From: Blastocatellia bacterium | GTDB taxonomy: Bacteria; Acidobacteriota; Blastocatellia; UBA7656 | DNA length: 64,000 nt | Assembly: GCA_963765495.1 (NCBI GenBank) | Contig: CAVXWP010000014.1 | Span: 54,952-118,951 of the forward strand | Direction of reading: 5' to 3' | Shown here: one piece after another, positions 1 through 64,000 of the stretch | Position numbering within the stretch: the first letter of the stretch is position 1 | Layout of the letters: each line of letters begins with the position of its first letter | Notes under the pieces: model-generated | What the model saw: the letters and a program-made list of their open reading frames with translations, nothing else | What the model was told of the DNA's origin: nothing | Databases searched by the model: none | Translations under genes and position numbers: made by a program

Positions 1-1
1 G

Positions 2-826
2 ATCGAAAGCCGCGTGACCGATACATCCGCACTTGCGGCTTTGCCCTCAGACCCCGACCGCACCGCGCTTGTGATCGACGCCGACCCGGCTTCGCTCTAT
101 CTGACAAGAAAGTATCTCTCCGAAGAATCCTACTCGGTCGCCGTCTCTGAAGATGCGAATCGCGGGATCGAGATAGCGCGGCTCGCGCAGCCGTCTCTCA
201 TCACCGTGGACCTGGATTCGCTTGAAGACGGGCCGGGCATCATCCGTAAGATCGCGGGCGACCGAAAGGCGGGTCTGCTGATTGCCATTTCGTCAAATGA
301 GTCGGCCAAATTTCGCGCCATCGAGGCCGGTGCCGATCTCTTCCTGCTCAAACCCGTCGAACGCGAGGAGTTGATTAAAGCTTTAGAACAGACATCCGCA
401 ACCGCGCAAACGGGTGGGCGGGTGCTCATCGTAGACGACGACCCCGACGCGCTCAATCTCGCTGTGGAGATGATCGAAGGGAGCGGATATGAAATCCTCA
501 AAGCGACAGGCGGACGCGAAGCCCTCGAAATGATCGCGGGTGCGCGGCCCGATGTCATCATACTCGACCTGACGATGCCTGAGATGGACGGGTTCGAAGT
601 GGCGCACCGACTAAGCCTGAACGCCGACTGGCGCGATATTCCTATCATACTGCTCACGGCGCGCGACCTTTCGCACGATGAGCGCCGCGCACTTGGCGCA
701 AACACCATGAGCACAATTCAGAAAGGCCGCTTCAGCCGAAAAGAATTGCTGGCTGAGATCAAAAAGGCGTTGAGCGCGACATCAGAAAAGGCGGGCAAAC
801 GGAGAGGCGCAGAGGCCGAAGGATAG
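2..826 (+). CDS. Tandem receiver (REC) domains, probably the C-terminus of a hybrid sensor kinase; 5'-partial
   Basis: Two REC motifs (LVIDAD...LITVDL...FLLKP; LIVDDD...IILDLTMPEMDGFE). Frame is open back to the window edge. Confidence 0.8.
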   Translation: MESRVTDTSALAALPSDPDRTALVIDADPASLYLTRKYLSEESYSVAVSEDANRGIEIARLAQPSLITVDLDSLEDGPGIIRKIAGDRKAGLLIAISSNESAKFRAIEAGADLFLLKPVEREELIKALEQTSATAQTGGRVLIVDDDPDALNLAVEMIEGSGYEILKATGGREALEMIAGARPDVIILDLTMPEMDGFEVAHRLSLNADWRDIPIILLTARDLSHDERRALGANTMSTIQKGRFSRKELLAEIKKALSATSEKAGKRRGAEAEG

Positions 827-896
827 AGGAAGGACGTCACATCCGGCGCGTGCCGGGGTGATTTGATTGCGTCCGCGCCTCTCCGAGGTCTAGCCA

Positions 897-1217
897 TCAA
901 TCACGATCCTGACGGTCGTGAGTCTGGCGATAAATATTGCGGTTCGAGCGATCAAGCATGTGGTCGAGGCGGCGGCGCTCGCGGAAAGTCACGCGCCCGT
1001 CAGACCTTGCGTATCTCTCATATCCTCTGATTCTTGCCTGCTCGGCTCCGAGCCGCGCAGCCTCGCGTCGGGTAAGCTCTCCGTCGCGAATCCCATGACG
1101 TATTCTGTGAACCTGACGGTGCTCGCGTCTGTTTACGACCGGCGTCTGCGCCATCGAAATTACGCTTGAGCCTAATACGAAAGCGCCCAGTAAAAAAATG
1201 CCGACAAGTCTCTTCAT
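897..1217 (-). CDS. Small secreted Arg-rich protein
   Basis: GGAG RBS before ATG 1217; signal peptide ending SMA-Q; repeated DG(E/R)(L/V)T.RE..RL motif. Confidence 0.7.
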   Translation of the reverse strand: MKRLVGIFLLGAFVLGSSVISMAQTPVVNRREHRQVHRIRHGIRDGELTRREAARLGAEQARIRGYERYARSDGRVTFRERRRLDHMLDRSNRNIYRQTHDRQDRD

Positions 1218-1377
1218 GTTTTCTCCCTTTCCCATCCGCCCTCGAAACAATTCCGACTACATTGAATAAGACAGACGCCTGCGCTGAAAGGTTTGAAAAT
1301 CTCTGAGAGGTTGATAATTCAGATGGAATTACGGAGGCCCAGGTTGCTGGCAAATTTGAGATGAGGGCTTGCTCTAA

Positions 1378-1953
1378 TTTCTGGCGCTGTCAACTCGTTC
1401 ACATTACGCCAATCCGAACTGGTTTGCAGCCACTTGTGAATATTTTGAACGTTCAATCAAAAGCTATGCAAACGAAGAAAACGTTTTCCAATATGCAGTG
1501 TTCTTACAGAATCACAATAAATTTAACGAGGCTGAAACATACTATCAACGATGCGTGAAAGGATTTGGTCAGGAGATTTCTATAGATTTCAAAGCAACGA
1601 CGTTAAACAATTTAGCGGTCTTGCACAGCGATAAAAACGAGTATGAGCAAGCGCAGAATGAATATGAAGAGGCGTTGACAATATATCGCCAGTTAGCGGA
1701 GGTGAATCCGGCAAGCTATCTGCCTGATGTGGCAATAACGCTGATAAATCTTTCTATTTTTTATCTTCAATCCAAGCCACATCAAGAAGAGTCTATTAAA
1801 TTCGTATTGGAGGCAATACGGATTCTTTTGCCAATCGTTGAGCGTATTCCTTATACACAGCCTTATCTGCAAACAGCGAAGGCTATTATGAAAGCATGGG
1901 GCTTGAGCGATGAAGAAATCCGGCTTTTGATTGAGAACAAACAGGAAATGTAG
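1378..1953 (+). pseudogene. Low-GC TPR protein, probably a 5'-truncated remnant
   Basis: TPR motifs (ATTLNNLAVLH...AQNEYEEALTIYRQL; PDVAITLINL). TPR-like sequence continues upstream of GTG 1498 to a TAA at 1375 with no good start. AT-rich relative to flanks. Confidence 0.6.
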
Positions 1954-1986
1954 TGAGAAGAATATCCCTCCAGCGATAGAGCGTAT

Positions 1987-2820
1987 TCATCGGCGGAACA
2001 ACAAAGAGATAGTCATCACAAGCCCGATCACTACTACCGCGCGGCGAACGAAACGCGGCCCGAGCATTTGCGCAAGCCCCGCTCCGCCGTAGCCTCCGGC
2101 AATCGCGCCCACGGCCATAATGAGAGCATCCGCCCAGTTGACGCTGCCTGACAGGCTGAAATAAACGGCGGCGATCCCGTTGATCGAAAGCCCGAGGAAA
2201 TTCTTTAATCCGTTCATCTGATGAATGTTCGTAAAGCCGAGCAGACCCATCGCGGCGAGCATCAGTATGCCTGCGCCCGCGCCGAAATACCCGACATAGA
2301 TCGCCACGAAAAACTGAAACACAATCGCGCCTATCCACCAGCTTGTGCGAGGGTCGCCCTCCCGCTGATCTGCCTGCGAGTCCGAGGTCTTTCTATCGCG
2401 GCGGCGCAGCATCTTATTTACAGGCTCTCCGGCGGCAAACAACACGGTGGCAAAGAGAATCAGATAGGGAATTATCACGGCAAATGTCTGCGAAGGCGTG
2501 CGCAAAAGCAGATAAGCGCCGACTATGCCGCCCACGATTGAAGGCGCGCCGAGCATAATCATCCATTTACGGCTGCCGACCAGTTCCCGGCGATAGCCGA
2601 TCATTCCCCCGATTGACGCGGGTATAAGCCCGAGCGTGCTTGTTATGTTGGCTACTATGGGGTCGCGGCCCATCCACAGCAATGTGGGAAAGGTGAGCAG
2701 AGTGCCGCCGCCCGCGACCGCGTTCATCATCCCGGCGACGAAGGCGGAAAAGAAGATGGCCAGCACGGAAAAAATTGAAGTGTAGGGCAAAAAGGCAAAC
2801 AGAAGAGTAGCCGCTATCAT
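1987..2820 (-). CDS. Sulfite exporter TauE/SafE (DUF81) family permease
   Basis: NAVAGGGTLLTFP and YVGYFGAGAG motifs; about 8 TM helices. Confidence 0.88.
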   Translation of the reverse strand: MIAATLLFAFLPYTSIFSVLAIFFSAFVAGMMNAVAGGGTLLTFPTLLWMGRDPIVANITSTLGLIPASIGGMIGYRRELVGSRKWMIMLGAPSIVGGIVGAYLLLRTPSQTFAVIIPYLILFATVLFAAGEPVNKMLRRRDRKTSDSQADQREGDPRTSWWIGAIVFQFFVAIYVGYFGAGAGILMLAAMGLLGFTNIHQMNGLKNFLGLSINGIAAVYFSLSGSVNWADALIMAVGAIAGGYGGAGLAQMLGPRFVRRAVVVIGLVMTISLLFRR

Positions 2821-2834
2821 TATGCTCTTGTCCT

Positions 2835-4049
2835 TTACGTTGCGGCTTCGTTCAAATAGCGGCGCGCGACGCGAGTCATAATCTCGACGCCCAGTTCGAG
2901 CGCCGATTCGTCAATGTCGAATCGCGCAGAGTGATGAGGGTGCACCAGCCCGCGCTCATCGTTTCGCGTGCCGAGGAAAAAATAACAGCCCGGTACTCGT
3001 TCAAGGAAATAACACATATCTTCGCCGCCCATTGTGCGCTCGTCGATCACTATATTGTCGGGGCCTACGACTTCGGCGGCGCAATCGGCTACGAGGCTGC
3101 ACATCTCTTGATTGTTGACAAGCGGCAGGGTATGTCTTATGTAGTCAAATTCATAAGTCGCGCCCATACTCGCGCAGACACCGCGAATCACGCGCTCGAT
3201 CATCTCGGGGATAGTCGCATGAGTCTCTCGATTAAAGGTGCGTACGGTTCCCCGCAGAGTAGCCGTGTCGGCTATCACGTTAAAGGCCGAGCCCGCGAAG
3301 AATTTGCCTACGGTCACGACCGCCGGATCAAGCGGCGAAATATTGCGGCTCACGACCGTCTGAAGCGCGATCACGATTTGAGCGGCGGTAACGATTGTGT
3401 CAACGGTCTGTTGCGGCATAGCGCCGTGGCCTCCTCTGCCGTGAACGGTCAACTCGAATTCGTCTACGGCGGCCATCATCGCGCCCGTGTAAACGCCGAC
3501 CTTGCCTACGGGCAGGTTGTTCCAGACGTGGAGTCCGACCGTAGCCGAAACCTGGGGGCTTTCCAGCACGCCGTCTTCGATCATAGCGACCGCGCCCTTG
3601 CCGCCTTCTTCGGCCGGTTGGAAGGCAAACTTGATATTGCCGCCCAGTTGATCGCGCTCGCCGATAAGACGCCTTGCGACAGCCAGCCCGATTGCCACGT
3701 GCGCATCATGACCGCAGGCGTGCATTACCCCGTCGTTTTGCGAGCGGTATTCAACGTTGTTCTCTTCATACACGGGAAGCGCATCCATGTCGGCGCGATA
3801 GAGCAATGTGCGAGGCGCAGTCTGTTTTGCCCCGCCCATTTTATCGCTCGCTTTGAGCAATCCGACAACGCCTGTTTTCCCGACCTCGCTCTCGACCTCA
3901 TAGCCGTACTCGCCCAAACGGTCGGCGATGGTGCGCGCCGTGAGTTGTTCGTTGTATGCCAGTTCAGGATGCCTGTGAAAATAGCGACGGTCGGCTATTA
4001 GTTGTTCAATCTCCGTCTGCTCAAGCGAGGTTGCGAAATTATCAGCCAT
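2835..4049 (-). CDS. M20D family amidohydrolase (HipO/YxeP-like)
   Basis: RRYFHRHPEL, RADMDALP, MHACGHD, FQPAEE, HHSARF motifs. Confidence 0.92.
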   Translation of the reverse strand: MADNFATSLEQTEIEQLIADRRYFHRHPELAYNEQLTARTIADRLGEYGYEVESEVGKTGVVGLLKASDKMGGAKQTAPRTLLYRADMDALPVYEENNVEYRSQNDGVMHACGHDAHVAIGLAVARRLIGERDQLGGNIKFAFQPAEEGGKGAVAMIEDGVLESPQVSATVGLHVWNNLPVGKVGVYTGAMMAAVDEFELTVHGRGGHGAMPQQTVDTIVTAAQIVIALQTVVSRNISPLDPAVVTVGKFFAGSAFNVIADTATLRGTVRTFNRETHATIPEMIERVIRGVCASMGATYEFDYIRHTLPLVNNQEMCSLVADCAAEVVGPDNIVIDERTMGGEDMCYFLERVPGCYFFLGTRNDERGLVHPHHSARFDIDESALELGVEIMTRVARRYLNEAAT

Positions 4050-4063
4050 AAGTTTCTCCTAAA

Positions 4064-4440
4064 TCAGTGGTCAGTGGTCAGCGCGAATCAGATCAGCAAT
4101 TCCCGGTCAGGCTGTAAGTTGATGAAATCAAAAGAGGAAGCGAAAAAGATAATTGCGAAAGTAAATTCTGTTGTACCAACAGTTATAGCAAAATCGGATA
4201 GATGTAATCGGTGTTTTGCGCTAAGTGCTGTGATTGCCTTAATTACAACGCAATTTCACGATTTCTAATCTCCTTTGTTCGCTTCAATTCCGGTCTAACC
4301 GGGAATCGCTGGAAACAGATCCGCGTAAATCCGTCGCATCCGTCGCATCCGGGGCCTATTCCCATTTACCAATCTGGGGATTCCGGTTTAATCAGAATCT
4401 TTACTCGACTCGCCACTGACCACTGACCACTGCTCACTGC
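4064..4440. repeat. Inverted pair of CAGTGGT heptamer arrays flanking an intergenic cassette
   Basis: TCAGTGGTCAGTGGTCAG at 4064 and CCACTGACCACTGACCACTG at 4413. Confidence 0.7.
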
Positions 4441-4444
4441 CTGC

Positions 4445-5587
4445 TTACCTTATCCGGTCAAGGCCGTGTGCGTCATCAGGCGAGGCCGGTTCGTTTTCGG
4501 CGGCGCGTTTGTGCTCATCGGTCAGCAACTTCATCATCTCTTCGCGGCGCTCATAGAGTCGCTTGAGCCTTCTGGGTTTGTGGCGGGCAAGCGCGTAAGC
4601 TGTGATTATGGGCAGCGCAATCGTCGAGTCGAGATAACAGACCACCGCGTCGGGCAGGCGGTCGGGATCAATCTTGCCCCAGCTCACGGCTTCCGAAGGC
4701 GAGGCCCCCGACAGACCTCCTGTGTCGGGGCGAGCGTCTGTCACCTGTAAAAAGTAGTCGTGACCTTTCTCTTCGATCTTCAGCACTTCCTGAATCTGCG
4801 GCTCGGTCTGGAGCAGGAAGTTTTTCGGGCTTCCGCCGCCGAGGATAAAGACGGCCGACTTGCCGCCTCCGCGCTTTGCGGCGAGCACTATGGAGGCGGT
4901 TTCGTTCACATCCGCCGTCACATCATAACGGAGCCTGTTTCCTGTGAGCGCCTTTGCGGCCACGTTCATGCCGATGGAACTGTCGCCCGGCGATGATGTG
5001 TATATCGGCACGGCGGCTTCGTATGCCGCGGCCAGCACGCTCTTGCGCCCGATATTCAGGACGCGCTCGCGCTCGGCAATGTATTTGCCCGCGAGATAGT
5101 GAAATTCCGCCGTGCTCATATCGCGCTGAAACTCCGCGCCCTCGATCATCTTGCGATAAAAAGAGTCGGTCGAAAGCAGCACGTCATAATCGAAGAATAT
5201 GTCATAAATGCGGACTACGCCTTCTTCGCGCAACACTACGTCGGAGATTTGCGGATTGCCTCGATGCATACGAAGACCTATGCCGAAGTGTGTATCGTGA
5301 TAAAGATTCGCGCCGGTCGAGACTATCCAGTCAACAAAGCCGTTTTCGATAAGCGGAATTACAGATGACATTCCAAGCCCGGCAGGCGTAAGCGCGCCGG
5401 TCAGGCTCATCCCTATCGTCACATCGTCTTCGAGCATCTTCTCTGCGAATAGCTGACAGCCCTCGCGCAGTCGGGCCGCGTTGTATGCGAGGAAGGCCGA
5501 CTCTACAAGCTCGGCCACGCTCATCTCTCCGGTTACAGGTTGCGGGTCTATCGCGGACCCGCCTAGAAAATTGTGTCTGTTCGCCAT
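4445..5587 (-). CDS. Deoxyhypusine synthase-like protein (probable homospermidine synthase, SpeY-like)
   Basis: [29 protein letters not shown] and EAVSWGK with the active-site Lys. Confidence 0.88.
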
Positions 5588-5667
5588 CTTTACCTCAAAT
5601 TAATAACCTCGATTTTTTTGACAGGGTTTACCTGATTTCTGTCAAATTCTTTTTCACCTGTCGCGCT

Positions 5668-6087
5668 TCACTCGGCAAGGTAAGGCGTGAGCCGCTCGAT
5701 TATTTCAGCCGGTATAGGCATGGATTTGAAAGTAGAGCGACCGACACAGGCGAGCACTACGTGGCCGTCGGCAACCAGACCGCTCTCGCCTTTTCTGGTC
5801 ACTTCAAACCGAAGTGTCAGCGATTTTGTGCCGAACCGCCCGACATATGCCGATACTTCTATCAGGTCGTCGAGAACCAGAGGCTTGCGAAAATCGAAAT
5901 GGATTTGAACTCTCGGAAGCCAGATATCGAGACGGTCGAAGACCTCGGAGTAAGGCAGCCCCACAGCGCGGAACAACTCCGTCTCTGCGATTTCGAAAAA
6001 TCTGAGGAACTGGCCGTAATAAATTATCCCCGCTCGATCCACATCCGACCATCTGACCGGCTCTTCGATTGTAAACCGTTTGTGCAT
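5668..6087 (-). CDS. Acyl-CoA thioesterase (4HBT/YbgC hot-dog fold)
   Basis: VRWSDVDRAGIIYYGQFLRFFE motif. Confidence 0.88.
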   Translation of the reverse strand: MHKRFTIEEPVRWSDVDRAGIIYYGQFLRFFEIAETELFRAVGLPYSEVFDRLDIWLPRVQIHFDFRKPLVLDDLIEVSAYVGRFGTKSLTLRFEVTRKGESGLVADGHVVLACVGRSTFKSMPIPAEIIERLTPYLAE

Positions 6088-6224
6088 ATTCAACCTTTCG
6101 GGTGACATTCGATTGTAGACAATCGAAAACCGCTTGTCATCTCAGGTCTTCGCGCGTCTGTGATATTATTCATCCCCGGTCGCCTTCAAGCAGCCGAAAA
6201 GCGCTTTTAGGACATCTAAAAATC

Positions 6225-6716
6225 GTGAAACGAACAGTGCAAATCACAGGGCTTGTGATCGCGCTCCTGTACGCGGCAAGCATAATCTGGCTTTATGTGC
6301 GCCAGCCGCGCACATTTGAAGAACTCAAGACTCAGGCGGCGGTCGAAACCAGCGTCTATCGAGTCAAGCAGGAAAACTTCGATGAGGCCCTCAGACAATT
6401 TAACGCGGGCCAGTACCAGGTTGCTATCGCGCAGTTTGAACTGGCCGACCCTGCGCGCCTCGACCCTCAGACGCAGTTCTATATCGCTTATTCTTATTAC
6501 AAACTCGGAGGAGGCACCGTTTACGACGACGATGAGATGTTTAAGAAGGGGCTTGAAGCCGTAGATCAGTGTCTGCGTGTTGCGCCTAACAATATATTCG
6601 AGATAGACCGAACGGACCTTGAGATACGAAGCGCCGGAGTCTTGCGCGAGCGGTTTCAAGAAGGGCTGAAAGTATCGCCTTCGGATTTCAATCCGCTCAA
6701 CTGGTTCAAGAGATGA
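6225..6716 (+). CDS. Membrane-anchored TPR-like protein
   Basis: GTG start at 6225, N-terminal TM helix, TPR-like helices. Confidence 0.65.
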   Translation: MKRTVQITGLVIALLYAASIIWLYVRQPRTFEELKTQAAVETSVYRVKQENFDEALRQFNAGQYQVAIAQFELADPARLDPQTQFYIAYSYYKLGGGTVYDDDEMFKKGLEAVDQCLRVAPNNIFEIDRTDLEIRSAGVLRERFQEGLKVSPSDFNPLNWFKR

Positions 6717-6741
6717 AAGGCAGGCCCGGAGACTGATTCGA

Positions 6742-7551
6742 ATGCAAAAGCCCGCGACAAAAGACGTACTCTCCTACATCATCGTGCCGTTCATATTCCT
6801 GACGGTGGCGCTTGTGGGCGGCGTGCGCATCACGGTTGAAAACCACGAACTGCAATTCATCGGGCCGCAACTCGTCTCGTTGATACTCGCGGCGTTTGCC
6901 ATGATTTTGTTCGCGCGCGGGGGTCTTGTAGAACTGCCCCGCTACGTGGGCGAACATCGCGGATTGCTTGATAACGCTTCCGGGGTTGTGAGCCTGGTGA
7001 GCCTCTATTTTGCGACGGTCCAGATTTTCAACTCGGTCACGCCGGAACGGGGGCTGCTGAATTTCTTCTTTTATCTCTTTTACTTTCTGATCTTCTGGAA
7101 CAATCTGTTTGTGGTCTTCAACCCTGCGCGGTTGGCAAAGAGCCTGGCCACGGTCCTTGGCGCATCGTTCCTTTTGAAATACCTTGTACTGGCGGATCTG
7201 TTTGCGCCGACCGAGTCGTGGGCAAAATACATACTGCAACGGCTGATGCAAACGGCTTCGCTTGGCGCGCTCGATTATCAGGCGTTTGCCCCGGCTACAG
7301 GCTACATAGGATTTGCCGCGCTTGCGCTTTACCTGCTTGGACTCTATTTGATCGCGCCCCCGGTTGACCGGGCGGAAGAGTTGCTCTACAGGATATTCAT
7401 CGAGCGATACAGACTCACGCCCGCCGAGCGCCGCCGCTTGCTTACTACCATTGCCGAGACGGCCTCCCTCAATGAAGGTGTTATTGAAGAAGATGTTATT
7501 GAAGCCGATGTGGTCGAGCCTCAAACCCTTGAGGTGCGCGACTCCGACTAA
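6742..7551 (+). CDS. Polytopic membrane protein, function unknown
   Basis: About 6 hydrophobic segments; co-directional with the upstream gene. Confidence 0.75.
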   Translation: MQKPATKDVLSYIIVPFIFLTVALVGGVRITVENHELQFIGPQLVSLILAAFAMILFARGGLVELPRYVGEHRGLLDNASGVVSLVSLYFATVQIFNSVTPERGLLNFFFYLFYFLIFWNNLFVVFNPARLAKSLATVLGASFLLKYLVLADLFAPTESWAKYILQRLMQTASLGALDYQAFAPATGYIGFAALALYLLGLYLIAPPVDRAEELLYRIFIERYRLTPAERRRLLTTIAETASLNEGVIEEDVIEADVVEPQTLEVRDSD

Positions 7552-7563
7552 CGCGCCTGTGAG

Positions 7564-7833
7564 TTACCAGTCAAGATCGTAGGACTCTACGCCGAGGGTT
7601 TCGTAAAGCGAGGATGCCTGAGCTTTCGAGGGTGGTTTTGCGGGCACATCCAGAACGCGAACCGTGGTGAGCGAGCCGCGCTGGCGTATGCTGATTTCAT
7701 CGCCTGCGCGCACTTCACGCGCGCTCTTTGCCTGATTTCCGTTAAGGCTGATCGCGCCCGCCTCGCACATCTGCTGCGCGAGCGTGCGGCGCGGGACGAG
7801 CCGACTCTGCTTTAAGAAGATATCCAGTCGCAT
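7564..7833 (-). CDS. S4-domain RNA-binding protein (Hsp15/RqcP-YabO family)
   Basis: MRLDIFLK.SRLVPRRTLAQ.MC..G...NG..AK motif, 89 aa. Confidence 0.88.
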   Translation of the reverse strand: MRLDIFLKQSRLVPRRTLAQQMCEAGAISLNGNQAKSAREVRAGDEISIRQRGSLTTVRVLDVPAKPPSKAQASSLYETLGVESYDLDW

Positions 7834-7992
7834 TTTTGAGCAATAGTCTCAAGGTCAGACACGGGGACGCGGCGAAAAGAGGGAGCAGGGGGAATTTGAA
7901 TTTGATGAATCATAGAATCCGACAAATGATCGCCGCGCCCTCGTGTTGCCCCATCTCTGCATTTTCGCATCCCCGTGTTGCCCCGTCGTAGC

Positions 7993-9027
7993 CTACTGAT
8001 TCTCTTTCTTTTCTTCTACTACCTGAGCCTGATAGCGGTCGGTAATCTTTATATAAGCCTCTTCGCGCAACTGCTTGAGGTATTTCTTGCGGGCGTCCTC
8101 GGCTTGATCCATCACAGCGGCGTTGGCTACGGCCTGCTGGACCTTGGGGTCGTCAAACGGGAGCACCTGTTCAGGCTTTCGCTCGTCCACGCGAACAATT
8201 TGAAAACCGTCCTGAACCCTTAGGGGCTCGGTAATGTCGCCGACCTTGAGCGTCGAGATGGCTTTTTCTATATCTTCTTTCATCTCGCCCGGCTTGAAGG
8301 TCCCAAGCTTTCCGTCCCGCGCCCGCGAAGGCTGGTTTTGCGCTGTGTACTTGTGCACCGCTTCGACAAAGGATAATGCCCCGCCGCGCAATTCGGCTAC
8401 GATGCGGCGAGCGCGCTGCTCTACATCGGCTGCGGTGTAGCCTTCGAGCGGCAAAAATATTTCAGAGATAGTCACTTCGCCCGGCTTTGTGAACTCTTTC
8501 TTATACTTTTCATAAAAATCGCGACGATCTTTATCGGTAAGATTGGCATAGATCGGCTGGAGCACTTCGCGCTGAATTACGTATCTTTGCTGGAACTGCT
8601 TGCGTAGCGATGACCTCGCCGTTTCCGGTTCTATCCCCTGCTTTTTGAGTTCCTGCTCAAGGGCTAATGCATTTGGCAGATTGTTCTCTTTGGCAATGGC
8701 ATCCATCTGCTCATTGATCTCGGCTTCAACATCTATGCCGAGTTCCTTGGCCTTTTGCTGAAGCAGCAGATCGTCGATCATGATATCGAGCACGGTCGGC
8801 TTGAGTTTCTCGATCTGCGCTTCTATTTCGGCCTGACTTTTACCCTGCATCTGGCGGGTAATCTCCGTCCTTAAATCGTTTTGCGCGTTATTATAGTCGT
8901 TTAGCGTGATTATATCGCTATTGACGTGGGCCACTATCTCGTTCACCAGTGTCGGTTCCTGCGCGTGCGTGTGCGCCACAAAACCCAGAATCAGAGCAGC
9001 CCCAAGCATTCCACTTAGAAACTTCAT
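7993..9027 (-). CDS. SurA-like peptidyl-prolyl isomerase/chaperone
   Basis: Signal peptide, EIVAHVNSDIIT SurA N-terminal motif, parvulin domain (DGKLG...GFQIV). Confidence 0.85.
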   Translation of the reverse strand: MKFLSGMLGAALILGFVAHTHAQEPTLVNEIVAHVNSDIITLNDYNNAQNDLRTEITRQMQGKSQAEIEAQIEKLKPTVLDIMIDDLLLQQKAKELGIDVEAEINEQMDAIAKENNLPNALALEQELKKQGIEPETARSSLRKQFQQRYVIQREVLQPIYANLTDKDRRDFYEKYKKEFTKPGEVTISEIFLPLEGYTAADVEQRARRIVAELRGGALSFVEAVHKYTAQNQPSRARDGKLGTFKPGEMKEDIEKAISTLKVGDITEPLRVQDGFQIVRVDERKPEQVLPFDDPKVQQAVANAAVMDQAEDARKKYLKQLREEAYIKITDRYQAQVVEEKKENQ

Positions 9028-9127
9028 ACTACACATCCTCTCTTTGAATTATCAGCGATGAATTATGAACGATGGATTGCCATCGTTTTGCATTCACCCG
9101 GGATCAACCGTCCTTGATCGGTAAAGT

Positions 9128-10060
9128 TTAATTTTGCCTGAACTGACCCTCATATGTGAAGCCCAGAGTTTTATCATTAATTTTGACCACCGCCTGCGTG
9201 GCGAGCCTTGAGAGCGCTTCGTCTACGACCTGCTGATTTCTGCGGGCGACAAGCTCCTGGGCGAGTTGCGACCTGCGGTCATCGAGTTGCGACCTGCGCT
9301 CTTCTATCGGGCGCGGTTGTATGCGATGTTCGAGCTTGAAAATGTGAAAGCCGTAGGTTGATTCGATAACCTGGCTCACATCGCCGGGTCTGAGCGGTTG
9401 AATGGCCTTTTCGAGAACCGCCGGCATCTGCCCTTCCTCGTAGCGCGCAAGCCCCCCCTTTTCGGCGTTCGGCGCATCGGAGTGCAAGCGGGCGACGGCG
9501 GCAAAATCGCGGTGCTCTTCGGTGACTTCGCGCCGCAGCTTTTCCGCCTCTTCGCGCGATTGAGTGCGAATTTCGCGCACAAAAAATCCGGGCCGGTCGG
9601 TCAATCGTGCCTGGTTCTCTTCGATGTAATGCTGAATCTCTTCGGGCGATACGTGCACATTGCGCAGCAATACCTGCTGATAGTATTTTTCAATCAGCAG
9701 ATCGTTCATATACTCTTCGCGTGTGTCTGCGGTCGCCGCCGTAGACTTCATCTGCGGATTATCCTGAGCGGCCTGATCCACTTCCGCCCCCGATATGGTA
9801 AGCCCCGAGCGCGCAGCTTCGTCGAGCACAAGACGGCGGCGTATGTATTCGTCAAGCATCTGGCTGCGGAGGGCATCGCTCGTTTCCGTCGAAGTCAACT
9901 CGCCCATCTTCAGAGTGAGGAATCGCTCGAATTCGGCGCGGTGAATCTCTTTGCCGTTGGCGCTGGCGATTACGGGCGAGCGGTCACTGTTGCCGCGACA
10001 CCCCATAACAAGCCCGCCCGCCGCAATACATAGGAGTAGGATTGATACTGCCGGTTTCAT
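9128..10060 (-). CDS. PpiC-type PPIase (PrsA/SurA-like), probable lipoprotein
   Basis: Lipobox-like VMGC; FAAVARLHS...KGGL...STYGFHIFK parvulin motif. Confidence 0.85.
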   Translation of the reverse strand: MKPAVSILLLCIAAGGLVMGCRGNSDRSPVIASANGKEIHRAEFERFLTLKMGELTSTETSDALRSQMLDEYIRRRLVLDEAARSGLTISGAEVDQAAQDNPQMKSTAATADTREEYMNDLLIEKYYQQVLLRNVHVSPEEIQHYIEENQARLTDRPGFFVREIRTQSREEAEKLRREVTEEHRDFAAVARLHSDAPNAEKGGLARYEEGQMPAVLEKAIQPLRPGDVSQVIESTYGFHIFKLEHRIQPRPIEERRSQLDDRRSQLAQELVARRNQQVVDEALSRLATQAVVKINDKTLGFTYEGQFRQN

Positions 10061-11433
10061 CAGGAGAGACGGCTTATCTCATCAAGGTAGCGCACAAACA
10101 TCTTTATGCCGCCCCGCGCCATCTGCCAGTCGAAATTTTCATTCTTGGCGTGATAGCCGTGTTCCGGCAACGACAGCCCGAGGAAAACCACGGGCGCTTT
10201 CAGATGCTTTTTCATGGTTACCACAGCACCGATTGATCCGCCCTCGCGCGTGAAGGCGGGCTGGCGTTTGAAGGCGAATCTCATCGCTTCGCTCGCCGCG
10301 TCGGCGTAAGGCCCTTCAAACTCGCCGAGGTAGGGTTCGAGCGCCGATTTGTATTCGCATTTTACATCGGGATTTTTCAGACGAACGAAATCGCGGATCA
10401 GCCGGAAAACCTTCTTCGCATCCTGATCGGGAACGAGCCTGCAACTGATCTTGGCCTGAGCGCGGAATGGCACTATCGTCTTTACCCCCGGCCCCTGATA
10501 GCCGCCCGTTATCCCGTGCACTTCAAAAGTAGGCTCGGCCATGATGGCCTTCAACACGCGCTCGGCATCGTCAAAACGCAGCTTTTTCAATTCGTGCGCC
10601 GCCTTGAATTTCTTTGTCGTAAACCCGGAATCCAGAAAGCTCTGTAACTCCTTTTTAGTCGCGCGTCGCACGTCATCATAAAACCCTTTGACCTTCACGC
10701 GCCCCGTATCTGCGTCATAGACCTCGGATATGACCTTGCACAGTTCGCCCAGAGGGTTTCGCGCCGGGCCGCCCGTCAGTCCCGAATGCACGTCTTTTGC
10801 GCCCGTCTCAAGCGTCATGGTCATCATCATCGCACCGCGCAATCCGTAGGGCACCGCCGGGCGCGCGCGCGAAATCCATATCGTGTCGCTCACAAGCACG
10901 GAGTCGGTTCCCAACCGTTCACGATTTGCCTTGATGAAGTGCTCGAAGTTTGGACTGCCTATCTCTTCTTCAAGTTCCCAGATGAAATTTATGTTTATGG
11001 GGACCCGATTTTCCGCAGCGTAGCGCGCACCCATCAGGGCGGCGAGCGCCGGACCCTTGTCATCGGTCGTGCCCCGGCCTTCGTAACGGTCGCCTTCTTT
11101 GAAAAATGTGAACGGAGCCTTATTCCACTCCTCGGCATCAGCAGGCTGCACATCAATGTGATTATAGATGGTCACGGTCGGATTATTTGCCCCCGCCTCT
11201 ATGCGGCCGAATACGACGGGGTTTCCGGGAGTCTCTACCACCTCGGCCCGCGCGCCGATTGACTCAAGATAATCGCGGGCAAGAAGCGCACCCTTGCGGC
11301 AATCCTCTTTGTGATCGGGGTCCATGCTGATGGTTGGGATTTCGACCAATGCTGCGAGCTTTGATTCGAATTCCTCGCGCCGGTCGCGTACATACGAATC
11401 GAGATGTTCGTACAACTTCGATTTTTCTGCCAT
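10060..11433 (-). CDS. M20 family dipeptidase (Dug1/CNDP-like)
   Basis: [38 protein letters not shown] motifs. Confidence 0.9.
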
Positions 11434-11587
11434 ATTTGTCGCGGTGTCTCCTTGATGTTAGCTGCCCGGCCATTATGATAACCACCTTCCGGCACTGTCA
11501 AGCTAGCCCGCAAACCGATCCGTCATCCGTGCCCCGTGATCGAGGCCATTTAATTCTCAGAAAACTACAGTCTGCTTAATGAACTCT

Positions 11588-11664
11588 CTTAGCGAGCTTT
11601 GCGTCTTTGCGTCTTTGAAACTACCTGTTGCTTCGCAAGACGCAAAGACGCAAAGCCCACTAAG
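11588..11664. repeat. Intergenic inverted repeat built from TTTGCGTC octamers; related hairpin at 18418-18486
   Basis: GCTTTGCGTCTTTGCG ... CGCAAGACGCAAAGACGCAAAGC. Confidence 0.7.
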
Positions 11665-11733
11665 ATGTCCCTGAGAATTTAATGACCCTGCGCTGCGATG
11701 AAACCTGAACGACCCTGACCCTCTCATCCTGCC

Positions 11734-11783
11734 TTGACTTTATGATTTCAATGATGTATAAGATTTATATAAATTTTATATAA
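11734..11783 (+). promoter_or_regulatory. Sigma70-type promoter with a candidate downstream operator
   Basis: TTGACT(11734)-17 bp-TATAAG(11757); TTATATAA at 11765 and 11776. Confidence 0.7.
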
Positions 11784-11799
11784 GTGGATTGGTGAGCGG

Positions 11800-11994
11800 A
11801 TGCAGAAGAAGAAAGTCAGGACATACTCGGCGACGGACCTTGATATGGCGATGCTCGAATCGGTTGCGCGTTATCACGGGATGAACAAGAGCGCGACCAT
11901 AGCGAGTCTGATTCGCAGAGAGTTTTGGAGGATATTCCCTGCGGGGACCGACAAGATAAAGCCGGATCGCGGGGCGAAGGTGGAGGAACAATGA
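11800..11994 (+). CDS. Small ribbon-helix-helix (CopG/MetJ-like) DNA-binding protein
   Basis: Strand KVRTYSA, helix DLDMAMLESVARYHG, helix NKSATIASLIRREF; ATGA overlap with nadA. Confidence 0.7.
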   Translation: MQKKKVRTYSATDLDMAMLESVARYHGMNKSATIASLIRREFWRIFPAGTDKIKPDRGAKVEEQ

Positions 11995-12977
11995 GCACTC
12001 AACTTATAAATTTCAGCACAGCGGCTGCGCCCGTTTTCGAGAGCGAAAGGACCGCATTGATGGAAGAGATACGAAAGCTTGCGCGCGAGCGCAACGCCAT
12101 AATACTGGCGCACAACTATCAGGCGGGCGAGGTGCAGGACGTAGCCGATTTCACGGGCGACAGTCTGGGGTTAGCCCTTGAAGCGCAAAAGACCGAAGCG
12201 CAACTGATCATATTTTGTGGTGTTCATTTCATGGCGGAATCGGCCAAAATACTGAACCCTGAAAAGAAGGTACTGTTGCCAAACCTGGCCGCCGGGTGTT
12301 CGCTTGCGGATTCGATCACGCCGGAAAGTCTCGACGAATGGAAGCGCCGGTATCCGGGTTACACGGTTGTGACTTATGTAAACTCTACGGCGGAAGTAAA
12401 AGCCATGAGCGACATCTGCTGCACGTCGGCCAACGCCGTATCGGTGATCCGTTCGCTCGCGTCGGACAAGATACTGTTTACGCCCGACCGGAACCTGGGC
12501 AACTGGGTGAAAAAGCAAGTCCCCGAAAAAGAGATAGCCATTTATGATGGCGCGTGTCCTACGCACGATGTGCTTCGCGGCGCAAATGTCAGCAAGGCGC
12601 AATCGGACTTTCCCGACGCCGTAATCATCGCTCACCCCGAATGCCGCGAAGACATAATAGCGCTTGCCGACGAGGTCTGTTCTACGACCGCGATGCTCGA
12701 CCGCATAGCACTTCACCCGGAGGCGAAGACCTTCATAGTGGCGACCGAAAGCGGGATCGTTCATCAGATGAAGAAGCGTTATCCTGACCGCGAATTCGTC
12801 ATGGCGGACGGGTGCATAGGCTGCCGCCTGCATTGTCCTTACATGAAAATGATCTCGCTTGAAGATGTGCGCCGGTCGCTCATTGAAGATAAGTTCGAAA
12901 TCACGGTAGAGCCGGATGTTATGGAAGGCGCTCGCCGCGCGCTTGAGCGTATGCTCGCCGTGCCCAGAGACAACTAG
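11991..12977 (+). CDS. nadA: Quinolinate synthase
   Basis: ILAHNYQ, GDSL, FCGVHFMAE, GCSLA, YVNS, CTSAN, AHPEC, CPYMK; GGAGG RBS. Confidence 0.96.
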   Translation: MSTQLINFSTAAAPVFESERTALMEEIRKLARERNAIILAHNYQAGEVQDVADFTGDSLGLALEAQKTEAQLIIFCGVHFMAESAKILNPEKKVLLPNLAAGCSLADSITPESLDEWKRRYPGYTVVTYVNSTAEVKAMSDICCTSANAVSVIRSLASDKILFTPDRNLGNWVKKQVPEKEIAIYDGACPTHDVLRGANVSKAQSDFPDAVIIAHPECREDIIALADEVCSTTAMLDRIALHPEAKTFIVATESGIVHQMKKRYPDREFVMADGCIGCRLHCPYMKMISLEDVRRSLIEDKFEITVEPDVMEGARRALERMLAVPRDN

Positions 12978-13150
12978 CAGGGATCGGGGGCCGGGGGTCG
13001 GGGGCCAGGGCTACAAATCTCCCAACTTCTAATGGTAAGCGTGAGCAACTGTCTGACAACCGGCCCCCAGCCCCCATTAAAATTCAGACTTTCGAGCTTC
13101 TAAACGGGTCTTATGATCGTAGAGGTCTGTTTGGGCCTGAAATCGGAGCA

Positions 13151-13795
13151 ATGATGAGAAAGCTTTTCATAGCAGGTTGCTTGATGACACTCGTGCTGTC
13201 GTTGTCGGCTGAGACAACCTCCGTGTTTGCGCAGCAGAGGAACCCTCGTCCTAATCGTCGTCAGAATCGCTTTCCCGACATTCAAAGAGGGGAAAATCCT
13301 GATATAGATGCGGCGGACCCTCAACTGGAGAGGCGACAGGGAAACCGCAGACAGGCGGTCAATCAGCAAATCAGACAGCAGATCATGCAGGCTATAGGGC
13401 TTACTCCCGATCAGCGTCTTCAAATGGCCGAAATACGTCGCAGCCACGATGACGAGATTATCTCTGCCGGTCGGCGCGTGCGCGAGGCTCGCCGGGCGCT
13501 GGATCGCGCCATTATGAGCGAAGTCTATGATGATGCGTTAATCAATCAACATGCCAGCGTCCTGGCGGCGGCCCAGACCGATATGATCCTTTTGCAGACG
13601 CATATACGCAGCCAGGTGCGAAGCGTGCTCACCACGGAACAGGTTCGCCGATTCAACGATCTTGAGCAGAGATTGCGCCGCCAGCGCCGCCAACAACGCC
13701 AGATGCGGCTCAAAGAAGGCCCCCCCGGCATTCCCGGCACGCCCGATGATCTGGGAGAGACCGATATTGTCAGCCTGCTGCTTTCCATTCCTTGA
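13151..13795 (+). CDS. Spy/CpxP family periplasmic chaperone
   Basis: Signal peptide; LTPDQ and LTTEQ motifs. Confidence 0.8.
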   Translation: MMRKLFIAGCLMTLVLSLSAETTSVFAQQRNPRPNRRQNRFPDIQRGENPDIDAADPQLERRQGNRRQAVNQQIRQQIMQAIGLTPDQRLQMAEIRRSHDDEIISAGRRVREARRALDRAIMSEVYDDALINQHASVLAAAQTDMILLQTHIRSQVRSVLTTEQVRRFNDLEQRLRRQRRQQRQMRLKEGPPGIPGTPDDLGETDIVSLLLSIP

Positions 13796-14069
13796 ACTCC
13801 TGGTGTTATGTTCCAGAGACGTTTGGTTTCCCAAAATACCAGGATTGAAAGATGGGAACAGACCGTCCCGGCCTATTTCAACTTACCTTTTTTTCATATT
13901 TAATCTTTAATGTGTCTGACGCCGGATGTTTCGCGGATCAACAACTGAATGGCCCTGGCAGATCAGGGATTATGCGTAGCCGAATTAAGTAACGCGCTGG
14001 ACAGAGCGAAAGCCCGCTATTAGAATTCGTGATTGGCATTTTGAAATTAATAAGCTCACAGGAGGATAG

Positions 14070-14324
14070 ATGGAAGAAAACGAGATAACTTATCACGCAG
14101 TCGAGAAAGATGGAGAGGTCACGGCTATCTGGGAAATGCAGGGCCGCAAGCATCTGCGCACGATTGACCCGCGTAGCGAAGAGGGGCGTCGAATACTCGG
14201 CTCTCACACGATTGACGAATCGGCCGAACACTCCATCCCGCAGGCCGAAACCGCTCAACAAAGCGAATCTCAACAAAGCGAATCTCAACATAGCGAATCT
14301 CAACAAGGCGAATCTCAACAGTAG
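14070..14324 (+). CDS. Small acidic hypothetical protein with a QQSES-repeat tail
   Basis: AGGAGG RBS; 84-aa ORF. Confidence 0.7.
   Translation: MEENEITYHAVEKDGEVTAIWEMQGRKHLRTIDPRSEEGRRILGSHTIDESAEHSIPQAETAQQSESQQSESQHSESQQGESQQ
14254..14320 (+). repeat. 15-bp tandem repeat, about 4.5 copies
   Basis: CTCAACA(A/T)(A/G)GCGAAT units. Confidence 0.9.
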
Positions 14325-14404
14325 CGGCAGCGCCTTCGGCTCAAGCCCCGAAGTAGCGCCGGGTCCTGGGTCATTTGCTCGCTCAGGACTGGGCGCTCGC
14401 AGGG

Positions 14405-15202
14405 TCAATCGCAAAATATCAGTTCGCGCGTCTCTTCGATCAGCCCGCCTTCACGTGCAAGCTCATAGTAAAGCTTCAAACCTTTGAGGCACTCTTCATC
14501 AAGATCGTAGCTGATATTTTCCGTCAGGTACCCTACCAGATCAGCCTGAGACAGCCCGAGGCTCGATGAATACGCGGCGGCTATTTCGCCCGTGTGCGCG
14601 ACGCCTTCACGTTTTGCTTCGAAGAAATCCACCCCGCCCGGCCACGCCGGAGAATCCGACCTTATGGCCCAGAACGCGAAGACAAACCCCAGCCCCGTAG
14701 CCTTGCGCCATTCTTCGGCCAGATCGTAAACATTTAGCGCCGCGCGGTCTATCAACATAGCCGGGTCTCCAATGATCAATGCCGCGTCATTTGATTCAAG
14801 CATCTTTTCAATCTTTGGCGGGGAGGTCCGGTATTCGGGTGTGAGATTGTAAAACCGATTCAGGATTATCTGTATAAGCGCCGCAGACGTGCGCGATGAG
14901 GTGTCGAGCGCGACCGACCGGACATCACCGATGGGCACACGCGAAGCCAGCACTACCGAGCGGACGCTCTTCTTTGATGCCACACACGCGCCGGGCGCTA
15001 CCTTGAGCGCGGGAATCCTCTGATATTCGATCACGGGGATCAGGGCGGCATCGGCGCGCCCTTCGGCAAGTAACTCAGAACAGCGGGCGGGCGCTGCATC
15101 TGATAGAAAATGGCAGCGATCTTTTTGCGCGCCGTGGATAAAGCTGTAACATAGCGGGGCGGCGTTCAGATAACTCGACGCCGCGATATAAGGCATGGCC
15201 AT
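14405..15202 (-). CDS. mqnA: Chorismate dehydratase (futalosine menaquinone pathway)
   Basis: SYLNAAPL, VRSV, LDTSSRTS, LIIGDPA, DLAEEW...FVFAFW. Confidence 0.88.
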   Translation of the reverse strand: MAMPYIAASSYLNAAPLCYSFIHGAQKDRCHFLSDAAPARCSELLAEGRADAALIPVIEYQRIPALKVAPGACVASKKSVRSVVLASRVPIGDVRSVALDTSSRTSAALIQIILNRFYNLTPEYRTSPPKIEKMLESNDAALIIGDPAMLIDRAALNVYDLAEEWRKATGLGFVFAFWAIRSDSPAWPGGVDFFEAKREGVAHTGEIAAAYSSSLGLSQADLVGYLTENISYDLDEECLKGLKLYYELAREGGLIEETRELIFCD

Positions 15203-15292
15203 AATCTTTCTACCTGAAAATCTTAATTCGTATATTCAAAATCCGTCACGGTGAATTTGGTAATTCCCGTCAAAAAAAGCCTCGATAGAAAG

Positions 15293-15563
15293 TTTTCCAC
15301 AAAAGCTGTGGAAAACCTTGTGGAAAACCGGCTTTTGATCGCCGCAAATTCAGAAATTTACGGACTTGTAGCAGTTTGCACACATTTTGTTCAAATTCTG
15401 TTTACCTACATAAGTTCAGTTATTTCAGCTATTTAGCTTGTAAACCAGCCATTTAACGTCTGATTTTTGATGTATTTGCTTTAAGGAAGGTCTTTATCAT
15501 CCAGCCTGTGCAAAACTCGGCAAAATAGTGTGAAAAACCGCCTAAAATCAACTCTTTTCCACA
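15293..15563. promoter_or_regulatory. DnaA-box cluster (candidate oriC or DnaA-titration locus)
   Basis: TTWTNCACA matches at 15293(+), 15307(-), 15319(-), 15507(-), 15529(-) and 15555(+), with an AT-rich centre. Confidence 0.75.
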
Positions 15564-15586
15564 GATAATTCGGCTTTTAAAAGTGC

Positions 15587-18268
15587 TCAGTCATCCACCT
15601 CTTCGCGTCTCTGCTCGATGCGGTCGCGGAATTCATAGGCACCCGACAGCACCTTGCGAGGTTTTGAGCCTTCGGCCGGGCCTACGAAACCTTCGTGCTC
15701 CATCGTGTCTAAAATCTTTGCTGCTCTTCCGTATCCGATTGAGAGCCTGCGCTGTAAGACCGAGGTCGAGGCGCGGCCCATATCTATGATGATCGCAAGT
15801 GCTTCGTCGTACAATTCGTCGTGCTCGCCTGAGAACCCGTCGCCGTCTTCGGAGGCCTCCTGTTCGCTCAGGGTCACCTTCTCGTCATAATCCGGGTCGG
15901 CCTGTTTTCGAGTGTGATCGGTGATTTTTTTGACCTCGTCTTCGTTTACGAATGAGCCGTGGACGCGGACCAGCCGCGAGGAAGCGGGCGGCAAAAAGAG
16001 CATGTCACCCTGACCAAGCAATCCTTCTGCGCCGTTTGCGTCGATGATCGTGCGCGAGTCAACTTTTGACGACACGCGAAAGGCTATGCGGGAAGGGAAG
16101 TTGGCCTTTATGACGCCCGTGATCACGTCTACGGACGGGCGCTGAGTGGCAAGCACAAGATGGATGCCCACGGCGCGAGCCATTTGAGCGAGGCGAGCGA
16201 TTGAGGTTTCCACATCGCTGCGAGCGACCATCATGAGATCGGCGAGTTCATCAATGGCTATAACTATGTAAGGCAGCGGTTTGCGCGCCTCGGGGTCATC
16301 TTCGGAAAGCGTCGGGTGCAATAACTCCCGCACCTGCCGGTTGTATTGGTCTATGTTGCGGACCCCGAGCGTGGCAAGCTCTTTGTAGCGGTTCTCCATT
16401 TCGTTTACGGCCCATTTCAAGGCATTCGAGGCTCGCTTGGGGTCGGTGACTATCGGAGTCAGCAGGTGCGGTATCCCTTCGTAAAGACCGAGTTCCAGCC
16501 GCTTGGGATCAACCATTATAAACTTCACCTGCTCGGGCGATGCCTTGTAGATGATCGAGCAGATTATCACGTTGAGCGTGACGGATTTGCCCGCGCCGGT
16601 TGCGCCCGCAATCAAAAGGTGAGGCATCCTCATCAGATCGGCTACGTACTCTTCGCCGTTTATCGTCTTGCCGAGCGCGATTGTGAGCGCCGACTGGCTG
16701 TTTTGAAATTTTGACGATTCGATCACATCGCGCAGGTAAATCGTCTCGCGCTGCGAATTTGGAACCTCTATCCCCACCGTTGATTTGCCCGGTATGCGGT
16801 CGATGCGAATCGATTCGGCCTTGAGCGCAAGGCACAGGTCGTCGGAGAGACCTACCACGCGGCTGTATTTGATGCCGGGGTCGGGTTTGAACTCGAATGT
16901 AGTGACCACAGGGCCGGGGTTGATGCGATGAATGTGGCCGGTGACGGAAAACTCTTTGCACTTTTCTGCGAGAGTTTTGGCGCGTTCGCGCAACTCTTCT
17001 TCGGCCTGTTCGGCGTGTCCGATTGGTGTTTCCAGTAAATCGAGCGGCGGCAATTTATAATCCACCTCGATGGCCGTGTGTGCGGGGGCCTTCCGGCGAG
17101 GAGTGCTTACGCGCGGGCCACCTTCGGATTCCTCCGCTGGCAGAGTGCGCTCGATTGAGATCGTAGATGTCATCTCGGCCACAACCGGGTCCAGCGTGAC
17201 ATCTGAGGCTACGGATTGTCTTGCGCGGGCCTGTTCGCTTCTTGCGGTTCGCGCTTTCAGGACCGCCGCCGCCGCCATCTCGCGGTGCGTGACGGATGCG
17301 GTTCGGACCGGCTCAACCTCTTCTTCTTCAAAGTCTTCCTCGAAATCGGTGTCGAGTTCAGCTTCTTCACCTTCTTCGATAAAGTTTGCCTGCCCGGTGG
17401 AGGCGACTACAGGTGAAATAATGATCTCCTCATCATCCTCCCGAGACTTTTGCGGCGCGGCTTTTCGCCGTTTTTCTGCCGCCTGTTGCCTGCGCTCTTC
17501 CGCCTGTTGTTCGCGTTCGAGTTGGCTGCGAACCTGTTCTTCCCGTTCCCTTTGTTGTCTTTCTGCTTCCTTCAGGCGGCGCTCTTCGGCCTTTGCCGTC
17601 TGTCGCTCTTCGGCGATTCGGCGGCGCTCTTCGGATCGCACGGCCCACCACTGGCCGAGTCTTTGAAACATAGTAGGCTTGCCTTTGCGGCTCTTTTGGT
17701 AGGCTTCCCTTATTGATCGCAGCCAGTTGACGGCGGTCGCAAGCGAGACTTCCATCGTGAGCATCAGCGTCAATACCGAAGCCACCGTCAGCACGATGGC
17801 CGCGCCTACCGTGTTCATCAGCCCCGCGAGCGCGCCTTCGAGCAGATAGCCGATCATACCGCCGTTTGTGCGAACATTTGCCAGCATCTCCAACCCAAAT
17901 CCGGGAAAGAGAGCGAGGAATCCCGACAGCGCCAAAAGCAACAACACCGCGCCCACGATCTTTCGAAGGGGCAGCCCCGCCCGCTCTGAAAAGAATGTGC
18001 GCCCGGCTATCAGGACAAGCAACAGGGGGATGGCAAGCGAGGTCAGCCCAAACAACTGTAGGAAGAAGTCGCCGATGTATGCGCCCACCTTGCCTATTAT
18101 GTTTGCAGGTTTATCAGCAATGACGGCGGAATTCCAACTGGGGTCTTTCGGATCGTAGGTCAAAAGGCTCAATAGCAGCAGGATGGCGGCGGCGACCAGA
18201 ATTATAGCCACCACCTCGTTAGCGACCGATTTGCCGCTACTCTGTTTTGCGCGAGGTCTAGAGGTCAT
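15587..18268 (-). CDS. ftsK: DNA translocase FtsK
   Basis: N-terminal TM domain, GPVVT, PHLLIAGATGAGKS, DELADLM, ATQRPS, gamma domain LQRRLSIGYGRAA. Confidence 0.97.
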   Translation of the reverse strand: MTSRPRAKQSSGKSVANEVVAIILVAAAILLLLSLLTYDPKDPSWNSAVIADKPANIIGKVGAYIGDFFLQLFGLTSLAIPLLLVLIAGRTFFSERAGLPLRKIVGAVLLLLALSGFLALFPGFGLEMLANVRTNGGMIGYLLEGALAGLMNTVGAAIVLTVASVLTLMLTMEVSLATAVNWLRSIREAYQKSRKGKPTMFQRLGQWWAVRSEERRRIAEERQTAKAEERRLKEAERQQREREEQVRSQLEREQQAEERRQQAAEKRRKAAPQKSREDDEEIIISPVVASTGQANFIEEGEEAELDTDFEEDFEEEEVEPVRTASVTHREMAAAAVLKARTARSEQARARQSVASDVTLDPVVAEMTSTISIERTLPAEESEGGPRVSTPRRKAPAHTAIEVDYKLPPLDLLETPIGHAEQAEEELRERAKTLAEKCKEFSVTGHIHRINPGPVVTTFEFKPDPGIKYSRVVGLSDDLCLALKAESIRIDRIPGKSTVGIEVPNSQRETIYLRDVIESSKFQNSQSALTIALGKTINGEEYVADLMRMPHLLIAGATGAGKSVTLNVIICSIIYKASPEQVKFIMVDPKRLELGLYEGIPHLLTPIVTDPKRASNALKWAVNEMENRYKELATLGVRNIDQYNRQVRELLHPTLSEDDPEARKPLPYIVIAIDELADLMMVARSDVETSIARLAQMARAVGIHLVLATQRPSVDVITGVIKANFPSRIAFRVSSKVDSRTIIDANGAEGLLGQGDMLFLPPASSRLVRVHGSFVNEDEVKKITDHTRKQADPDYDEKVTLSEQEASEDGDGFSGEHDELYDEALAIIIDMGRASTSVLQRRLSIGYGRAAKILDTMEHEGFVGPAEGSKPRKVLSGAYEFRDRIEQRREEVDD

Positions 18269-18491
18269 TCCAATGCTCGTTCTAACCTTACCAGATTCTC
18301 ACGAAATGGCCAGCGCCAAAACAGCCACATTATGCACGAAGGGGGCCGGTGGCTGCAAAGCGGGAAAGAAAATCAACCTCCCTTCAAACGCGGAGCCGGT
18401 CAATTCCTGAGATGGTCTTTGCGAATTTTGCGTCCCGGCGTCTTTGCGAATCGCGGTTTTTCGCAGAGTCGCCGGGACGCAAAATTTATCG

Positions 18492-21293
18492 TTACTGCTT
18501 GGCCGCAGACTTTGCGAAATCGCCTGCTTTAACTATGGTCAGCTTCGACGGGTCCAGATGACGCTTGAGCGCCTGATTGATTTGTTCAGGCGTGAGCGCG
18601 GCTATTTTCTTTTCCAGTTCGGCGTTCCAGGCAAGCGTGCGATCTAAGAAAAGATATGAAGCAAGCGTCCGCGCGAGCGCCCCATCCTGTGCGCGGTTGA
18701 CCTGTTGCGATTGCAAAAAGCCCGTCTTTGCCGCCTCTACCTCTTCGGCGGTAAATCCGTCCTTGAGCGCCCGCTCGATCTCTTCTTTGAAGGCGGCTTC
18801 CAGTTTAACCGCATTCTCAGGCGCATATATCGCGAACGCCGTGAACGCGCCGCTGTCATCAAGCGCGTCCGCGCTCAGATTCGATCCGATGCCGTAACTC
18901 AAGCCTTCTTTCTGTCGAATGCGCGTGGCAAGACGCGAGTTCAAAAACCCGCCTCCAAGCATGTAATTGCCAAGCAATAGCGCCGGGTAATCCGGGTCGT
19001 TGTCTCGCAACTTGAGCGGCATCCCCGCCACGAAGAAAGCGTTTGCCTTGTCGGGCGTCTGTAGCGATTCGTTGATCGGCGGAATGGGTTTATAGACGCT
19101 GACTATCCGCGAATATGATCCGGGGTTCTTCCACGAACCGAAGAGCGAACCCGTCAGGTCTTTGACCGCTTTAGGATCGAAAGCGCCCACAATCGCAAAC
19201 TCGCCCTTCGACGCGCCGTAGAAATCCTTGTAAAATTTCTTTACGTCTTCAAGCGTCAACGCCTTCACATCAGCCACGTCTTCATCGGGCGTGGTCACGT
19301 ATCGCACATCACCCTTCGGATACGGGCTCATGTGTCGCTGGAAAAGAGTCAGGGCCACCGATTGCGGCTGGCTGCGCTGGGATTCTATATCGGTCAGCAC
19401 CTCCTGCTTGAGTTGTTCGAACTCTTCGGCGGGAAATGCCGGCTCTTCGAGTATTTCAGCCACGAGTTTCAAAACGGCCGGAAAATTCTCGCGCGTAGTC
19501 TCGATGGAAGCGTTGGCAGAAGTCGGGCCGCCCGTGACTGCGACTCGCGCCTTGAGGCGGTCGAATTCATCCTGAATCTGCTGGCGCGTGTGTTTCGTGG
19601 TGCCCCTCATCAGCATCTGCCCCGCAAACGTAGCGGCCGTCGAGCGATTCATCAAACTCTTTTCATCTCCGAAGTGCAGCCGCAAGGATGCGACCACGGT
19701 GTTGCCGCGCGTCTGCTTTGGAAGCATCGCCAGTTCAAGCCCGCCGGGAAGCGTATCTCTGGTCACACGCGATTCGATATTTGCGGGCGACGGGTCGAAC
19801 GCCTCGCCTGCGGCTATGGCAGCCTCGCCCTTGTAATCCTTGACCAGCGCCTCGACATCGGGCGTGGGCGGAATCTCGGCAATGTCGGGTTTTTCGGTGG
19901 GAATGAACTGGCCTACGGTGCGGTTTGTCGGTTTCAGATAAGCCGCGGCCACGCGCTCGACATCGGCGGGCGTGACTTTCTTTAATCGGTCTCGATGAAG
20001 AAAGAACAACCGCCAGTCTCCCTGAGCCATCCACTCGCTGAGTTGCAAGCCTACGCGGTCGGCCGAATTCAGCGTCAGCTCTATGTTCTTCAGCAAAGAG
20101 GTTCGCGCACGCTCGACCTCTTCGGCGGTTGGCGGTTTGGTCGCCATCCCTTCAACCGTTTCGATCATGGTCTGGCGCACCTCTTCGACCGATTTGTCTT
20201 TTGGCACCTCGGCGTTGACAAGCAGCATACCCGGATCGTGCTGTTGAAAGTTAAAGCCGCCGACCGAAGCGGCCTTCTTTGTCTCGACCAGTGCCTTGTG
20301 CAGTCTGCCGGACGGCGTGTCGGCGAGTATCTGTGTGAGTATATCTATGGCCGCAAAGTCCGGGTGCGAGCCCGCCGGTATGTGGTAAAGAGCCATTACG
20401 AGTTGCGTGTCGCCGACACGGCGAACGTCTACGGTGCGCTCGCCGTCTTTGGCGGGCTCTACGGTGTAGATCGGCTCAAGCTTGCGCGTGGGTCGCGGTA
20501 TTGAGCCGAACTTGCCCGCGATCATATCGAGCGCCTTGTTTGAATCGAATTTGCCCGCGACCAGAAGCACCGCGTTATCGGGCTGGTAATAGTTGTGATA
20601 AAAAGCCTGCAAACGCTCGATGGGAACGTTTTCGATGTCGCTGCGATTGCCTATGGGCAGATTGCCATAGTTGTGCCAGTCGTAGGTCGTGCCCAGCATA
20701 CGTTTGAGCAGCACGAGAAACGGAGAGTTTTCGCCCGATTCGAATTCATTACGCACGACGGTCATCTCGGAATCGAGGTCTTTTTTTGCGATGAAAGAAT
20801 TGATCATGCGATCCGATTCAAGGTCGAGCGCCCAGTCGAAATTGGCATCCGTGGCAGAGAATGTCTCGAAATAATTTGTGCGGTCGAATGACGTGGAGCC
20901 GTTCGGGAATGCGCCGTGCGCGGTCAATTCCTGCGGGATGTTCTTGTGGTTGGGCGTACCCTTGAAAACCATGTGTTCAAGAAGGTGCGCCATGCCGGTC
21001 TCGCCGTAATTTTCCTGCCGCGAGCCTACCAGATAGGTGACGTTGACGGTGATCGTCTGTTTTGATTGATCGGGGAAAAGCAGAACCCGCAAACCGTTTT
21101 CGAGACGATATTCGGTTATGCCTTCAACGGATGTGACACGCGTAACGCCTTTCGGAAGCGCCTGTGCCGCCTGTTGCGGCGGCTTTGCGGGAGAGGCCGC
21201 AAGCGTCGCTATCGGCGCAAGACTGGTTGAGACGAGCGCCAGAAAAATCAATAAGAGCAAAATTTTATGTCTTGCTACGCTGTTAAATTTCAT
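18492..21293 (-). CDS. M16 family zinc peptidase (PqqL-like), secreted
   Basis: HLLEH inverted zinc motif, two M16 halves, signal peptide. Confidence 0.92.
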   Translation of the reverse strand: MKFNSVARHKILLLLIFLALVSTSLAPIATLAASPAKPPQQAAQALPKGVTRVTSVEGITEYRLENGLRVLLFPDQSKQTITVNVTYLVGSRQENYGETGMAHLLEHMVFKGTPNHKNIPQELTAHGAFPNGSTSFDRTNYFETFSATDANFDWALDLESDRMINSFIAKKDLDSEMTVVRNEFESGENSPFLVLLKRMLGTTYDWHNYGNLPIGNRSDIENVPIERLQAFYHNYYQPDNAVLLVAGKFDSNKALDMIAGKFGSIPRPTRKLEPIYTVEPAKDGERTVDVRRVGDTQLVMALYHIPAGSHPDFAAIDILTQILADTPSGRLHKALVETKKAASVGGFNFQQHDPGMLLVNAEVPKDKSVEEVRQTMIETVEGMATKPPTAEEVERARTSLLKNIELTLNSADRVGLQLSEWMAQGDWRLFFLHRDRLKKVTPADVERVAAAYLKPTNRTVGQFIPTEKPDIAEIPPTPDVEALVKDYKGEAAIAAGEAFDPSPANIESRVTRDTLPGGLELAMLPKQTRGNTVVASLRLHFGDEKSLMNRSTAATFAGQMLMRGTTKHTRQQIQDEFDRLKARVAVTGGPTSANASIETTRENFPAVLKLVAEILEEPAFPAEEFEQLKQEVLTDIESQRSQPQSVALTLFQRHMSPYPKGDVRYVTTPDEDVADVKALTLEDVKKFYKDFYGASKGEFAIVGAFDPKAVKDLTGSLFGSWKNPGSYSRIVSVYKPIPPINESLQTPDKANAFFVAGMPLKLRDNDPDYPALLLGNYMLGGGFLNSRLATRIRQKEGLSYGIGSNLSADALDDSGAFTAFAIYAPENAVKLEAAFKEEIERALKDGFTAEEVEAAKTGFLQSQQVNRAQDGALARTLASYLFLDRTLAWNAELEKKIAALTPEQINQALKRHLDPSKLTIVKAGDFAKSAAKQ

Positions 21294-21350
21294 GCTAACT
21301 CCTTGAAAACTGGGCAGACAAAAATGGGTACGATTATCACCCGCTGATTG

Positions 21351-22482
21351 CTATTTATTTACCGCATCCGGCACGGTTGCTTCGAGCGCGGATTTGCTCT
21401 TTAGCGCGAGATACTGCTTTATAAACTCGTCAATATCCCCATCGAGCACCGCATCGACATCCCCCATCTCATACTTTGTTCTGACGTCTTTCGCAAGACG
21501 ATACGGATGCAAAACGTAATTGCGTATCTGCGAGCCGAATGATATATCGCGCTTCGTCTCTTCGAGTTGAGCGGTCTCGGCCCGCCGCTTCTCCATCTCG
21601 AGTTCGTAAAGGCGCGATTTGAGAATCCGCATCGCCACCTCGCGGTTCTGATGCTGAGACCGTTGATTCTGACACGTGACGACGATGCCGGTCAGCAGGT
21701 GAGTTATTCGCACCGCCGAATCGGTCACGTTTACGTGCTGGCCGCCCGCGCCCGAAGAGCGATATGTGTCAACGCGCAAATCTTTATCCTGAATCTCGAT
21801 GTCCACATCTTCTTCGATGTCGGGATAGACAAAGACCGAAGCGAAACTGGTTTCGCGGCTCTGCCCCGCGTTGAACGGGCTGAGCCGGACAAGTCGATGC
21901 ACTCCCGCCTCGGCCGCAAGCAACCCGTAGGCGTACTCGCCTGAGACGGTAAATGTAGCCCCTTTTATGCCCGCTTCCTTGCCGGGCTGCTCGTCTACTA
22001 TTTCAACCTTGAATCCGTGCCGCTCGGCCCATCGCAGATACATCCTGAGCAGCATCCCGGCCCAGTCCTGTGCGTCGGTCCCGCCCGCCCCCGCGTTTAT
22101 CGTGACTATGGCGTCGCGAGCGTCATTCGGGCCTGACAGAAGCATTTCGGTCTCGGTCTCTTCGACTTCGGTTTCGAGCCGGGCTATGGCCGATTCAAGC
22201 TCGGCAAGCGAGCCTTCATCCTCGGCGGCAAACTCTATCAAAACGCCCGCGTCTTCAACATCGCGGCGAAAGCGGTCGGCTTTTTCGATAGCCGATTCCA
22301 GGCGGCTGCGTTTCTTGAGGATTTTTTGCGCCCGCTCCTGATCGTCCCAGAAATCGGTCTTTGCGCTCTCTTCTTCTATCCGCGTGAGTTCTACTCTTTT
22401 TGTTTCCGGGTCAAAGAAACCTCCGCAACTCGGCGGCGCGCGCGGATAAATCTTCGTATTTGTTCTTCAGTTCTTCGATCAT
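21351..22482 (-). CDS. prfB: Peptide chain release factor 2 with a programmed +1 frameshift
   Basis: ATG 22482, 23 codons, then GGAGG-TTT-CTT-TGA-C at about 22410-22424; the +1 frame contains SPF and GGQ. Confidence 0.97.
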
Positions 22483-22513
22483 AATCTTAACCTCAACGAG
22501 TAAGCGCAAAAGA

Positions 22514-25231
22514 TCACTCTTCGCTTTTCTCTTTCTTAGGAATAAAAGTCGCGGCCACAAGCAGCAGGCTGATTGCTGTGCACGCAATTGCGAACAGATC
22601 GCCGTAGCGAGTGTAGAATGTCAGGCCGTCGCCTCCGGCTTCGGCAACCGTCTTTGCCTTCCACCGCCGCGTAGCAATCTCAAACATCTCCGTCTCATCG
22701 TATGTATTGCCGTAACGATCTATTCGTGCCGACAGTCCCGAATTGGTCACGCGGATCAATTCCGTGTTGTTTTCGACCGCCCGAAATACCGCCTCGGCCA
22801 GCATTTGCCGGGCGGCAGCCGCAGAGTTGTACCACAACTCGTTGGAAATTTGCGCGAACACGGAAGCGCCCATCAACCGCTCGCGGCGCGCAATATCGGG
22901 CCTTGTGGCCTCAAAGCATATCAGTGTTCCGAGCTTTGCTCCTGCCACGTCGCTCAAAATCAAATTCTTGCCGGGAGCGATATCATAAATGAGCGCGGGC
23001 ACGCGATCCATAAAGGGAATCCAGCTTCGCGCCGGCACATATTCGCCAAAGGGAACCAACGCGATTTTATCATATTCGCTGATTTTCTCACCAGTTGGCC
23101 CTATCAGAATCGCGCTGTTATAGCTTATATCATCGGTTTCGGCTCCGACTGGAAATCCCCAGCTGCTTATCAAAAGATAGACCTGATTGCGCCGAGCAAA
23201 CTCACCGAGTCGCCCGCGCAAACCTTCGTCACGATCGTAAGCATAATTCATAGGCGATTCGGGCCAGATCACAAGATCGACCCCCGCGCCCTTGTTTTCG
23301 CGGTTCTCAATCGGCCCCTCGGTCGGCGCGAAATTCTTTCCCGGCGCGGCAGCGCCCGGCGGGTTACCCTTTCCCCTTATGGCCTCTTCCGATAGCGTGA
23401 GGTGCTGAGTCGTCATTCGATCGATGAAATTCGGATCGTCCCACGGCCCCGAGATCGGAATATCAGGCTGAACGGCTACAACCGAAACCGAATGCGGTTC
23501 ATCGGCTTCGGGTCTGATTGCCTGCCCGTAGGCGAGAGTCGCTCCCGCAAGCACGCCTGCCGCCGTCAGCACTATTATGCCGCGCCTCCGTTCCAGATAG
23601 ATCAGAGCAAACACGAGCGCGGTGCTTGCCGAAACCAGGAGCGCGCTCACGATGTAGACACCACCCAGCCGCGCTATTTGAATTACCGGCTGCTGAAACG
23701 CCTGAGAATACCCGAGCGCGTTCCAGCCCATGCCGACCGTTTGAATCCGCGCCCACTCGCTTGCGGCCCAGAGAGCGGGCGCGGCAAGCATCGCCCACCC
23801 GCCGAACCGGTTTATCAGGCGGCCAAGCGCCGCCGCAAAAAGTCCCGTGAATAGACCGAGCAGCGAAGCGAAGGCCAGAAGAATCAGATAGCTTAAAAAG
23901 AGCGGTATCTCGCCATAGACATTGAAGGTATGAGTTACCCAGTGCGACGAGCCCATGTAAAAGAGCGTCCCCGTCACATAGCCGAGCAGCATCGAAGGCC
24001 AGAAACGCTGTTCGCGGGCAACGGCCATGATGAGCGGCGCGGTGCCTACCCAGCCGAGCGACCAGAGATTCCATTCGGGAAAAGCGAAGATCAGCAGCAG
24101 GCCGGAAAAAAGGGCGAGCGATAGATTGCTGATGAAAGGAGGGGTCGATTGCTGGTAAGGCAGCACCTTTGCTACGCGGAGCCGCCGGGCCAGAAGATCA
24201 TCGCGAGAGAAGGCCGGAGGCATAGCCTCTTCGGTGTGCCGAAGGCGAAAGGTTTTCTCGTCTGCGATCAGCGATGGACAATCAGTCATGAATTTATTGG
24301 CGCTGAATACTTCGAATCCATCATTCAGATCTTCAGCACGGGTCTGCTCGTGGACCATCTCGGCCATATACGAACTTCTGACCAGCGGCCCGGAAAAGAC
24401 GGCGCGAAACCCCAGCCCCTCGCCGTACTCTTTGTACTCCTGGAAAACATCCGGGTGAAGGTACTCTTCAACGGCCAGGTGCTTCCGCGTAGGTTGCAGA
24501 TACTGGCCTATGGTCACGACGCCTACATCGTGCGCGCGCAAATCTTCGAGCAGTTGCCTTACTTCCTGCTTTCGCTCGCCCAGGCCAACCATAAACCCGG
24601 ATTTCGTCAGGATGCCGGGCGCGTAACGGTTCGCGTTTCGAAGCAGATCGAGTGATTGCTGATAATCGGCCTGCGGACGCACCTTCGGATAGAGCCTGGG
24701 GACCGACTCTACGTTGTGATTGAACGTATCGGGCCGGGCGTCGAGCACAGCGTGGAGGGCTTCCCGGTTCCCCTTGAAATCCGGGGTCAGCACTTCTATC
24801 AGAGATTCAGGCAAGCGGCTACGGACGGCGTGTATGGTCTTTGCGAAATGGCCTGCGCCGCCGTCGGGCAATTCGTCTCGATTGACCGAAGTGATGACCA
24901 CGTACCGCAACCCGAGTTGAGAGGCGGCTTCGGCCACCTCGTCGGGCTCGCCCGCGAGCGATTCGAGCGAAGCTCCTCTGCCGGTCTTTACCGCGCAGAA
25001 ACCGCAACTGCGCGAGCACGTATCGCCAAGTATCATGAAAGTAGCCGCGCCACGGGCAAAGCAATCGTTTCGATTCGGGCAGCGCGCCTCTTCGCACACG
25101 GTGTGCAGATTTCGGGTCCGAAGCATCCGCTTCAATTCGTGATCGGCCTCGACATTGCGCCCGGGCTTTCGAAGCCATTCGGGGAGCCGCGCACGCGGGT
25201 TGCTTTTCATTCCTTCGATTTGAACTAGCAT
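22514..25231 (-). CDS. lipA-lnt: Single ORF encoding lipoyl synthase (LipA) followed by apolipoprotein N-acyltransferase (Lnt)
   Basis: CEEARCPNRNDC, CSRSCGFC, RSSY (LipA); about 75-aa linker; TM helices and WPES / YDK..LVPFGEY / LICFE triad (Lnt). Confidence 0.85.
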   Translation of the reverse strand: MLVQIEGMKSNPRARLPEWLRKPGRNVEADHELKRMLRTRNLHTVCEEARCPNRNDCFARGAATFMILGDTCSRSCGFCAVKTGRGASLESLAGEPDEVAEAASQLGLRYVVITSVNRDELPDGGAGHFAKTIHAVRSRLPESLIEVLTPDFKGNREALHAVLDARPDTFNHNVESVPRLYPKVRPQADYQQSLDLLRNANRYAPGILTKSGFMVGLGERKQEVRQLLEDLRAHDVGVVTIGQYLQPTRKHLAVEEYLHPDVFQEYKEYGEGLGFRAVFSGPLVRSSYMAEMVHEQTRAEDLNDGFEVFSANKFMTDCPSLIADEKTFRLRHTEEAMPPAFSRDDLLARRLRVAKVLPYQQSTPPFISNLSLALFSGLLLIFAFPEWNLWSLGWVGTAPLIMAVAREQRFWPSMLLGYVTGTLFYMGSSHWVTHTFNVYGEIPLFLSYLILLAFASLLGLFTGLFAAALGRLINRFGGWAMLAAPALWAASEWARIQTVGMGWNALGYSQAFQQPVIQIARLGGVYIVSALLVSASTALVFALIYLERRRGIIVLTAAGVLAGATLAYGQAIRPEADEPHSVSVVAVQPDIPISGPWDDPNFIDRMTTQHLTLSEEAIRGKGNPPGAAAPGKNFAPTEGPIENRENKGAGVDLVIWPESPMNYAYDRDEGLRGRLGEFARRNQVYLLISSWGFPVGAETDDISYNSAILIGPTGEKISEYDKIALVPFGEYVPARSWIPFMDRVPALIYDIAPGKNLILSDVAGAKLGTLICFEATRPDIARRERLMGASVFAQISNELWYNSAAAARQMLAEAVFRAVENNTELIRVTNSGLSARIDRYGNTYDETEMFEIATRRWKAKTVAEAGGDGLTFYTRYGDLFAIACTAISLLLVAATFIPKKEKSEE

Positions 25232-25335
25232 AATTCGTAATGCGTGATGCGTGATGCGTCACGCGTGACTATCAGACAGGTCGCTGTTTCAGACAATTTG
25301 CAAGTCTGCAAGAATCACGCGTCACGCATCACTTT

Positions 25336-25770
25336 TCAATTCTGCGCCCCCGGGATAATCATCACGCCCTTCATGCCTTCGGTCGTAAGCTCGCTGGCTA
25401 CCTGTTGAGCCTCCTCACGCGTTTTATACGGACCTATGCGAACGCGATAGAGAGTGTCGGGGCCGTTGGGCTCCTGTGTGTGCGCGCTCAGATATTTCTG
25501 GCGAAGTTCGGAAACGCGATGGTCCGCCTGATCTTTTGTTCCATACGCGCCGACCTGCACGATAAAACGGGCGTCTTTACTCTCTTCCTGCGTTTGCGTC
25601 TGCGTGCCTGCGGGCGGCTGTTTGCCGGATGATGCGTTCTTGGAATCTGCCGCGACCGGCTCACTTGCAGTCGAAGGAGCTTCCTTGACCACGTTCAACC
25701 CGGCCCAGAAAGCTCCCAGAAGCAACGCGATTCCTACGATAAAGAGCGCGATTACCTGCTTGTTAGACAT
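25336..25770 (-). CDS. SPOR-domain protein
   Basis: N-terminal TM helix; FIVQVGAY...LYRVRIGPY. Confidence 0.9.
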   Translation of the reverse strand: MSNKQVIALFIVGIALLLGAFWAGLNVVKEAPSTASEPVAADSKNASSGKQPPAGTQTQTQEESKDARFIVQVGAYGTKDQADHRVSELRQKYLSAHTQEPNGPDTLYRVRIGPYKTREEAQQVASELTTEGMKGVMIIPGAQN

Positions 25771-25811
25771 CTTCCTTAGCTCATCTCCTGCGCCTTGATT
25801 TCAACCTCGCG

Positions 25812-26621
25812 TTACCCCACCTTGAAGGTTTCGCGCGGCTGGCCTGTAACGGCCTCCTGCCTGATTTTGGGGCCGAGCAGCGCCGTAAGCATATCTACCG
25901 GGACCGGAAAAATTACGGTGGTGTTTTGCTCCATGCCTATCTCGGTCAGCGTTTGCAGATAGCGCAACTGCAACGCGGTAGGCTCAGCGGCGATGGCCGT
26001 AGCGGCGCGAACCAGCTTTTCTGCCGCCTGATATTCGCCTTCGGCGTGGATGATCTTGGCGCGCTTTTCGCGCTCGGCCTCAGCCTGTCGCGACATTGCC
26101 CGGCGCATCTCCTGAGGCAAATCCACCGCCTTGATCTCGACCATTGACACCTTGATGCCCCACTGGTCGGTGTGCAGATCGAGTATCTCTTGAAGCCGCT
26201 CATTCAACTTCTCGCGTTTCGATAACAACTCGTCAAGCTCCGCTTCGCCGAGCACCGAGCGCAGAGTGGTCTGCGCGAGTTGAGAAGTGGCGTAGAGATA
26301 ATTTTCAACTTCGACCACTGCCAGACGCGGTTCAAGCACCCGAAAGTAGACCACCGCGTTTACGGAAACGGTCACGTTGTCACGTGTTATCACATCCTGC
26401 GGCGGAACGTCCATCGTGATCGTCCGAAGACTTACCCGCACTATGCGATCAATCGGACGAAAGACCATGATGATGCCCGGCCCTTTTGCTTCCGGCAGCA
26501 ACCGACCGAGGCGAAAGATGACGCCTCGCTCGTATTCCGGCAAAATATTGATCACGCTCAAAAGGTAGATCAGCAGGATCGCGCCTGCGATGATCGGCCA
26601 TGTGAAAAGTTCATTGCCCAT
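25812..26621 (-). CDS. Slipin/stomatin (SPFH) protein
   Basis: [41 protein letters not shown]. Confidence 0.95.
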
Positions 26622-26790
26622 AGATCATCTCCTATTCTAGTCGGTTCTCGCTCACAGCGAAAGAGAACCTGTCAAAGGCTTCGACGTTCAGTTTAGAGTA
26701 TTCAATTATACAAAGCCGGAATTAATACCTGGGAACCTTAACATCTCTGAACGTGGATCACAGCAATCCGGGCAAATTATGATGATTCGA

Positions 26791-28128
26791 TTATTGCTCG
26801 ATAGCGGAAGCCTTTTTTGGCGCGATCGCTTCATCCGTATCGGCTTCGACCTCAAGCGTAAGCCCGCTCAGGCCGGTGACGCGCACCGCTTCGCCCCTGG
26901 CAACCTGCATCCGCGAGCGAGCGCGCCACAACTCGCCTCGAACAAAGACAGTGCCTTCGGGCGCTATTATGGATTCCGCCCTGCCCCTGAGTCCGATCAT
27001 TCCACACGCGCCCGTAACCACTTTCGCGTGCCGCGCCCTGAGCGCGAGCTTCAGCATAAAGATCATCATCAGGGCAAAGGGTATAACCACGGCAAGCACG
27101 AGGCCAAGCGGCAGTCGCAACCCAGAAGCCGTCGGCACGTCTATCAGGATGAGCGAGCCGATCACTGCCGCCGCGATCCCGCCTGCGCCCAGTATGCCAA
27201 ATCCCTGCACCTTGGCTTCGAGCACAAATAGCCCCAGGGCCACGGCTATCAAAAGCACGCCGGTCAAATTTATCGGGAGCATATGAAATCCATATAGCGC
27301 CAGCACCACTGAGAGAGCGCCCACCACGCCTGGCACAATCGCGCCCGGATGCTGGAATTCGAAATAGACACAGAGCGCGCCGATTGCAAAAAGCACAAAG
27401 GCGATTCGCGGGTCGGCAAGCGCCATAAGCAATCGCTGCCTGATGCTCGGATGGATCTCGGCCACCTTTTCATCAGAGGTTTCGAGCCTCACCTGAGAGC
27501 CGTCGAAACGAGTGATCAAGCGCCCGTCGAGTTGCGCGAGCAAATCCTGCTCATCGCGCGCGACGATCTCTACAAGATGATTTTCCAGCGCCTCGCGCTC
27601 GGTGAAGGATTTGCTTTCGCGGATGGTCGTCTCTGCCGCCTGAGGATTTCGACCCCGTTTTTCGGCGAGGCTGCGAACATAGGCCGAAGCGTCGTTTACT
27701 ACCTTTTCGGCCATGGTCTTATCCATTTCGCCGCCACCCATCATAACGGGATGAGCCGCGCCTGTAGCCGTTCCCGGAGCCATCGCCGCGACATCCGAGG
27801 CGAGCATTATGACGAATCCGGCCGATGCCGCCCGCGCCCCTGCCGGCGCTACATAGACGATCACCGGCACGCGCGAGGCGAGTATGTGCGAGACGATTTC
27901 GCGCATGGAATCCGAGAGCCCGCCCGGTGTGTCGAGAATGATTATCAAAGCCTCCGCGTTTTGTTGTTCGGCTCGCGCAATTGCCGACGTTATCACATCG
28001 GCGCTTGCAGGTGTTATCTGATCGTCGAGCCTGAGGCTGAGAACTTCCGCGCTTGCGCTTGCGGCTGCGGCAAATAAAACCAGCAACAGCGCAAGCGTTG
28101 TGGTGATGCTTTTCTTGAGCGCATTCAT
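26791..28128 (-). CDS. nfeD: NfeD family membrane serine protease
   Basis: LDTPGG, AASAG, GAAHP and C-terminal OB fold GELWRA; adjacent to slipin. Confidence 0.92.
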   Translation of the reverse strand: MNALKKSITTTLALLLVLFAAAASASAEVLSLRLDDQITPASADVITSAIARAEQQNAEALIIILDTPGGLSDSMREIVSHILASRVPVIVYVAPAGARAASAGFVIMLASDVAAMAPGTATGAAHPVMMGGGEMDKTMAEKVVNDASAYVRSLAEKRGRNPQAAETTIRESKSFTEREALENHLVEIVARDEQDLLAQLDGRLITRFDGSQVRLETSDEKVAEIHPSIRQRLLMALADPRIAFVLFAIGALCVYFEFQHPGAIVPGVVGALSVVLALYGFHMLPINLTGVLLIAVALGLFVLEAKVQGFGILGAGGIAAAVIGSLILIDVPTASGLRLPLGLVLAVVIPFALMMIFMLKLALRARHAKVVTGACGMIGLRGRAESIIAPEGTVFVRGELWRARSRMQVARGEAVRVTGLSGLTLEVEADTDEAIAPKKASAIEQ

Positions 28129-28571
28129 GCCGATACTTCCTATCCTGAGAATTGAAATCTCTCTGCTTTAGTTTAACACAAACCGCCTGTAATGCCTGGC
28201 CCGGGACGCGACGCCGGGCAACATTCTGACGCCGGGCGCGCGCGCGCCTTTGTGAGCGCAAATATAAAGGCTTGTAGCAACAAAAAAAGCTTGACAATAT
28301 GAGCAAAAAACACAATTATTAGCGCGTTCATAGGCTCTCAAGCTGTTATTTCTCTGGAATCTATTAATAAGTGGTCGGGCGCTGTTTAGTTGTTCGCCCC
28401 GGAAATTTGTCTTATAGGCTGGCCTTATCTAGCTACTGACTCTGAGGAAGTAGTCTCAGAATCTCATCAGCTTAGAGTCCGGTTTTCAGGCGTGGCTTGA
28501 ATCTCTTAACTCTAATATAAGAATCAATGAGGCACATTACCGCTCACAGGACTTGAAAGGAGAAGCAAGGT

Positions 28572-31500
28572 ATGCGTAGCAAGCTTAAAATCTTGCTGCT
28601 GACAGTCACAATATTGACGTTGGTGGCACAGATGTCCTTCCCAGCTTTTGCACAAAATCCTACAGGCTCGATCCGGGGCACGATCACCGACCAGCAAGGT
28701 GACGTGATACCGAATGCGTCTATTACGGTCACCAACAAGGCGACCGGCGAAGTAAGGAAATCCAATACCGGCAACGACGGTATTTATCAGGTGAGCACCC
28801 TCTTACCGGGAGAGTATGAAATCAAAGTCGAAGCCGGCGGCTTCGCTACTCAGATCAGCACAGTGCTTGTGCAGGTCGGCAATACCTCTTCGGGTGACGC
28901 TTCTTTGCGAGTCGGCACGGCCAACGAGATCGTAGACGTTGTGGCCGAAGCGCCGATCATTGATAAGCAGAACTTCAAGATTGACGGTGTCATCAACCGC
29001 CAGAAGGTAGAAGCCCTGCCGCTCAACGGTCGCAACTTTTTGCAACTCGCATTGCTTGAGCCGGGCGTCTCGGTTTCGGCCAAGAATCCGGGGTCTCAAA
29101 ACAATCTATTCAACGTCTCTATCGGCGGCGCTGATTCGGCATTGACGCGACTCACTGTCGATGGAGGCAGCATAGTCGACCCTGTGTGCGGCGGCGCGGC
29201 CCAGAATTTTTCAACCGAAACGATTCAAGAGTTTCAGATACAGACCTTCAACTTTGATCTCTCGACAGGTACGACTTCGGTTGGCGCAATCAATATCGTG
29301 TCGCGCACGGGGACAAACGATTATCACGGCAGCGGATTCCTCTACTTCCGCGATCACTCCATAGCCGCCAATCCAAATCTCCAGCGCAGCATTACAAACC
29401 CCGACCCGTACTTCCGCCGCTATCAATACGGCGGCGCGTTCGGCGGACCTATCAAGAAGGATAAAGCCTTCTTCTTTGCCAATGCGGAGCGCCTCGACCA
29501 GACCTCGGCCATATCGAATGTCGTCACGGGGTTTTCGGGATTTAGCCAGTTCAATACGACCTTCACGAGTCCCTATAAGGGATTTCTGGTCAATGTGCGC
29601 GGCGATTACAGCATCAATGACAAAAACAAGCTGTTTTCGCGCTACAGCTATGACCATAACGATACGCTCGCGCCGGATGCCAACAACTCGTTGCCTTCGC
29701 GCTGGCGAGACAACAAGAGCAGAGATCACAACCTGCAATTCGGTCTGACGACCATATTCACAAACAACCTTGTAAACGATGCCCGCTTCAACTATCAGAA
29801 GATCAAGAACGTGGAAGGGATACCCTCTTCTTCACAGTGTCCGGCATCCGAGATAGGCTGCATAGGGCTCGGAGGCGCTCAGGTACAGGTCAATAACAGC
29901 AACCTGCTTCTCGGCAACACGACCAATGCGCCACAGGCGCGCGATCTGGATCGGTACCAGACGACCGATAGCCTCAGCTGGCAGAAGGGCGCTCACCGGA
30001 TTCGCATTGGCGGCGAGTGGGAGCACAACTACGGCAAAGGATTATGGGCATTTCTCGATCCGGCGCTGATAGTCTTGCACGACCCGCGCGATGTGATTGC
30101 CACGAATGCCTTTATCTCCACGCTTCCATTGCCCGCGCCGCTCAAGGCCGCGCTGACGATACCGCTGCCTGCGGCCTTCACCACCCCGGGCGCAACCCTT
30201 ACACTTGATGACATTCTACAGCTCCCGATCATAGCGGGAGCCGTGGGCATAGGCGATCCGTCGCAGCCGCCCCCCTTCAACACGGAGATAGCGCGGCAGG
30301 GCAATCGCTATCGCTTCTTCGCGCAGGATTCCTGGCTTGTGCGGCCCGGCTTCACGTTCTCTTTCGGAGCGGCTTATCAGTATGAAACCAACCTCGCAAA
30401 TCATGATCTTGCAAAGCCGGCCCTGATTGCGCCGCTTATCGGTGACATCGGAAAACCGGGCAAGGACAAAAACAACATCGCTCCTTCAATCGGATTTGCG
30501 TGGGATGTGGCCAACCAGGGCAAGACCGTCATACGTGGCGGCGCAGGCATCTATTACGACACGGTCCTGTTTGTTACCAGATTGCAGGAAAGAGCTACAA
30601 ACGGCCCGGCGGGTAACGGCCGCTCGGTCGTGGCAACCGCTTACTTCCAGAACAATCTTGCGTTTCCGCAACTTCCATTGCCCGCGCCGCTCAATCTGAT
30701 AAATCCGGCGCTCGGCACACCGATTGACTTCCGAACAATCCCGACAAAGTTCACGGGCGCTAATTTCCTGACGTTGCTCAACGCGCAGGGGCCGATCATT
30801 GCCGCAGGGCTTCAGGCAGCAGGCGCGGCGGGATTTTCCGGCCTCGATTTCTTCAAGACAGGCGACGGTATACTTGACCCAAATCTGGAATCTCCCTACT
30901 CGGAGCAGTTCACCATAGGCGTTCAGCGCCAGTTGCCGAGGAATATGGCCCTATCGGCCGACTTCGTGCTTCGCAAGCGCGTACACACGCTCTTTGCCAA
31001 CGATTTCAACGTCTATAACCGACCGGACGCTTTCGGCGGACCCGCCATACGCAGGTGCGTGGGTCTGGAAGCAGTCAACCCGTCCGTGCAATGTTCGAAC
31101 GGGTCGATCAATGTCACGCAATCGAGCGGACGCTCGGATTACAGGGCTCTGCTTGTGAAACTGGACAAGCGTTTCTCGAATCGGTATCAGTTCACCGCGA
31201 GCTATTCGCTTGCGAGCCGAACAGAGTTTTTCACCGGAGAGAACCTGCTTGACTGGTTTGGAAACAAGGGGCCTGCCGGGTCCCGTCATAACCTTACTAT
31301 CAGCGGTGTGGTCGATCTGCCGCTCGGTTTCCAGGCGTCGTTGATCGCAGTCTATGGAAGCCGCGGTGCGTTTAATGCGAGACTTGGCGGAACGGTCGAT
31401 ATAAACGGCGACGGGACGGGCGGCGACACTCTGCCCGGTCTTGAGATCAATACGCTCGGACGCGGCACGAGCAAGCAAGAGTTGATCACGATTGTAAACC

Positions 31501-31814
31501 AGTTCAACTCGAACTTCGCCGGCAAGCAGGACGCAAGAGGCGCTACGATCAACCCGATCAACTTACCGACTCAATTCGAATTTGGCGACGATTTCCAATC
31601 CGAGGATATTCGTTTGTCAAAGACATTCACGTTCAAGGAAAGCTATAAGGCCCAACTCTTCGCAGAGGTCTTCAACCTGTTTAATATCGCAAACCTTACC
31701 GGGTACAGTCAGACGTTAAACAGTAACTTTGGCCAGCCTACGCAAAGAGCGGGTCAGGCCTTTGGCACGGGCGGACCGCGCGCCTTCCAGTTCGGAGGCC
31801 GGTTCACCTTCTAA
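28572..31814 (+). CDS. TonB-dependent receptor, Oar-like, with a carboxypeptidase-regulatory N-domain
   Basis: GSIRGTITDQQG, LPLNGRNFLQL, C-terminal PRAFQFGGRFTF. Confidence 0.92.
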   Translation: MRSKLKILLLTVTILTLVAQMSFPAFAQNPTGSIRGTITDQQGDVIPNASITVTNKATGEVRKSNTGNDGIYQVSTLLPGEYEIKVEAGGFATQISTVLVQVGNTSSGDASLRVGTANEIVDVVAEAPIIDKQNFKIDGVINRQKVEALPLNGRNFLQLALLEPGVSVSAKNPGSQNNLFNVSIGGADSALTRLTVDGGSIVDPVCGGAAQNFSTETIQEFQIQTFNFDLSTGTTSVGAINIVSRTGTNDYHGSGFLYFRDHSIAANPNLQRSITNPDPYFRRYQYGGAFGGPIKKDKAFFFANAERLDQTSAISNVVTGFSGFSQFNTTFTSPYKGFLVNVRGDYSINDKNKLFSRYSYDHNDTLAPDANNSLPSRWRDNKSRDHNLQFGLTTIFTNNLVNDARFNYQKIKNVEGIPSSSQCPASEIGCIGLGGAQVQVNNSNLLLGNTTNAPQARDLDRYQTTDSLSWQKGAHRIRIGGEWEHNYGKGLWAFLDPALIVLHDPRDVIATNAFISTLPLPAPLKAALTIPLPAAFTTPGATLTLDDILQLPIIAGAVGIGDPSQPPPFNTEIARQGNRYRFFAQDSWLVRPGFTFSFGAAYQYETNLANHDLAKPALIAPLIGDIGKPGKDKNNIAPSIGFAWDVANQGKTVIRGGAGIYYDTVLFVTRLQERATNGPAGNGRSVVATAYFQNNLAFPQLPLPAPLNLINPALGTPIDFRTIPTKFTGANFLTLLNAQGPIIAAGLQAAGAAGFSGLDFFKTGDGILDPNLESPYSEQFTIGVQRQLPRNMALSADFVLRKRVHTLFANDFNVYNRPDAFGGPAIRRCVGLEAVNPSVQCSNGSINVTQSSGRSDYRALLVKLDKRFSNRYQFTASYSLASRTEFFTGENLLDWFGNKGPAGSRHNLTISGVVDLPLGFQASLIAVYGSRGAFNARLGGTVDINGDGTGGDTLPGLEINTLGRGTSKQELITIVNQFNSNFAGKQDARGATINPINLPTQFEFGDDFQSEDIRLSKTFTFKESYKAQLFAEVFNLFNIANLTGYSQTLNSNFGQPTQRAGQAFGTGGPRAFQFGGRFTF

Positions 31815-31841
31815 TCACTCAGGCAAACAGCTACTACTGAC

Positions 31842-31887
31842 ACGAATGCCCGCGAATTCAGCATTGATTCGCGGGCATTCGTCTTTG
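31842..31887. terminator. Intrinsic, probably bidirectional terminator
   Basis: ACGAATGCCCGCGAAT / ATTCGCGGGCATTCGT hairpin between convergent genes. Confidence 0.8.
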
Positions 31888-31900
31888 TGGATAAGACATT

Positions 31901-33545
31901 TTATTTTCCCGGCGCGGTCGTCTTTGCCTGTGCCCTTACAAGCTCCGGCAGGTCCGTATCGGCATCGCTCCAGTATTTTTCGGCCAGCGCAAATTCTTTC
32001 TGAGCCGTTGAGGTGTCCTCGTTATGCTCGGCCACAAGCGCCAGCGCGTAATGAGTTCCTCCGTAGGCCGGGTCGTGTTCAAGCATCTGCCGGGCGGTGT
32101 ATTCGGCCAGTTCCCAATCCCCCACTTCGCGCGCCACGCGGGCTATCGCTTCCAGCCTGAACAGAGCCTGAATCCACGCATCGGGTCCGGGCTCGACACG
32201 CATACGGGTCTGGACGGTTTCGAGAATAGTTCTGCCCTTTTCAACCTGTCCGGTGCGTAGAAAAAATTCCCCCTGCAAGGCTGAAAGATACTGGGTCACA
32301 AACCCGATTGTTCTGGCCGAGCCTCGCGTCTTTTCAAGCGCCGCTTTCGCTTCCGCGCCCGCATCCGAAAGCCTCCCCATAGCCATAAGCGCGCGGCTCG
32401 CCATGATGTGGCCTATGGTCGAGACGATTTCCCAAGGACTTGCGGCCAGTATTTTCGCCGCGTCGAGCGCCTCCTGATTTCGCCCCCTTGAGAGCAAAAA
32501 TTCCGGCCATTCTTTCTTGTTGAATGCGAGCGCATCCTGCATGACTTCAACGTCAAATGACTCGCGCATGAATTTTCGCCGTCTTCATCTGCCCGCGATA
32601 CTGGTAAGATGTCGAAAGCAAATCGAGATTATGCTGATGATGCCAGTCGTATCGGGCCGGTATGTTTTCCCGCTTGTAGTAAGCCGTTTCAAGCTCATAA
32701 GCCTTGAGAAATTCGGCCAGCGCATCATTGATGCGGCCCACGCGGCGAAGATCGTGTCCGTACATGTGGCGAGCGTGAGGCACATCGGGGGCCATACGGG
32801 CATAAATTTCGCCTTCCTTTAAGGCCTCTTCGATCCGGTTCAGATTCTCGTATGAATGAATCAGAAAGTGATGCGCGGCAAAGCAATCGGGGTCGAGTTT
32901 CAATGCCCGCTGATAGAATGAGATTGACGATTCCGCGCCGCTCTGGCCTCGCCCCGAGGCCAGGGGCTCTTCGGCATTCCCGCGCAACAACAACAGTGCC
33001 GGATCGTCCGGGTAGGCAGCAATTGCCGCGTCGAGCGCCTCCTTATAGTTAGAGTGCGGCGCGGGGTTTCCAGGTTCAGACATTGCTTCGAGTTGAATGG
33101 CTCTGAGGGCGATAAATTTCTGTTCCCGCTCGCTTGCGCCCGCGCCGAGCGCCTGAGCTTTCCGAAGCATTTGACGAGCGGCCTCCGTAACATTCAGCCC
33201 CGAATAAGCGCGGCTCAGACCCACGTAAGCCATCGCAAGGTTCGGGTCGAGCCTGAGCGCCTGATTAAACGAGCGTGCCGCTTCTATCCATACGTAAGAG
33301 TACAGATAAGCAAGCCCCTGATCGTAAAATGCCTGCGCCTCCTTTGATGAAGTCGTGACCGACTGATGCGCGCGGCCTATACCGGAGCGGAGCGATACGG
33401 GGCGTTCGAGGATTTCAGCGGGCACCCCAATCGCAGTTTCATCGCCGTGATGAGCGTGTGCGTCACCTTGCGCGAAGACAGTTCCCTGAATCAAGATCAG
33501 CCCCGGTAGGAGAAAAATCAATTTGCAAAGATGTGAATACTTCAT
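31901..33545 (-). pseudogene. Secreted TPR protein split by one frameshift near 32573
   Basis: TPR ORF 32553-33545 continues in the +1 frame as 31901-32569; junction at an A4 run. Confidence 0.75.
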
Positions 33546-33592
33546 GTGATTTCAGGCGATACGCAACAATATTAGTCTTACTTGAATAGCGC

Positions 33593-34750
33593 TTACTTGA
33601 TTTCGAGCCTTCGCCGGTCGGCCCAGTTATTGCCATAAGGGGTAAGCGCCAGAGGGTTGCGCTCAAGCGGCTGCGCGCGCCCGAGGCTGTCGCTTGCGCG
33701 CACGATGATTTCATAACTGCCCGCAGCCTGAGGCTTCCAGGCGTAAGACCAGAGCCGCCATGCAAACGGCGCGCTTTCGCCGTTCAGATCGGCTTCAACC
33801 CAGGAGCGCCCTCCGTCAAAACTCAATTCCACCCGCTCGACACGAGCCTCGCCGCTCCATGCCGCACCGATGATAGTAGCCTGCGCTACGCGCCGGTCGG
33901 CGGATTCGGCTAGACGGGCAATCTGAGATTTGACGAGCATTTCGTGGAGCGCGATTCGCTTTATCCCTTTTCTTTCGTGGCGCGCTACATAATAGCGTTC
34001 GGTTTGATAAAACCCCTTGAATGGTTTGTCGGCGACCGTGATTCCGGTGAGCCACTTTACGGAATCCATCCCGTACCATCCGGGCACGATGGCCCTGAGC
34101 GGTCCGCCGTGCTCGGGCGGGAGCGGCTCGCCGTTCATCCTGTAAGCCAGAAGCGTATGCTCGTCCATCGCCTTCGCAAGCGGTATGCTGCGCGCAAACG
34201 AGTCAACCATTATGCCACCGGCCTCGCGCTCTTTTCCTCCGTCCGCTCCATTGAGCACTACCTCGACAGCGCCCTGGCGTGCGCCGACCGCTTCGAGCAG
34301 CGCGCCTAATGATATGCCGGTCCATCGCGCATTCGACACGCCTCCAAAGCCTACGAGATTGCCAGCGCATTCAAGCGTGACGACCTCTTCGCGCGAAGGC
34401 ATCTTCATCAATTCATCAAGCGTAAAGGCCCGGGGGCGTGCGACCGCGCCGCTGATCTTGACCATCCACGGCGAGCCGTCGCGGGCAGGTATGCCGAAAT
34501 GGCTGCGGACAAAGAATTCGGGATTAGGAGTGATCCAGGTTTTGAGCGTAGAGAAATCGAAGGCGCGACTGTAAGGCGAACCGGGCGAAAACAGGGGCGG
34601 CTGCTGAGGCGCTCGCGCAAGGCTTGCGCCGCGAAGCCAAACGGCGGCAAAAGGCAAGCCCGCAAGCTGCGTGATGAGACGGCGGCGGCCTGCATCGAAC
34701 CTGCGAGACTCCTGCCCATCGGTAGATGAATGCTTATAAGCTCTCTTCAT
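33593..34750 (-). CDS. Sulfite-oxidase family molybdoenzyme with a Tat-like signal
   Basis: RRRLITQL, FFVRSH, TLECAGN (Mo-ligand Cys), HGGPLR..VPGWYG..SVKW and dimerisation domain. Confidence 0.9.
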   Translation of the reverse strand: MKRAYKHSSTDGQESRRFDAGRRRLITQLAGLPFAAVWLRGASLARAPQQPPLFSPGSPYSRAFDFSTLKTWITPNPEFFVRSHFGIPARDGSPWMVKISGAVARPRAFTLDELMKMPSREEVVTLECAGNLVGFGGVSNARWTGISLGALLEAVGARQGAVEVVLNGADGGKEREAGGIMVDSFARSIPLAKAMDEHTLLAYRMNGEPLPPEHGGPLRAIVPGWYGMDSVKWLTGITVADKPFKGFYQTERYYVARHERKGIKRIALHEMLVKSQIARLAESADRRVAQATIIGAAWSGEARVERVELSFDGGRSWVEADLNGESAPFAWRLWSYAWKPQAAGSYEIIVRASDSLGRAQPLERNPLALTPYGNNWADRRRLEIK

Positions 34751-35013
34751 TATTGACTCTAATGATCGCAGCATCGAATTTACAACAGCAGGGGTTGTTA
34801 TCTCAACTGATGCGTGAAGCGTGATTCACCAGGATTGCAATATGTCTGTAACAAGCTGTCTTCCTAATAGTCACGCATCACGCATCACGCACCATTTTTC
34901 TGTAACCGCCCGCGCCTTGGTTTTCGTCTTTGTATAGGGCAGGCGCTTGATTAAATACCTGCTCATCTTATTTCGATTCAGCCAGCAGTATTTTAGTTTG
35001 AAGGAGAAAGTTA

Positions 35014-35505
35014 ATGAAAAGGGTTGTAGCGATCAGCAGTTTTGTTTTTCTGATGGCCGCAAGCGTATTTGCCTTAAGCCTTGCGCCCGCGAATTTTTCG
35101 GGCACATGGGTTCTGGATAATGCAAAGAGCGAAGGATTGAGAGGGAGGATGGCCGATGCCGAAGTCACAATGAAAGTGACTCAGGACGGTGCGAAGCTTG
35201 TCGAAGAGACCACGACGGGCGATAACACTCAGAGCTTGACATTCAATCTTGACGGCAGCGAAACCACCGCCGAATTTCAGGGCCGCATGCCCTCAAAAGG
35301 AACTATCAAGGCTAAGTGGATGGATGACGGCAAGATGCTTGAAATCACTCAGGTTCGGAACCTGAATTTCCAGGGCAACGATGTCACCATCAACGTAAAA
35401 GAGCACTGGCAGTTGTCGGAAGACGGCAAGGTGCTGAATATCCATCGCACGACGGAATCGCCGCGCGGCACTATGGAATCAAAGCTCGTCTTCAACAAGA
35501 AGTAA
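35014..35505 (+). CDS. Secreted lipocalin-like beta-barrel protein
   Basis: Signal peptide, NFSGTWVLD motif, AGGAG RBS. Confidence 0.75.
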   Translation: MKRVVAISSFVFLMAASVFALSLAPANFSGTWVLDNAKSEGLRGRMADAEVTMKVTQDGAKLVEETTTGDNTQSLTFNLDGSETTAEFQGRMPSKGTIKAKWMDDGKMLEITQVRNLNFQGNDVTINVKEHWQLSEDGKVLNIHRTTESPRGTMESKLVFNKK

Positions 35506-35752
35506 GCCGTTGCATGTCTGCAATCGACAGGCAAATAACATTGCTGGGCGAAGGGCTTTTGCCAAAACAGCACCTTCGCTCAGCCTCTCAGCCCGAAGAG
35601 ACCTTCGGCGTTTGAATTCGCAATCGAATACGAGTAAACTCGCCTCATCAACTTGATTCTGGTATTTAGCAGACAGTCTTTATCAGCAGACGAGCGGATC
35701 AGCATGTTTAAAACATGCGCGCACTGACTGCTTATACCAAACCATAATTGAG

Positions 35753-35850
35753 TGTAGGGGCAGCCCTTGTGGCTGCCCGAATCGCGCGCGAGCGCGATGG
35801 CAGTCATCGCTCTTCGAGCGATCCGGGCAGCCACAAGGGCTGCCCCTACA
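35753..35850. repeat. GTAG-family REP doublet (REPIN-like hairpin)
   Basis: Perfect 27-bp inverted repeat TGTAGGGGCAGCCCTTGTGGCTGCCCG at 35753-35779 and 35824-35850. Confidence 0.85.
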
Positions 35851-35891
35851 TTCATCGAAAATCGCTTTATCAAAGATCGAAAGGAGCGCCC

Positions 35892-37328
35892 ATGTGGAGA
35901 CGTAAGTGTTACCTCGACGATGAATCCGACATTCAATCGCCGATACCGAGTTGCATATCATCGAATGAAGAATTCATACCGCCTCCCCAATCGGCCCGTG
36001 AGCTTGAGGTCGAAAACCGTCTGAGGGAGATGGCCGACCGCAACGCGAAGCTCTTAGGCGTCACGCGCCGCCGATTCCTACAATCTTCCTGCGGCATGGC
36101 CGCGGCGATGCTATGCTTCAACGAAGTATTCGGAAAGACCTACGAGGTTGACCCGATTGAAGCGCTCGATGCGGCTGCCTACGAAGAGCACTGGCCAAAA
36201 AACGAATTCATATTCGACAACCAGACGCATCACATCGACGTGGAGTCAAACTGGTTTGAGACCACGGATGCGGGGCGCGAGGCAGCCGCTTTTCTAAAGC
36301 GATTCAGACCCCGCGAGCAGAGCACCTCCGCGAGCCTTGCCGCGCTAAACGAGACCCACTACGTCAAGGAACTGTTCTTCGATTCCGACACCGTGATGGC
36401 GATCATCAGCGGCGTTCCTACAAGTTCGTGGAAAGAGAATATTCTGCCGCCCGACAAGATGGTAGCCACCAGAAACGATGTGAACGGCTGGGCGAAATCC
36501 GAGCGAATGCTCTCTCATGGTCTTCTGCGGCCCAACATGGGATCGTCAGAGATCGAAGAGATGGAACGGCAGGCCAAGGTGCTGAAGATCAACTCGTGGA
36601 AGCTGTATCCAGGGGCCGAGATAAACAAGACCGCCTGGTGGCTCGATGATGAAAAGATGAGCTATCCCTTCTGGGAGAAGTCGCGCAAGATGGGGATCAA
36701 GAATCTGTGTATCCACAAGGGGCTGCCGCTCGGTCTCTTCAACGAAGAGCACTGCCACCCGCGCGACATCGAAAAAGTAGCCAAAGATTTCCCCGATATA
36801 AACTTCATCATCTACCATTCGGCGTGGCATCCTACGGCTCCGCGCAAGGAAGGCATGGCCGATAATCCGCAGTACATCCCGTGGTGCTCGGATTTGATCG
36901 ACATAGTCAAACGCAACAAACTGAGCAACGTCTACTTCGAACTTGGTTCGACCTGGAACGGCACGTCGGGCGCGCGACCCGAAGTAGCCATGCACCTGCT
37001 CGGGCAGATAATGAACCTGCCCGGTGGCGAAGAACATATCATCTGGGGGACGGATTCGATCTGGGGCGGCTCTCCGCAAAGCCAGATAGAGCGATTCCGC
37101 CGCTTCCAGATCAGCGATGAAGTGGCCGAAAAATACGGCTACAAGAAACTCACTCCCGAAATCAAAGCCAAGGTCTTTGGCCTGAATGCCGCGCGCCTCT
37201 ACAAGATCAACGTGGCGGCCAAGCGCAACGCGATCAAGACCGATAAGATTTCCGAGATGAAAGAGGAGTATCAGCAAAACCCGCAACCGTCAAATACCCA
37301 GTATGGCTGGGTCTGGGCCGGAAAATAA
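35892..37328 (+). CDS. Amidohydrolase_2 family metallohydrolase
   Basis: AAGGAG RBS before ATG 35892; DNQTHH, WKLYP, IHKG, IYHS, WGTDSIW. Confidence 0.85.
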   Translation: MWRRKCYLDDESDIQSPIPSCISSNEEFIPPPQSARELEVENRLREMADRNAKLLGVTRRRFLQSSCGMAAAMLCFNEVFGKTYEVDPIEALDAAAYEEHWPKNEFIFDNQTHHIDVESNWFETTDAGREAAAFLKRFRPREQSTSASLAALNETHYVKELFFDSDTVMAIISGVPTSSWKENILPPDKMVATRNDVNGWAKSERMLSHGLLRPNMGSSEIEEMERQAKVLKINSWKLYPGAEINKTAWWLDDEKMSYPFWEKSRKMGIKNLCIHKGLPLGLFNEEHCHPRDIEKVAKDFPDINFIIYHSAWHPTAPRKEGMADNPQYIPWCSDLIDIVKRNKLSNVYFELGSTWNGTSGARPEVAMHLLGQIMNLPGGEEHIIWGTDSIWGGSPQSQIERFRRFQISDEVAEKYGYKKLTPEIKAKVFGLNAARLYKINVAAKRNAIKTDKISEMKEEYQQNPQPSNTQYGWVWAGK

Positions 37329-37530
37329 GCGGTAGCGAGGCCGGGGGCCGGGGGCCGGGGGCCGGTAATATTGAGGTCAATATGAATATGATCCGCGAGA
37401 ATCCGCCCGATCCGCGTCCGTCCCGGCCTGTTGCCGATTAGCAAATCGGGATTTTCAATTTAGCGGATAAGAGACCTTATAAACCGGCCCCTGGCTCCCG
37501 ACCCCTGGCCCCTAGCCGATGGAGGTGACA

Positions 37531-39174
37531 GTGAAAAAGAGACTATCAATCCTCGCAATAGCGATCATTTTTCTCTTCAGTGCTTACACGCCTGCGCCGT
37601 CGCAACAGCCGGAACCGGCAAAGACCGTAAATCGCGACGAGCAGATGGTGGTCATGCGCGACGGCGTAAAACTTGCCACAAACGTCTATCTGCCGGAGGG
37701 CAAGGGGCCGTGGCCGGTTGTGCTTGTGCGAACTCCTTACAATAAAGAGTTGAATGGAGCGGGAGCCGCCGCGTGGGTCAATAAAGGCTTTGCGCTTGTG
37801 ATTCAGGATGTGCGTGGAAAGTTCAAAAGCGAAGGCAAGTACCAGCCTTTCGTAGACGATCCGCAGGATGGTTACGATACGGTGGAATGGGCGGCCAAAC
37901 AACCCTGGTCGAACGGCAAGATAGGGATGTTCGGCGCATCGGCTATGGGTATAACCGCGAACCTCGCCTCGATGATGAACCCGCCTCATCTGGTCGCCAT
38001 GTTTGTGATGGTGGCCCGGTCGAGCATCTACACTCAATCGGCTTTCATGGGCGGAGTCTTTCGCAAAGAGTTGAACGAAATCTGGCTCAAGCGGCAAAAC
38101 GCGCTTGACGCGCTTTACGAAACGTTCAAGCACAACGTCTATGACGGGTATTACGATTCGAATGAAATGTCGAAACGCTGGCCCGATGTCCACGTCCCTG
38201 TTTATAACTACGGCGGATGGTACGACATCTTTTCAGAGGGGAATATTGAAAATTTCGCCGGGCTTCAGGTGAAGGGGGGCGGGCTTGCGGCAGGCAATCA
38301 GAAACTGATGATGGGGCCGTGGGGCCACGGGAATATTGAAGAAGTGAAATACCCGGCAAACTCTTCGGTCAATCCAAACGAAGAGGCGCAGCGATGGTTT
38401 GATTACTGGCTCAAGGGCACTGACAACGGCATCATGGACGAGCCGCCGATCAAATACTACGTGATGGGAGATGTGACCGATCCGAAGGCTCCGGGCAACC
38501 GGTGGCGTACGTCTGTGGCGTGGCCTCCGCCCGCGAAAACGACATCATACTTTTTGATGGCGGGTGGCGGACTGGGCGAAAATATTCCTGCCGATAAAGA
38601 GAGCAGCGATACTTACAAATATGATCCGAAAAATCCGGTCCCGACTATCGGAGGCGGAAACCTCAACATAAAGAAAGGGCCTATGGATCAGCGCGCGACC
38701 GGAGACCGCAAAGACATCTTGAAATATATGACTGCGGCGCTCGACTCAGCGGTCGAGATAACAGGCCCGGTCACGGTAGAGGTATGGGCGGAATCCGATG
38801 CGCCGGACACCGATTTTATGGCCAAGCTGGTCGATGTCTACCCTGACGGGACGGAGCGGCTGGTGCTTGACTCGGCCGTGCGCGCAAGGTTTCGCGAAGG
38901 CTTTGATCACGAAGTTTTTATGAAGAAAGGCGAAGTCTATCGCTTCAACATAGACCTGTGGGCGACGAGCATAATCTTCAACAAGGGCCACAAAATAGCC
39001 ATTCAAATAACAAGCTCGAACGATCCCCGATTCGATCCCAATCCGAACACCGGAAAACCTCTTCGGGCAGACGACGAGACGCGCGTGGCTACAAACACAA
39101 TCCATCACGACCGGGCGCATCCTTCGCGGGCGCTGCTTCCGGTCGTACCCGTTTACAACGGCAAGCAACCCTGA
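37531..39174 (+). CDS. CocE/NonD family (S15) hydrolase, secreted
   Basis: MRDGVKLAT, RTPY, QDVRG..SEG, GASAMG nucleophile, GWYD, GPWGH. Confidence 0.92.
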   Translation: MKKRLSILAIAIIFLFSAYTPAPSQQPEPAKTVNRDEQMVVMRDGVKLATNVYLPEGKGPWPVVLVRTPYNKELNGAGAAAWVNKGFALVIQDVRGKFKSEGKYQPFVDDPQDGYDTVEWAAKQPWSNGKIGMFGASAMGITANLASMMNPPHLVAMFVMVARSSIYTQSAFMGGVFRKELNEIWLKRQNALDALYETFKHNVYDGYYDSNEMSKRWPDVHVPVYNYGGWYDIFSEGNIENFAGLQVKGGGLAAGNQKLMMGPWGHGNIEEVKYPANSSVNPNEEAQRWFDYWLKGTDNGIMDEPPIKYYVMGDVTDPKAPGNRWRTSVAWPPPAKTTSYFLMAGGGLGENIPADKESSDTYKYDPKNPVPTIGGGNLNIKKGPMDQRATGDRKDILKYMTAALDSAVEITGPVTVEVWAESDAPDTDFMAKLVDVYPDGTERLVLDSAVRARFREGFDHEVFMKKGEVYRFNIDLWATSIIFNKGHKIAIQITSSNDPRFDPNPNTGKPLRADDETRVATNTIHHDRAHPSRALLPVVPVYNGKQP

Positions 39175-39273
39175 ATTATTTAAGTTGAAGTTCCGATTGA
39201 AGCCGAAAGATACCGCAAACAGATCTGAGACCTGAAATTTCAAATCTCAGATCTGTTTTTTAATTTTGGTCTT

Positions 39274-40206
39274 TTAATTTTGAGCCGGGGGCGCGCCGAC
39301 CCTTGTGTAGAGAGCCTGGCCGAGACGCACAAACGGGCCTCCGTCTTCCGATAGATCTTCGACCACGGTGAATGAATGCGCGGCGACTACGTTTATGGTT
39401 CTTTTCAACTGAAGCGTCTGCCCCTTTATCTTTACGGGCTCGACCGCAAAACGAATCGAGATGGGTATGCGCCAATCGCCTTTGCTTTGAAGCAGGATGC
39501 CGTTGCTCAATTTCTCGCTGACCGTGAGCATCTTGTTCGCCTCATCAAAAGTTATGACGGCGCTCTCTTGATAAGCCCCCGCGTCGGTCTTACCTGAAAT
39601 CCTTGCGTCAAGCGATTTGCCGTCCGCGCTTTTTGTGAAAACGACCGTCCCTTCTCTCGGAGCCGACCCGAGCGCGCTTTCGCGGCCCAGATATTTGAAG
39701 TTCCACGTTCCGGCAAAATAATCGAGCGACTGCTCCTGTTTGGGCTGCTCGACGCGCTGCCTTCGTTGAGGCGCGCTTTGCTGTTGGGGCTGGGCCTGAG
39801 CGTGCGCGGCGGCGGTCTTTTCATCGACTCGCTTCAAATCATAATTGAACGTAAAGGTTTGACCTCCGAAATCGACCGAGCCTTCGCCCTTTAGCGACTC
39901 GGCCTCAAGCTCGAAGGCGAAATTTAGCGTGATGCCCCCCTGCGGAGTCTCTACCATAGCGATTGCTGTAATATTGTTGCCTTCGATTTTTATATCTTTA
40001 AGAAGGATTTCATCGCCCCGCATACCGGAAGTGGCTCCGCTATAGCCTTCGCCTTCCTTTTTGAAAGTGATGTAGGTATCGCGCTCGCCCTGAGCCGACT
40101 TAACTTTGCCTTCCCACCGACCCTCAAGCTTATCCTGCTGGGCCAGGGCCACAAAAAAGAGTTGAACGGTTATGATTGCTCCAAAAAAGATCAACAGGCG
40201 TCGCAT
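39274..40206 (-). CDS. Secreted two-domain beta-barrel hypothetical protein
   Basis: Signal peptide; two G.W.-initiated domains joined by a Gln/Ala linker. Confidence 0.7.
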   Translation of the reverse strand: MRRLLIFFGAIITVQLFFVALAQQDKLEGRWEGKVKSAQGERDTYITFKKEGEGYSGATSGMRGDEILLKDIKIEGNNITAIAMVETPQGGITLNFAFELEAESLKGEGSVDFGGQTFTFNYDLKRVDEKTAAAHAQAQPQQQSAPQRRQRVEQPKQEQSLDYFAGTWNFKYLGRESALGSAPREGTVVFTKSADGKSLDARISGKTDAGAYQESAVITFDEANKMLTVSEKLSNGILLQSKGDWRIPISIRFAVEPVKIKGQTLQLKRTINVVAAHSFTVVEDLSEDGGPFVRLGQALYTRVGAPPAQN

Positions 40207-40292
40207 CGTTTTCCTCCCTGTACGGTAGACCGGGGGCCGAAAGGCCGCGAAAAAAATTCTCAACCTGCGCGGCCCCCAAAAACCGTATGACT

Positions 40293-41618
40293 TTATTTGG
40301 TTGCCGTGACATCGCGCAAATTCTGGCTGTCGAGCGTGTAATCAAACCAGCCGATCATCATCTCTTCCCATGTTTGATCGCCCCATCGCACTTCCTTCGA
40401 CGGGTCCGGGTTGAACCTGTTACCAGACGAATTGTCGTGATGAGCTACGCATTCCAGCCGGCTGCCTTTCGGGGCCGCGAGCGGTTCCTTCAACCAGTAA
40501 TTCAACTGCCAGTTGAAATCATACTTTGGCACATTGAGCACGATCTTTGATGTGCCGTCGGGGTAAACCAGCTTGTACTCAAAGTCTTTGCCGCGAAGGT
40601 GCATGTGCGGCATGAAGCCCCAGATGTGACTGTCTTCGGTAAAGGTGAATGAGGCGTGGGATTCATAGTTGGCCTCGCCCGGTGGGATGATCAGATTATG
40701 AGACGATGCGGCTGATGTAAGAAACCGCTTCTCAACCGGCCCCTGAGCAAACTTCAAGCCTACGCTTGTGCGATCCTTTCCCTCCACGCCGTTTGTAGTG
40801 TAATGCATCTGGAAGACGAGCGCGGAGCCTTTCTTGACGAGTTTGGCGATACCCGGTTTTAAGATGAGCGGGCTCATGCCGGGAGCCCAGCCTACGAGCA
40901 ATGCGTCGCGGACGCCTTCACGGCTGCCTCCTGCTCGGGCTCTTCCCCGATTCTCTCCGAGCCCGCCGGTATTGAAACGCAACGGGCCTTCGGGTGGCAC
41001 CTTACCGTCTGCTCCGGGTTCGATCACGTTGATAATAACGTGATGCACAAGCGCCGGATTGCCGCGCTTGATCTCGGCGGCCTGAATATATTTGTCTTCG
41101 GTGAAGTTTGTATGCACTACGAAGTACTGATAATCGATGGTGCCCTCGGACGGGACGCTGTACTCTTCCGATATCGGGAGCACGACATCAGGCTTGCCGA
41201 TGCTCCAGCCCTCTTGTCTGAGCTTTGGAGTCGGGGGCAAATCCTTGGCATCGCCTTCCTTTGCGCCCTGGTCTACCCAGGCGACAATCGTATCAATATC
41301 TTTTTGCGACAATCGGCGCGAGTTGACAAACTCGCCGTGATTCGGGTCGGCATACCAGGGCGGCATGACTCGATTGATAACGACTTCGCGAATGGATTTG
41401 GCCCACGGCCTGACCTGTTTGAAATTGAGAAGTGCCATCGGCGCGGTTTCGCCCGGCTGATGACATACGGCGCAGTTATTGAAGATGATCGGAGCCACGT
41501 CCTTTGAGAACGTCACCGACGGGGCTGTTTTATCATCGGCGCGGCCTACTCCCTGTATAAGGAAAAAACCAGCCATCGCAAGACTCAATACAAAGGAAAA
41601 AGCATAGCCTCGTTTCAT
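40293..41618 (-). CDS. Cytochrome c domain plus copper type II ascorbate-dependent monooxygenase-like domain
   Basis: CAVCH heme motif, MPPW, VHH, FQMHY, PHMHLRG, WEEMMIG. Confidence 0.82.
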
Positions 41619-41886
41619 AGAACTCTCCTCGTTTGAGAAAAACATGTTAATACGGTTGACTGCCGGGTTTCGCGCTAACGGCTGGTGATACAGTAAGCCG
41701 CGCACCGTCAATGACGCTAGATTCCGCATCACAGTTACAAGCTTTTTGCCGGAGCAGGGAAATACTTTAGCCGTTTGCTCTCAGAGCGTGACAATTATAT
41801 GCGAAAAGGGGATAAAGAAAAGCCTAAAGCGGGGGCCAGGGGCCGGGGGCCGGGGGCCAGTGCTCTGCGCCATTGCGTAACATCAG

Positions 41887-42396
41887 CTAATAAAACAGGT
41901 ATTTTCGCCACGTTTTATCCGCCCTGCCCAGATAGCGAATTATTTGACGATTCACATGCAGGTTATACCCTTGCGGGCGTTTGATGAGTTTCATCGGTAT
42001 TTCTTCGGGCAGACGGTCGCCTTTGCGGTTGTTGCAGGCGCGGCAACAGGTGACCAGATTATCCCAGGTAGAGTCTCCGCCGCGAGAACGGGGATGGATG
42101 TGATCCAGGGTCAACTCCTGCGGCGTGAAAACCAGCCCGCAATACTGGCAGGTGTTGTGATCGCGCAAGAGAATGTTCTTGCGCGACAGGCTCTTTCGCT
42201 CAAACGGGATGTGGATGTATTCGACCAGCCTTATCACAGACGGCATAGGCATCGAAAATCGCGCCGAGTGCAGCCACTGCGAAGAACTCTCTTCGGCGTG
42301 CGCTACACCCTTGAGAATAAGCACGACGGCGCGACGTGCCGTACAGACATTGATAGGTTCGAAGGATGCGTTGAGAACTAAAACGCGTGTATTCAT
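41887..42396 (-). CDS. HNH endonuclease
   Basis: [40 protein letters not shown]. Confidence 0.93.
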
Positions 42397-42447
42397 CCTG
42401 AAATCAGAATATAACTTGAAGCGCAAAATTCTGTCAAAACCTGTCTG

Positions 42448-43890
42448 CTAATCCTTTGGCACCGGAGGCGGCCCGGCGGGGATATAAGGTTTGTAGACCG
42501 CTCCCCCGGCTTTCTGTTTGAACTCGGCCTGTATCGCCTCTCGGGCCTCACGGTCTTCAAACAGATCCACCATAGTAGCGGCCAGCGCCTTTGCCGCCTG
42601 CTCTAACCCTTTGTGCCCGATTGACATCCCGCCGCAGGCGACTACGGGCCACGCGTGCCAGGGTGAATCAGTCGGGGCTGTAGTCACAGACAAATGCAGC
42701 GTAGGAACTATCCAGCTTACATCGGCGACATCGGTAGAGCCGCCCGGCGGATCGGGTTTCTGCTCTTCAAGCGGCTGGATTGAGCCGTCCAGTCCTTTTG
42801 GCTCAACGCCCGTAGCGCGCTGAATCTGGCGGGCAAATTCCTGTTCCTCTTCCGTGTATTTGATCGGGCCAAGCCATTCCAGATTTGCGTGGATAAGCTT
42901 CGCCCCGTTTATGTTCACAAGCATCTCGTAATCGCCTGCCTGGACCGTCAGCGTAGATTCGACTCCGGCCATAAGCGCCGCGCCTTCGGCTATCTTGCGA
43001 ACGCGGCTCAGAACCCCATCCACTCCCGCGCGATTCGAATCCCTCACCCAGCACCAGAGCTTTGCGTATTCGGGCACAACGTTTGGCACATCGCCGCCGT
43101 TTTGTATGACGTAGTGCATTCTCACGGACGGTTTTACGTGTTCGCGCAGCATATTGAGGCCGTGAGTGAAAAGTTCGAGCCCGTCGAGCGCGCTTCGCCC
43201 GTTCCAGGGGTCGAAGGCCGCGTGCGCGGCCTTGCCTCGGAACTCGACTATGAAATCCACAATCGCCTGCGAGCTTTGCGTGTCGGCGCGAGTCTCGCTG
43301 TCGGGATGCCACGCGAGCGCCACGTCGAGGTCGTTAAACAACCCGTCGCGGGCCATATAAACTTTGCCGCCGACCGATTCTTCGGCGGGCGTGCCATAGA
43401 ATCGAATCGTCCCTTTGAGCTTTCCTGCGGCGATCAACTCCTTGATTGCGAGGGCGGCCCCGAGGCTCGCCGCGCCAAACAGATTGTGCCCGCATCCGTG
43501 GCCCGGCGCGCCCGGCTTGAGGGCTTCTCTTTCGGGCGCGGCTTTTTGCGAGATGCCGGGCAGAGCATCGTACTCACCGAGAATGCCTATTATGGGGCGG
43601 CCCTCTCCATATGTCGCGATGAATGCCGTGGGCATAGCCGCCACTCCGCGCTCGACCTTGAATCCCTGCTTTTCGGCATAGTCGGCCAGCACCTTTGACG
43701 ACCGCGTTTCGCGAAGGGCGGTTTCGGCAAACCCCCAGATTTGATCGCTCAGATTTGTAAGCTCGTCTTTGTGTTTCTCAATTGAGGCGACCGCCTCTTC
43801 TTTTTTCTTTATGTCAGACCGGGCATTCGACACCGGATGAATCAAAGCTAAAACGAGCATTAGCGCAACACTACGCAAAACGAGTTTCAT
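42448..43890 (-). CDS. M20 amidohydrolase, AbgB-like, with signal peptide
   Basis: EYDALPG, GHGCGHN, TPAEE, GRSALD, GSTDVADVSW, HAW. Confidence 0.88.
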   Translation of the reverse strand: MKLVLRSVALMLVLALIHPVSNARSDIKKKEEAVASIEKHKDELTNLSDQIWGFAETALRETRSSKVLADYAEKQGFKVERGVAAMPTAFIATYGEGRPIIGILGEYDALPGISQKAAPEREALKPGAPGHGCGHNLFGAASLGAALAIKELIAAGKLKGTIRFYGTPAEESVGGKVYMARDGLFNDLDVALAWHPDSETRADTQSSQAIVDFIVEFRGKAAHAAFDPWNGRSALDGLELFTHGLNMLREHVKPSVRMHYVIQNGGDVPNVVPEYAKLWCWVRDSNRAGVDGVLSRVRKIAEGAALMAGVESTLTVQAGDYEMLVNINGAKLIHANLEWLGPIKYTEEEQEFARQIQRATGVEPKGLDGSIQPLEEQKPDPPGGSTDVADVSWIVPTLHLSVTTAPTDSPWHAWPVVACGGMSIGHKGLEQAAKALAATMVDLFEDREAREAIQAEFKQKAGGAVYKPYIPAGPPPVPKD

Positions 43891-43922
43891 AGTTACATTC
43901 TCCGTGCCTGATAAATGAAGAG

Positions 43923-44252
43923 TTATTTCCGGGACTTGTCGGCGCTGCACTCGGCGCAGGGGCAAATCTCGCGCAGCCGGGTCCAGGTATATATTCCGTC
44001 GTCGTGATAATCGCTGAAAACGAATTTGATGCCGTAGCGGCCTACGTGTTCGGCGCTCAACACGGTTATATCTTCCGGCACCGAACCGGGATCGAGTATT
44101 CGCCTGCCCGTAATCTCGCTGACACAGCCCGCACACGAGCATTCAACACGCAGATACTTAGTCGTAAATACGCTGATGTGCCCGTCGTCCCAACTGACTG
44201 TGATCTCGTGAGGCGCGGTCTTTTTTATCTCAAGCGGTAATGGTACTGGCAT
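43923..44252 (-). CDS. DUF971 / GBBH-like N-terminal domain protein
   Basis: WDDGH, LRVECSCAGC, VGRYGI...FSD.HDDGIY.W. Confidence 0.88.
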   Translation of the reverse strand: MPVPLPLEIKKTAPHEITVSWDDGHISVFTTKYLRVECSCAGCVSEITGRRILDPGSVPEDITVLSAEHVGRYGIKFVFSDYHDDGIYTWTRLREICPCAECSADKSRK

Positions 44253-44377
44253 TGGCAACCTTTGGTCGGGGGCCGGGGGCCGGTGCTTTCAGGTCAAAAT
44301 CCTGATGGCAAAAGACGGCAATAATAAAGTCGCGCTCTGACATCAAGCTTCTGCTATCGAATACCGGCCCCCGGCCC

Positions 44378-45157
44378 CTATTTGTGTTTCCACCGGGGAG
44401 GGCGTTTTGCGATAAATGCTTCGACGCCTTCCTGCGGGTCTTTATAAGTCATCAACTGATTCAGGTAGATGTCTTCGGCGCGCTTGAGCCCATCCTCAAA
44501 TGTGAGGCCGCCCGCTTGAACGATTGCGCGGCGGCTCATCTCAAGGGCGGGCGCGCTCAGTTGCCGGAGCGTGTGCAGAACCTCTTCGGCCTTTGATTCA
44601 AGGTCGCTATCTGCTACTACATAATTGACCAGTCCGAGCGCGAGCGCGGCCTCGGCCGTGAGCAGTTCGCCCGTCAGTATCATCTCTCTGGCCTTCTTTT
44701 CACCGATCACTCTCGGCAACAATACGGATGCGACGGGCGGGAAGACTCCGAGCTTGATTTCAGGCTGGCCGAAACGCGCCGATTGAGAGGCAATCGCGAT
44801 GTCTGAGAAGGCTACAAGCTCGCACCCTCCGCCAAGCGCCGCGCCCGATACGAGAGCGATCACCGGTTTTGAAACCGTGTTCAGCGCGCGAAAAACAGAA
44901 TGGAAAGCATCAAGCATCTGATAGACGGTTTCCGGTCGATGCTCTTCTACGGAGACGCCTGCGGAAAAGGCGTGCGTCTGGGGCGCTGAGGCAAAGACTA
45001 TTGCGCACATGTCCTGCTGTGTGCCGACGCGTTGAACGGCATCGGCCATCTCCTTCATCATCGCGATGGTGAAGACGTTGAGAGGGGGACGCGCAAATGT
45101 CACTCGCGCTACCCGATCAGTTATGCTCACCTGAATTTCTTTGTAGCGGGCTGTCAT
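44378..45157 (-). CDS. Enoyl-CoA hydratase/isomerase, resembles dienoyl-CoA hydratase Dch
   Basis: FSAGVSVEEH, LGGGCEL, GQPEIKLGVFPP. Confidence 0.85.
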   Translation of the reverse strand: MTARYKEIQVSITDRVARVTFARPPLNVFTIAMMKEMADAVQRVGTQQDMCAIVFASAPQTHAFSAGVSVEEHRPETVYQMLDAFHSVFRALNTVSKPVIALVSGAALGGGCELVAFSDIAIASQSARFGQPEIKLGVFPPVASVLLPRVIGEKKAREMILTGELLTAEAALALGLVNYVVADSDLESKAEEVLHTLRQLSAPALEMSRRAIVQAGGLTFEDGLKRAEDIYLNQLMTYKDPQEGVEAFIAKRPPRWKHK

Positions 45158-45262
45158 CTTTTCTCTGATCCGTGATCCGTCGTGCGTGATTCGTGATTCG
45201 TGAAGCGTGAGATTGGATTGTAAAAGGCTTTTGCCTCAAAGTCACGCATCACGCATCGCTTC

Positions 45263-45955
45263 TCAACTCATCTGCTCTAAAGTGTAAGACTCGATTTCTT
45301 CTGAAATCTTCTTTGCCGTCTCGATCAAACTATTCATTTGAACGCGGAGGCGTTCGGCTTCGACGCTGTCTGAAAACATTCCGAGGTTGGCAAATACATT
45401 ATAGGAAGCGCCTTTAACGGCTACTCCGGCCAGTTGCGCGCCCACGGTTATATCGGGCAGCGCGTTTTGATTGCCCGTCGCTTTAAGCTCATCGAGCAGT
45501 TTCAAGACTTCGATTGCGCGCGTGGCTGTTTCAAGCGGAGTGTAGGCGGCAAGGCGTCCGGCCGCTTCTATGTGCTTCTTGCGTTCAGCCTTTTCGTCAT
45601 CGGTCTGTTTGGGAAGGCGATAGGCCGCCATAACCTGTTCAAAGCTTGCCGCGTCTTCGGCTATAAGCTCCGAGAGCCGCGCGCCCAATCGCTCAAGCTC
45701 GCTTCTTATCTCTTTAAGTCGCGGTTCGACCTCCGCGTATTTGGCCTTGCCTATAGTGAGATTGCACATCATACGACCGAGCGCGGCAGCCAGCACGCCG
45801 CAGTCGGCCGCGACGCTGCCCCCTCCCGGTGTGGGCGTATCGGATGCGACAAGCTCCGCGAAATTGCCGATAGAGCCTGCCAGTCTCCTGTCATCTGAGC
45901 TTTGAGCTTTGAGATTCGAGATTTCAGGTTTCAAATCTGAGGTTTCAGGATTCAT
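45263..45955 (-). CDS. Formiminotetrahydrofolate cyclodeaminase (FTCD_C/FchA-like)
   Basis: PTPGGGSVAA, DAASF..VMAAYRLPK, GNQNALPD; overlaps the upstream gene. Confidence 0.88.
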   Translation of the reverse strand: MNPETSDLKPEISNLKAQSSDDRRLAGSIGNFAELVASDTPTPGGGSVAADCGVLAAALGRMMCNLTIGKAKYAEVEPRLKEIRSELERLGARLSELIAEDAASFEQVMAAYRLPKQTDDEKAERKKHIEAAGRLAAYTPLETATRAIEVLKLLDELKATGNQNALPDITVGAQLAGVAVKGASYNVFANLGMFSDSVEAERLRVQMNSLIETAKKISEEIESYTLEQMS

Positions 45956-46872
45956 CCTTCCTCTTCCTCCATCGCCCGGTCGAGTCTGTGTTCGAGTATC
46001 TGATTCTCGCTGAAACTTTCAAGCCGAAGATAAAAATCCGCGACCGCGTTGAGCGCCCCCTGCGGTACGAGGCCCACTATCTCAGAGCCGATCACCGCTA
46101 CTCCGTAACGCTCTGATTCGCGCTTTATCATCTCGAAGACCCGAAACAAGGGCGTGCCCTCGTAGTTGACCATGTTCATTGATACCTGCACAATCCCTCT
46201 GTCCTTCAACTCGAAACCAAGCGCCTTGACGTATCGCAACCCCCCGGAAAGGTGTCTGACGGCCCGGGCAATCTTGTTGGCCACTTCTATATCCGAGGTG
46301 CCGAGATTGACATTATAGGCGATCAGGGGCGGACGCGCTCCAACGGCAGTTATACCCGCCGTCGGATGCAGACCGGCGTCGCCGAAATCAGGCCGCCGCG
46401 CTTCATTTACGGCTATCTCATCGCGTATGCCCTCGAACTGACCCTTACGAACAGCGGCGAGGTTTTCGCGCTCCGGGCGAGACGCGGCTTTCTCGTAAAG
46501 ATAAACGGGTATATTTAACTCGTTCCACATCCGCCGCCCGCACTCGCGGGCAAGCTCGATGCAATCCTCCATAGTCACGCCCACGATGGGCACAAAGGGG
46601 ATGACATCGGTTGCGCCCATTCGAGGATGCTCGCCTGAGTGTTTGTTCAGGTCTATCAATTCTGCCGCTTTTCGGGCCCCAGCAAGCGCCGCATCCACCA
46701 CCACGTCGGGCGAAGCGACGAAGGTTACTACAGATCGGTTGTGATCCTGGTCTGATTCATGATCGAGCAGAACCGCGCCCTTGACCGCCTTTATGGCCGC
46801 GACTATCTCGTTGATTACTTCTGTGCGACGGCCCTCGCTGAAGTTTGGTATGCATTCTACTAGTTTTCTCAT
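45952..46872 (-). CDS. ftcd: Glutamate formimidoyltransferase
   Basis: ECIPNFSEGR, DHNRSV, HPRMGATDVIPF, HPTAG, GSEIVGLVP. Confidence 0.93.
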   Translation of the reverse strand: MRKLVECIPNFSEGRRTEVINEIVAAIKAVKGAVLLDHESDQDHNRSVVTFVASPDVVVDAALAGARKAAELIDLNKHSGEHPRMGATDVIPFVPIVGVTMEDCIELARECGRRMWNELNIPVYLYEKAASRPERENLAAVRKGQFEGIRDEIAVNEARRPDFGDAGLHPTAGITAVGARPPLIAYNVNLGTSDIEVANKIARAVRHLSGGLRYVKALGFELKDRGIVQVSMNMVNYEGTPLFRVFEMIKRESERYGVAVIGSEIVGLVPQGALNAVADFYLRLESFSENQILEHRLDRAMEEEEG

Positions 46873-47471
46873 GTCGTTTTATTTGCGAAATGTAAACGAG
46901 CGGGAACCAAAAGGCTGAACGCGAGATAGCCTCCATAGCCCGTTCGCCTGATGAAGACAACACAAATCCGGTTCGAGCAAGTGACCTTGCCACCAAATCC
47001 TACCCGATTCGGCTGCCGCCCGCAATGGAGTCAATACGGGCGACAAACATAATTCCCCGGTCAGGCTACGTGACTCTCTCCTATGCGTTCCCCTATTATC
47101 AATCGAATGCCGCCCATATCGAATAAGCTCTTTCTATTTAAGATTTAGAGCGGGTTCCCAACCCGCACGTGTCAAAATGACCGGGTAAGAGCCATCCTGC
47201 CATCGCCTGAGTCATTTAGTCGCCCTCTCTTGCATACATTGCTCGTGTTTTGTGTCAAAAACTGAATTTCTGGCTTTGGTCTGGATTTCAGGAGGAATCG
47301 CAGATTCGAATTATTTGCGGCAATAAAAGGGCTTACAGCAATAAATTTGATATAGCTTTTATTCCCCGATTGAGGTATGCTACTTGCTCTTTGCTTAACA
47401 AGTTCTAGATGAATTAGTTCCAAACAAATTATTCAGGTTGATGTTATTTTTGCGGACATAGAACTGTTTTT

Positions 47472-48497
47472 ATGAAAATTGCCAAAAAGGTAAAAAGACA
47501 CTATCGCGAGTTTGAATTTCTAGCCAAGGGTCTTCTTTCAACAGATCATCCTATACTCGTTCACCTCATCCCGATGCGACGTTGCAATCTTTCCTGCACC
47601 TATTGCAACGAGTTCGATGATTTTTCGAAGCCGGTTGCTTTGGAGGAGATGTTCCGGCGAGTAGACAAGCTGGCCGAGCTTGGCACGACAGCCATCACGA
47701 TCAGCGGCGGCGAGCCTCTGCTGCACCCGGACCTTGAAAAGATAATTACCCGCATCAGAAAGCATGGAATCCTGACCGGGCTTATCTCAAACGGCTATTT
47801 GATGACGCGCGAGCGCATAGGCCGTCTCAATAAGGCCGGGCTCGAATACCTGCAGATCAGCATAGATAATGTTCAGCCTGATGATGTATCAAAGAAGAGC
47901 CTCAAGGTGCTTGACAAGAAGCTCGTCTGGCTTGCCGAGCTTGCCGAGTTCAATGTCAACATCAATTCCGTTATCGGCGGTGGGATCAAGACTCCCGAAG
48001 ACGCGCTCGTAATAGGGCGAAGGGCAGTCGAACTGGGATTTTCCACATCGCTTGGAGTCATTCACGACGGACTCGGCACGCTTAAACCACTAAAGGGTAT
48101 CGAGCGGGAAGTCTACGTCAAGATGAAAGACCTGGGCAAAAAGAGCTACGCCCGGATGAATCAGTTTCAGCAAAATCTGGTAGACGGCAAGCCCAATGAA
48201 TGGCGTTGCCGGTCCGGCGCTCGTTATCTTTATGTTTGCGAAGAGGGGCTGGTGCATTATTGTTCGCAGCAGCGCGGATACCCGGCGATACCTCTTGCAG
48301 AGTACACAAAAGAGCATATCCGCAAAGAGTATCTGACAAAGAAAGCCTGCGCGGATTATTGCACGGTTGCCTGCGTAAATCAGGTGGCGATGTTTGACAA
48401 CTGGCGCGACCCGCAGACGCTGGGGGTAAAAGGCGCGGTGCGGCGCGAAGCCGTGCAGGCCATACAGCAGTTGTACCAGATCGAACAGACTGAATAG
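47472..48497 (+). CDS. Radical SAM protein with a C-terminal Cys-rich (SPASM/twitch-like) domain; HpnH-like
   Basis: [23 protein letters not shown]...YCS...CADYCTVAC. Confidence 0.85.
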
Positions 48498-48638
48498 GAA
48501 TTTTAAATGGACCAAGCCGCAAGAAGCGTCAGGCGTCGATTTTCCGCCGGGCGGGCGGCAACGGAGTTATACATCAGATTCAGCGAAGATGAAGCGAGGT
48601 CTTTATGAGCTTCGCCGTAGACTAGGAGATAAGAAATT

Positions 48639-50765
48639 ATGCACAAGCCAATAAAGTATGTTGAAAAAGGATTGACCTTGGCCGCTCGCGGCTCCTGGGC
48701 CCTGTTCGAGAGATTCAATCGCATCAAACAGAATCCCTCCTTCACTCCTGCCTGGAGCGATAAGCCTCTCTTGAAATCCTATCAGAAGGTCAAGCCTCCT
48801 CTCGGCTGGCCTCGCACTACCGATTCCCTCTGCCCTCGCTGCGTTCCCGAAATCCGCCAGCAGGTCCTCGACGGCATTCTTCCCGTCGATATCCTCAAAA
48901 ATGAACGCATCGGCGAAATCAAGGCCCAGATCATCGAACGCGACGGCAATATCCTCATGGTCAAGGATTGCCCTAAACACGGCCACTTCGAAGACATCAT
49001 GGCTATCGACGCCGATTTCTTCAAACACCTTGAACAGGTCTTTCCTGGCTCTGACATCCGCGCTCACAACGACGAGACCCTTCACGATCACGGCTCTTCT
49101 ACCATAAAATACGGGCGCGGCTCTGTCCTTACGATCGACCTCACAAACCGCTGCAACATGATGTGCGACCCCTGTTTTATGGATGCCAATCAGGTCGGCT
49201 TTGTTCACGAACTCACCTGGGATGACATCAAGACCATGCTCGACAACGCGATTTCCATCAAGCCTCGCCGCCAGTTGAGCGTTCAGTTTTCGGGCGGGGA
49301 GCCAACGCTTTCGCCCTACTTTTTGGATGCCGTCAGGTATTCACGCAAGGTTGGCTACAACAGCGTGCAGGCGGCTACAAACGGGATAGAGTTTGCAAAG
49401 AGCGCCGAGTTTGCGCGTCAAGCGGCAGAAGCGGGGCTGAGATATGCGTATCTGCAATTCGATGGGATCGGCAACGCCGCAAACGAGCACAGAAAAGTGG
49501 GGAACCTCTTTGATGTGAAGTTGCGGGCAATCGAGAACCTCCACAGCGCGGGAGTGGAGATCGTGCCAGTGACAACGATCATAAACGGGATAAACAACGA
49601 GCAGGTGGGGCGGATAATCCAGTTTGCGCTTGATAATCCAAAGAAGACCTCGTTTTTATCGTTCCAGCCGGTGTCGTTCACAGGGCGAGATGAGGCGATC
49701 ACGGACGAGCGGAGGATGGCGCAGAGATACACGCTGTCGCACCTGGCGCACGATGTGAAGAAGCAGACGGGGCTGGGAGAGCCAGTGAGAGACTGGTTTC
49801 CGATCTCGTTTATGAGCACATTTTCAGACTGGTCGGATCTGGTGCACGGGCCAGAGGCGGACTGGGGGCAGTTGAGTTGTGGATGCCATCCGAATTGTGG
49901 AGTAGGTATGGCGATCATGGTGGACAAGGAGACGAAGGAGTCGGTGCCAGTGACGGCGTTTTTGGACGGGGAGCAGTTGGCGAAGGATGTGATGAAGGTC
50001 AACGATGCTGGGAGAGGGAAGTGGCTGTCGATAGTGGGGATGGCCCTGGCCTTGATGAAGAACTACGACCCGTACCAGTCGCCGACGCATTTCAAGTTAA
50101 AGGATTTGTTGACGAAGTTTGACAAGACGTGGGGAGCGACGGGGAAGAATTATGGGAAGGTTTCAGGAGACCGGACGAAGGAAGACATAGAGAAGAGGAG
50201 AGCAGACAGGTGGAACTTCCTGTTCATAGCGGGGATGTGGTTTCAGGATTTGTTCAACTATGATTTTCGGCGGACGGAGAGGTGCATAATCCCGTATGCG
50301 ACGCAGGAAGGGGAGATAAGTTTCTGCGCATACAACACGGGGATAGGGTGGAGGAACATAGTAGAGAAGATGCACATGACGGCGAGTTTGACGAAGTGGT
50401 ATGAGGAGTACGGGAGGCACGAGATATTTGCGGGAGGGAGAGCAGTAGAGTTAAACAGTGTAGAGCACAATCTGGTGTTGAAGGAAGAGATAATCACGAG
50501 GGAAGTGCAACACGACCTGGACGAGTTAGGGATAGCGAAGACGGCGAGGGAAGAGAAGCAGAGGGCGAGGGCAGCGAAGTTGAGCGAAGCGGAGAACTTG
50601 AGGATGGCGAAGTTGTACCGGCAGCACGTATTGAAAGAGAGCGGGGAGCCGGAGGCGAAGTTGGTACAGTTGGGAGTAGGGCCGAAGGTGGAAGGGAAGC
50701 TGGTGCAGATGGGAAGCAAGGGGAAGGGGCAGGCGCAGGAGGAGAGAGCCGGTTTTGGCGACTAG
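48639..50765 (+). CDS. Tes/GDGT-MAS (MJ0619)-like radical SAM protein
   Basis: SLCPRC...CPKHG, DLTNRCNMMCDPCF, QFSGGEPT, YLQFDG, FQPVSFTGR, HPNCG, FQD.FNYD..RTERC..PY...SFCAYN. Confidence 0.85.
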   Translation: MHKPIKYVEKGLTLAARGSWALFERFNRIKQNPSFTPAWSDKPLLKSYQKVKPPLGWPRTTDSLCPRCVPEIRQQVLDGILPVDILKNERIGEIKAQIIERDGNILMVKDCPKHGHFEDIMAIDADFFKHLEQVFPGSDIRAHNDETLHDHGSSTIKYGRGSVLTIDLTNRCNMMCDPCFMDANQVGFVHELTWDDIKTMLDNAISIKPRRQLSVQFSGGEPTLSPYFLDAVRYSRKVGYNSVQAATNGIEFAKSAEFARQAAEAGLRYAYLQFDGIGNAANEHRKVGNLFDVKLRAIENLHSAGVEIVPVTTIINGINNEQVGRIIQFALDNPKKTSFLSFQPVSFTGRDEAITDERRMAQRYTLSHLAHDVKKQTGLGEPVRDWFPISFMSTFSDWSDLVHGPEADWGQLSCGCHPNCGVGMAIMVDKETKESVPVTAFLDGEQLAKDVMKVNDAGRGKWLSIVGMALALMKNYDPYQSPTHFKLKDLLTKFDKTWGATGKNYGKVSGDRTKEDIEKRRADRWNFLFIAGMWFQDLFNYDFRRTERCIIPYATQEGEISFCAYNTGIGWRNIVEKMHMTASLTKWYEEYGRHEIFAGGRAVELNSVEHNLVLKEEIITREVQHDLDELGIAKTAREEKQRARAAKLSEAENLRMAKLYRQHVLKESGEPEAKLVQLGVGPKVEGKLVQMGSKGKGQAQEERAGFGD

Positions 50766-50790
50766 CGCAGACTCAGCGATGAGCCATCAG

Positions 50791-50824
50791 AGAGGCCGTC
50801 GGGCGTGAGTCCGGCGGCCTTTTT
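50791..50824 (+). terminator. Rho-independent terminator
   Basis: AGGCCGTCGGGC-GTGA-GTCCGGCGGCCT followed by TTTT. Confidence 0.8.
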
Positions 50825-50885
50825 ACGAGTGGGCAAAACAGGCTCAACTTGCAGGAGAAAGCCGCAATGCGAGAAGATTATTTTC

Positions 50886-51233
50886 ATGCGGAAGTCTGGG
50901 CATTGCGAACTTTGCGATAGAGAGGTTGAAAAAGTCACAAAACATCATCTCATCCCACGGACGAGGCACAAGAACAAAAAGAACAAGAAGAATTTTGATC
51001 GTTCTGAGATTCACGAGCGCGTAATCTGGATTTGCGGTCCCTGCCACCGAAATATTCACGACGTGCTTACAGAAAAAGAACTCGAATATGATTACAACAC
51101 AAAGGAGAAGCTGTTGGCTCACTCGGCGGTAGCGCGATTTACTGAGTGGGTCAGAAAGAGGCCCGATCAAAGTGTGCGGTTTCGCGGTTGGAGAGAGAGA
51201 AAGAGAAGGCAAGCCGTCGAGTTTAGGAAGTAA
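50886..51233 (+). CDS. Small HNH-like nuclease (YisB-like)
   Basis: CELCDR...TKHHLIP...CGPCHRNIH. Confidence 0.8.
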   Translation: MRKSGHCELCDREVEKVTKHHLIPRTRHKNKKNKKNFDRSEIHERVIWICGPCHRNIHDVLTEKELEYDYNTKEKLLAHSAVARFTEWVRKRPDQSVRFRGWRERKRRQAVEFRK

Positions 51234-51285
51234 GAGCGGGTGTTTGAATTGAGTAAACGGCAGATGAGGGAAGGGCATAACTTAG

Positions 51286-52761
51286 ATGAGCGAGAAACCC
51301 AGAGAGGCAAAGACATTAAAGAACGCGGGAAACTGGAAACATCTGGCCAGATGGAACGGCCTTGGGTATTACGAACTCAGGACCGAAGATACGCGGGATG
51401 TCCCGGTGCGGCTCTTTCTTACTCCGAAGCTGCTCAAGGAAGCCGAAGATATTCTCTATCGCCAGATAGTCAACGCGACCCGGTTCCCCGGAGTCAGACT
51501 GGTCGTAATCACGCCCGACACGCACTACGGCTATGGAGTCCCTGTCGGTTGTGTTTTGCTGACCGATGCCGATTCGGGCGCGGTGGCGATGGGGCCGGTC
51601 GGCTACGATATTGGATGTGGGATGGTCAGCGCGCGCTCAAGTGTGTCGGCCGAACGGGCTACGCCGGAAAAAAAGCTGGAATTCAATCGCGCCGTGATGG
51701 AAAGAGTAGACATGGGCGCGGGTGGCAAGAGTATCAAGCTCGGCAATGTGGATGAGCGCGAGTTCATGAATCTTGTTCACGGCGGGGCGGAATACTACGT
51801 CGAAAAATATGGAGCCACTTTTGATCGCAGCAGAGCCGAGCGCCATCGCATGCCGGTAGACTCAGACTGGCAGGTGCCCTGGGGCGGCAAAGGTCGGCCC
51901 GAGCGCGGCAAAGCGCAACTGGGGTCGCTCGGCGGCGGCAATCACTTTATAGAACTTCAAAGAGCCGAAGAGACCGGGACCCTGTTCGTACAGGCTCACA
52001 CGGGTTCTCGCGGCTGGGGGCACGGGCTGGCGACAAACTATTTCGAGATGGCCAGAGCCGAAAAGCCCAGCGTGATCACCGACATAGACCTCGGCTATTT
52101 CACACCCGACTCCGCGCATTACAGGGATTACCTAAACGCCGTGGCCGCGGGCGGAAACTTTGCCATCCTCAACCGTCTTATACTCTTCGAGCAGGTAGCC
52201 GAAGCCTTCGAATCCGTATTTGGCGGCGAACTGGAATTGATCTATGAGATCAGCCATAACCTTGTTCAGAAGGAATGGCATCCCGAATTTGGAGATGTAT
52301 GGGTCCATCGCAAGGGCGCGACCCGCGCTTTTCCCGCAGAGCATCCTGCGCTTAAAGATACGCTCTGGGAAGAGACGGGCCATCCCGTATTGATTCCCGG
52401 GTCGAATAAGGATTGGAGCTATATCCTGCGCCCGGCTGCCGGAGCCGTCAACAGCGGCTACTCGGTCAATCACGGCGCTGGTCGGCGTATGTCGAGGGGC
52501 GAGGCCAATCGCAGCCTGAATCAGCGCGAAATTGATAAAGAATATTCAGATGCCGGAATCCTGGTCAATATGGACGGTCGCGTGCCACTTGATGAAGCGG
52601 CTCCCTGCTACAAGCCATCAAAGGAAGTGATTGATGCCGTGGTCGGGGCAGGGCTTGCGACTATCGAATACACCTTATGGCCGCTTGCTTCGCTCAAGGG
52701 GACCGATGGGTCGCGAGGCAGGCGAAAGAAGTCAAATAAACAATCGGGTCAGCATTATTGA
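51286..52761 (+). CDS. rtcB: RtcB family RNA ligase
   Basis: PDTH.GYG.PVG, DIGCG, GGGNHFIE, HTGSRG, SHN, HRKGAT, HGAGR, DEA..CYK. Confidence 0.92.
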   Translation: MSEKPREAKTLKNAGNWKHLARWNGLGYYELRTEDTRDVPVRLFLTPKLLKEAEDILYRQIVNATRFPGVRLVVITPDTHYGYGVPVGCVLLTDADSGAVAMGPVGYDIGCGMVSARSSVSAERATPEKKLEFNRAVMERVDMGAGGKSIKLGNVDEREFMNLVHGGAEYYVEKYGATFDRSRAERHRMPVDSDWQVPWGGKGRPERGKAQLGSLGGGNHFIELQRAEETGTLFVQAHTGSRGWGHGLATNYFEMARAEKPSVITDIDLGYFTPDSAHYRDYLNAVAAGGNFAILNRLILFEQVAEAFESVFGGELELIYEISHNLVQKEWHPEFGDVWVHRKGATRAFPAEHPALKDTLWEETGHPVLIPGSNKDWSYILRPAAGAVNSGYSVNHGAGRRMSRGEANRSLNQREIDKEYSDAGILVNMDGRVPLDEAAPCYKPSKEVIDAVVGAGLATIEYTLWPLASLKGTDGSRGRRKKSNKQSGQHY

Positions 52762-53018
52762 TTCAACTCCAAAAAAGGCCGACCCTCGTAGGCAAATGAG
52801 GGATGCGTGATTCGTGATCTGAATGCGAGCTTCCTCTTTGAACAGGGAGTTCAAAAATTTCACGAATCACGCATCCCTCGTCGAAATTCTTTCCCAACTC
52901 TTTACGCCTTTTTTTTCTCCCATCGCGTCTAAACAGAGAATGCGCTGAAATGCATCCGGTTCAAAGGATGCGTTTTCCAGACCCAATAAATGTCTTCAAA
53001 AATAGGAGGGAGATGTAA

Positions 53019-53471
53019 ATGAAGAAAACCGTAGCAATTGCAATCAGCCTCATAGCGCTGCTTGCCTTGAGCGCCGTCTATACTCCGGCTCAGGGGCCGG
53101 GGCGAGGCTTTCGACACGGACCCGGCGGTGGCCATGTTTTTGATCAGCTTGATTTGACCGATCAGCAGCAGTCCGCAATAAAAGAGATTCTGGCTGCCGA
53201 GAAGGCCGCAAATGAGCCTATATTTCAGGAACTTGCCTCAGTCCGCAAGGAATTGAATGAGGCGACGGCTGAGGGGAAATTTGATGAGGCGCAGGTGCAG
53301 GCTCTTGCAACTCGTCACGGGCAGGCGATGGCGCAGTTGATGGTTGAACGTGAACGCGTGAAATCTCAGATATACGCCGTACTCACACCCGAACAGCGCG
53401 AGAAGGCCGAGCAGCTTCGCAACCGGAGAGGACCGCGCAGACGCGGGCAGGCTCCCCCGCCCGGTCAATAA
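53019..53471 (+). CDS. Spy/CpxP family periplasmic chaperone
   Basis: Signal peptide; LTDQQ and VLTPEQ motifs. Confidence 0.88.
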   Translation: MKKTVAIAISLIALLALSAVYTPAQGPGRGFRHGPGGGHVFDQLDLTDQQQSAIKEILAAEKAANEPIFQELASVRKELNEATAEGKFDEAQVQALATRHGQAMAQLMVERERVKSQIYAVLTPEQREKAEQLRNRRGPRRRGQAPPPGQ

Positions 53472-53708
53472 ATTTTTAATCAGCCCGAAGTTGCGACAGT
53501 GAAAAAAACACGGAAGGGCGCGAGCAGATAGGATCAGCAGATTATAACTGTGGAATCCATCCTGCCCGCGCCCGTCCGTCGTTTTATTGATCTGGTAGAC
53601 TGGGAATCGCTCTCCTTTGCTCGTGCTCGTCTGATATGTCAAATCTCAGCCTTCGGCAAGGCGATAGCTTGAACAAGCAGGTGAAGTGATAGAGAATCAA
53701 GTCCCGAG

Positions 53709-54416
53709 ATGGCACAGGACGGCCGAAATCAGACGCTCATAATAACGCATGCTGTGCTTGCGGGGCTTACTCCGCTAATACCGATTCCCTTCGTTGACGA
53801 TCTGGTCAAAACATATTTTCAACGAAGGCTTGTGCGTGGACTGGCCGCAAGCTATGGTCAGTCAATAAGCGAGCAGGATATAAAGACGCTTTCGGATGAT
53901 CGAGGCGGATGTTTGAGCGGGTGCCTGGGCACGATAATACTCTATCCGTTGAAGGCGATCTCTCGCAAAATACTATTTTTTCTTGAATGGAAACGAGCGG
54001 TTGATATTGTAAGCCGCCTTTACTATCACGGCTATCTTCTCGATTACTGTTTTCAAAACCAATGGATAACGCCCGCCGGACCGCGTTATGCGATTGAGGC
54101 GAGAAATGCAGTTGATGAGGTGCTTCGCCGCCTGAATACCAGCTTGATAGAGCGCGCCGTGCGAGCAGTCTTCAGACAATCAAGGTCTGTGATAAAAGGA
54201 GCTGCCAGGTTGTTGCAGCGCAGCTTGCAGCGAGTAGCGGGAAAGCCTTCCGAAGCCCGGGTGGCGGAAGCAGTCGAAGCTATAGAAGAACAGGAAGAGC
54301 GCGAAATCGAAGGCATTGTCGCCAGGTTACAAGTTTCTATTGCCGGCATCCCCGCGGAACATTTCGAGAGCTTGCGAGGGCAGCTGGCAGCCGCCCTCAA
54401 TCTTCCGCACAGATAA
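53709..54416 (+). CDS. Hypothetical helical protein
   Basis: 235-aa ORF with a GLTPLIPIPFVDD motif and host-like composition. Confidence 0.7.
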   Translation: MAQDGRNQTLIITHAVLAGLTPLIPIPFVDDLVKTYFQRRLVRGLAASYGQSISEQDIKTLSDDRGGCLSGCLGTIILYPLKAISRKILFFLEWKRAVDIVSRLYYHGYLLDYCFQNQWITPAGPRYAIEARNAVDEVLRRLNTSLIERAVRAVFRQSRSVIKGAARLLQRSLQRVAGKPSEARVAEAVEAIEEQEEREIEGIVARLQVSIAGIPAEHFESLRGQLAAALNLPHR

Positions 54417-54443
54417 ACTCGCCTGACCCGTCCAGAGCGCATT

Positions 54444-54953
54444 TTATATCGTCTGATAGATCAGAATTTTCTTGTTGCCGCTGCCGGTAGCCGTTCCCAC
54501 GAGCGCCCCGATACCTGCGCCTATGCCCGCTCCAATTCCACCCAGAATGGCAAATAGCGCTCCCCCGGATATGTCCTCATATCCGCCGGCTGCCAGAGCT
54601 ACTCCACCGCCGAAGCCAAGCCCCACTCCCGCGCCGATCAAAGCGGATTTGCCCGCAGATTTGGCTGCGGATTTTGGCACCAGTTGATAGACCTTCGATA
54701 TGGAATTGCGATCCAGATCAGACGAGTTATTCTTTCGCTCCAGGGTCAGCGTAGTATCGGAAGCATTGATCAATCTTCCTTCTACCTTCTTGCCGTCTTT
54801 AAGCTTCACTGAAAGTTTTGTTCCCTGTGGCAATGAAATCACGTTTGCCCAATCACTGGCCTGGCCGACCGACTGCCGAGCAAAAGCCCCGGTTGTGCTT
54901 ACAAACAAGACCATAAGTGCCAGAGCGGGTGTAAATATTTTCTTTGTCATCAA
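54444..54953 (-). CDS. Exported protein with an Sm-like domain and glycine-zipper helices
   Basis: VKLKDGKKVEGRL; GAGVGLG and GAGIGAGIGALVG. Confidence 0.7.
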   Translation of the reverse strand: MMTKKIFTPALALMVLFVSTTGAFARQSVGQASDWANVISLPQGTKLSVKLKDGKKVEGRLINASDTTLTLERKNNSSDLDRNSISKVYQLVPKSAAKSAGKSALIGAGVGLGFGGGVALAAGGYEDISGGALFAILGGIGAGIGAGIGALVGTATGSGNKKILIYQTI

Positions 54954-55167
54954 TTTTCTCCTTATACTGCATATAATCCGAAGACTACTTTAGGGCAATC
55001 GCGATGCCAAACTGCTAAGGCAGTGTAAACCCTTAAATATAAAGAGATTGCAGGAGAAGCAGACAGGTTGTCAGATAAAGAGCTGCAATAAAAGCCTGAC
55101 AAATAGCGATTTATCTTGCGGTGGGGAAATCAATAAAAGAGAGCCTTTCAAGTGCTGGAAAGCAAGC

Positions 55168-55197
55168 TTGACAGTTTCGCGCAGCGTCCTGTATTTT
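55168..55197 (+). promoter_or_regulatory. Probable sigma70 promoter of tRNA-Thr
   Basis: TTGACA-18 bp-TATTTT, 30 bp upstream of the tRNA. Confidence 0.55.
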
Positions 55198-55226
55198 GAA
55201 GATTCTGCTTGCACAGTCAATAGATA

Positions 55227-55302
55227 GCCAGCGTAGCTCAGTTGGTAGAGCATCGGTTTCGTAAACCGGAGGTCAGGGGTTCGAGTCCCCTCGCTGGCTC
55301 CA
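55227..55302 (+). tRNA. tRNA-Thr (anticodon CGT) with encoded CCA
   Basis: Acceptor GCCAGCG/CGCTGGC, D arm GCTC/GAGC, anticodon loop TTCGTAA, T arm AGGGG-TTCGAGT-CCCCT. Confidence 0.97.
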
Positions 55303-55339
55303 CCGGAGGTCAGGGGTTCGAGTCCCCTCGCTGGCTCCA
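55266..55339 (+). repeat. Exact tandem duplication of the 37-bp tRNA 3' end (att core)
   Basis: CCGGAGGTCAGGGGTTCGAGTCCCCTCGCTGGCTCCA at 55266-55302 and 55303-55339. Confidence 0.95.
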
Positions 55340-55351
55340 TTAGATTCAATA

Positions 55352-55416
55352 AATTAAGGCCACTAATATGGTGGCCTTAATTGCATTTGATAGGTTGACA
55401 GCAGTAGTTGACAGCA
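55352..55416. other. Terminator-like hairpin and candidate integrase arm-type sites
   Basis: AATTAAGGCCAC/GTGGCCTTAATT hairpin at 55352-55382; direct repeat GTTGACAGCA at 55394 and 55407. Confidence 0.6.
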
Positions 55417-55432
55417 ACCCGCAAGAATTATG

Positions 55433-56608
55433 CTACTTTGCGCCCAAAATTGAGTCCATCACGCCTATTGCGGCCCGCGTCATTTCTGGCAAAACGTGAG
55501 AGTAAGTATTCATAGTCAAGCTAATTTGGCTGTGGCCTAGTATCTCCATCAATGTTCGTTGCGGTACGCCTTGAGAAAGTAGCATCGTAGCGCAGGAGTG
55601 CCGTAGATCATGAAAGCGAATCTTCGGCAATTTGTCGTTTCCCTCAATTTCCTTATTGGCTTTCTCGATTAGTGCATCAAATGTTCGGTTGATATTGCGC
55701 GGCTCGATTGGTGTGCCGATTGTTGAAACAAATACATAACCTGATTCCTGCCAGTCTGAGCCAAGCGCGAGCCGTTCCTCTAGCTGACGTGACCGATGAA
55801 CGCGAAGCGCGGCCACGAGCAGCGACGGCAGCGGCAATGCACGGCGCGATTTCTCTGTTTTCGGCTCTACAAGGTGAAGCTTGCCATCAAAGCGTTGCAG
55901 AGCATAATTGACGCGAAGAGTAGCGGCATCGAGATCAATGTCTGACCAATGCAGTCCTAATATTTCTCCGCGCCGTAATCCGAGCGTCAGGGCCATGATA
56001 AACAATGCCTCTAGTCTATGGCCTCTTACGGATTCAAGAAAGAGCTTTGTTTGTTCGGGCGTGAAGACCTTCATTTCTTGTTTCTGGATGCGTGGTAGAG
56101 TTATCAATGTAGCAACGTTGCGGTACACAATCTGCCATTTGACCGCAATGCTTAGGGCAGCGCGTAGGGTTGCAATGATGTGCCTTATACTCTGCGGCGA
56201 TAATCCAGATTTCAGCTTTGCATTAACAAAATGCTGAACATCGGCTGGTGTGAGTTTTTCAATCCGTTTCTTGCCTAATGCTGGCTTGATGTGAAGTCGA
56301 ATATGGTCAAGATAGAATCGGTATGTTTTCGGGCGGACAGATGGATATGCAACATCAGCAAGCCACTTTTCTAAGAACTCAGCTAATGTCTGGTGCTCAG
56401 TAAGGATCGGCAAGCCTTTTTGTTGGTCATTCAAAGCAGCAATGAGTTTTTCTTTTACCTCTTCGCGGGTCGTTCCATAAAAGGTCTTACGCTTCAATTT
56501 GCCATCCTGATAGCCGAGATTTATAGCAGCAGCCCATCGGCCATCTTTGCGTTTGTAGATTGAGCCTTCACCTTGCCCGCGCTTCTTCTGCTTCCGCTCC
56601 TTAGTCAT
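55433..56608 (-). CDS. int: Tyrosine recombinase/integrase
   Basis: GEGSIYKRKDGRW arm-binding domain; GLRRGEILGL, HDLRH, LGHS...TMNTY. Confidence 0.96.
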   Translation of the reverse strand: MTKERKQKKRGQGEGSIYKRKDGRWAAAINLGYQDGKLKRKTFYGTTREEVKEKLIAALNDQQKGLPILTEHQTLAEFLEKWLADVAYPSVRPKTYRFYLDHIRLHIKPALGKKRIEKLTPADVQHFVNAKLKSGLSPQSIRHIIATLRAALSIAVKWQIVYRNVATLITLPRIQKQEMKVFTPEQTKLFLESVRGHRLEALFIMALTLGLRRGEILGLHWSDIDLDAATLRVNYALQRFDGKLHLVEPKTEKSRRALPLPSLLVAALRVHRSRQLEERLALGSDWQESGYVFVSTIGTPIEPRNINRTFDALIEKANKEIEGNDKLPKIRFHDLRHSCATMLLSQGVPQRTLMEILGHSQISLTMNTYSHVLPEMTRAAIGVMDSILGAK

Positions 56609-56613
56609 AACTC

Positions 56614-56910
56614 TTACCTCGCCTTACGACTAGACTTTCTTGAATGATGCATCCTTGATGCTACTCCGCTACTCTGTTCGGCTTCTCCCCCAGGCAGTAC
56701 ACTTGGGTCAGCCTCAAAGCGAAAAAGCTGTCCAGGCACGACACCAAACAAAGTGCAGAGCTTTTCGAGCGTTCCCAAATCAACCCGCTTCGCCGTTGCG
56801 TTCCACAGGCCATAAGCAGAGTTCAATTGCAGGCCCGCACGCGCTGCTAACTGACGCGCATTGGCAATACCTGCCTTTTCTGCAACTTCCTTTATCGTTA
56901 ATTCCATCAT
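56614..56910 (-). CDS. XRE/Cro-CI type HTH regulator
   Basis: QLAARAGL...RVDLGTLEKLC..FGV.PGQLF. Confidence 0.85.
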   Translation of the reverse strand: MMELTIKEVAEKAGIANARQLAARAGLQLNSAYGLWNATAKRVDLGTLEKLCTLFGVVPGQLFRFEADPSVLPGGEAEQSSGVASRMHHSRKSSRKAR

Positions 56911-57262
56911 AGCCTCTAAAGTCTAACATAATAACTCAATGCTAGTATAACACAAAATTACATATTACAAAATCATAGACAAGAATAATTGCAAATATCA
57001 GCACAAATCATCATAATTCATTTGTTTTTTTCTATGATTATAGACATTATTTTCTTGACAGATTTTCTCAAATATGAGACAATTCCGGTATCGAATTAAT
57101 GGTCTTTGATAATTAAGCGCGAAGTTGAAAGGGTCTGGCCAGGGCTGCCGTGCTGAGTAAACGACGGGCGCAAGGTTGAGAGAGTAAGACACTCGCTCGA
57201 CCGACAACACCGCAAACACTCACCTTAAACAACTCACTACTTCAAATCAGGAGGCTACCACG

Positions 57263-57391
57263 ATGAAGGAGAAAGAGACGCGCACGCTTGAGCAAGTCAA
57301 GGCAGGCGATATACCGCAGGTTGAGTTTGAAATGACCGCCGAAGACTTTGGCGAATGGTTGCACGAGGATGACCAAGATTATCCGTTCTAA
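57263..57391 (+). CDS. 42-aa acidic peptide, absent from the ORF track
   Basis: AGGAGG RBS; MKEKETRTLEQVKAGDIPQVEFEMTAEDFGEWLHEDDQDYPF*. Confidence 0.65.
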   Translation: MKEKETRTLEQVKAGDIPQVEFEMTAEDFGEWLHEDDQDYPF

Positions 57392-57470
57392 CAGCGAAGA
57401 GGCTAGATGGGTTCCAGCCATCTAGCCTCTCGAAACTTCCACCGATTAAACGATGAAAGGATTGACCAAG

Positions 57471-57785
57471 ATGAAATCTAACACGACACCGACTGACATT
57501 CAATCACTCACGAACGACTTTTACCCGACCGCTTACAGCTTCCAACTTCAAGCGGAAGAACTGGCCACCGCAAACGCGGAAGATTTTGAAGGCTATTCCG
57601 AATGGTCAGAAGACATTGAAGCTATCCGGGTGGCAGAAGAAGAAACCAAAACTTGGGAACGCGCAACCCCTGTCACTTTAGATGATGGCGCACAGGTCTT
57701 AATCAAAAAGGCTTGCGAGCATCCGAAATGCCCGCTTTACAAATGCAATCGCTCGGACCTCCGAATAGGCGGTTTCGATATTTGA
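57471..57785 (+). CDS. Acidic hypothetical protein with a C-terminal Cys/His motif
   Basis: CEHPKCPLYKC; TGATG overlap with the next gene. Confidence 0.6.
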   Translation: MKSNTTPTDIQSLTNDFYPTAYSFQLQAEELATANAEDFEGYSEWSEDIEAIRVAEEETKTWERATPVTLDDGAQVLIKKACEHPKCPLYKCNRSDLRIGGFDI

Positions 57786-58063
57786 TGACTTGCTATCTAT
57801 GCAGTAAGGCAATCAAACCGGATGATGTAACGAACATGCATCATCCGGTTTACCGCTCTCAAGGTGGAGTTGCGACCAAGCCAACCCATCAAGGGTGTCA
57901 TATTGCCTACCATTCAGAGCAAGGCGATTTTCGAGCATTCGGCCGCATGGGTGGACAAATGAGCGCCACTACAAAGCGATGGTCATTCAATCTCAAGAAT
58001 GTAAAAGACCATCCGGCCTATGAACTGAGCAGACAATTTTATTTAGCGCACTACGCGCACTAA
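57785..58063 (+). CDS. Small HNH-like protein
   Basis: CYLC...MHHP..RSQGG...H..CH..YH. Confidence 0.65.
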   Translation: MTCYLCSKAIKPDDVTNMHHPVYRSQGGVATKPTHQGCHIAYHSEQGDFRAFGRMGGQMSATTKRWSFNLKNVKDHPAYELSRQFYLAHYAH

Positions 58064-58073
58064 TGGAGGATGC

Positions 58074-58352
58074 ATGAGCGAAGCAAGATTTTCACTTGGC
58101 AGGATGGTAGCAACACCGGGCGCACTGGAAGCACTCGCACAGACCGGCCAGGACGCATTTGAATTTATCCGCAGACATCAGCAAGGGGATTGGGGTTGCT
58201 TGTGCGATGAAGACAAGCAAGAAAACGAATTTTCAGTTGATAAGGATTTGCGGATTTTCTCAGCATACCTACTCAAAGACGAAACCAAAATTTGGGTAAT
58301 CACTGAATCGGATCGAAGCGCAACGACTGTGCTTTTACCCAGTGAATACTGA
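58074..58352 (+). CDS. Conserved small plasmid/ICE-associated protein
   Basis: FSLG..VATPGA...RH..GDWG...IWVITE.DRS.TTVLLPSEY; GGAGG RBS. Confidence 0.8.
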   Translation: MSEARFSLGRMVATPGALEALAQTGQDAFEFIRRHQQGDWGCLCDEDKQENEFSVDKDLRIFSAYLLKDETKIWVITESDRSATTVLLPSEY

Positions 58353-58399
58353 CCAGACCGGGGCAAGCTCGACTTGCCCCACACTCAGGAGATAAGACC

Positions 58400-58756
58400 A
58401 TGATTCATCAGATACCCGCACAAATCGAATCAAAGTGCCAAGAGCTAATCACCGACAGCGAAGACCTCGCGCAAGTTCGAGAGCAGATCAAAGATGCAGA
58501 GCTTGAGGCAATCTGCGAAACGGCCGACGCTCGCAACGATGAAGGAAAGGCGCTTTACACGAACGATAAAACACGCGAACGCGCAGCCCGGCAGAGCTTG
58601 AGAGCAGATACACAGTACACACGCGACAGAGAAACCGCCCGAATACTTGAGCGCCGCATTGCCTTGCTCAATGCTGAGATTGAAAGGCTACGCCGTGAAC
58701 TCAGGATTGCGATGATTGATTATGAGCGCGCCGAGTTAGGACAGCGCGCCGCATAG
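58400..58756 (+). CDS. Coiled-coil phage-like hypothetical protein
   Basis: AGGAG RBS; heptad-rich. Confidence 0.65.
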   Translation: MIHQIPAQIESKCQELITDSEDLAQVREQIKDAELEAICETADARNDEGKALYTNDKTRERAARQSLRADTQYTRDRETARILERRIALLNAEIERLRRELRIAMIDYERAELGQRAA

Positions 58757-58842
58757 TTAAAATTAAGGGCCGTGCACTCCGACAAAGAACCGCACGGCCC
58801 ACGATCCCGCGTGCTTTATCAGCGCGCAGAAAGGCAATCCAC

Positions 58843-59199
58843 ATGACAACAGAATCAAGCCAGGAGAATCAAGCCATCCTGTTTATGGATGATGAGAGCA
58901 GGCTTACTCGCCTTGATGGTCTGTCAGCGGAGAGCCGCGAAGCTTTAGCTGACCTGTTCATTGTATTGCGCCGAGGGATGAGGAAAGAAGGCTGCGGCTG
59001 GCAGGTAGTAGAAGCCGAGCTAGACCGATTCATCGAGTTGTTGTTTAGAGAGTCAGAAGCTTATAGCTTGGCGTTGAAGTTATATGCAGGCAGGTATGAA
59101 GTAATTGGCGGCAGGAATGCCGCCGACATTCTGCGCGAGGTAATAGAGAAATATATGCCTGACAGTGATGAACAAAGAGCAACAGATAATGGTCCATAA
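58843..59199 (+). CDS. Hypothetical protein
   Basis: 118-aa ORF co-directional with the element's operon. Confidence 0.55.
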   Translation: MTTESSQENQAILFMDDESRLTRLDGLSAESREALADLFIVLRRGMRKEGCGWQVVEAELDRFIELLFRESEAYSLALKLYAGRYEVIGGRNAADILREVIEKYMPDSDEQRATDNGP

Positions 59200-59466
59200 G
59201 GGTGAGTAGGCAGATGAATCATCTGGGGCGATGCGAGCGCCCTGCGTCACATTACGAGTAGATGGAAAGTGCATCCGCTGGAATGAGCAGTTAGCGGTCA
59301 ATCGGCTTCGCCGAAGTGTCTATGAAAGTAAGTCACGAATCCAAGGTGGAGAAAAATCGCTTCCTAATAAAATCAATACTTTACAGGTGTCTTACTTAGA
59401 AGGCCAGACTGTACCAGTAGTAATGTTCTCCTTAAAACTTTTAAACCCTAGTGATATTCTTGGGCT

Positions 59467-60583
59467 ATGCGAAAATGGCTCTCTGAGAATAAACAGTATC
59501 TAAAGGCTATTGTGTGGAGTCCTGGGTTAAAGTTTGTGTGGATAGTTTACGGACTCCTTGCCTTTATTGCTACCTTTATTGTTTGGGTGATCCCAACCCA
59601 AGATCAGCCAAGAATCGAGTATGTAAAGCTACTGACTTGGCGAGTCTGGATTGTTTTAATTCCAATATTGACTTTCATTTTAGTAGCTTTAGTAGTCAAT
59701 TCAGCAATTAAAGTAATTGCATCTCAAACATCTGAACCAATGTCCAAGGTTCTAGGGCCAGCACCAAATATTGTTTGTTTGGGTGATGATGATTTATTCG
59801 TTGACCTCGATAGACATGAAATTTTCCGAGAGGTTGCTCATCATGAGTATGCGCTCCGTGCTATCACCGTAAAATTCATTAACGAGCCGAACCCGCCTCA
59901 GAAAGTAGGAAGCGTAAGCAACGTTCAAGCACGCATTTTGTACTATAGGCCAGATTTTCCTGATAGGGTCGAACCAGAGGTCCACTATGCCTGCTGGCTG
60001 AACCAGGAATCTTCTTTTGTTTCATTCGATGTTAATAAAGTACATCATTTGATAATTGGAACATTTCAGTTAAATCCAGAAGGTGGTTATGCCAATTATT
60101 TTACGTTCTATGAGAATAACCTTGATACACGCAAGCCTTTGTCAAAGTGTATCTATCAGCATTGTGAAGGCTTTAGAGTGAAGGTGAAACTTGTTGCTGG
60201 CGAGCATGGTGAGTTTGGGCGCGAAGAAGATTTGAAATTGATATTAATGTCGGTCACGCTTTTAGCGTAGATTACTTGACAGAGGAAAGAAAAGAACAGA
60301 AAAAACAGCTTTTCATAAGCCAACTAAAAGAATCAGTTGCTAAAGGCGAAAGACTTTTCGCTCATTTGTCGCACCTGATTTGAGCGAGTTTTTCCGCCAC
60401 GCCCATAAATGGCGCAATAGTACAAGTGCATTTATCGAAGATTACCTAGGAGCACCTGCGTCATGGCGCTTCTGGTCCACTACTGACGTAAAGCATTATC
60501 CAAATGGCAATTCCGCCTTAGACGACTTTTACACGCAGTATTTGAATCTCAAGGAGATTGCTAAGGAGTATGGTGCTGATTGA
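59467..60583 (+). pseudogene. Low-GC membrane-anchored cargo protein with two apparent 1-bp deletions
   Basis: Adding one T at 60231-33 and one at 60365-67 joins ORFs 59467-60270 and 60380-60583 into one frame. Confidence 0.55.
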
Positions 60584-60719
60584 TACCATCAAGTTGAGAG
60601 AAATTCCTAACCCAGCGCAAGCCTAACGACGAGTTCAGCGGCGCTATGGCTTCCCCCATAACTAAGGCTGACTATGCCCACATTCCGGGAATGGGTGCAT
60701 CCTTAATGCCTTAAAGAAG

Positions 60720-61040
60720 CTAAAACCAATCTCTCAAAAGCAGGCTTCCTGCTATAACTATCCACACAGCCACAAATACATTAGCGAAAACCGATGTCTT
60801 GTCATCTTTCGGCAAAGACCCTTTAACAGCTAGCCAAGCAAAAAAGTTGGCAACCCCAGCAACTACGGCGGGGAAAGCAAGCAAGCCGAAAAACCGGCTG
60901 ATGAATTCAAGTATAAATCCTCTGGGTAAATTTGTTGGCATATATTGAAAAGTTACAAATATATTGAGAGCAAGAATCACTATAAACCAATGTGGGTGTT
61001 TACCTCTTGCTGGTCTTTCTGGTGCTGGTGCACTCGACAT
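60720..61040 (-). CDS. Small membrane protein (about 3 TM)
   Basis: AGGAG RBS and hydrophobic helices. Confidence 0.6.
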   Translation of the reverse strand: MSSAPAPERPARGKHPHWFIVILALNIFVTFQYMPTNLPRGFILEFISRFFGLLAFPAVVAGVANFFAWLAVKGSLPKDDKTSVFANVFVAVWIVIAGSLLLRDWF

Positions 61041-61083
61041 TACTAGGCTCCTTCACATTGCCGGAAAACTGTTAGCAAAGAAA

Positions 61084-62415
61084 CTATGTAATATGGGCTT
61101 GAAGGTAAATTCTAATCAAATCCAAATCTTCCTTTATTTCATCTATTGGTTTCCGCTCAACATAAAATAGATATTCTGTTTTGAATGTAACAGCTAGCCC
61201 AAAGGCGTATTCGTTGAGGTAAAGCATGTGGAGTTTGCCCCGTAACTCCAAAATAGTCTTTTTTGAATGCAGTAGTGTCTCAGTAGCCAGAGCGCCTATG
61301 CAAATGATCGCATGAGGTCTAACAGCCAGGATTTCTCGCAATATCAAAGGGCGATAGCTTTCAATTTCCTCATCTGAAAAATCGCGTTAGTCTGGCATCT
61401 CCCCTGTTGCTTCCATTTCCTCCCAATAATCATCAGGCCAGTCTCCGCGCTCGCTCTCCGGTTCGCATTTTATCACGTAACTCAGATAGCACTTCTCTCG
61501 CGGTATATTGATTGAGGCCAGCATCCGAGTCAGTATCTGCCCGCCCTTACTCTGGAAAGGCTCGCCCGATTCTATATCAGCACGGTATGGACTTTCGCCA
61601 ATTACCATGAGTTCTGCCTGCTCAGGACCAATCCCAAGAACTATTGGTCTATCGTTTTTTATTCGGCGCACCCATTGAAGATTTTATCAAGAGAGTCATC
61701 GGGCGGCACTTCGATATACCCATTGTACTGCACCGGCTCAGTTTGCCAAGCTGACTTTACCCAAATCCTGCAAGTCGGCAGCGCAGCAACTAGCCGGGCT
61801 ACTCCAAACTTACTGATGTGAGTATTCTCTATTCGTAACATCCTGAGCGATGTGAGTTTTTGGAGATGTATTAATCCTGCATCGGTTATTTGAGTCCCGA
61901 TAGGTCAAGAGCCTCTAATGCAACGTATCTCAGAAGATAAATTAACCCTCCATCTCCTATTTGCATATCGCATAGACTCAGGAAACGGAGAGATTTCATG
62001 CAACTCAAAATCAGCAGCGCATCGTCAGTGATACGCGCTTTTGAGAGAGATAAATGCCGCAATGATGTCAGCCCTTGTAAATATAACAAGCCAGCGTTAT
62101 TAACATCGAAGGCACACGGGAGCGAAAGTGATCTTAATCCTGTTAGCCCTTGAATACTCGATAATCTTGCCTCGTTGATCTGTGCGGGTTTAAAAAAGAG
62201 CACCTGTAGAGCGTCCGGCTTGAGTCTGGATAGAGCAAAAAAATCAACCGCCCCCATTTAAGATCAAGCCGTAGGGCTTTATCTATAGGAACGTGGATTC
62301 TTCCAATCGCTTCGCCAAACTCCTCCCAGGCTTCTCCATTAACATCACTGAGTTTCGACAAAAATAGAGTGCCCAATGACTCTTTTTCAGGAAAGTGGAC
62401 AATCCGGCCTTTCAT
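61084..62415 (-). pseudogene. LRR protein fused to a family-4 uracil-DNA glycosylase-like domain; three frameshifts and one stop
   Basis: LRR units (L..L.L....ITDDAL, ITDAGL) followed by VLGIG...VIGESP...GEPF...GQIL..ML...VIKC and EI.AVRP..I.CIG. Confidence 0.7.
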
Positions 62416-62495
62416 TCGTTTCTCAGAATAATCGGCTATGATTCCTCCCATATTGAGGTAGCCTTCAAAGATAGAGGTGATGAAAGTGTCACTGG

Positions 62496-62829
62496 CTAGC
62501 CGCTCGCTTGCGGGGCGGTTCTCCTTCTATCTCTCGGACAAAAAATAGAAACTATCATTAAAGCACCAGCCGCAACATCAATAATGGCCCAGGTCTTTCG
62601 GTCGAGCGCGACAGGAATTATAGGATTGAAGAGAGCGCAATAATACCCATTAACCATGTCCAAGCCTCTCGACTGGATTTATAAGCCTGCACAGCCGTAT
62701 AGATTGCAACAAGGCAAGTGATCCAGCGTAACAGAGTGTAGAACTATAAGGATTACGCTTTAAGGCCCAAAATAATAAGCCTGCGCTCGTGAGGCGTAAT
62801 AGTATTGAAAGAGTAAGATACTTTTTCAT
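62496..62829 (-). pseudogene. DUF6804-like small membrane protein with two apparent 1-bp deletions
   Basis: Reconstructed as NPYSFYTLLRWITC...IIALLFNPIIPV.LDRKTWAIID. Confidence 0.6.
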
Positions 62830-62966
62830 TATTGATCCTACTTTTGCTTTCTTCTATCAAACGCTTTACGCCTGTCTGCTCTTGCTTCCTCCTGGTAGAT
62901 TCTTTAGGCATATTTGTCAAATTCCTTATGCGTATATGCCCTCGATTCTATTTCAAAGAAAGCTGT

Positions 62967-63643
62967 TTAGTCGCCAGTCAAAGGCGATTCCTCCTTGGTA
63001 TTCGGACCCGCATCAGGTAGGGCTTTCTTGCGCCTGCTTAACAAGGTAATCATTACCAACACAATGATAGCCAGTAGTGCCCCTGGAATAATGACGGCTG
63101 GTAGATTTATTTCATCATCAGCCGCTTCGCTTCTTCCGCCGGGTCTCATTCTGGATGGAGGCTGGTAGTGGTGGCATATGTATTGTCGTGCTCTTCGACC
63201 CCCATAGATCAATGAACTTCTTGCCCCAGAAGGTATAGATTCCCAAGAGAAGAACCCCGACAAGTCCAATTATTAGGAGTGTCCTTTGTTTCTTATCTAC
63301 TCCTGTCTCTTGGTTATTAATGTCAAGTTCTGAGGAGGGAACCCCAATAGGTAGCCTCCATTGATGGCGATGCTGCTTTTCTTCCTCTTTCTTAACGTGG
63401 AACACCCATAGCAGGCCCGCAGTCGTGAAAATGATTAGTCCGATATATACGCCAAGTCTGACAAAATAACCTATACCACCTACTGCCCCCATTAAGGGGA
63501 GGTTGAAATATGAAATAGTGTCTTGCTAATTGCTCAATCCAGCCAGATGAATAAGGGTAGCCCTCTATAAATGGAGGGAAAAGAACCAAAATGACAATCC
63601 CAAACACCCCGCAAAGAAAGATGAATCGTTGAAGCCTTGTCAT
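62967..63643 (-). pseudogene. Membrane protein spread over three overlapping frames
   Basis: TM-bearing ORFs 63392-63643, 63118-63492 and 62967-63269 overlap successively. Confidence 0.4.
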
Positions 63644-64000
63644 ATTATCCTACATAGGCCAATTGGTGCGAAGTATTATCGAACGAGAAGAAGATATTCT
63701 AAGACGAAAATTACCTGATTATGGCAAGCCTGATATATCACAACGTAAAGACAATTTCAATGAATTTCAATCTCTCGGCATAATGAGGGTCGAGGTCGAA
63801 GAATATTCAAACAGGATTGATATGTTGATAGCATGCAATCCCAGTTATTTTGCCCTATAAGACGCCAGAATCGTTTATACGCACGTTTCTATTCAGACAA
63901 CCGACATATCGGACTTGTGCAGGATCGGTTCAAATAAGCACGAATGCGCCCCGCGTGGCTACTTAGGAGAAAGCCCGGCAAGCATGACAGCCCTACTTAC

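What the first reader, a model, noticed from the sequence alone, without database searches (positions are those of the whole stretch)
48680..50750. Near-absolute pyrimidine-to-purine switch of synonymous codons inside the Tes-like gene
Seen (hand count of four-fold degenerate third positions): 48720-49079 has 51 of 51 ending in C/T (76 of 80 up to 49271), whereas 50280 to about 50745 has 51 of 51 ending in A/G. The change occurs over about 49280-49500. Other amino acids shift with it: Arg CGC to AGG/AGA, Ile ATC to mostly ATA, Ser TCC/TCT to AGT/AGC, Leu CTC to TTG/CTG. The bias starts about 15 codons after the ATG and stops about 5 codons before the TAG; neighbouring genes look unbiased by eye. 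Each strand is thus purine-rich when read 5'->3' away from a centre near 49.35 kb, while the protein motifs stay intact. Inference, alternatives: (a) a local bidirectional strand-asymmetric mutational process, such as recurrent break resection and resynthesis or a local priming site; (b) selection on the mRNA for locally unstructured halves or long-range Y:R pairing; (c) selection for R-loop or triplex behaviour; (d) import from a donor genome with such blocks. I know of no named feature class for this.
Basis: partly seen in the sequence, partly recalled or inferred. Interest (0 to 1): 0.88.

Follow-up and report, generated by a model that had tools for sequence, protein, structure and literature searches.

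The report
Purine-pyrimidine switch marks converting gene copies
The abrupt switch from pyrimidine-ending to purine-ending codons in this lipid-synthase-like gene is real, and it recurs in the genes this bacterium keeps as near-identical copies (including the two EF-Tu genes), which suggests an undescribed strand-biased form of gene conversion.

Summary
Fourfold sites are 51/51 Y in 48720-49079, 76/80 Y to 49271, and 51/51 R in 50280-50745.

It is not specific to this locus. The gene is one of two CDS-bounded, 98.75% identical copies (C14, C9). Only 4 of 4824 ORFs have both an all-Y and an all-R window, and they form two paralogue pairs.

Across 64 repeat families the 5'-Y to R-3' polarity is strongly enriched: 18 families have d>0.2 and 2 have d<-0.2, against 3% each way in 4633 unique ORFs. 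Polar families include IS4, IS110 and IS5 transposases, C25-peptidase proteins and tufA/tufB.

Twenty-nine orthologues in relatives are unbiased.

Across Acidobacteriota, near-identical tuf pairs are purine-enriched (fR 0.42-0.87, 17 genomes). Diverged pairs and single copies are not (0.22-0.45, 12 genomes), nor are flanking genes or E. coli tuf.

GC content is unchanged, and amino-acid replacements follow the bias.

Best reading: strand-asymmetric purine/pyrimidine-biased interlocus gene conversion. The link to conversion is shown only by association, and the biochemistry is inferred. Six literature searches found no description of it.

The parts
48602..50764 (.). Homology block shared with the second copy at G000:C9:864574-866733 (98.75% over 2165 bp). 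Similarity starts at about the ribosome-binding site and ATG and ends at the stop codon (TAG here, TAA in C9). The flanks are unrelated.
   Evidence: blastn; MAFFT
48639..50765 (+). Tes-like radical-SAM gene, 708 aa. Pfam: Radical_SAM plus Zn_ribbon_HMPTM. NCBIfam: NF045702 'tetraether lipid synthase Tes', 318.9 bits, below the 450-bit cut-off.
48639..48719 (+). 5' margin without the extreme bias (fourfold sites 8 Y / 3 R), although identical between the two copies.
48720..49271 (+). Pyrimidine block: fourfold sites 76 Y / 4 R (51/51 Y to 49079). Arg is all CGC.
49272..49539 (+). Transition zone (15 Y / 26 R). The 17 differences between the two copies, all at third codon positions (12 transitions, 5 transversions), lie in 49136-49763, around this zone.
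49540..50745 (+). Purine block: fourfold sites 8 Y / 145 R (51/51 R from 50280). Arg is AGR in 17 of 24 codons. From 49764 onward it is 100% identical to the C9 copy.
50746..50762 (+). 3' margin of about 5 codons without purine bias (3 Y / 0 R). A similar pyrimidine-ending margin is seen at the 3' end of purine-rich tuf genes.
48603..49208 (-). Antisense ORF of 201 aa. It is an automatic by-product: NNY sense codons give antisense codons starting with a purine, which cannot be stop codons. I do not take it as a gene.
   Evidence: direct reasoning from the genetic code
47472..48497 (+). Upstream radical-SAM gene (341 aa), single copy and unbiased (fR 0.45, d +0.11). It serves as an internal control. 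A homologue lies beside the Tes-like gene in 23 of 29 relatives' loci.
51286..52761 (+). Downstream RtcB-family gene, single copy and unbiased (fR 0.44, d -0.03). It serves as an internal control.

Best explanation
The Y-to-R switch is the footprint of long-running interlocus gene conversion (concerted evolution) between the two copies of this gene. In this lineage conversion appears to be biased by base class and by strand.

The proposed mechanism is as follows. When a single strand of one copy pairs with the complementary strand of the other copy, a transversion difference produces either a purine:purine or a pyrimidine:pyrimidine mismatch, depending on which strand was transferred. If the two mismatch classes are handled differently (corrected, tolerated, or used to abort the heteroduplex), one allele class spreads to both copies and the other is purged. 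The favoured class reverses with the identity of the transferred strand.

Over a time comparable to neutral saturation, this drives every freely changeable site to Y where one strand is usually the transferred one and to R where the other is. Each strand then reads 5'-Y...R-3', with a sharp boundary between the domains, and the two copies stay nearly identical.

What is shown: the pattern is tied to near-identical repeats and their homology borders, it acts on all codon positions, it is GC-neutral, and it is lineage-specific.

What is inferred: that the cause is a fixation bias in heteroduplex processing, which strand is transferred where, and which enzyme discriminates the mismatch classes.
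For: (1) Repeat linkage in this genome.
- The only 4 of 4824 ORFs with both an all-Y and an all-R window are two paralogue pairs.
- Of ORFs at least 80% inside repeats, 40% of 140 have d>0.2 and 3.6% have d<-0.2. For 4633 unique ORFs the figures are 3.1% and 3.0%.
- After collapsing to 64 families, 47 have d>0 and 17 have d<0 (binomial p=2e-4); 18 have d>0.2 and 2 have d<-0.2.

(2) The families are unrelated in function and mobility: Tes-like rSAM, Peptidase_C25 proteins, EF-Tu, and IS4, IS110 (DEDD), IS5-like and DDE_Tnp_4 transposases.

(3) Borders.
- In C1:311120-314858 the Y block begins at the homology border (311394-311400) in mid-ORF, and the R block ends at the homology border.
- For the Tes-like and tuf pairs, identity is bounded by the ATG and the stop codon with unrelated flanks. 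This is the situation described for Salmonella tufA/tufB (PMC5485169, section 3 read).

(4) Orthologue control: 29 Tes-like orthologues (65-85% aa identity) have fR 0.37-0.63 and no blocks.

(5) The tuf probe.
- In G000 both tuf copies have fR 0.67 and d 0.62, while fusA, rpoB, rpoC and ribosomal-protein genes around them have fR 0.37-0.51.
- Across the phylum, 17 genomes with 97-100% identical tuf pairs have fR 0.42-0.87 (median 0.73).
- Six genomes with diverged pairs (69-78% identity) have fR 0.26-0.45.
- Six single-copy genomes in assemblies of at most 10 contigs have fR 0.22-0.43.
- At family level the contrast is 9 against 4 families, Mann-Whitney one-sided p=0.003.
- Flanking genes at 36 loci have mean fR 0.45, sd 0.045.

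(6) It is a DNA-level drive, not selection on synonymous sites. In the C25 R block the purine fraction is 0.78/0.58/0.77 at codon positions 1/2/3, against 0.62/0.45/0.51 in the unbiased paralogue. Of 303 amino-acid replacements, 162 raise and 36 lower the purine count at positions 1+2. In the Tes-like R block, Arg CGN has become AGR in 17 of 24 codons, against 2% in orthologues.

(7) It is a class swap, not a base-specific lesion. GC at fourfold sites is 0.56-0.77 in the blocks against 0.66 in the background.

(8) The principle that a transversion gives G/A or C/T depending on which strands pair, and that mismatch repair treats mismatches unequally, is stated for tuf conversion in PMC5485169 (section 8 read).

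(9) Concerted evolution of tuf in Acidobacteria is on record (PMC6053082, passages read).
Against: - No conversion event was observed. The link is by association only.
- E. coli tufA, the textbook converting pair, shows no effect (fR 0.35, d 0.01; fusA 0.37). A lineage-specific factor is therefore needed, and I did not find one. G000 has MutS and MutL. NucS was not found in G000 (the only genome searched for it). MutY was not found above cut-off in G000, G015 or G142 but is present in the strong-effect genomes G141, G106 and G119. A second MutS_I protein was found in G000 but in none of 5 other genomes, 3 of which (G141, G106, G119) have the effect.
- The E. coli repair hierarchy quoted in PMC5485169 (G/A and C/T both poor; A/A intermediate; T/T low) gives only a modest R:R against Y:Y difference.
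- Uniform initiation, as inferred for Salmonella tuf (abstract of PMC5485169), would by my own derivation predict a linear gradient. The observed profile is step-like.
- Differences between copies sit in the middle of the gene, and the ends are 100% identical.
- Many tuf genes are purine-rich over nearly the whole coding strand (G021 fR 0.96, G130 0.88). That needs one-sided initiation as an extra assumption.
- G123 has a 99.7% identical tuf pair but fR 0.43; G142 has 0.53.
- 17 of 64 repeat families have d<0 and many are near 0.
- The sign of the polarity can be obtained from two opposite sets of assumptions, so the sign is not a test.
Confidence: 0.6

Rival explanations
1. Conversion-associated mutagenesis rather than biased fixation. 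Ectopic repair between copies uses error-prone synthesis, or exposes one strand as damaged single-stranded DNA, and this creates transversions with a fixed strand polarity relative to the break. Conversion then spreads them.
For: It explains the same repeat linkage, border dependence and action on all codon positions. Strand-coordinated mutation clusters that switch strand at a break are known from yeast and cancers (recalled, not from a call).
Against: - Fourfold GC content is unchanged, whereas known single-strand lesions (depurination, 8-oxoG, deamination) favour particular bases.
- Repair from the sister chromosome would use the same synthesis in unique genes.
- By my rough estimate (not computed in a call), reaching 51/51 or 145/153 against back-mutation needs an error rate per conversion of about 1e-3 or more, given a conversion frequency of once per 1e5-1e6 generations (PMC5485169, section 3).
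- The terminal blocks are 100% identical between copies, which is not expected if each event adds new errors.
Confidence: 0.2
2. A dedicated system that targets repeats for hypermutation (a bacterial analogue of fungal RIP). It senses duplicated DNA and introduces strand-polar transversions as a defence against mobile elements. Essential duplicates such as tuf are collateral targets kept functional by selection.
For: Many affected families are insertion sequences. Proteins drift towards Glu, Gly, Lys and Arg in R blocks. The effect is lineage-specific.
Against: - Copies stay 97-100% identical, so homogenisation is needed anyway.
- All the affected transposase ORFs I looked at are still open.
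- No candidate gene was identified.
- Independent mutation of copies should make them diverge, not converge.
Confidence: 0.07
3. Selection on the transcript or on DNA structure: unstructured halves, long-range Y:R pairing, Rho loading on C-rich 5' RNA, or R-loop or triplex formation. These are the first reader's alternatives (b) and (c).
For: - Each block alone folds more weakly than in any of 28 orthologues: Y block -0.247 kcal/nt against -0.332 (sd 0.029); R block -0.298 against -0.369 (sd 0.025).
- In the full-length MFE fold, 38% of pairs link the first 30% of the RNA to the last 57%, against 5.5-17.6% in the 8 orthologues folded.
Against: - These are automatic consequences of composition.
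- The pattern tracks homology borders in mid-ORF.
- It occurs in unrelated genes with very different expression, only when they are duplicated.
- It spares co-transcribed single-copy neighbours.
- It changes amino acids.
- Several tuf genes have no Y half at all.
- Weak per-site selection cannot plausibly give 51/51.
Confidence: 0.05
4. Import of ready-made skewed sequence from a donor (a cassette, phage or plasmid whose genes carry such blocks), or a chimeric or erroneous assembly.
For: The copies are exactly gene-sized. The assembly contains low-complexity stretches elsewhere, including a poly(A) tract of about 500 nt.
Against: - The protein groups with same-family orthologues at 79-85% identity.
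- tufA and tufB sit in their canonical contexts.
- Closed single-contig genomes show the tuf effect (G106, G119, G139, G141).
- Logan contigs of run X1 reproduce both blocks and bridge the switch. Run X2, from another study, holds 90-95% identical contigs over both blocks.
Confidence: 0.03

Closest known systems
Concerted evolution of tufA/tufB by RecA-dependent gene conversion (Salmonella model: PMC5485169, abstract and sections 3 and 8 read; prokaryote survey including Acidobacteria: PMC6053082, passages read)
   Same: Two copies at different loci, with identity confined to the coding sequence and unrelated flanks. The paralogues are far more alike than orthologues are. The type of mismatch in the heteroduplex depends on which strands pair.
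   Different: No purine/pyrimidine polarisation is described there ('purine' occurs 0 times in PMC6053082). E. coli tufA shows none. Here conversion is accompanied by near-complete recoding of synonymous sites.
GC-biased gene conversion (gBGC; recalled from general knowledge, papers seen only in the listings)
   Same: A fixation bias arising from unequal treatment of heteroduplex mismatches. It mimics selection and can override codon preference.
   Different: gBGC favours G/C over A/T and is symmetric between strands. Here GC content is unchanged, the favoured class is purine or pyrimidine, and it reverses between strands and domains. It acts between paralogues in one genome, not between alleles.
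Repeat-induced point mutation (RIP) of fungi (recalled)
   Same: Sequence change restricted to duplicated DNA.
   Different: RIP makes C-to-T transitions, destroys the genes and makes copies diverge. Here the changes are transversions, ORFs stay open and copies stay 97-100% identical.
Strand-coordinated mutation clusters around resected double-strand breaks (recalled)
   Same: Strand polarity that flips at a central point.
   Different: Those are rare somatic clusters of base-specific lesions. Here there is an evolutionary equilibrium at nearly every free site, neutral with respect to GC, and tied to repeats.
Purine loading of coding strands (Szybalski's rule) and replication-associated GC/AT skew (recalled)
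   Same: Local violation of intrastrand parity, with purine-rich coding strands.
   Different: Those are genome-wide, weak (a few per cent) and do not flip inside a gene. Here unique genes have fR 0.48 with no polarity, and GC skew along contigs is at most about 0.1 and noisy.

Membership tests
Interlocus gene conversion / concerted-evolution pair | [quoted passage not shown] | tested here: met
   The two copies are 98.75% identical in DNA and 100% in protein. The best orthologues are 85% identical in protein.
Interlocus gene conversion / concerted-evolution pair | Similarity is confined to the shared coding sequence, with unrelated flanks at two distinct loci. | tested here: met
   MAFFT of the two loci with flanks: identity runs from about the RBS/ATG to the stop codon (TAG against TAA). 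The tuf pair shows the same.
Interlocus gene conversion / concerted-evolution pair | The duplication is older than the present similarity, meaning both loci exist in other lineages with diverged copies. | tested here: inconclusive
   The C14-type neighbour is present in 23 of 29 relatives' loci and the C9-type neighbour in 2 of 29 (G017, G004). G004 carries two diverged copies. However, the protein tree is a polytomy without two paralogue clades.
Interlocus gene conversion / concerted-evolution pair | Dependence on homologous recombination (RecA), or directly observed conversion tracts. | not testable with these tools
   This needs genetics or time-series genomes.
GC-biased gene conversion | G/C alleles are favoured over A/T, so GC is raised at silent sites of recombining sequence. 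| tested here: not met
   GC at fourfold sites is 0.70 (Y block) and 0.77 (R block) in the Tes-like gene, 0.56/0.64 in C25 and 0.57/0.62 in tuf, against a background of 0.66.
Tetraether lipid synthase Tes (NCBIfam NF045702) | Score above the curated equivalog cut-off, with a radical-SAM core. | tested here: not met
   318.9 bits against a cut-off of 450, covering profile positions 2-483 of 486. Pfam Radical_SAM scores 69 bits, with Zn_ribbon_HMPTM. 'Tes-like' is a fair name, but membership and function are not shown.
Repeat-induced point mutation (RIP-like) | C-to-T/G-to-A transitions in repeats, leading to divergence and inactivation of copies. | tested here: not met
   The shift is between purine and pyrimidine classes with GC preserved. 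The ORFs are intact and copies are 97-100% identical.
Replication- or transcription-associated strand skew | Skew is shared by neighbouring genes on the same strand or in the same operon. | tested here: not met
   fusA, rpoB, rpoC and ribosomal-protein genes around tuf have fR 0.37-0.51. The other 44 ORFs of the window have fR 0.40-0.62.

The most novel reading that the evidence does not exclude
Acidobacteriota harbour an undescribed evolutionary force: a strand-asymmetric, purine-versus-pyrimidine bias of gene conversion between repeated sequences (or an equivalent repeat-linked transversion drive). It deterministically recodes any gene kept in two or more converting copies. It overrides codon preference even in EF-Tu, pushes protein composition towards Glu, Gly, Lys and Arg, and partitions each repeat into sharply bounded homopurine-like and homopyrimidine-like domains. 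Those domain boundaries would record which DNA strand is habitually transferred.
Probability: 0.55. Interest if true: 0.9.

Novelty: new variant of a known kind. Interest (0 to 1): 0.85.

Why it matters
If this reading holds, it is a second kind of biased gene conversion beside gBGC. It would be GC-neutral, strand-polar, and strong enough to drive fourfold sites to 95-100% of one base class and to reshape proteins.

It would matter for several reasons:
- It shows that codon usage and amino-acid composition of duplicated genes, including a universal marker such as EF-Tu, can be set by recombination mechanics rather than by selection or mutation. This affects codon-adaptation indices, dN/dS tests, HGT detection and tuf-based phylogeny in this phylum.
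- The domain pattern would be a natural, cumulative record of which strand invades where. That makes recombination initiation and the mismatch-repair specificity of hard-to-culture soil bacteria testable from sequence alone.
- It offers a simple sequence signature for finding converting paralogues in genomes and MAGs.
- It explains why such genes break short-read assemblies.

For the Tes-like gene itself, it means the odd codon usage says nothing about lipid biosynthesis or regulation.

Tried and rejected
Gene content as the cause.
- NucS was not found in G000 (G000 only).
- MutY was not found above cut-off in G000, G015 or G142. It is present in the strong-effect genomes G141, G106 and G119, near cut-off in G102, and also present in the weak-effect genome G123. 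It does not track the effect.
- A second MutS_I protein is present in G000. None of the 5 other genomes searched has one, and 3 of those (G141, G106, G119) have the effect. It does not track the effect either.

Translational selection. Rejected, because fusA, rpoB, rpoC and ribosomal-protein genes next to tuf are unbiased.

Transposition chemistry. Rejected, because DDE (IS4, IS5-like, DDE_Tnp_4) and DEDD (IS110) elements all show the polarity.

A shared Chi-like motif at the 3' end of R domains. None was seen by eye in 15 families. No statistical motif search was run.

Replication orientation from GC skew. The skew is too weak and noisy to use.

Ancient-paralogue test by tree. The result was an unresolved polytomy.

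Opposite-polarity families. The clearest one (C6:11849-13967, d = -0.28) is a weakly biased, internally repetitive protein in an 87-90% identical pair. It is not a strong counterexample.

mRNA folding. The differences found are consequences of composition and do not discriminate between explanations.

Expression. No RNA holder was listed among the public runs, so nothing can be said about it.

Parts of the gene without Logan contig cover (for example 49713-49754, 50194-50226 and 50490-50504) are not evidence of anything.

Literature. Six full-text searches returned no paper describing purine/pyrimidine polarisation of converting paralogues, IS elements or tuf. Most subscription-journal papers are outside that library. 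Supplementary files were not requested; Supplementary Fig. 7 of PMC6053082 (tuf contexts) may bear on copy numbers and was not seen.

Weaknesses of my counts.
- ORFs are crude stop-to-stop calls chosen greedily.
- The 'repeat' class includes probable contig-end overlaps (C7/C10/C11, C1/C8) with d near 0.
- tuf copy number in fragmented assemblies is uncertain. Single-hit genomes with high fR (G021 0.96, G055 0.87, G034 0.86, G112 0.75) may hold collapsed pairs and were not counted in either class.
- Twelve non-repeat ORFs have d>0.4 and were not examined.
- Genomes are related, so the tests overstate significance.
Full report
**The observation**

The ORF at window 48639..50765 (+) encodes a 708-aa radical-SAM protein. 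Its best NCBIfam match is 'tetraether lipid synthase Tes' at 318.9 bits, below the 450-bit cut-off. Pfam finds Radical_SAM and Zn_ribbon_HMPTM. 'Tes-like' is therefore a fair label and no more.

- 51 Y / 0 R in 48720-49079
- 76 Y / 4 R up to 49271
- 15 Y / 26 R in 49272-49539
- 8 Y / 145 R in 49540-50745
- 0 Y / 51 R in 50280-50745

There is a margin without the extreme bias at each end (8 Y / 3 R and 3 Y / 0 R).

Arg is CGC in 11 of 11 codons in the Y block and AGR in 17 of 24 in the R block. Ile ATA rises to 13 of 21.

The other 44 ORFs of the window have a purine fraction (fR) of 0.40-0.62 and no polarity.

Chance is excluded. The background fR is 0.478 over 1.09 million sites, and only 4 of 4824 ORFs contain both a window of at most 3/40 and a window of at least 37/40 purines.

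**It is not a property of this locus**

The window is G000:C14:54952-118951 in a 7.3-Mb, 17-contig genome. The four extreme ORFs are two paralogue pairs:
- This gene and an identical-protein copy at C9:864575-866708.
- Two Peptidase_C25 surface proteins, C1:311120-314858 and C7:559889-565664.

blastn of 13 kb around the gene finds only the C9 copy, at 98.75% over 2165 bp. Alignment with flanks shows that similarity begins at about the ribosome-binding site and ATG and ends at the stop codon (TAG against TAA), with unrelated flanks. All 17 differences in the CDS are at third positions (12 transitions, 5 transversions) and lie in 49136-49763. The outer 497 bp and 1000 bp are identical.

**Genome-wide test**

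I define d as the purine fraction at fourfold sites in the last third of an ORF minus that in the first third.

| ORF class | n | mean d | d>0.2 | d<-0.2 |
|---|---|---|---|---|
| Outside repeats | 4633 | 0.002 (sd 0.107) | 3.1% | 3.0% |
| At least 80% inside repeats (self-blastn, ≥400 bp, ≥85%) | 140 | 0.184 | 40% | 3.6% |

Collapsing copies into 64 families leaves 47 with d>0 and 17 with d<0 (binomial p=2e-4). Eighteen have d>0.2 and 2 have d<-0.2.

The polar families are unrelated to one another: IS4, IS110 (DEDD), IS5-like and DDE_Tnp_4 transposases, C25 proteins, other large surface proteins, and the two EF-Tu genes.

A Y-then-R profile is unchanged by reverse complementation. The statement is therefore about the duplex: each strand is pyrimidine-rich towards its 5' end and purine-rich towards its 3' end within the repeated segment.

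In C1:311120-314858 the first 91 codons, which lie outside the repeat, are mixed (8-9 purines per 20 sites). The Y run starts at the homology border (311394-311400), and the R run lasts to the other border. The pattern follows homology, not the reading frame's start.

**The tuf genes are the key**

The G000 copies sit in the canonical contexts: one after fusA, one after a tRNA cluster. They are identical from the ATG to the stop codon apart from 10 transitions, and the flanks are unrelated. [quoted passage not shown]

Both copies have fR 0.67 and d 0.62. fusA (0.43), rpoB and rpoC (0.44) and the ribosomal-protein genes around them (0.37-0.51) are ordinary. That excludes translational selection and operon-wide effects.

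**Comparative controls**

(i) Twenty-nine Tes-like orthologues from 28 relatives (65-85% identity) have fR 0.37-0.63 and no blocks. In three relatives (G018, G016, G012) the gene is cut at contig ends, with the outer parts present twice. This suggests two copies with an unassembled shared core. The assembled, diverged parts are unbiased.

(ii) tuf in 41 relatives. Several same-family genomes show the Y-to-R polarity: G006 d 0.55, G009 0.50, G010 0.54, G011 0.56, G015 0.48. Others are purine-rich throughout: G021 fR 0.96, G008 0.87, G034 0.86.

(iii) tuf across the phylum (121 genomes searched, 85 with a hit):

| tuf state | genomes | DNA identity between copies | fR |
|---|---|---|---|
| Near-identical pair | 17 | 97.0-100% | 0.42-0.87 (median 0.73) |
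| Diverged pair (one family) | 6 | 69-78% | 0.26-0.45 |
| Single copy (assemblies of ≤10 contigs) | 6 | n/a | 0.22-0.43 |

By family means the contrast is 9 against 4 families, Mann-Whitney one-sided p=0.003. Related genomes are not independent, so this overstates the significance.

(iv) Genes flanking tuf at 36 loci have fR 0.45, sd 0.045, range 0.30-0.54.

(v) E. coli tufA has fR 0.35 and d 0.01, like its fusA at 0.37.

Taken together, purine enrichment goes with concerted evolution, not with duplication as such, and it is lineage-specific.

Exceptions exist. G123 has a 99.7% identical pair but fR 0.43, and G142 has 0.53.

Two genomes flagged as unpublished (G062, G086) were not used.

**Nature of the pressure**

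It acts on all codon positions where the protein allows it.
- In the C25 R block the purine fraction is 0.78/0.58/0.77 at positions 1/2/3, against 0.62/0.45/0.51 in a third, unbiased paralogue.
- Of 303 replacements, 162 raise and 36 lower the purine count at positions 1+2.
- Composition shifts by +39 Glu, +39 Gly, +13 Met, +12 Lys and +10 Arg, and by -24 Ser, -22 Ala and -21 Leu.

In the more constrained Tes-like protein only position 3, and position 1 through Arg CGR to AGR, move.

GC content at fourfold sites is unchanged: 0.56-0.77 in the blocks against 0.66 in the background. This is therefore a swap of base class, not the footprint of one lesion type.

Differences between copies are mostly transitions (36 of 45 in three pairs), and none lie in the terminal R blocks.

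**Reality of the sequence**

Logan contigs of a soil-metagenome run (X1, possibly the source sample) reproduce both blocks. One 1503-nt contig carries the C9-type upstream flank and the C9-specific variants and runs through the switch to 49630. A run from another study (X2, freshwater sediment) holds 90-95% identical contigs over 48761-49085 and 49556-50152. Its listed differences in the R block are mainly A/G exchanges. Closed single-contig genomes also show the tuf effect.

**Mechanism (inferred)**

The simplest process that gives both near-identity and bias is gene conversion with unequal handling of mismatch classes. A transversion difference yields a purine:purine or a pyrimidine:pyrimidine mismatch according to which strand is transferred. 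[quoted passage not shown]

If one class is corrected or rejected and the other tolerated, one allele class spreads and the other is purged. The favoured class reverses with the transferred strand, which produces two domains of opposite sign on one strand.

Because conversion (about once per 1e5-1e6 generations in Salmonella, same paper) is far more frequent than mutation, the bias can approach 100% on the neutral time scale.

Two further observations fit a picture in which the purine-rich strand is the invading 3' strand whose end must lie inside the homology:
- Purine domains reach the 5' border of tuf without a margin (G021, G130, G102).
- They stop 4-13 fourfold sites short of the 3' border, as in this gene (about 5 codons).

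I rate this refinement, and any role of Chi-like sites or collapsed replication forks, as speculation. No shared motif was seen and replication direction could not be inferred.

**What speaks against this reading, or remains open**

- No conversion event was observed.
- The discriminating factor is unknown. MutS and MutL are present. NucS was not found in G000, the only genome searched for it. MutY absence and a second MutS do not track the effect.
- The E. coli repair hierarchy gives only a modest R:R against Y:Y difference, and E. coli tuf is unaffected.
- By my own derivation, uniform initiation would give a linear gradient rather than the observed step.
- Copy differences are central rather than terminal.
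- Whole-gene purine enrichment in many tuf genes needs one-sided initiation.
- Some identical pairs lack the effect.
- 17 of 64 repeat families have d<0.
- The age of the Tes-like duplication is unresolved. The C14-type neighbour is present in 23 of 29 relatives' loci and the C9-type neighbour in 2 of 29, and the tree is a polytomy.

**Rivals**

Conversion-linked mutagenesis remains possible (0.2). A dedicated repeat-targeted hypermutator is less likely because copies converge and ORFs stay open (0.07). Selection on RNA or DNA structure explains neither the repeat linkage nor the amino-acid drift; the folding differences found are by-products of composition (0.05). Import or artefact is contradicted by phylogeny, context and reads (0.03).

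**Novelty**

Six full-text searches found no description of purine/pyrimidine polarisation in converting paralogues. The prokaryote-wide study of concerted evolution does not contain the word 'purine'.

I file the finding as a new variant of a known kind (biased gene conversion). The pattern itself (sharply bounded, GC-neutral, strand-polar recoding of every converting repeat, EF-Tu included) was not found in the literature searched.

Noticed in passing
G000:C2:435719-436903 and G000:C2:454395-455579 (outside the window): The two EF-Tu genes (tufA after fusA, tufB after a tRNA cluster) differ by 10 transitions. Both carry the same Y-to-R polarity (fR 0.67, d 0.62), while neighbouring translation genes are unbiased.
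   Followed up: yes
G000:C9:32827-33325 and G000:C2:165640-166700 (outside the window): A poly(A) run of about 500 nt and an A/G-only low-complexity stretch of about 1 kb. They look like assembly noise or unusual homopurine DNA. They are unrelated to coding sequence.
   Followed up: no
window 48603-49208 (-): A 201-aa antisense ORF lies over the Y block. It is open only because NNY sense codons cannot give antisense stop codons.
   Followed up: partly
window 4093-4311: A 218-219-bp segment that is 99.5-100% identical to copies on C16 (two) and C2 (two). It is a short dispersed repeat of unknown kind.
   Followed up: no
window 57911-58653: A 743-bp segment that is 88% identical to C13:167897-168640, which lies next to a multi-copy region at a contig end.
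   Followed up: no
window 55253-55350: A 38-bp unit repeated in tandem (C14:110216-110290) that also matches C3:12159-12218.
   Followed up: no
window 50805-51233 and 51286-52761: Directly downstream of the Tes-like gene lie an HNH nuclease-like HlpB homologue (57.9 bits, below the 130-bit cut-off) and an RtcB-family RNA ligase gene.
   Followed up: no
G000:C9:303484 and G000:C15:168455 (outside the window): G000 encodes two proteins with the MutS_I mismatch-binding domain (ORFs of 902 and 845 aa). Five other Acidobacteriota searched have one each. No MutY above cut-off was found in G000, G015 or G142.
   Followed up: partly
L031-L040 (G018, G016, G012): In three relatives the Tes-like gene is cut at contig ends, with its outer parts present twice. 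This suggests two copies with an unassembled identical core. Likewise, 19 of 41 relatives have no assembled tuf at E<=1e-100.
   Followed up: partly
G000:C7:408066-414579 (outside the window): A third C25-peptidase paralogue shares only a 1.23-kb block (92-93% identity) with the other two. It carries the Y run there, while its C-terminal half is unbiased and about 49% identical in protein to the purine-recoded copies.
   Followed up: yes
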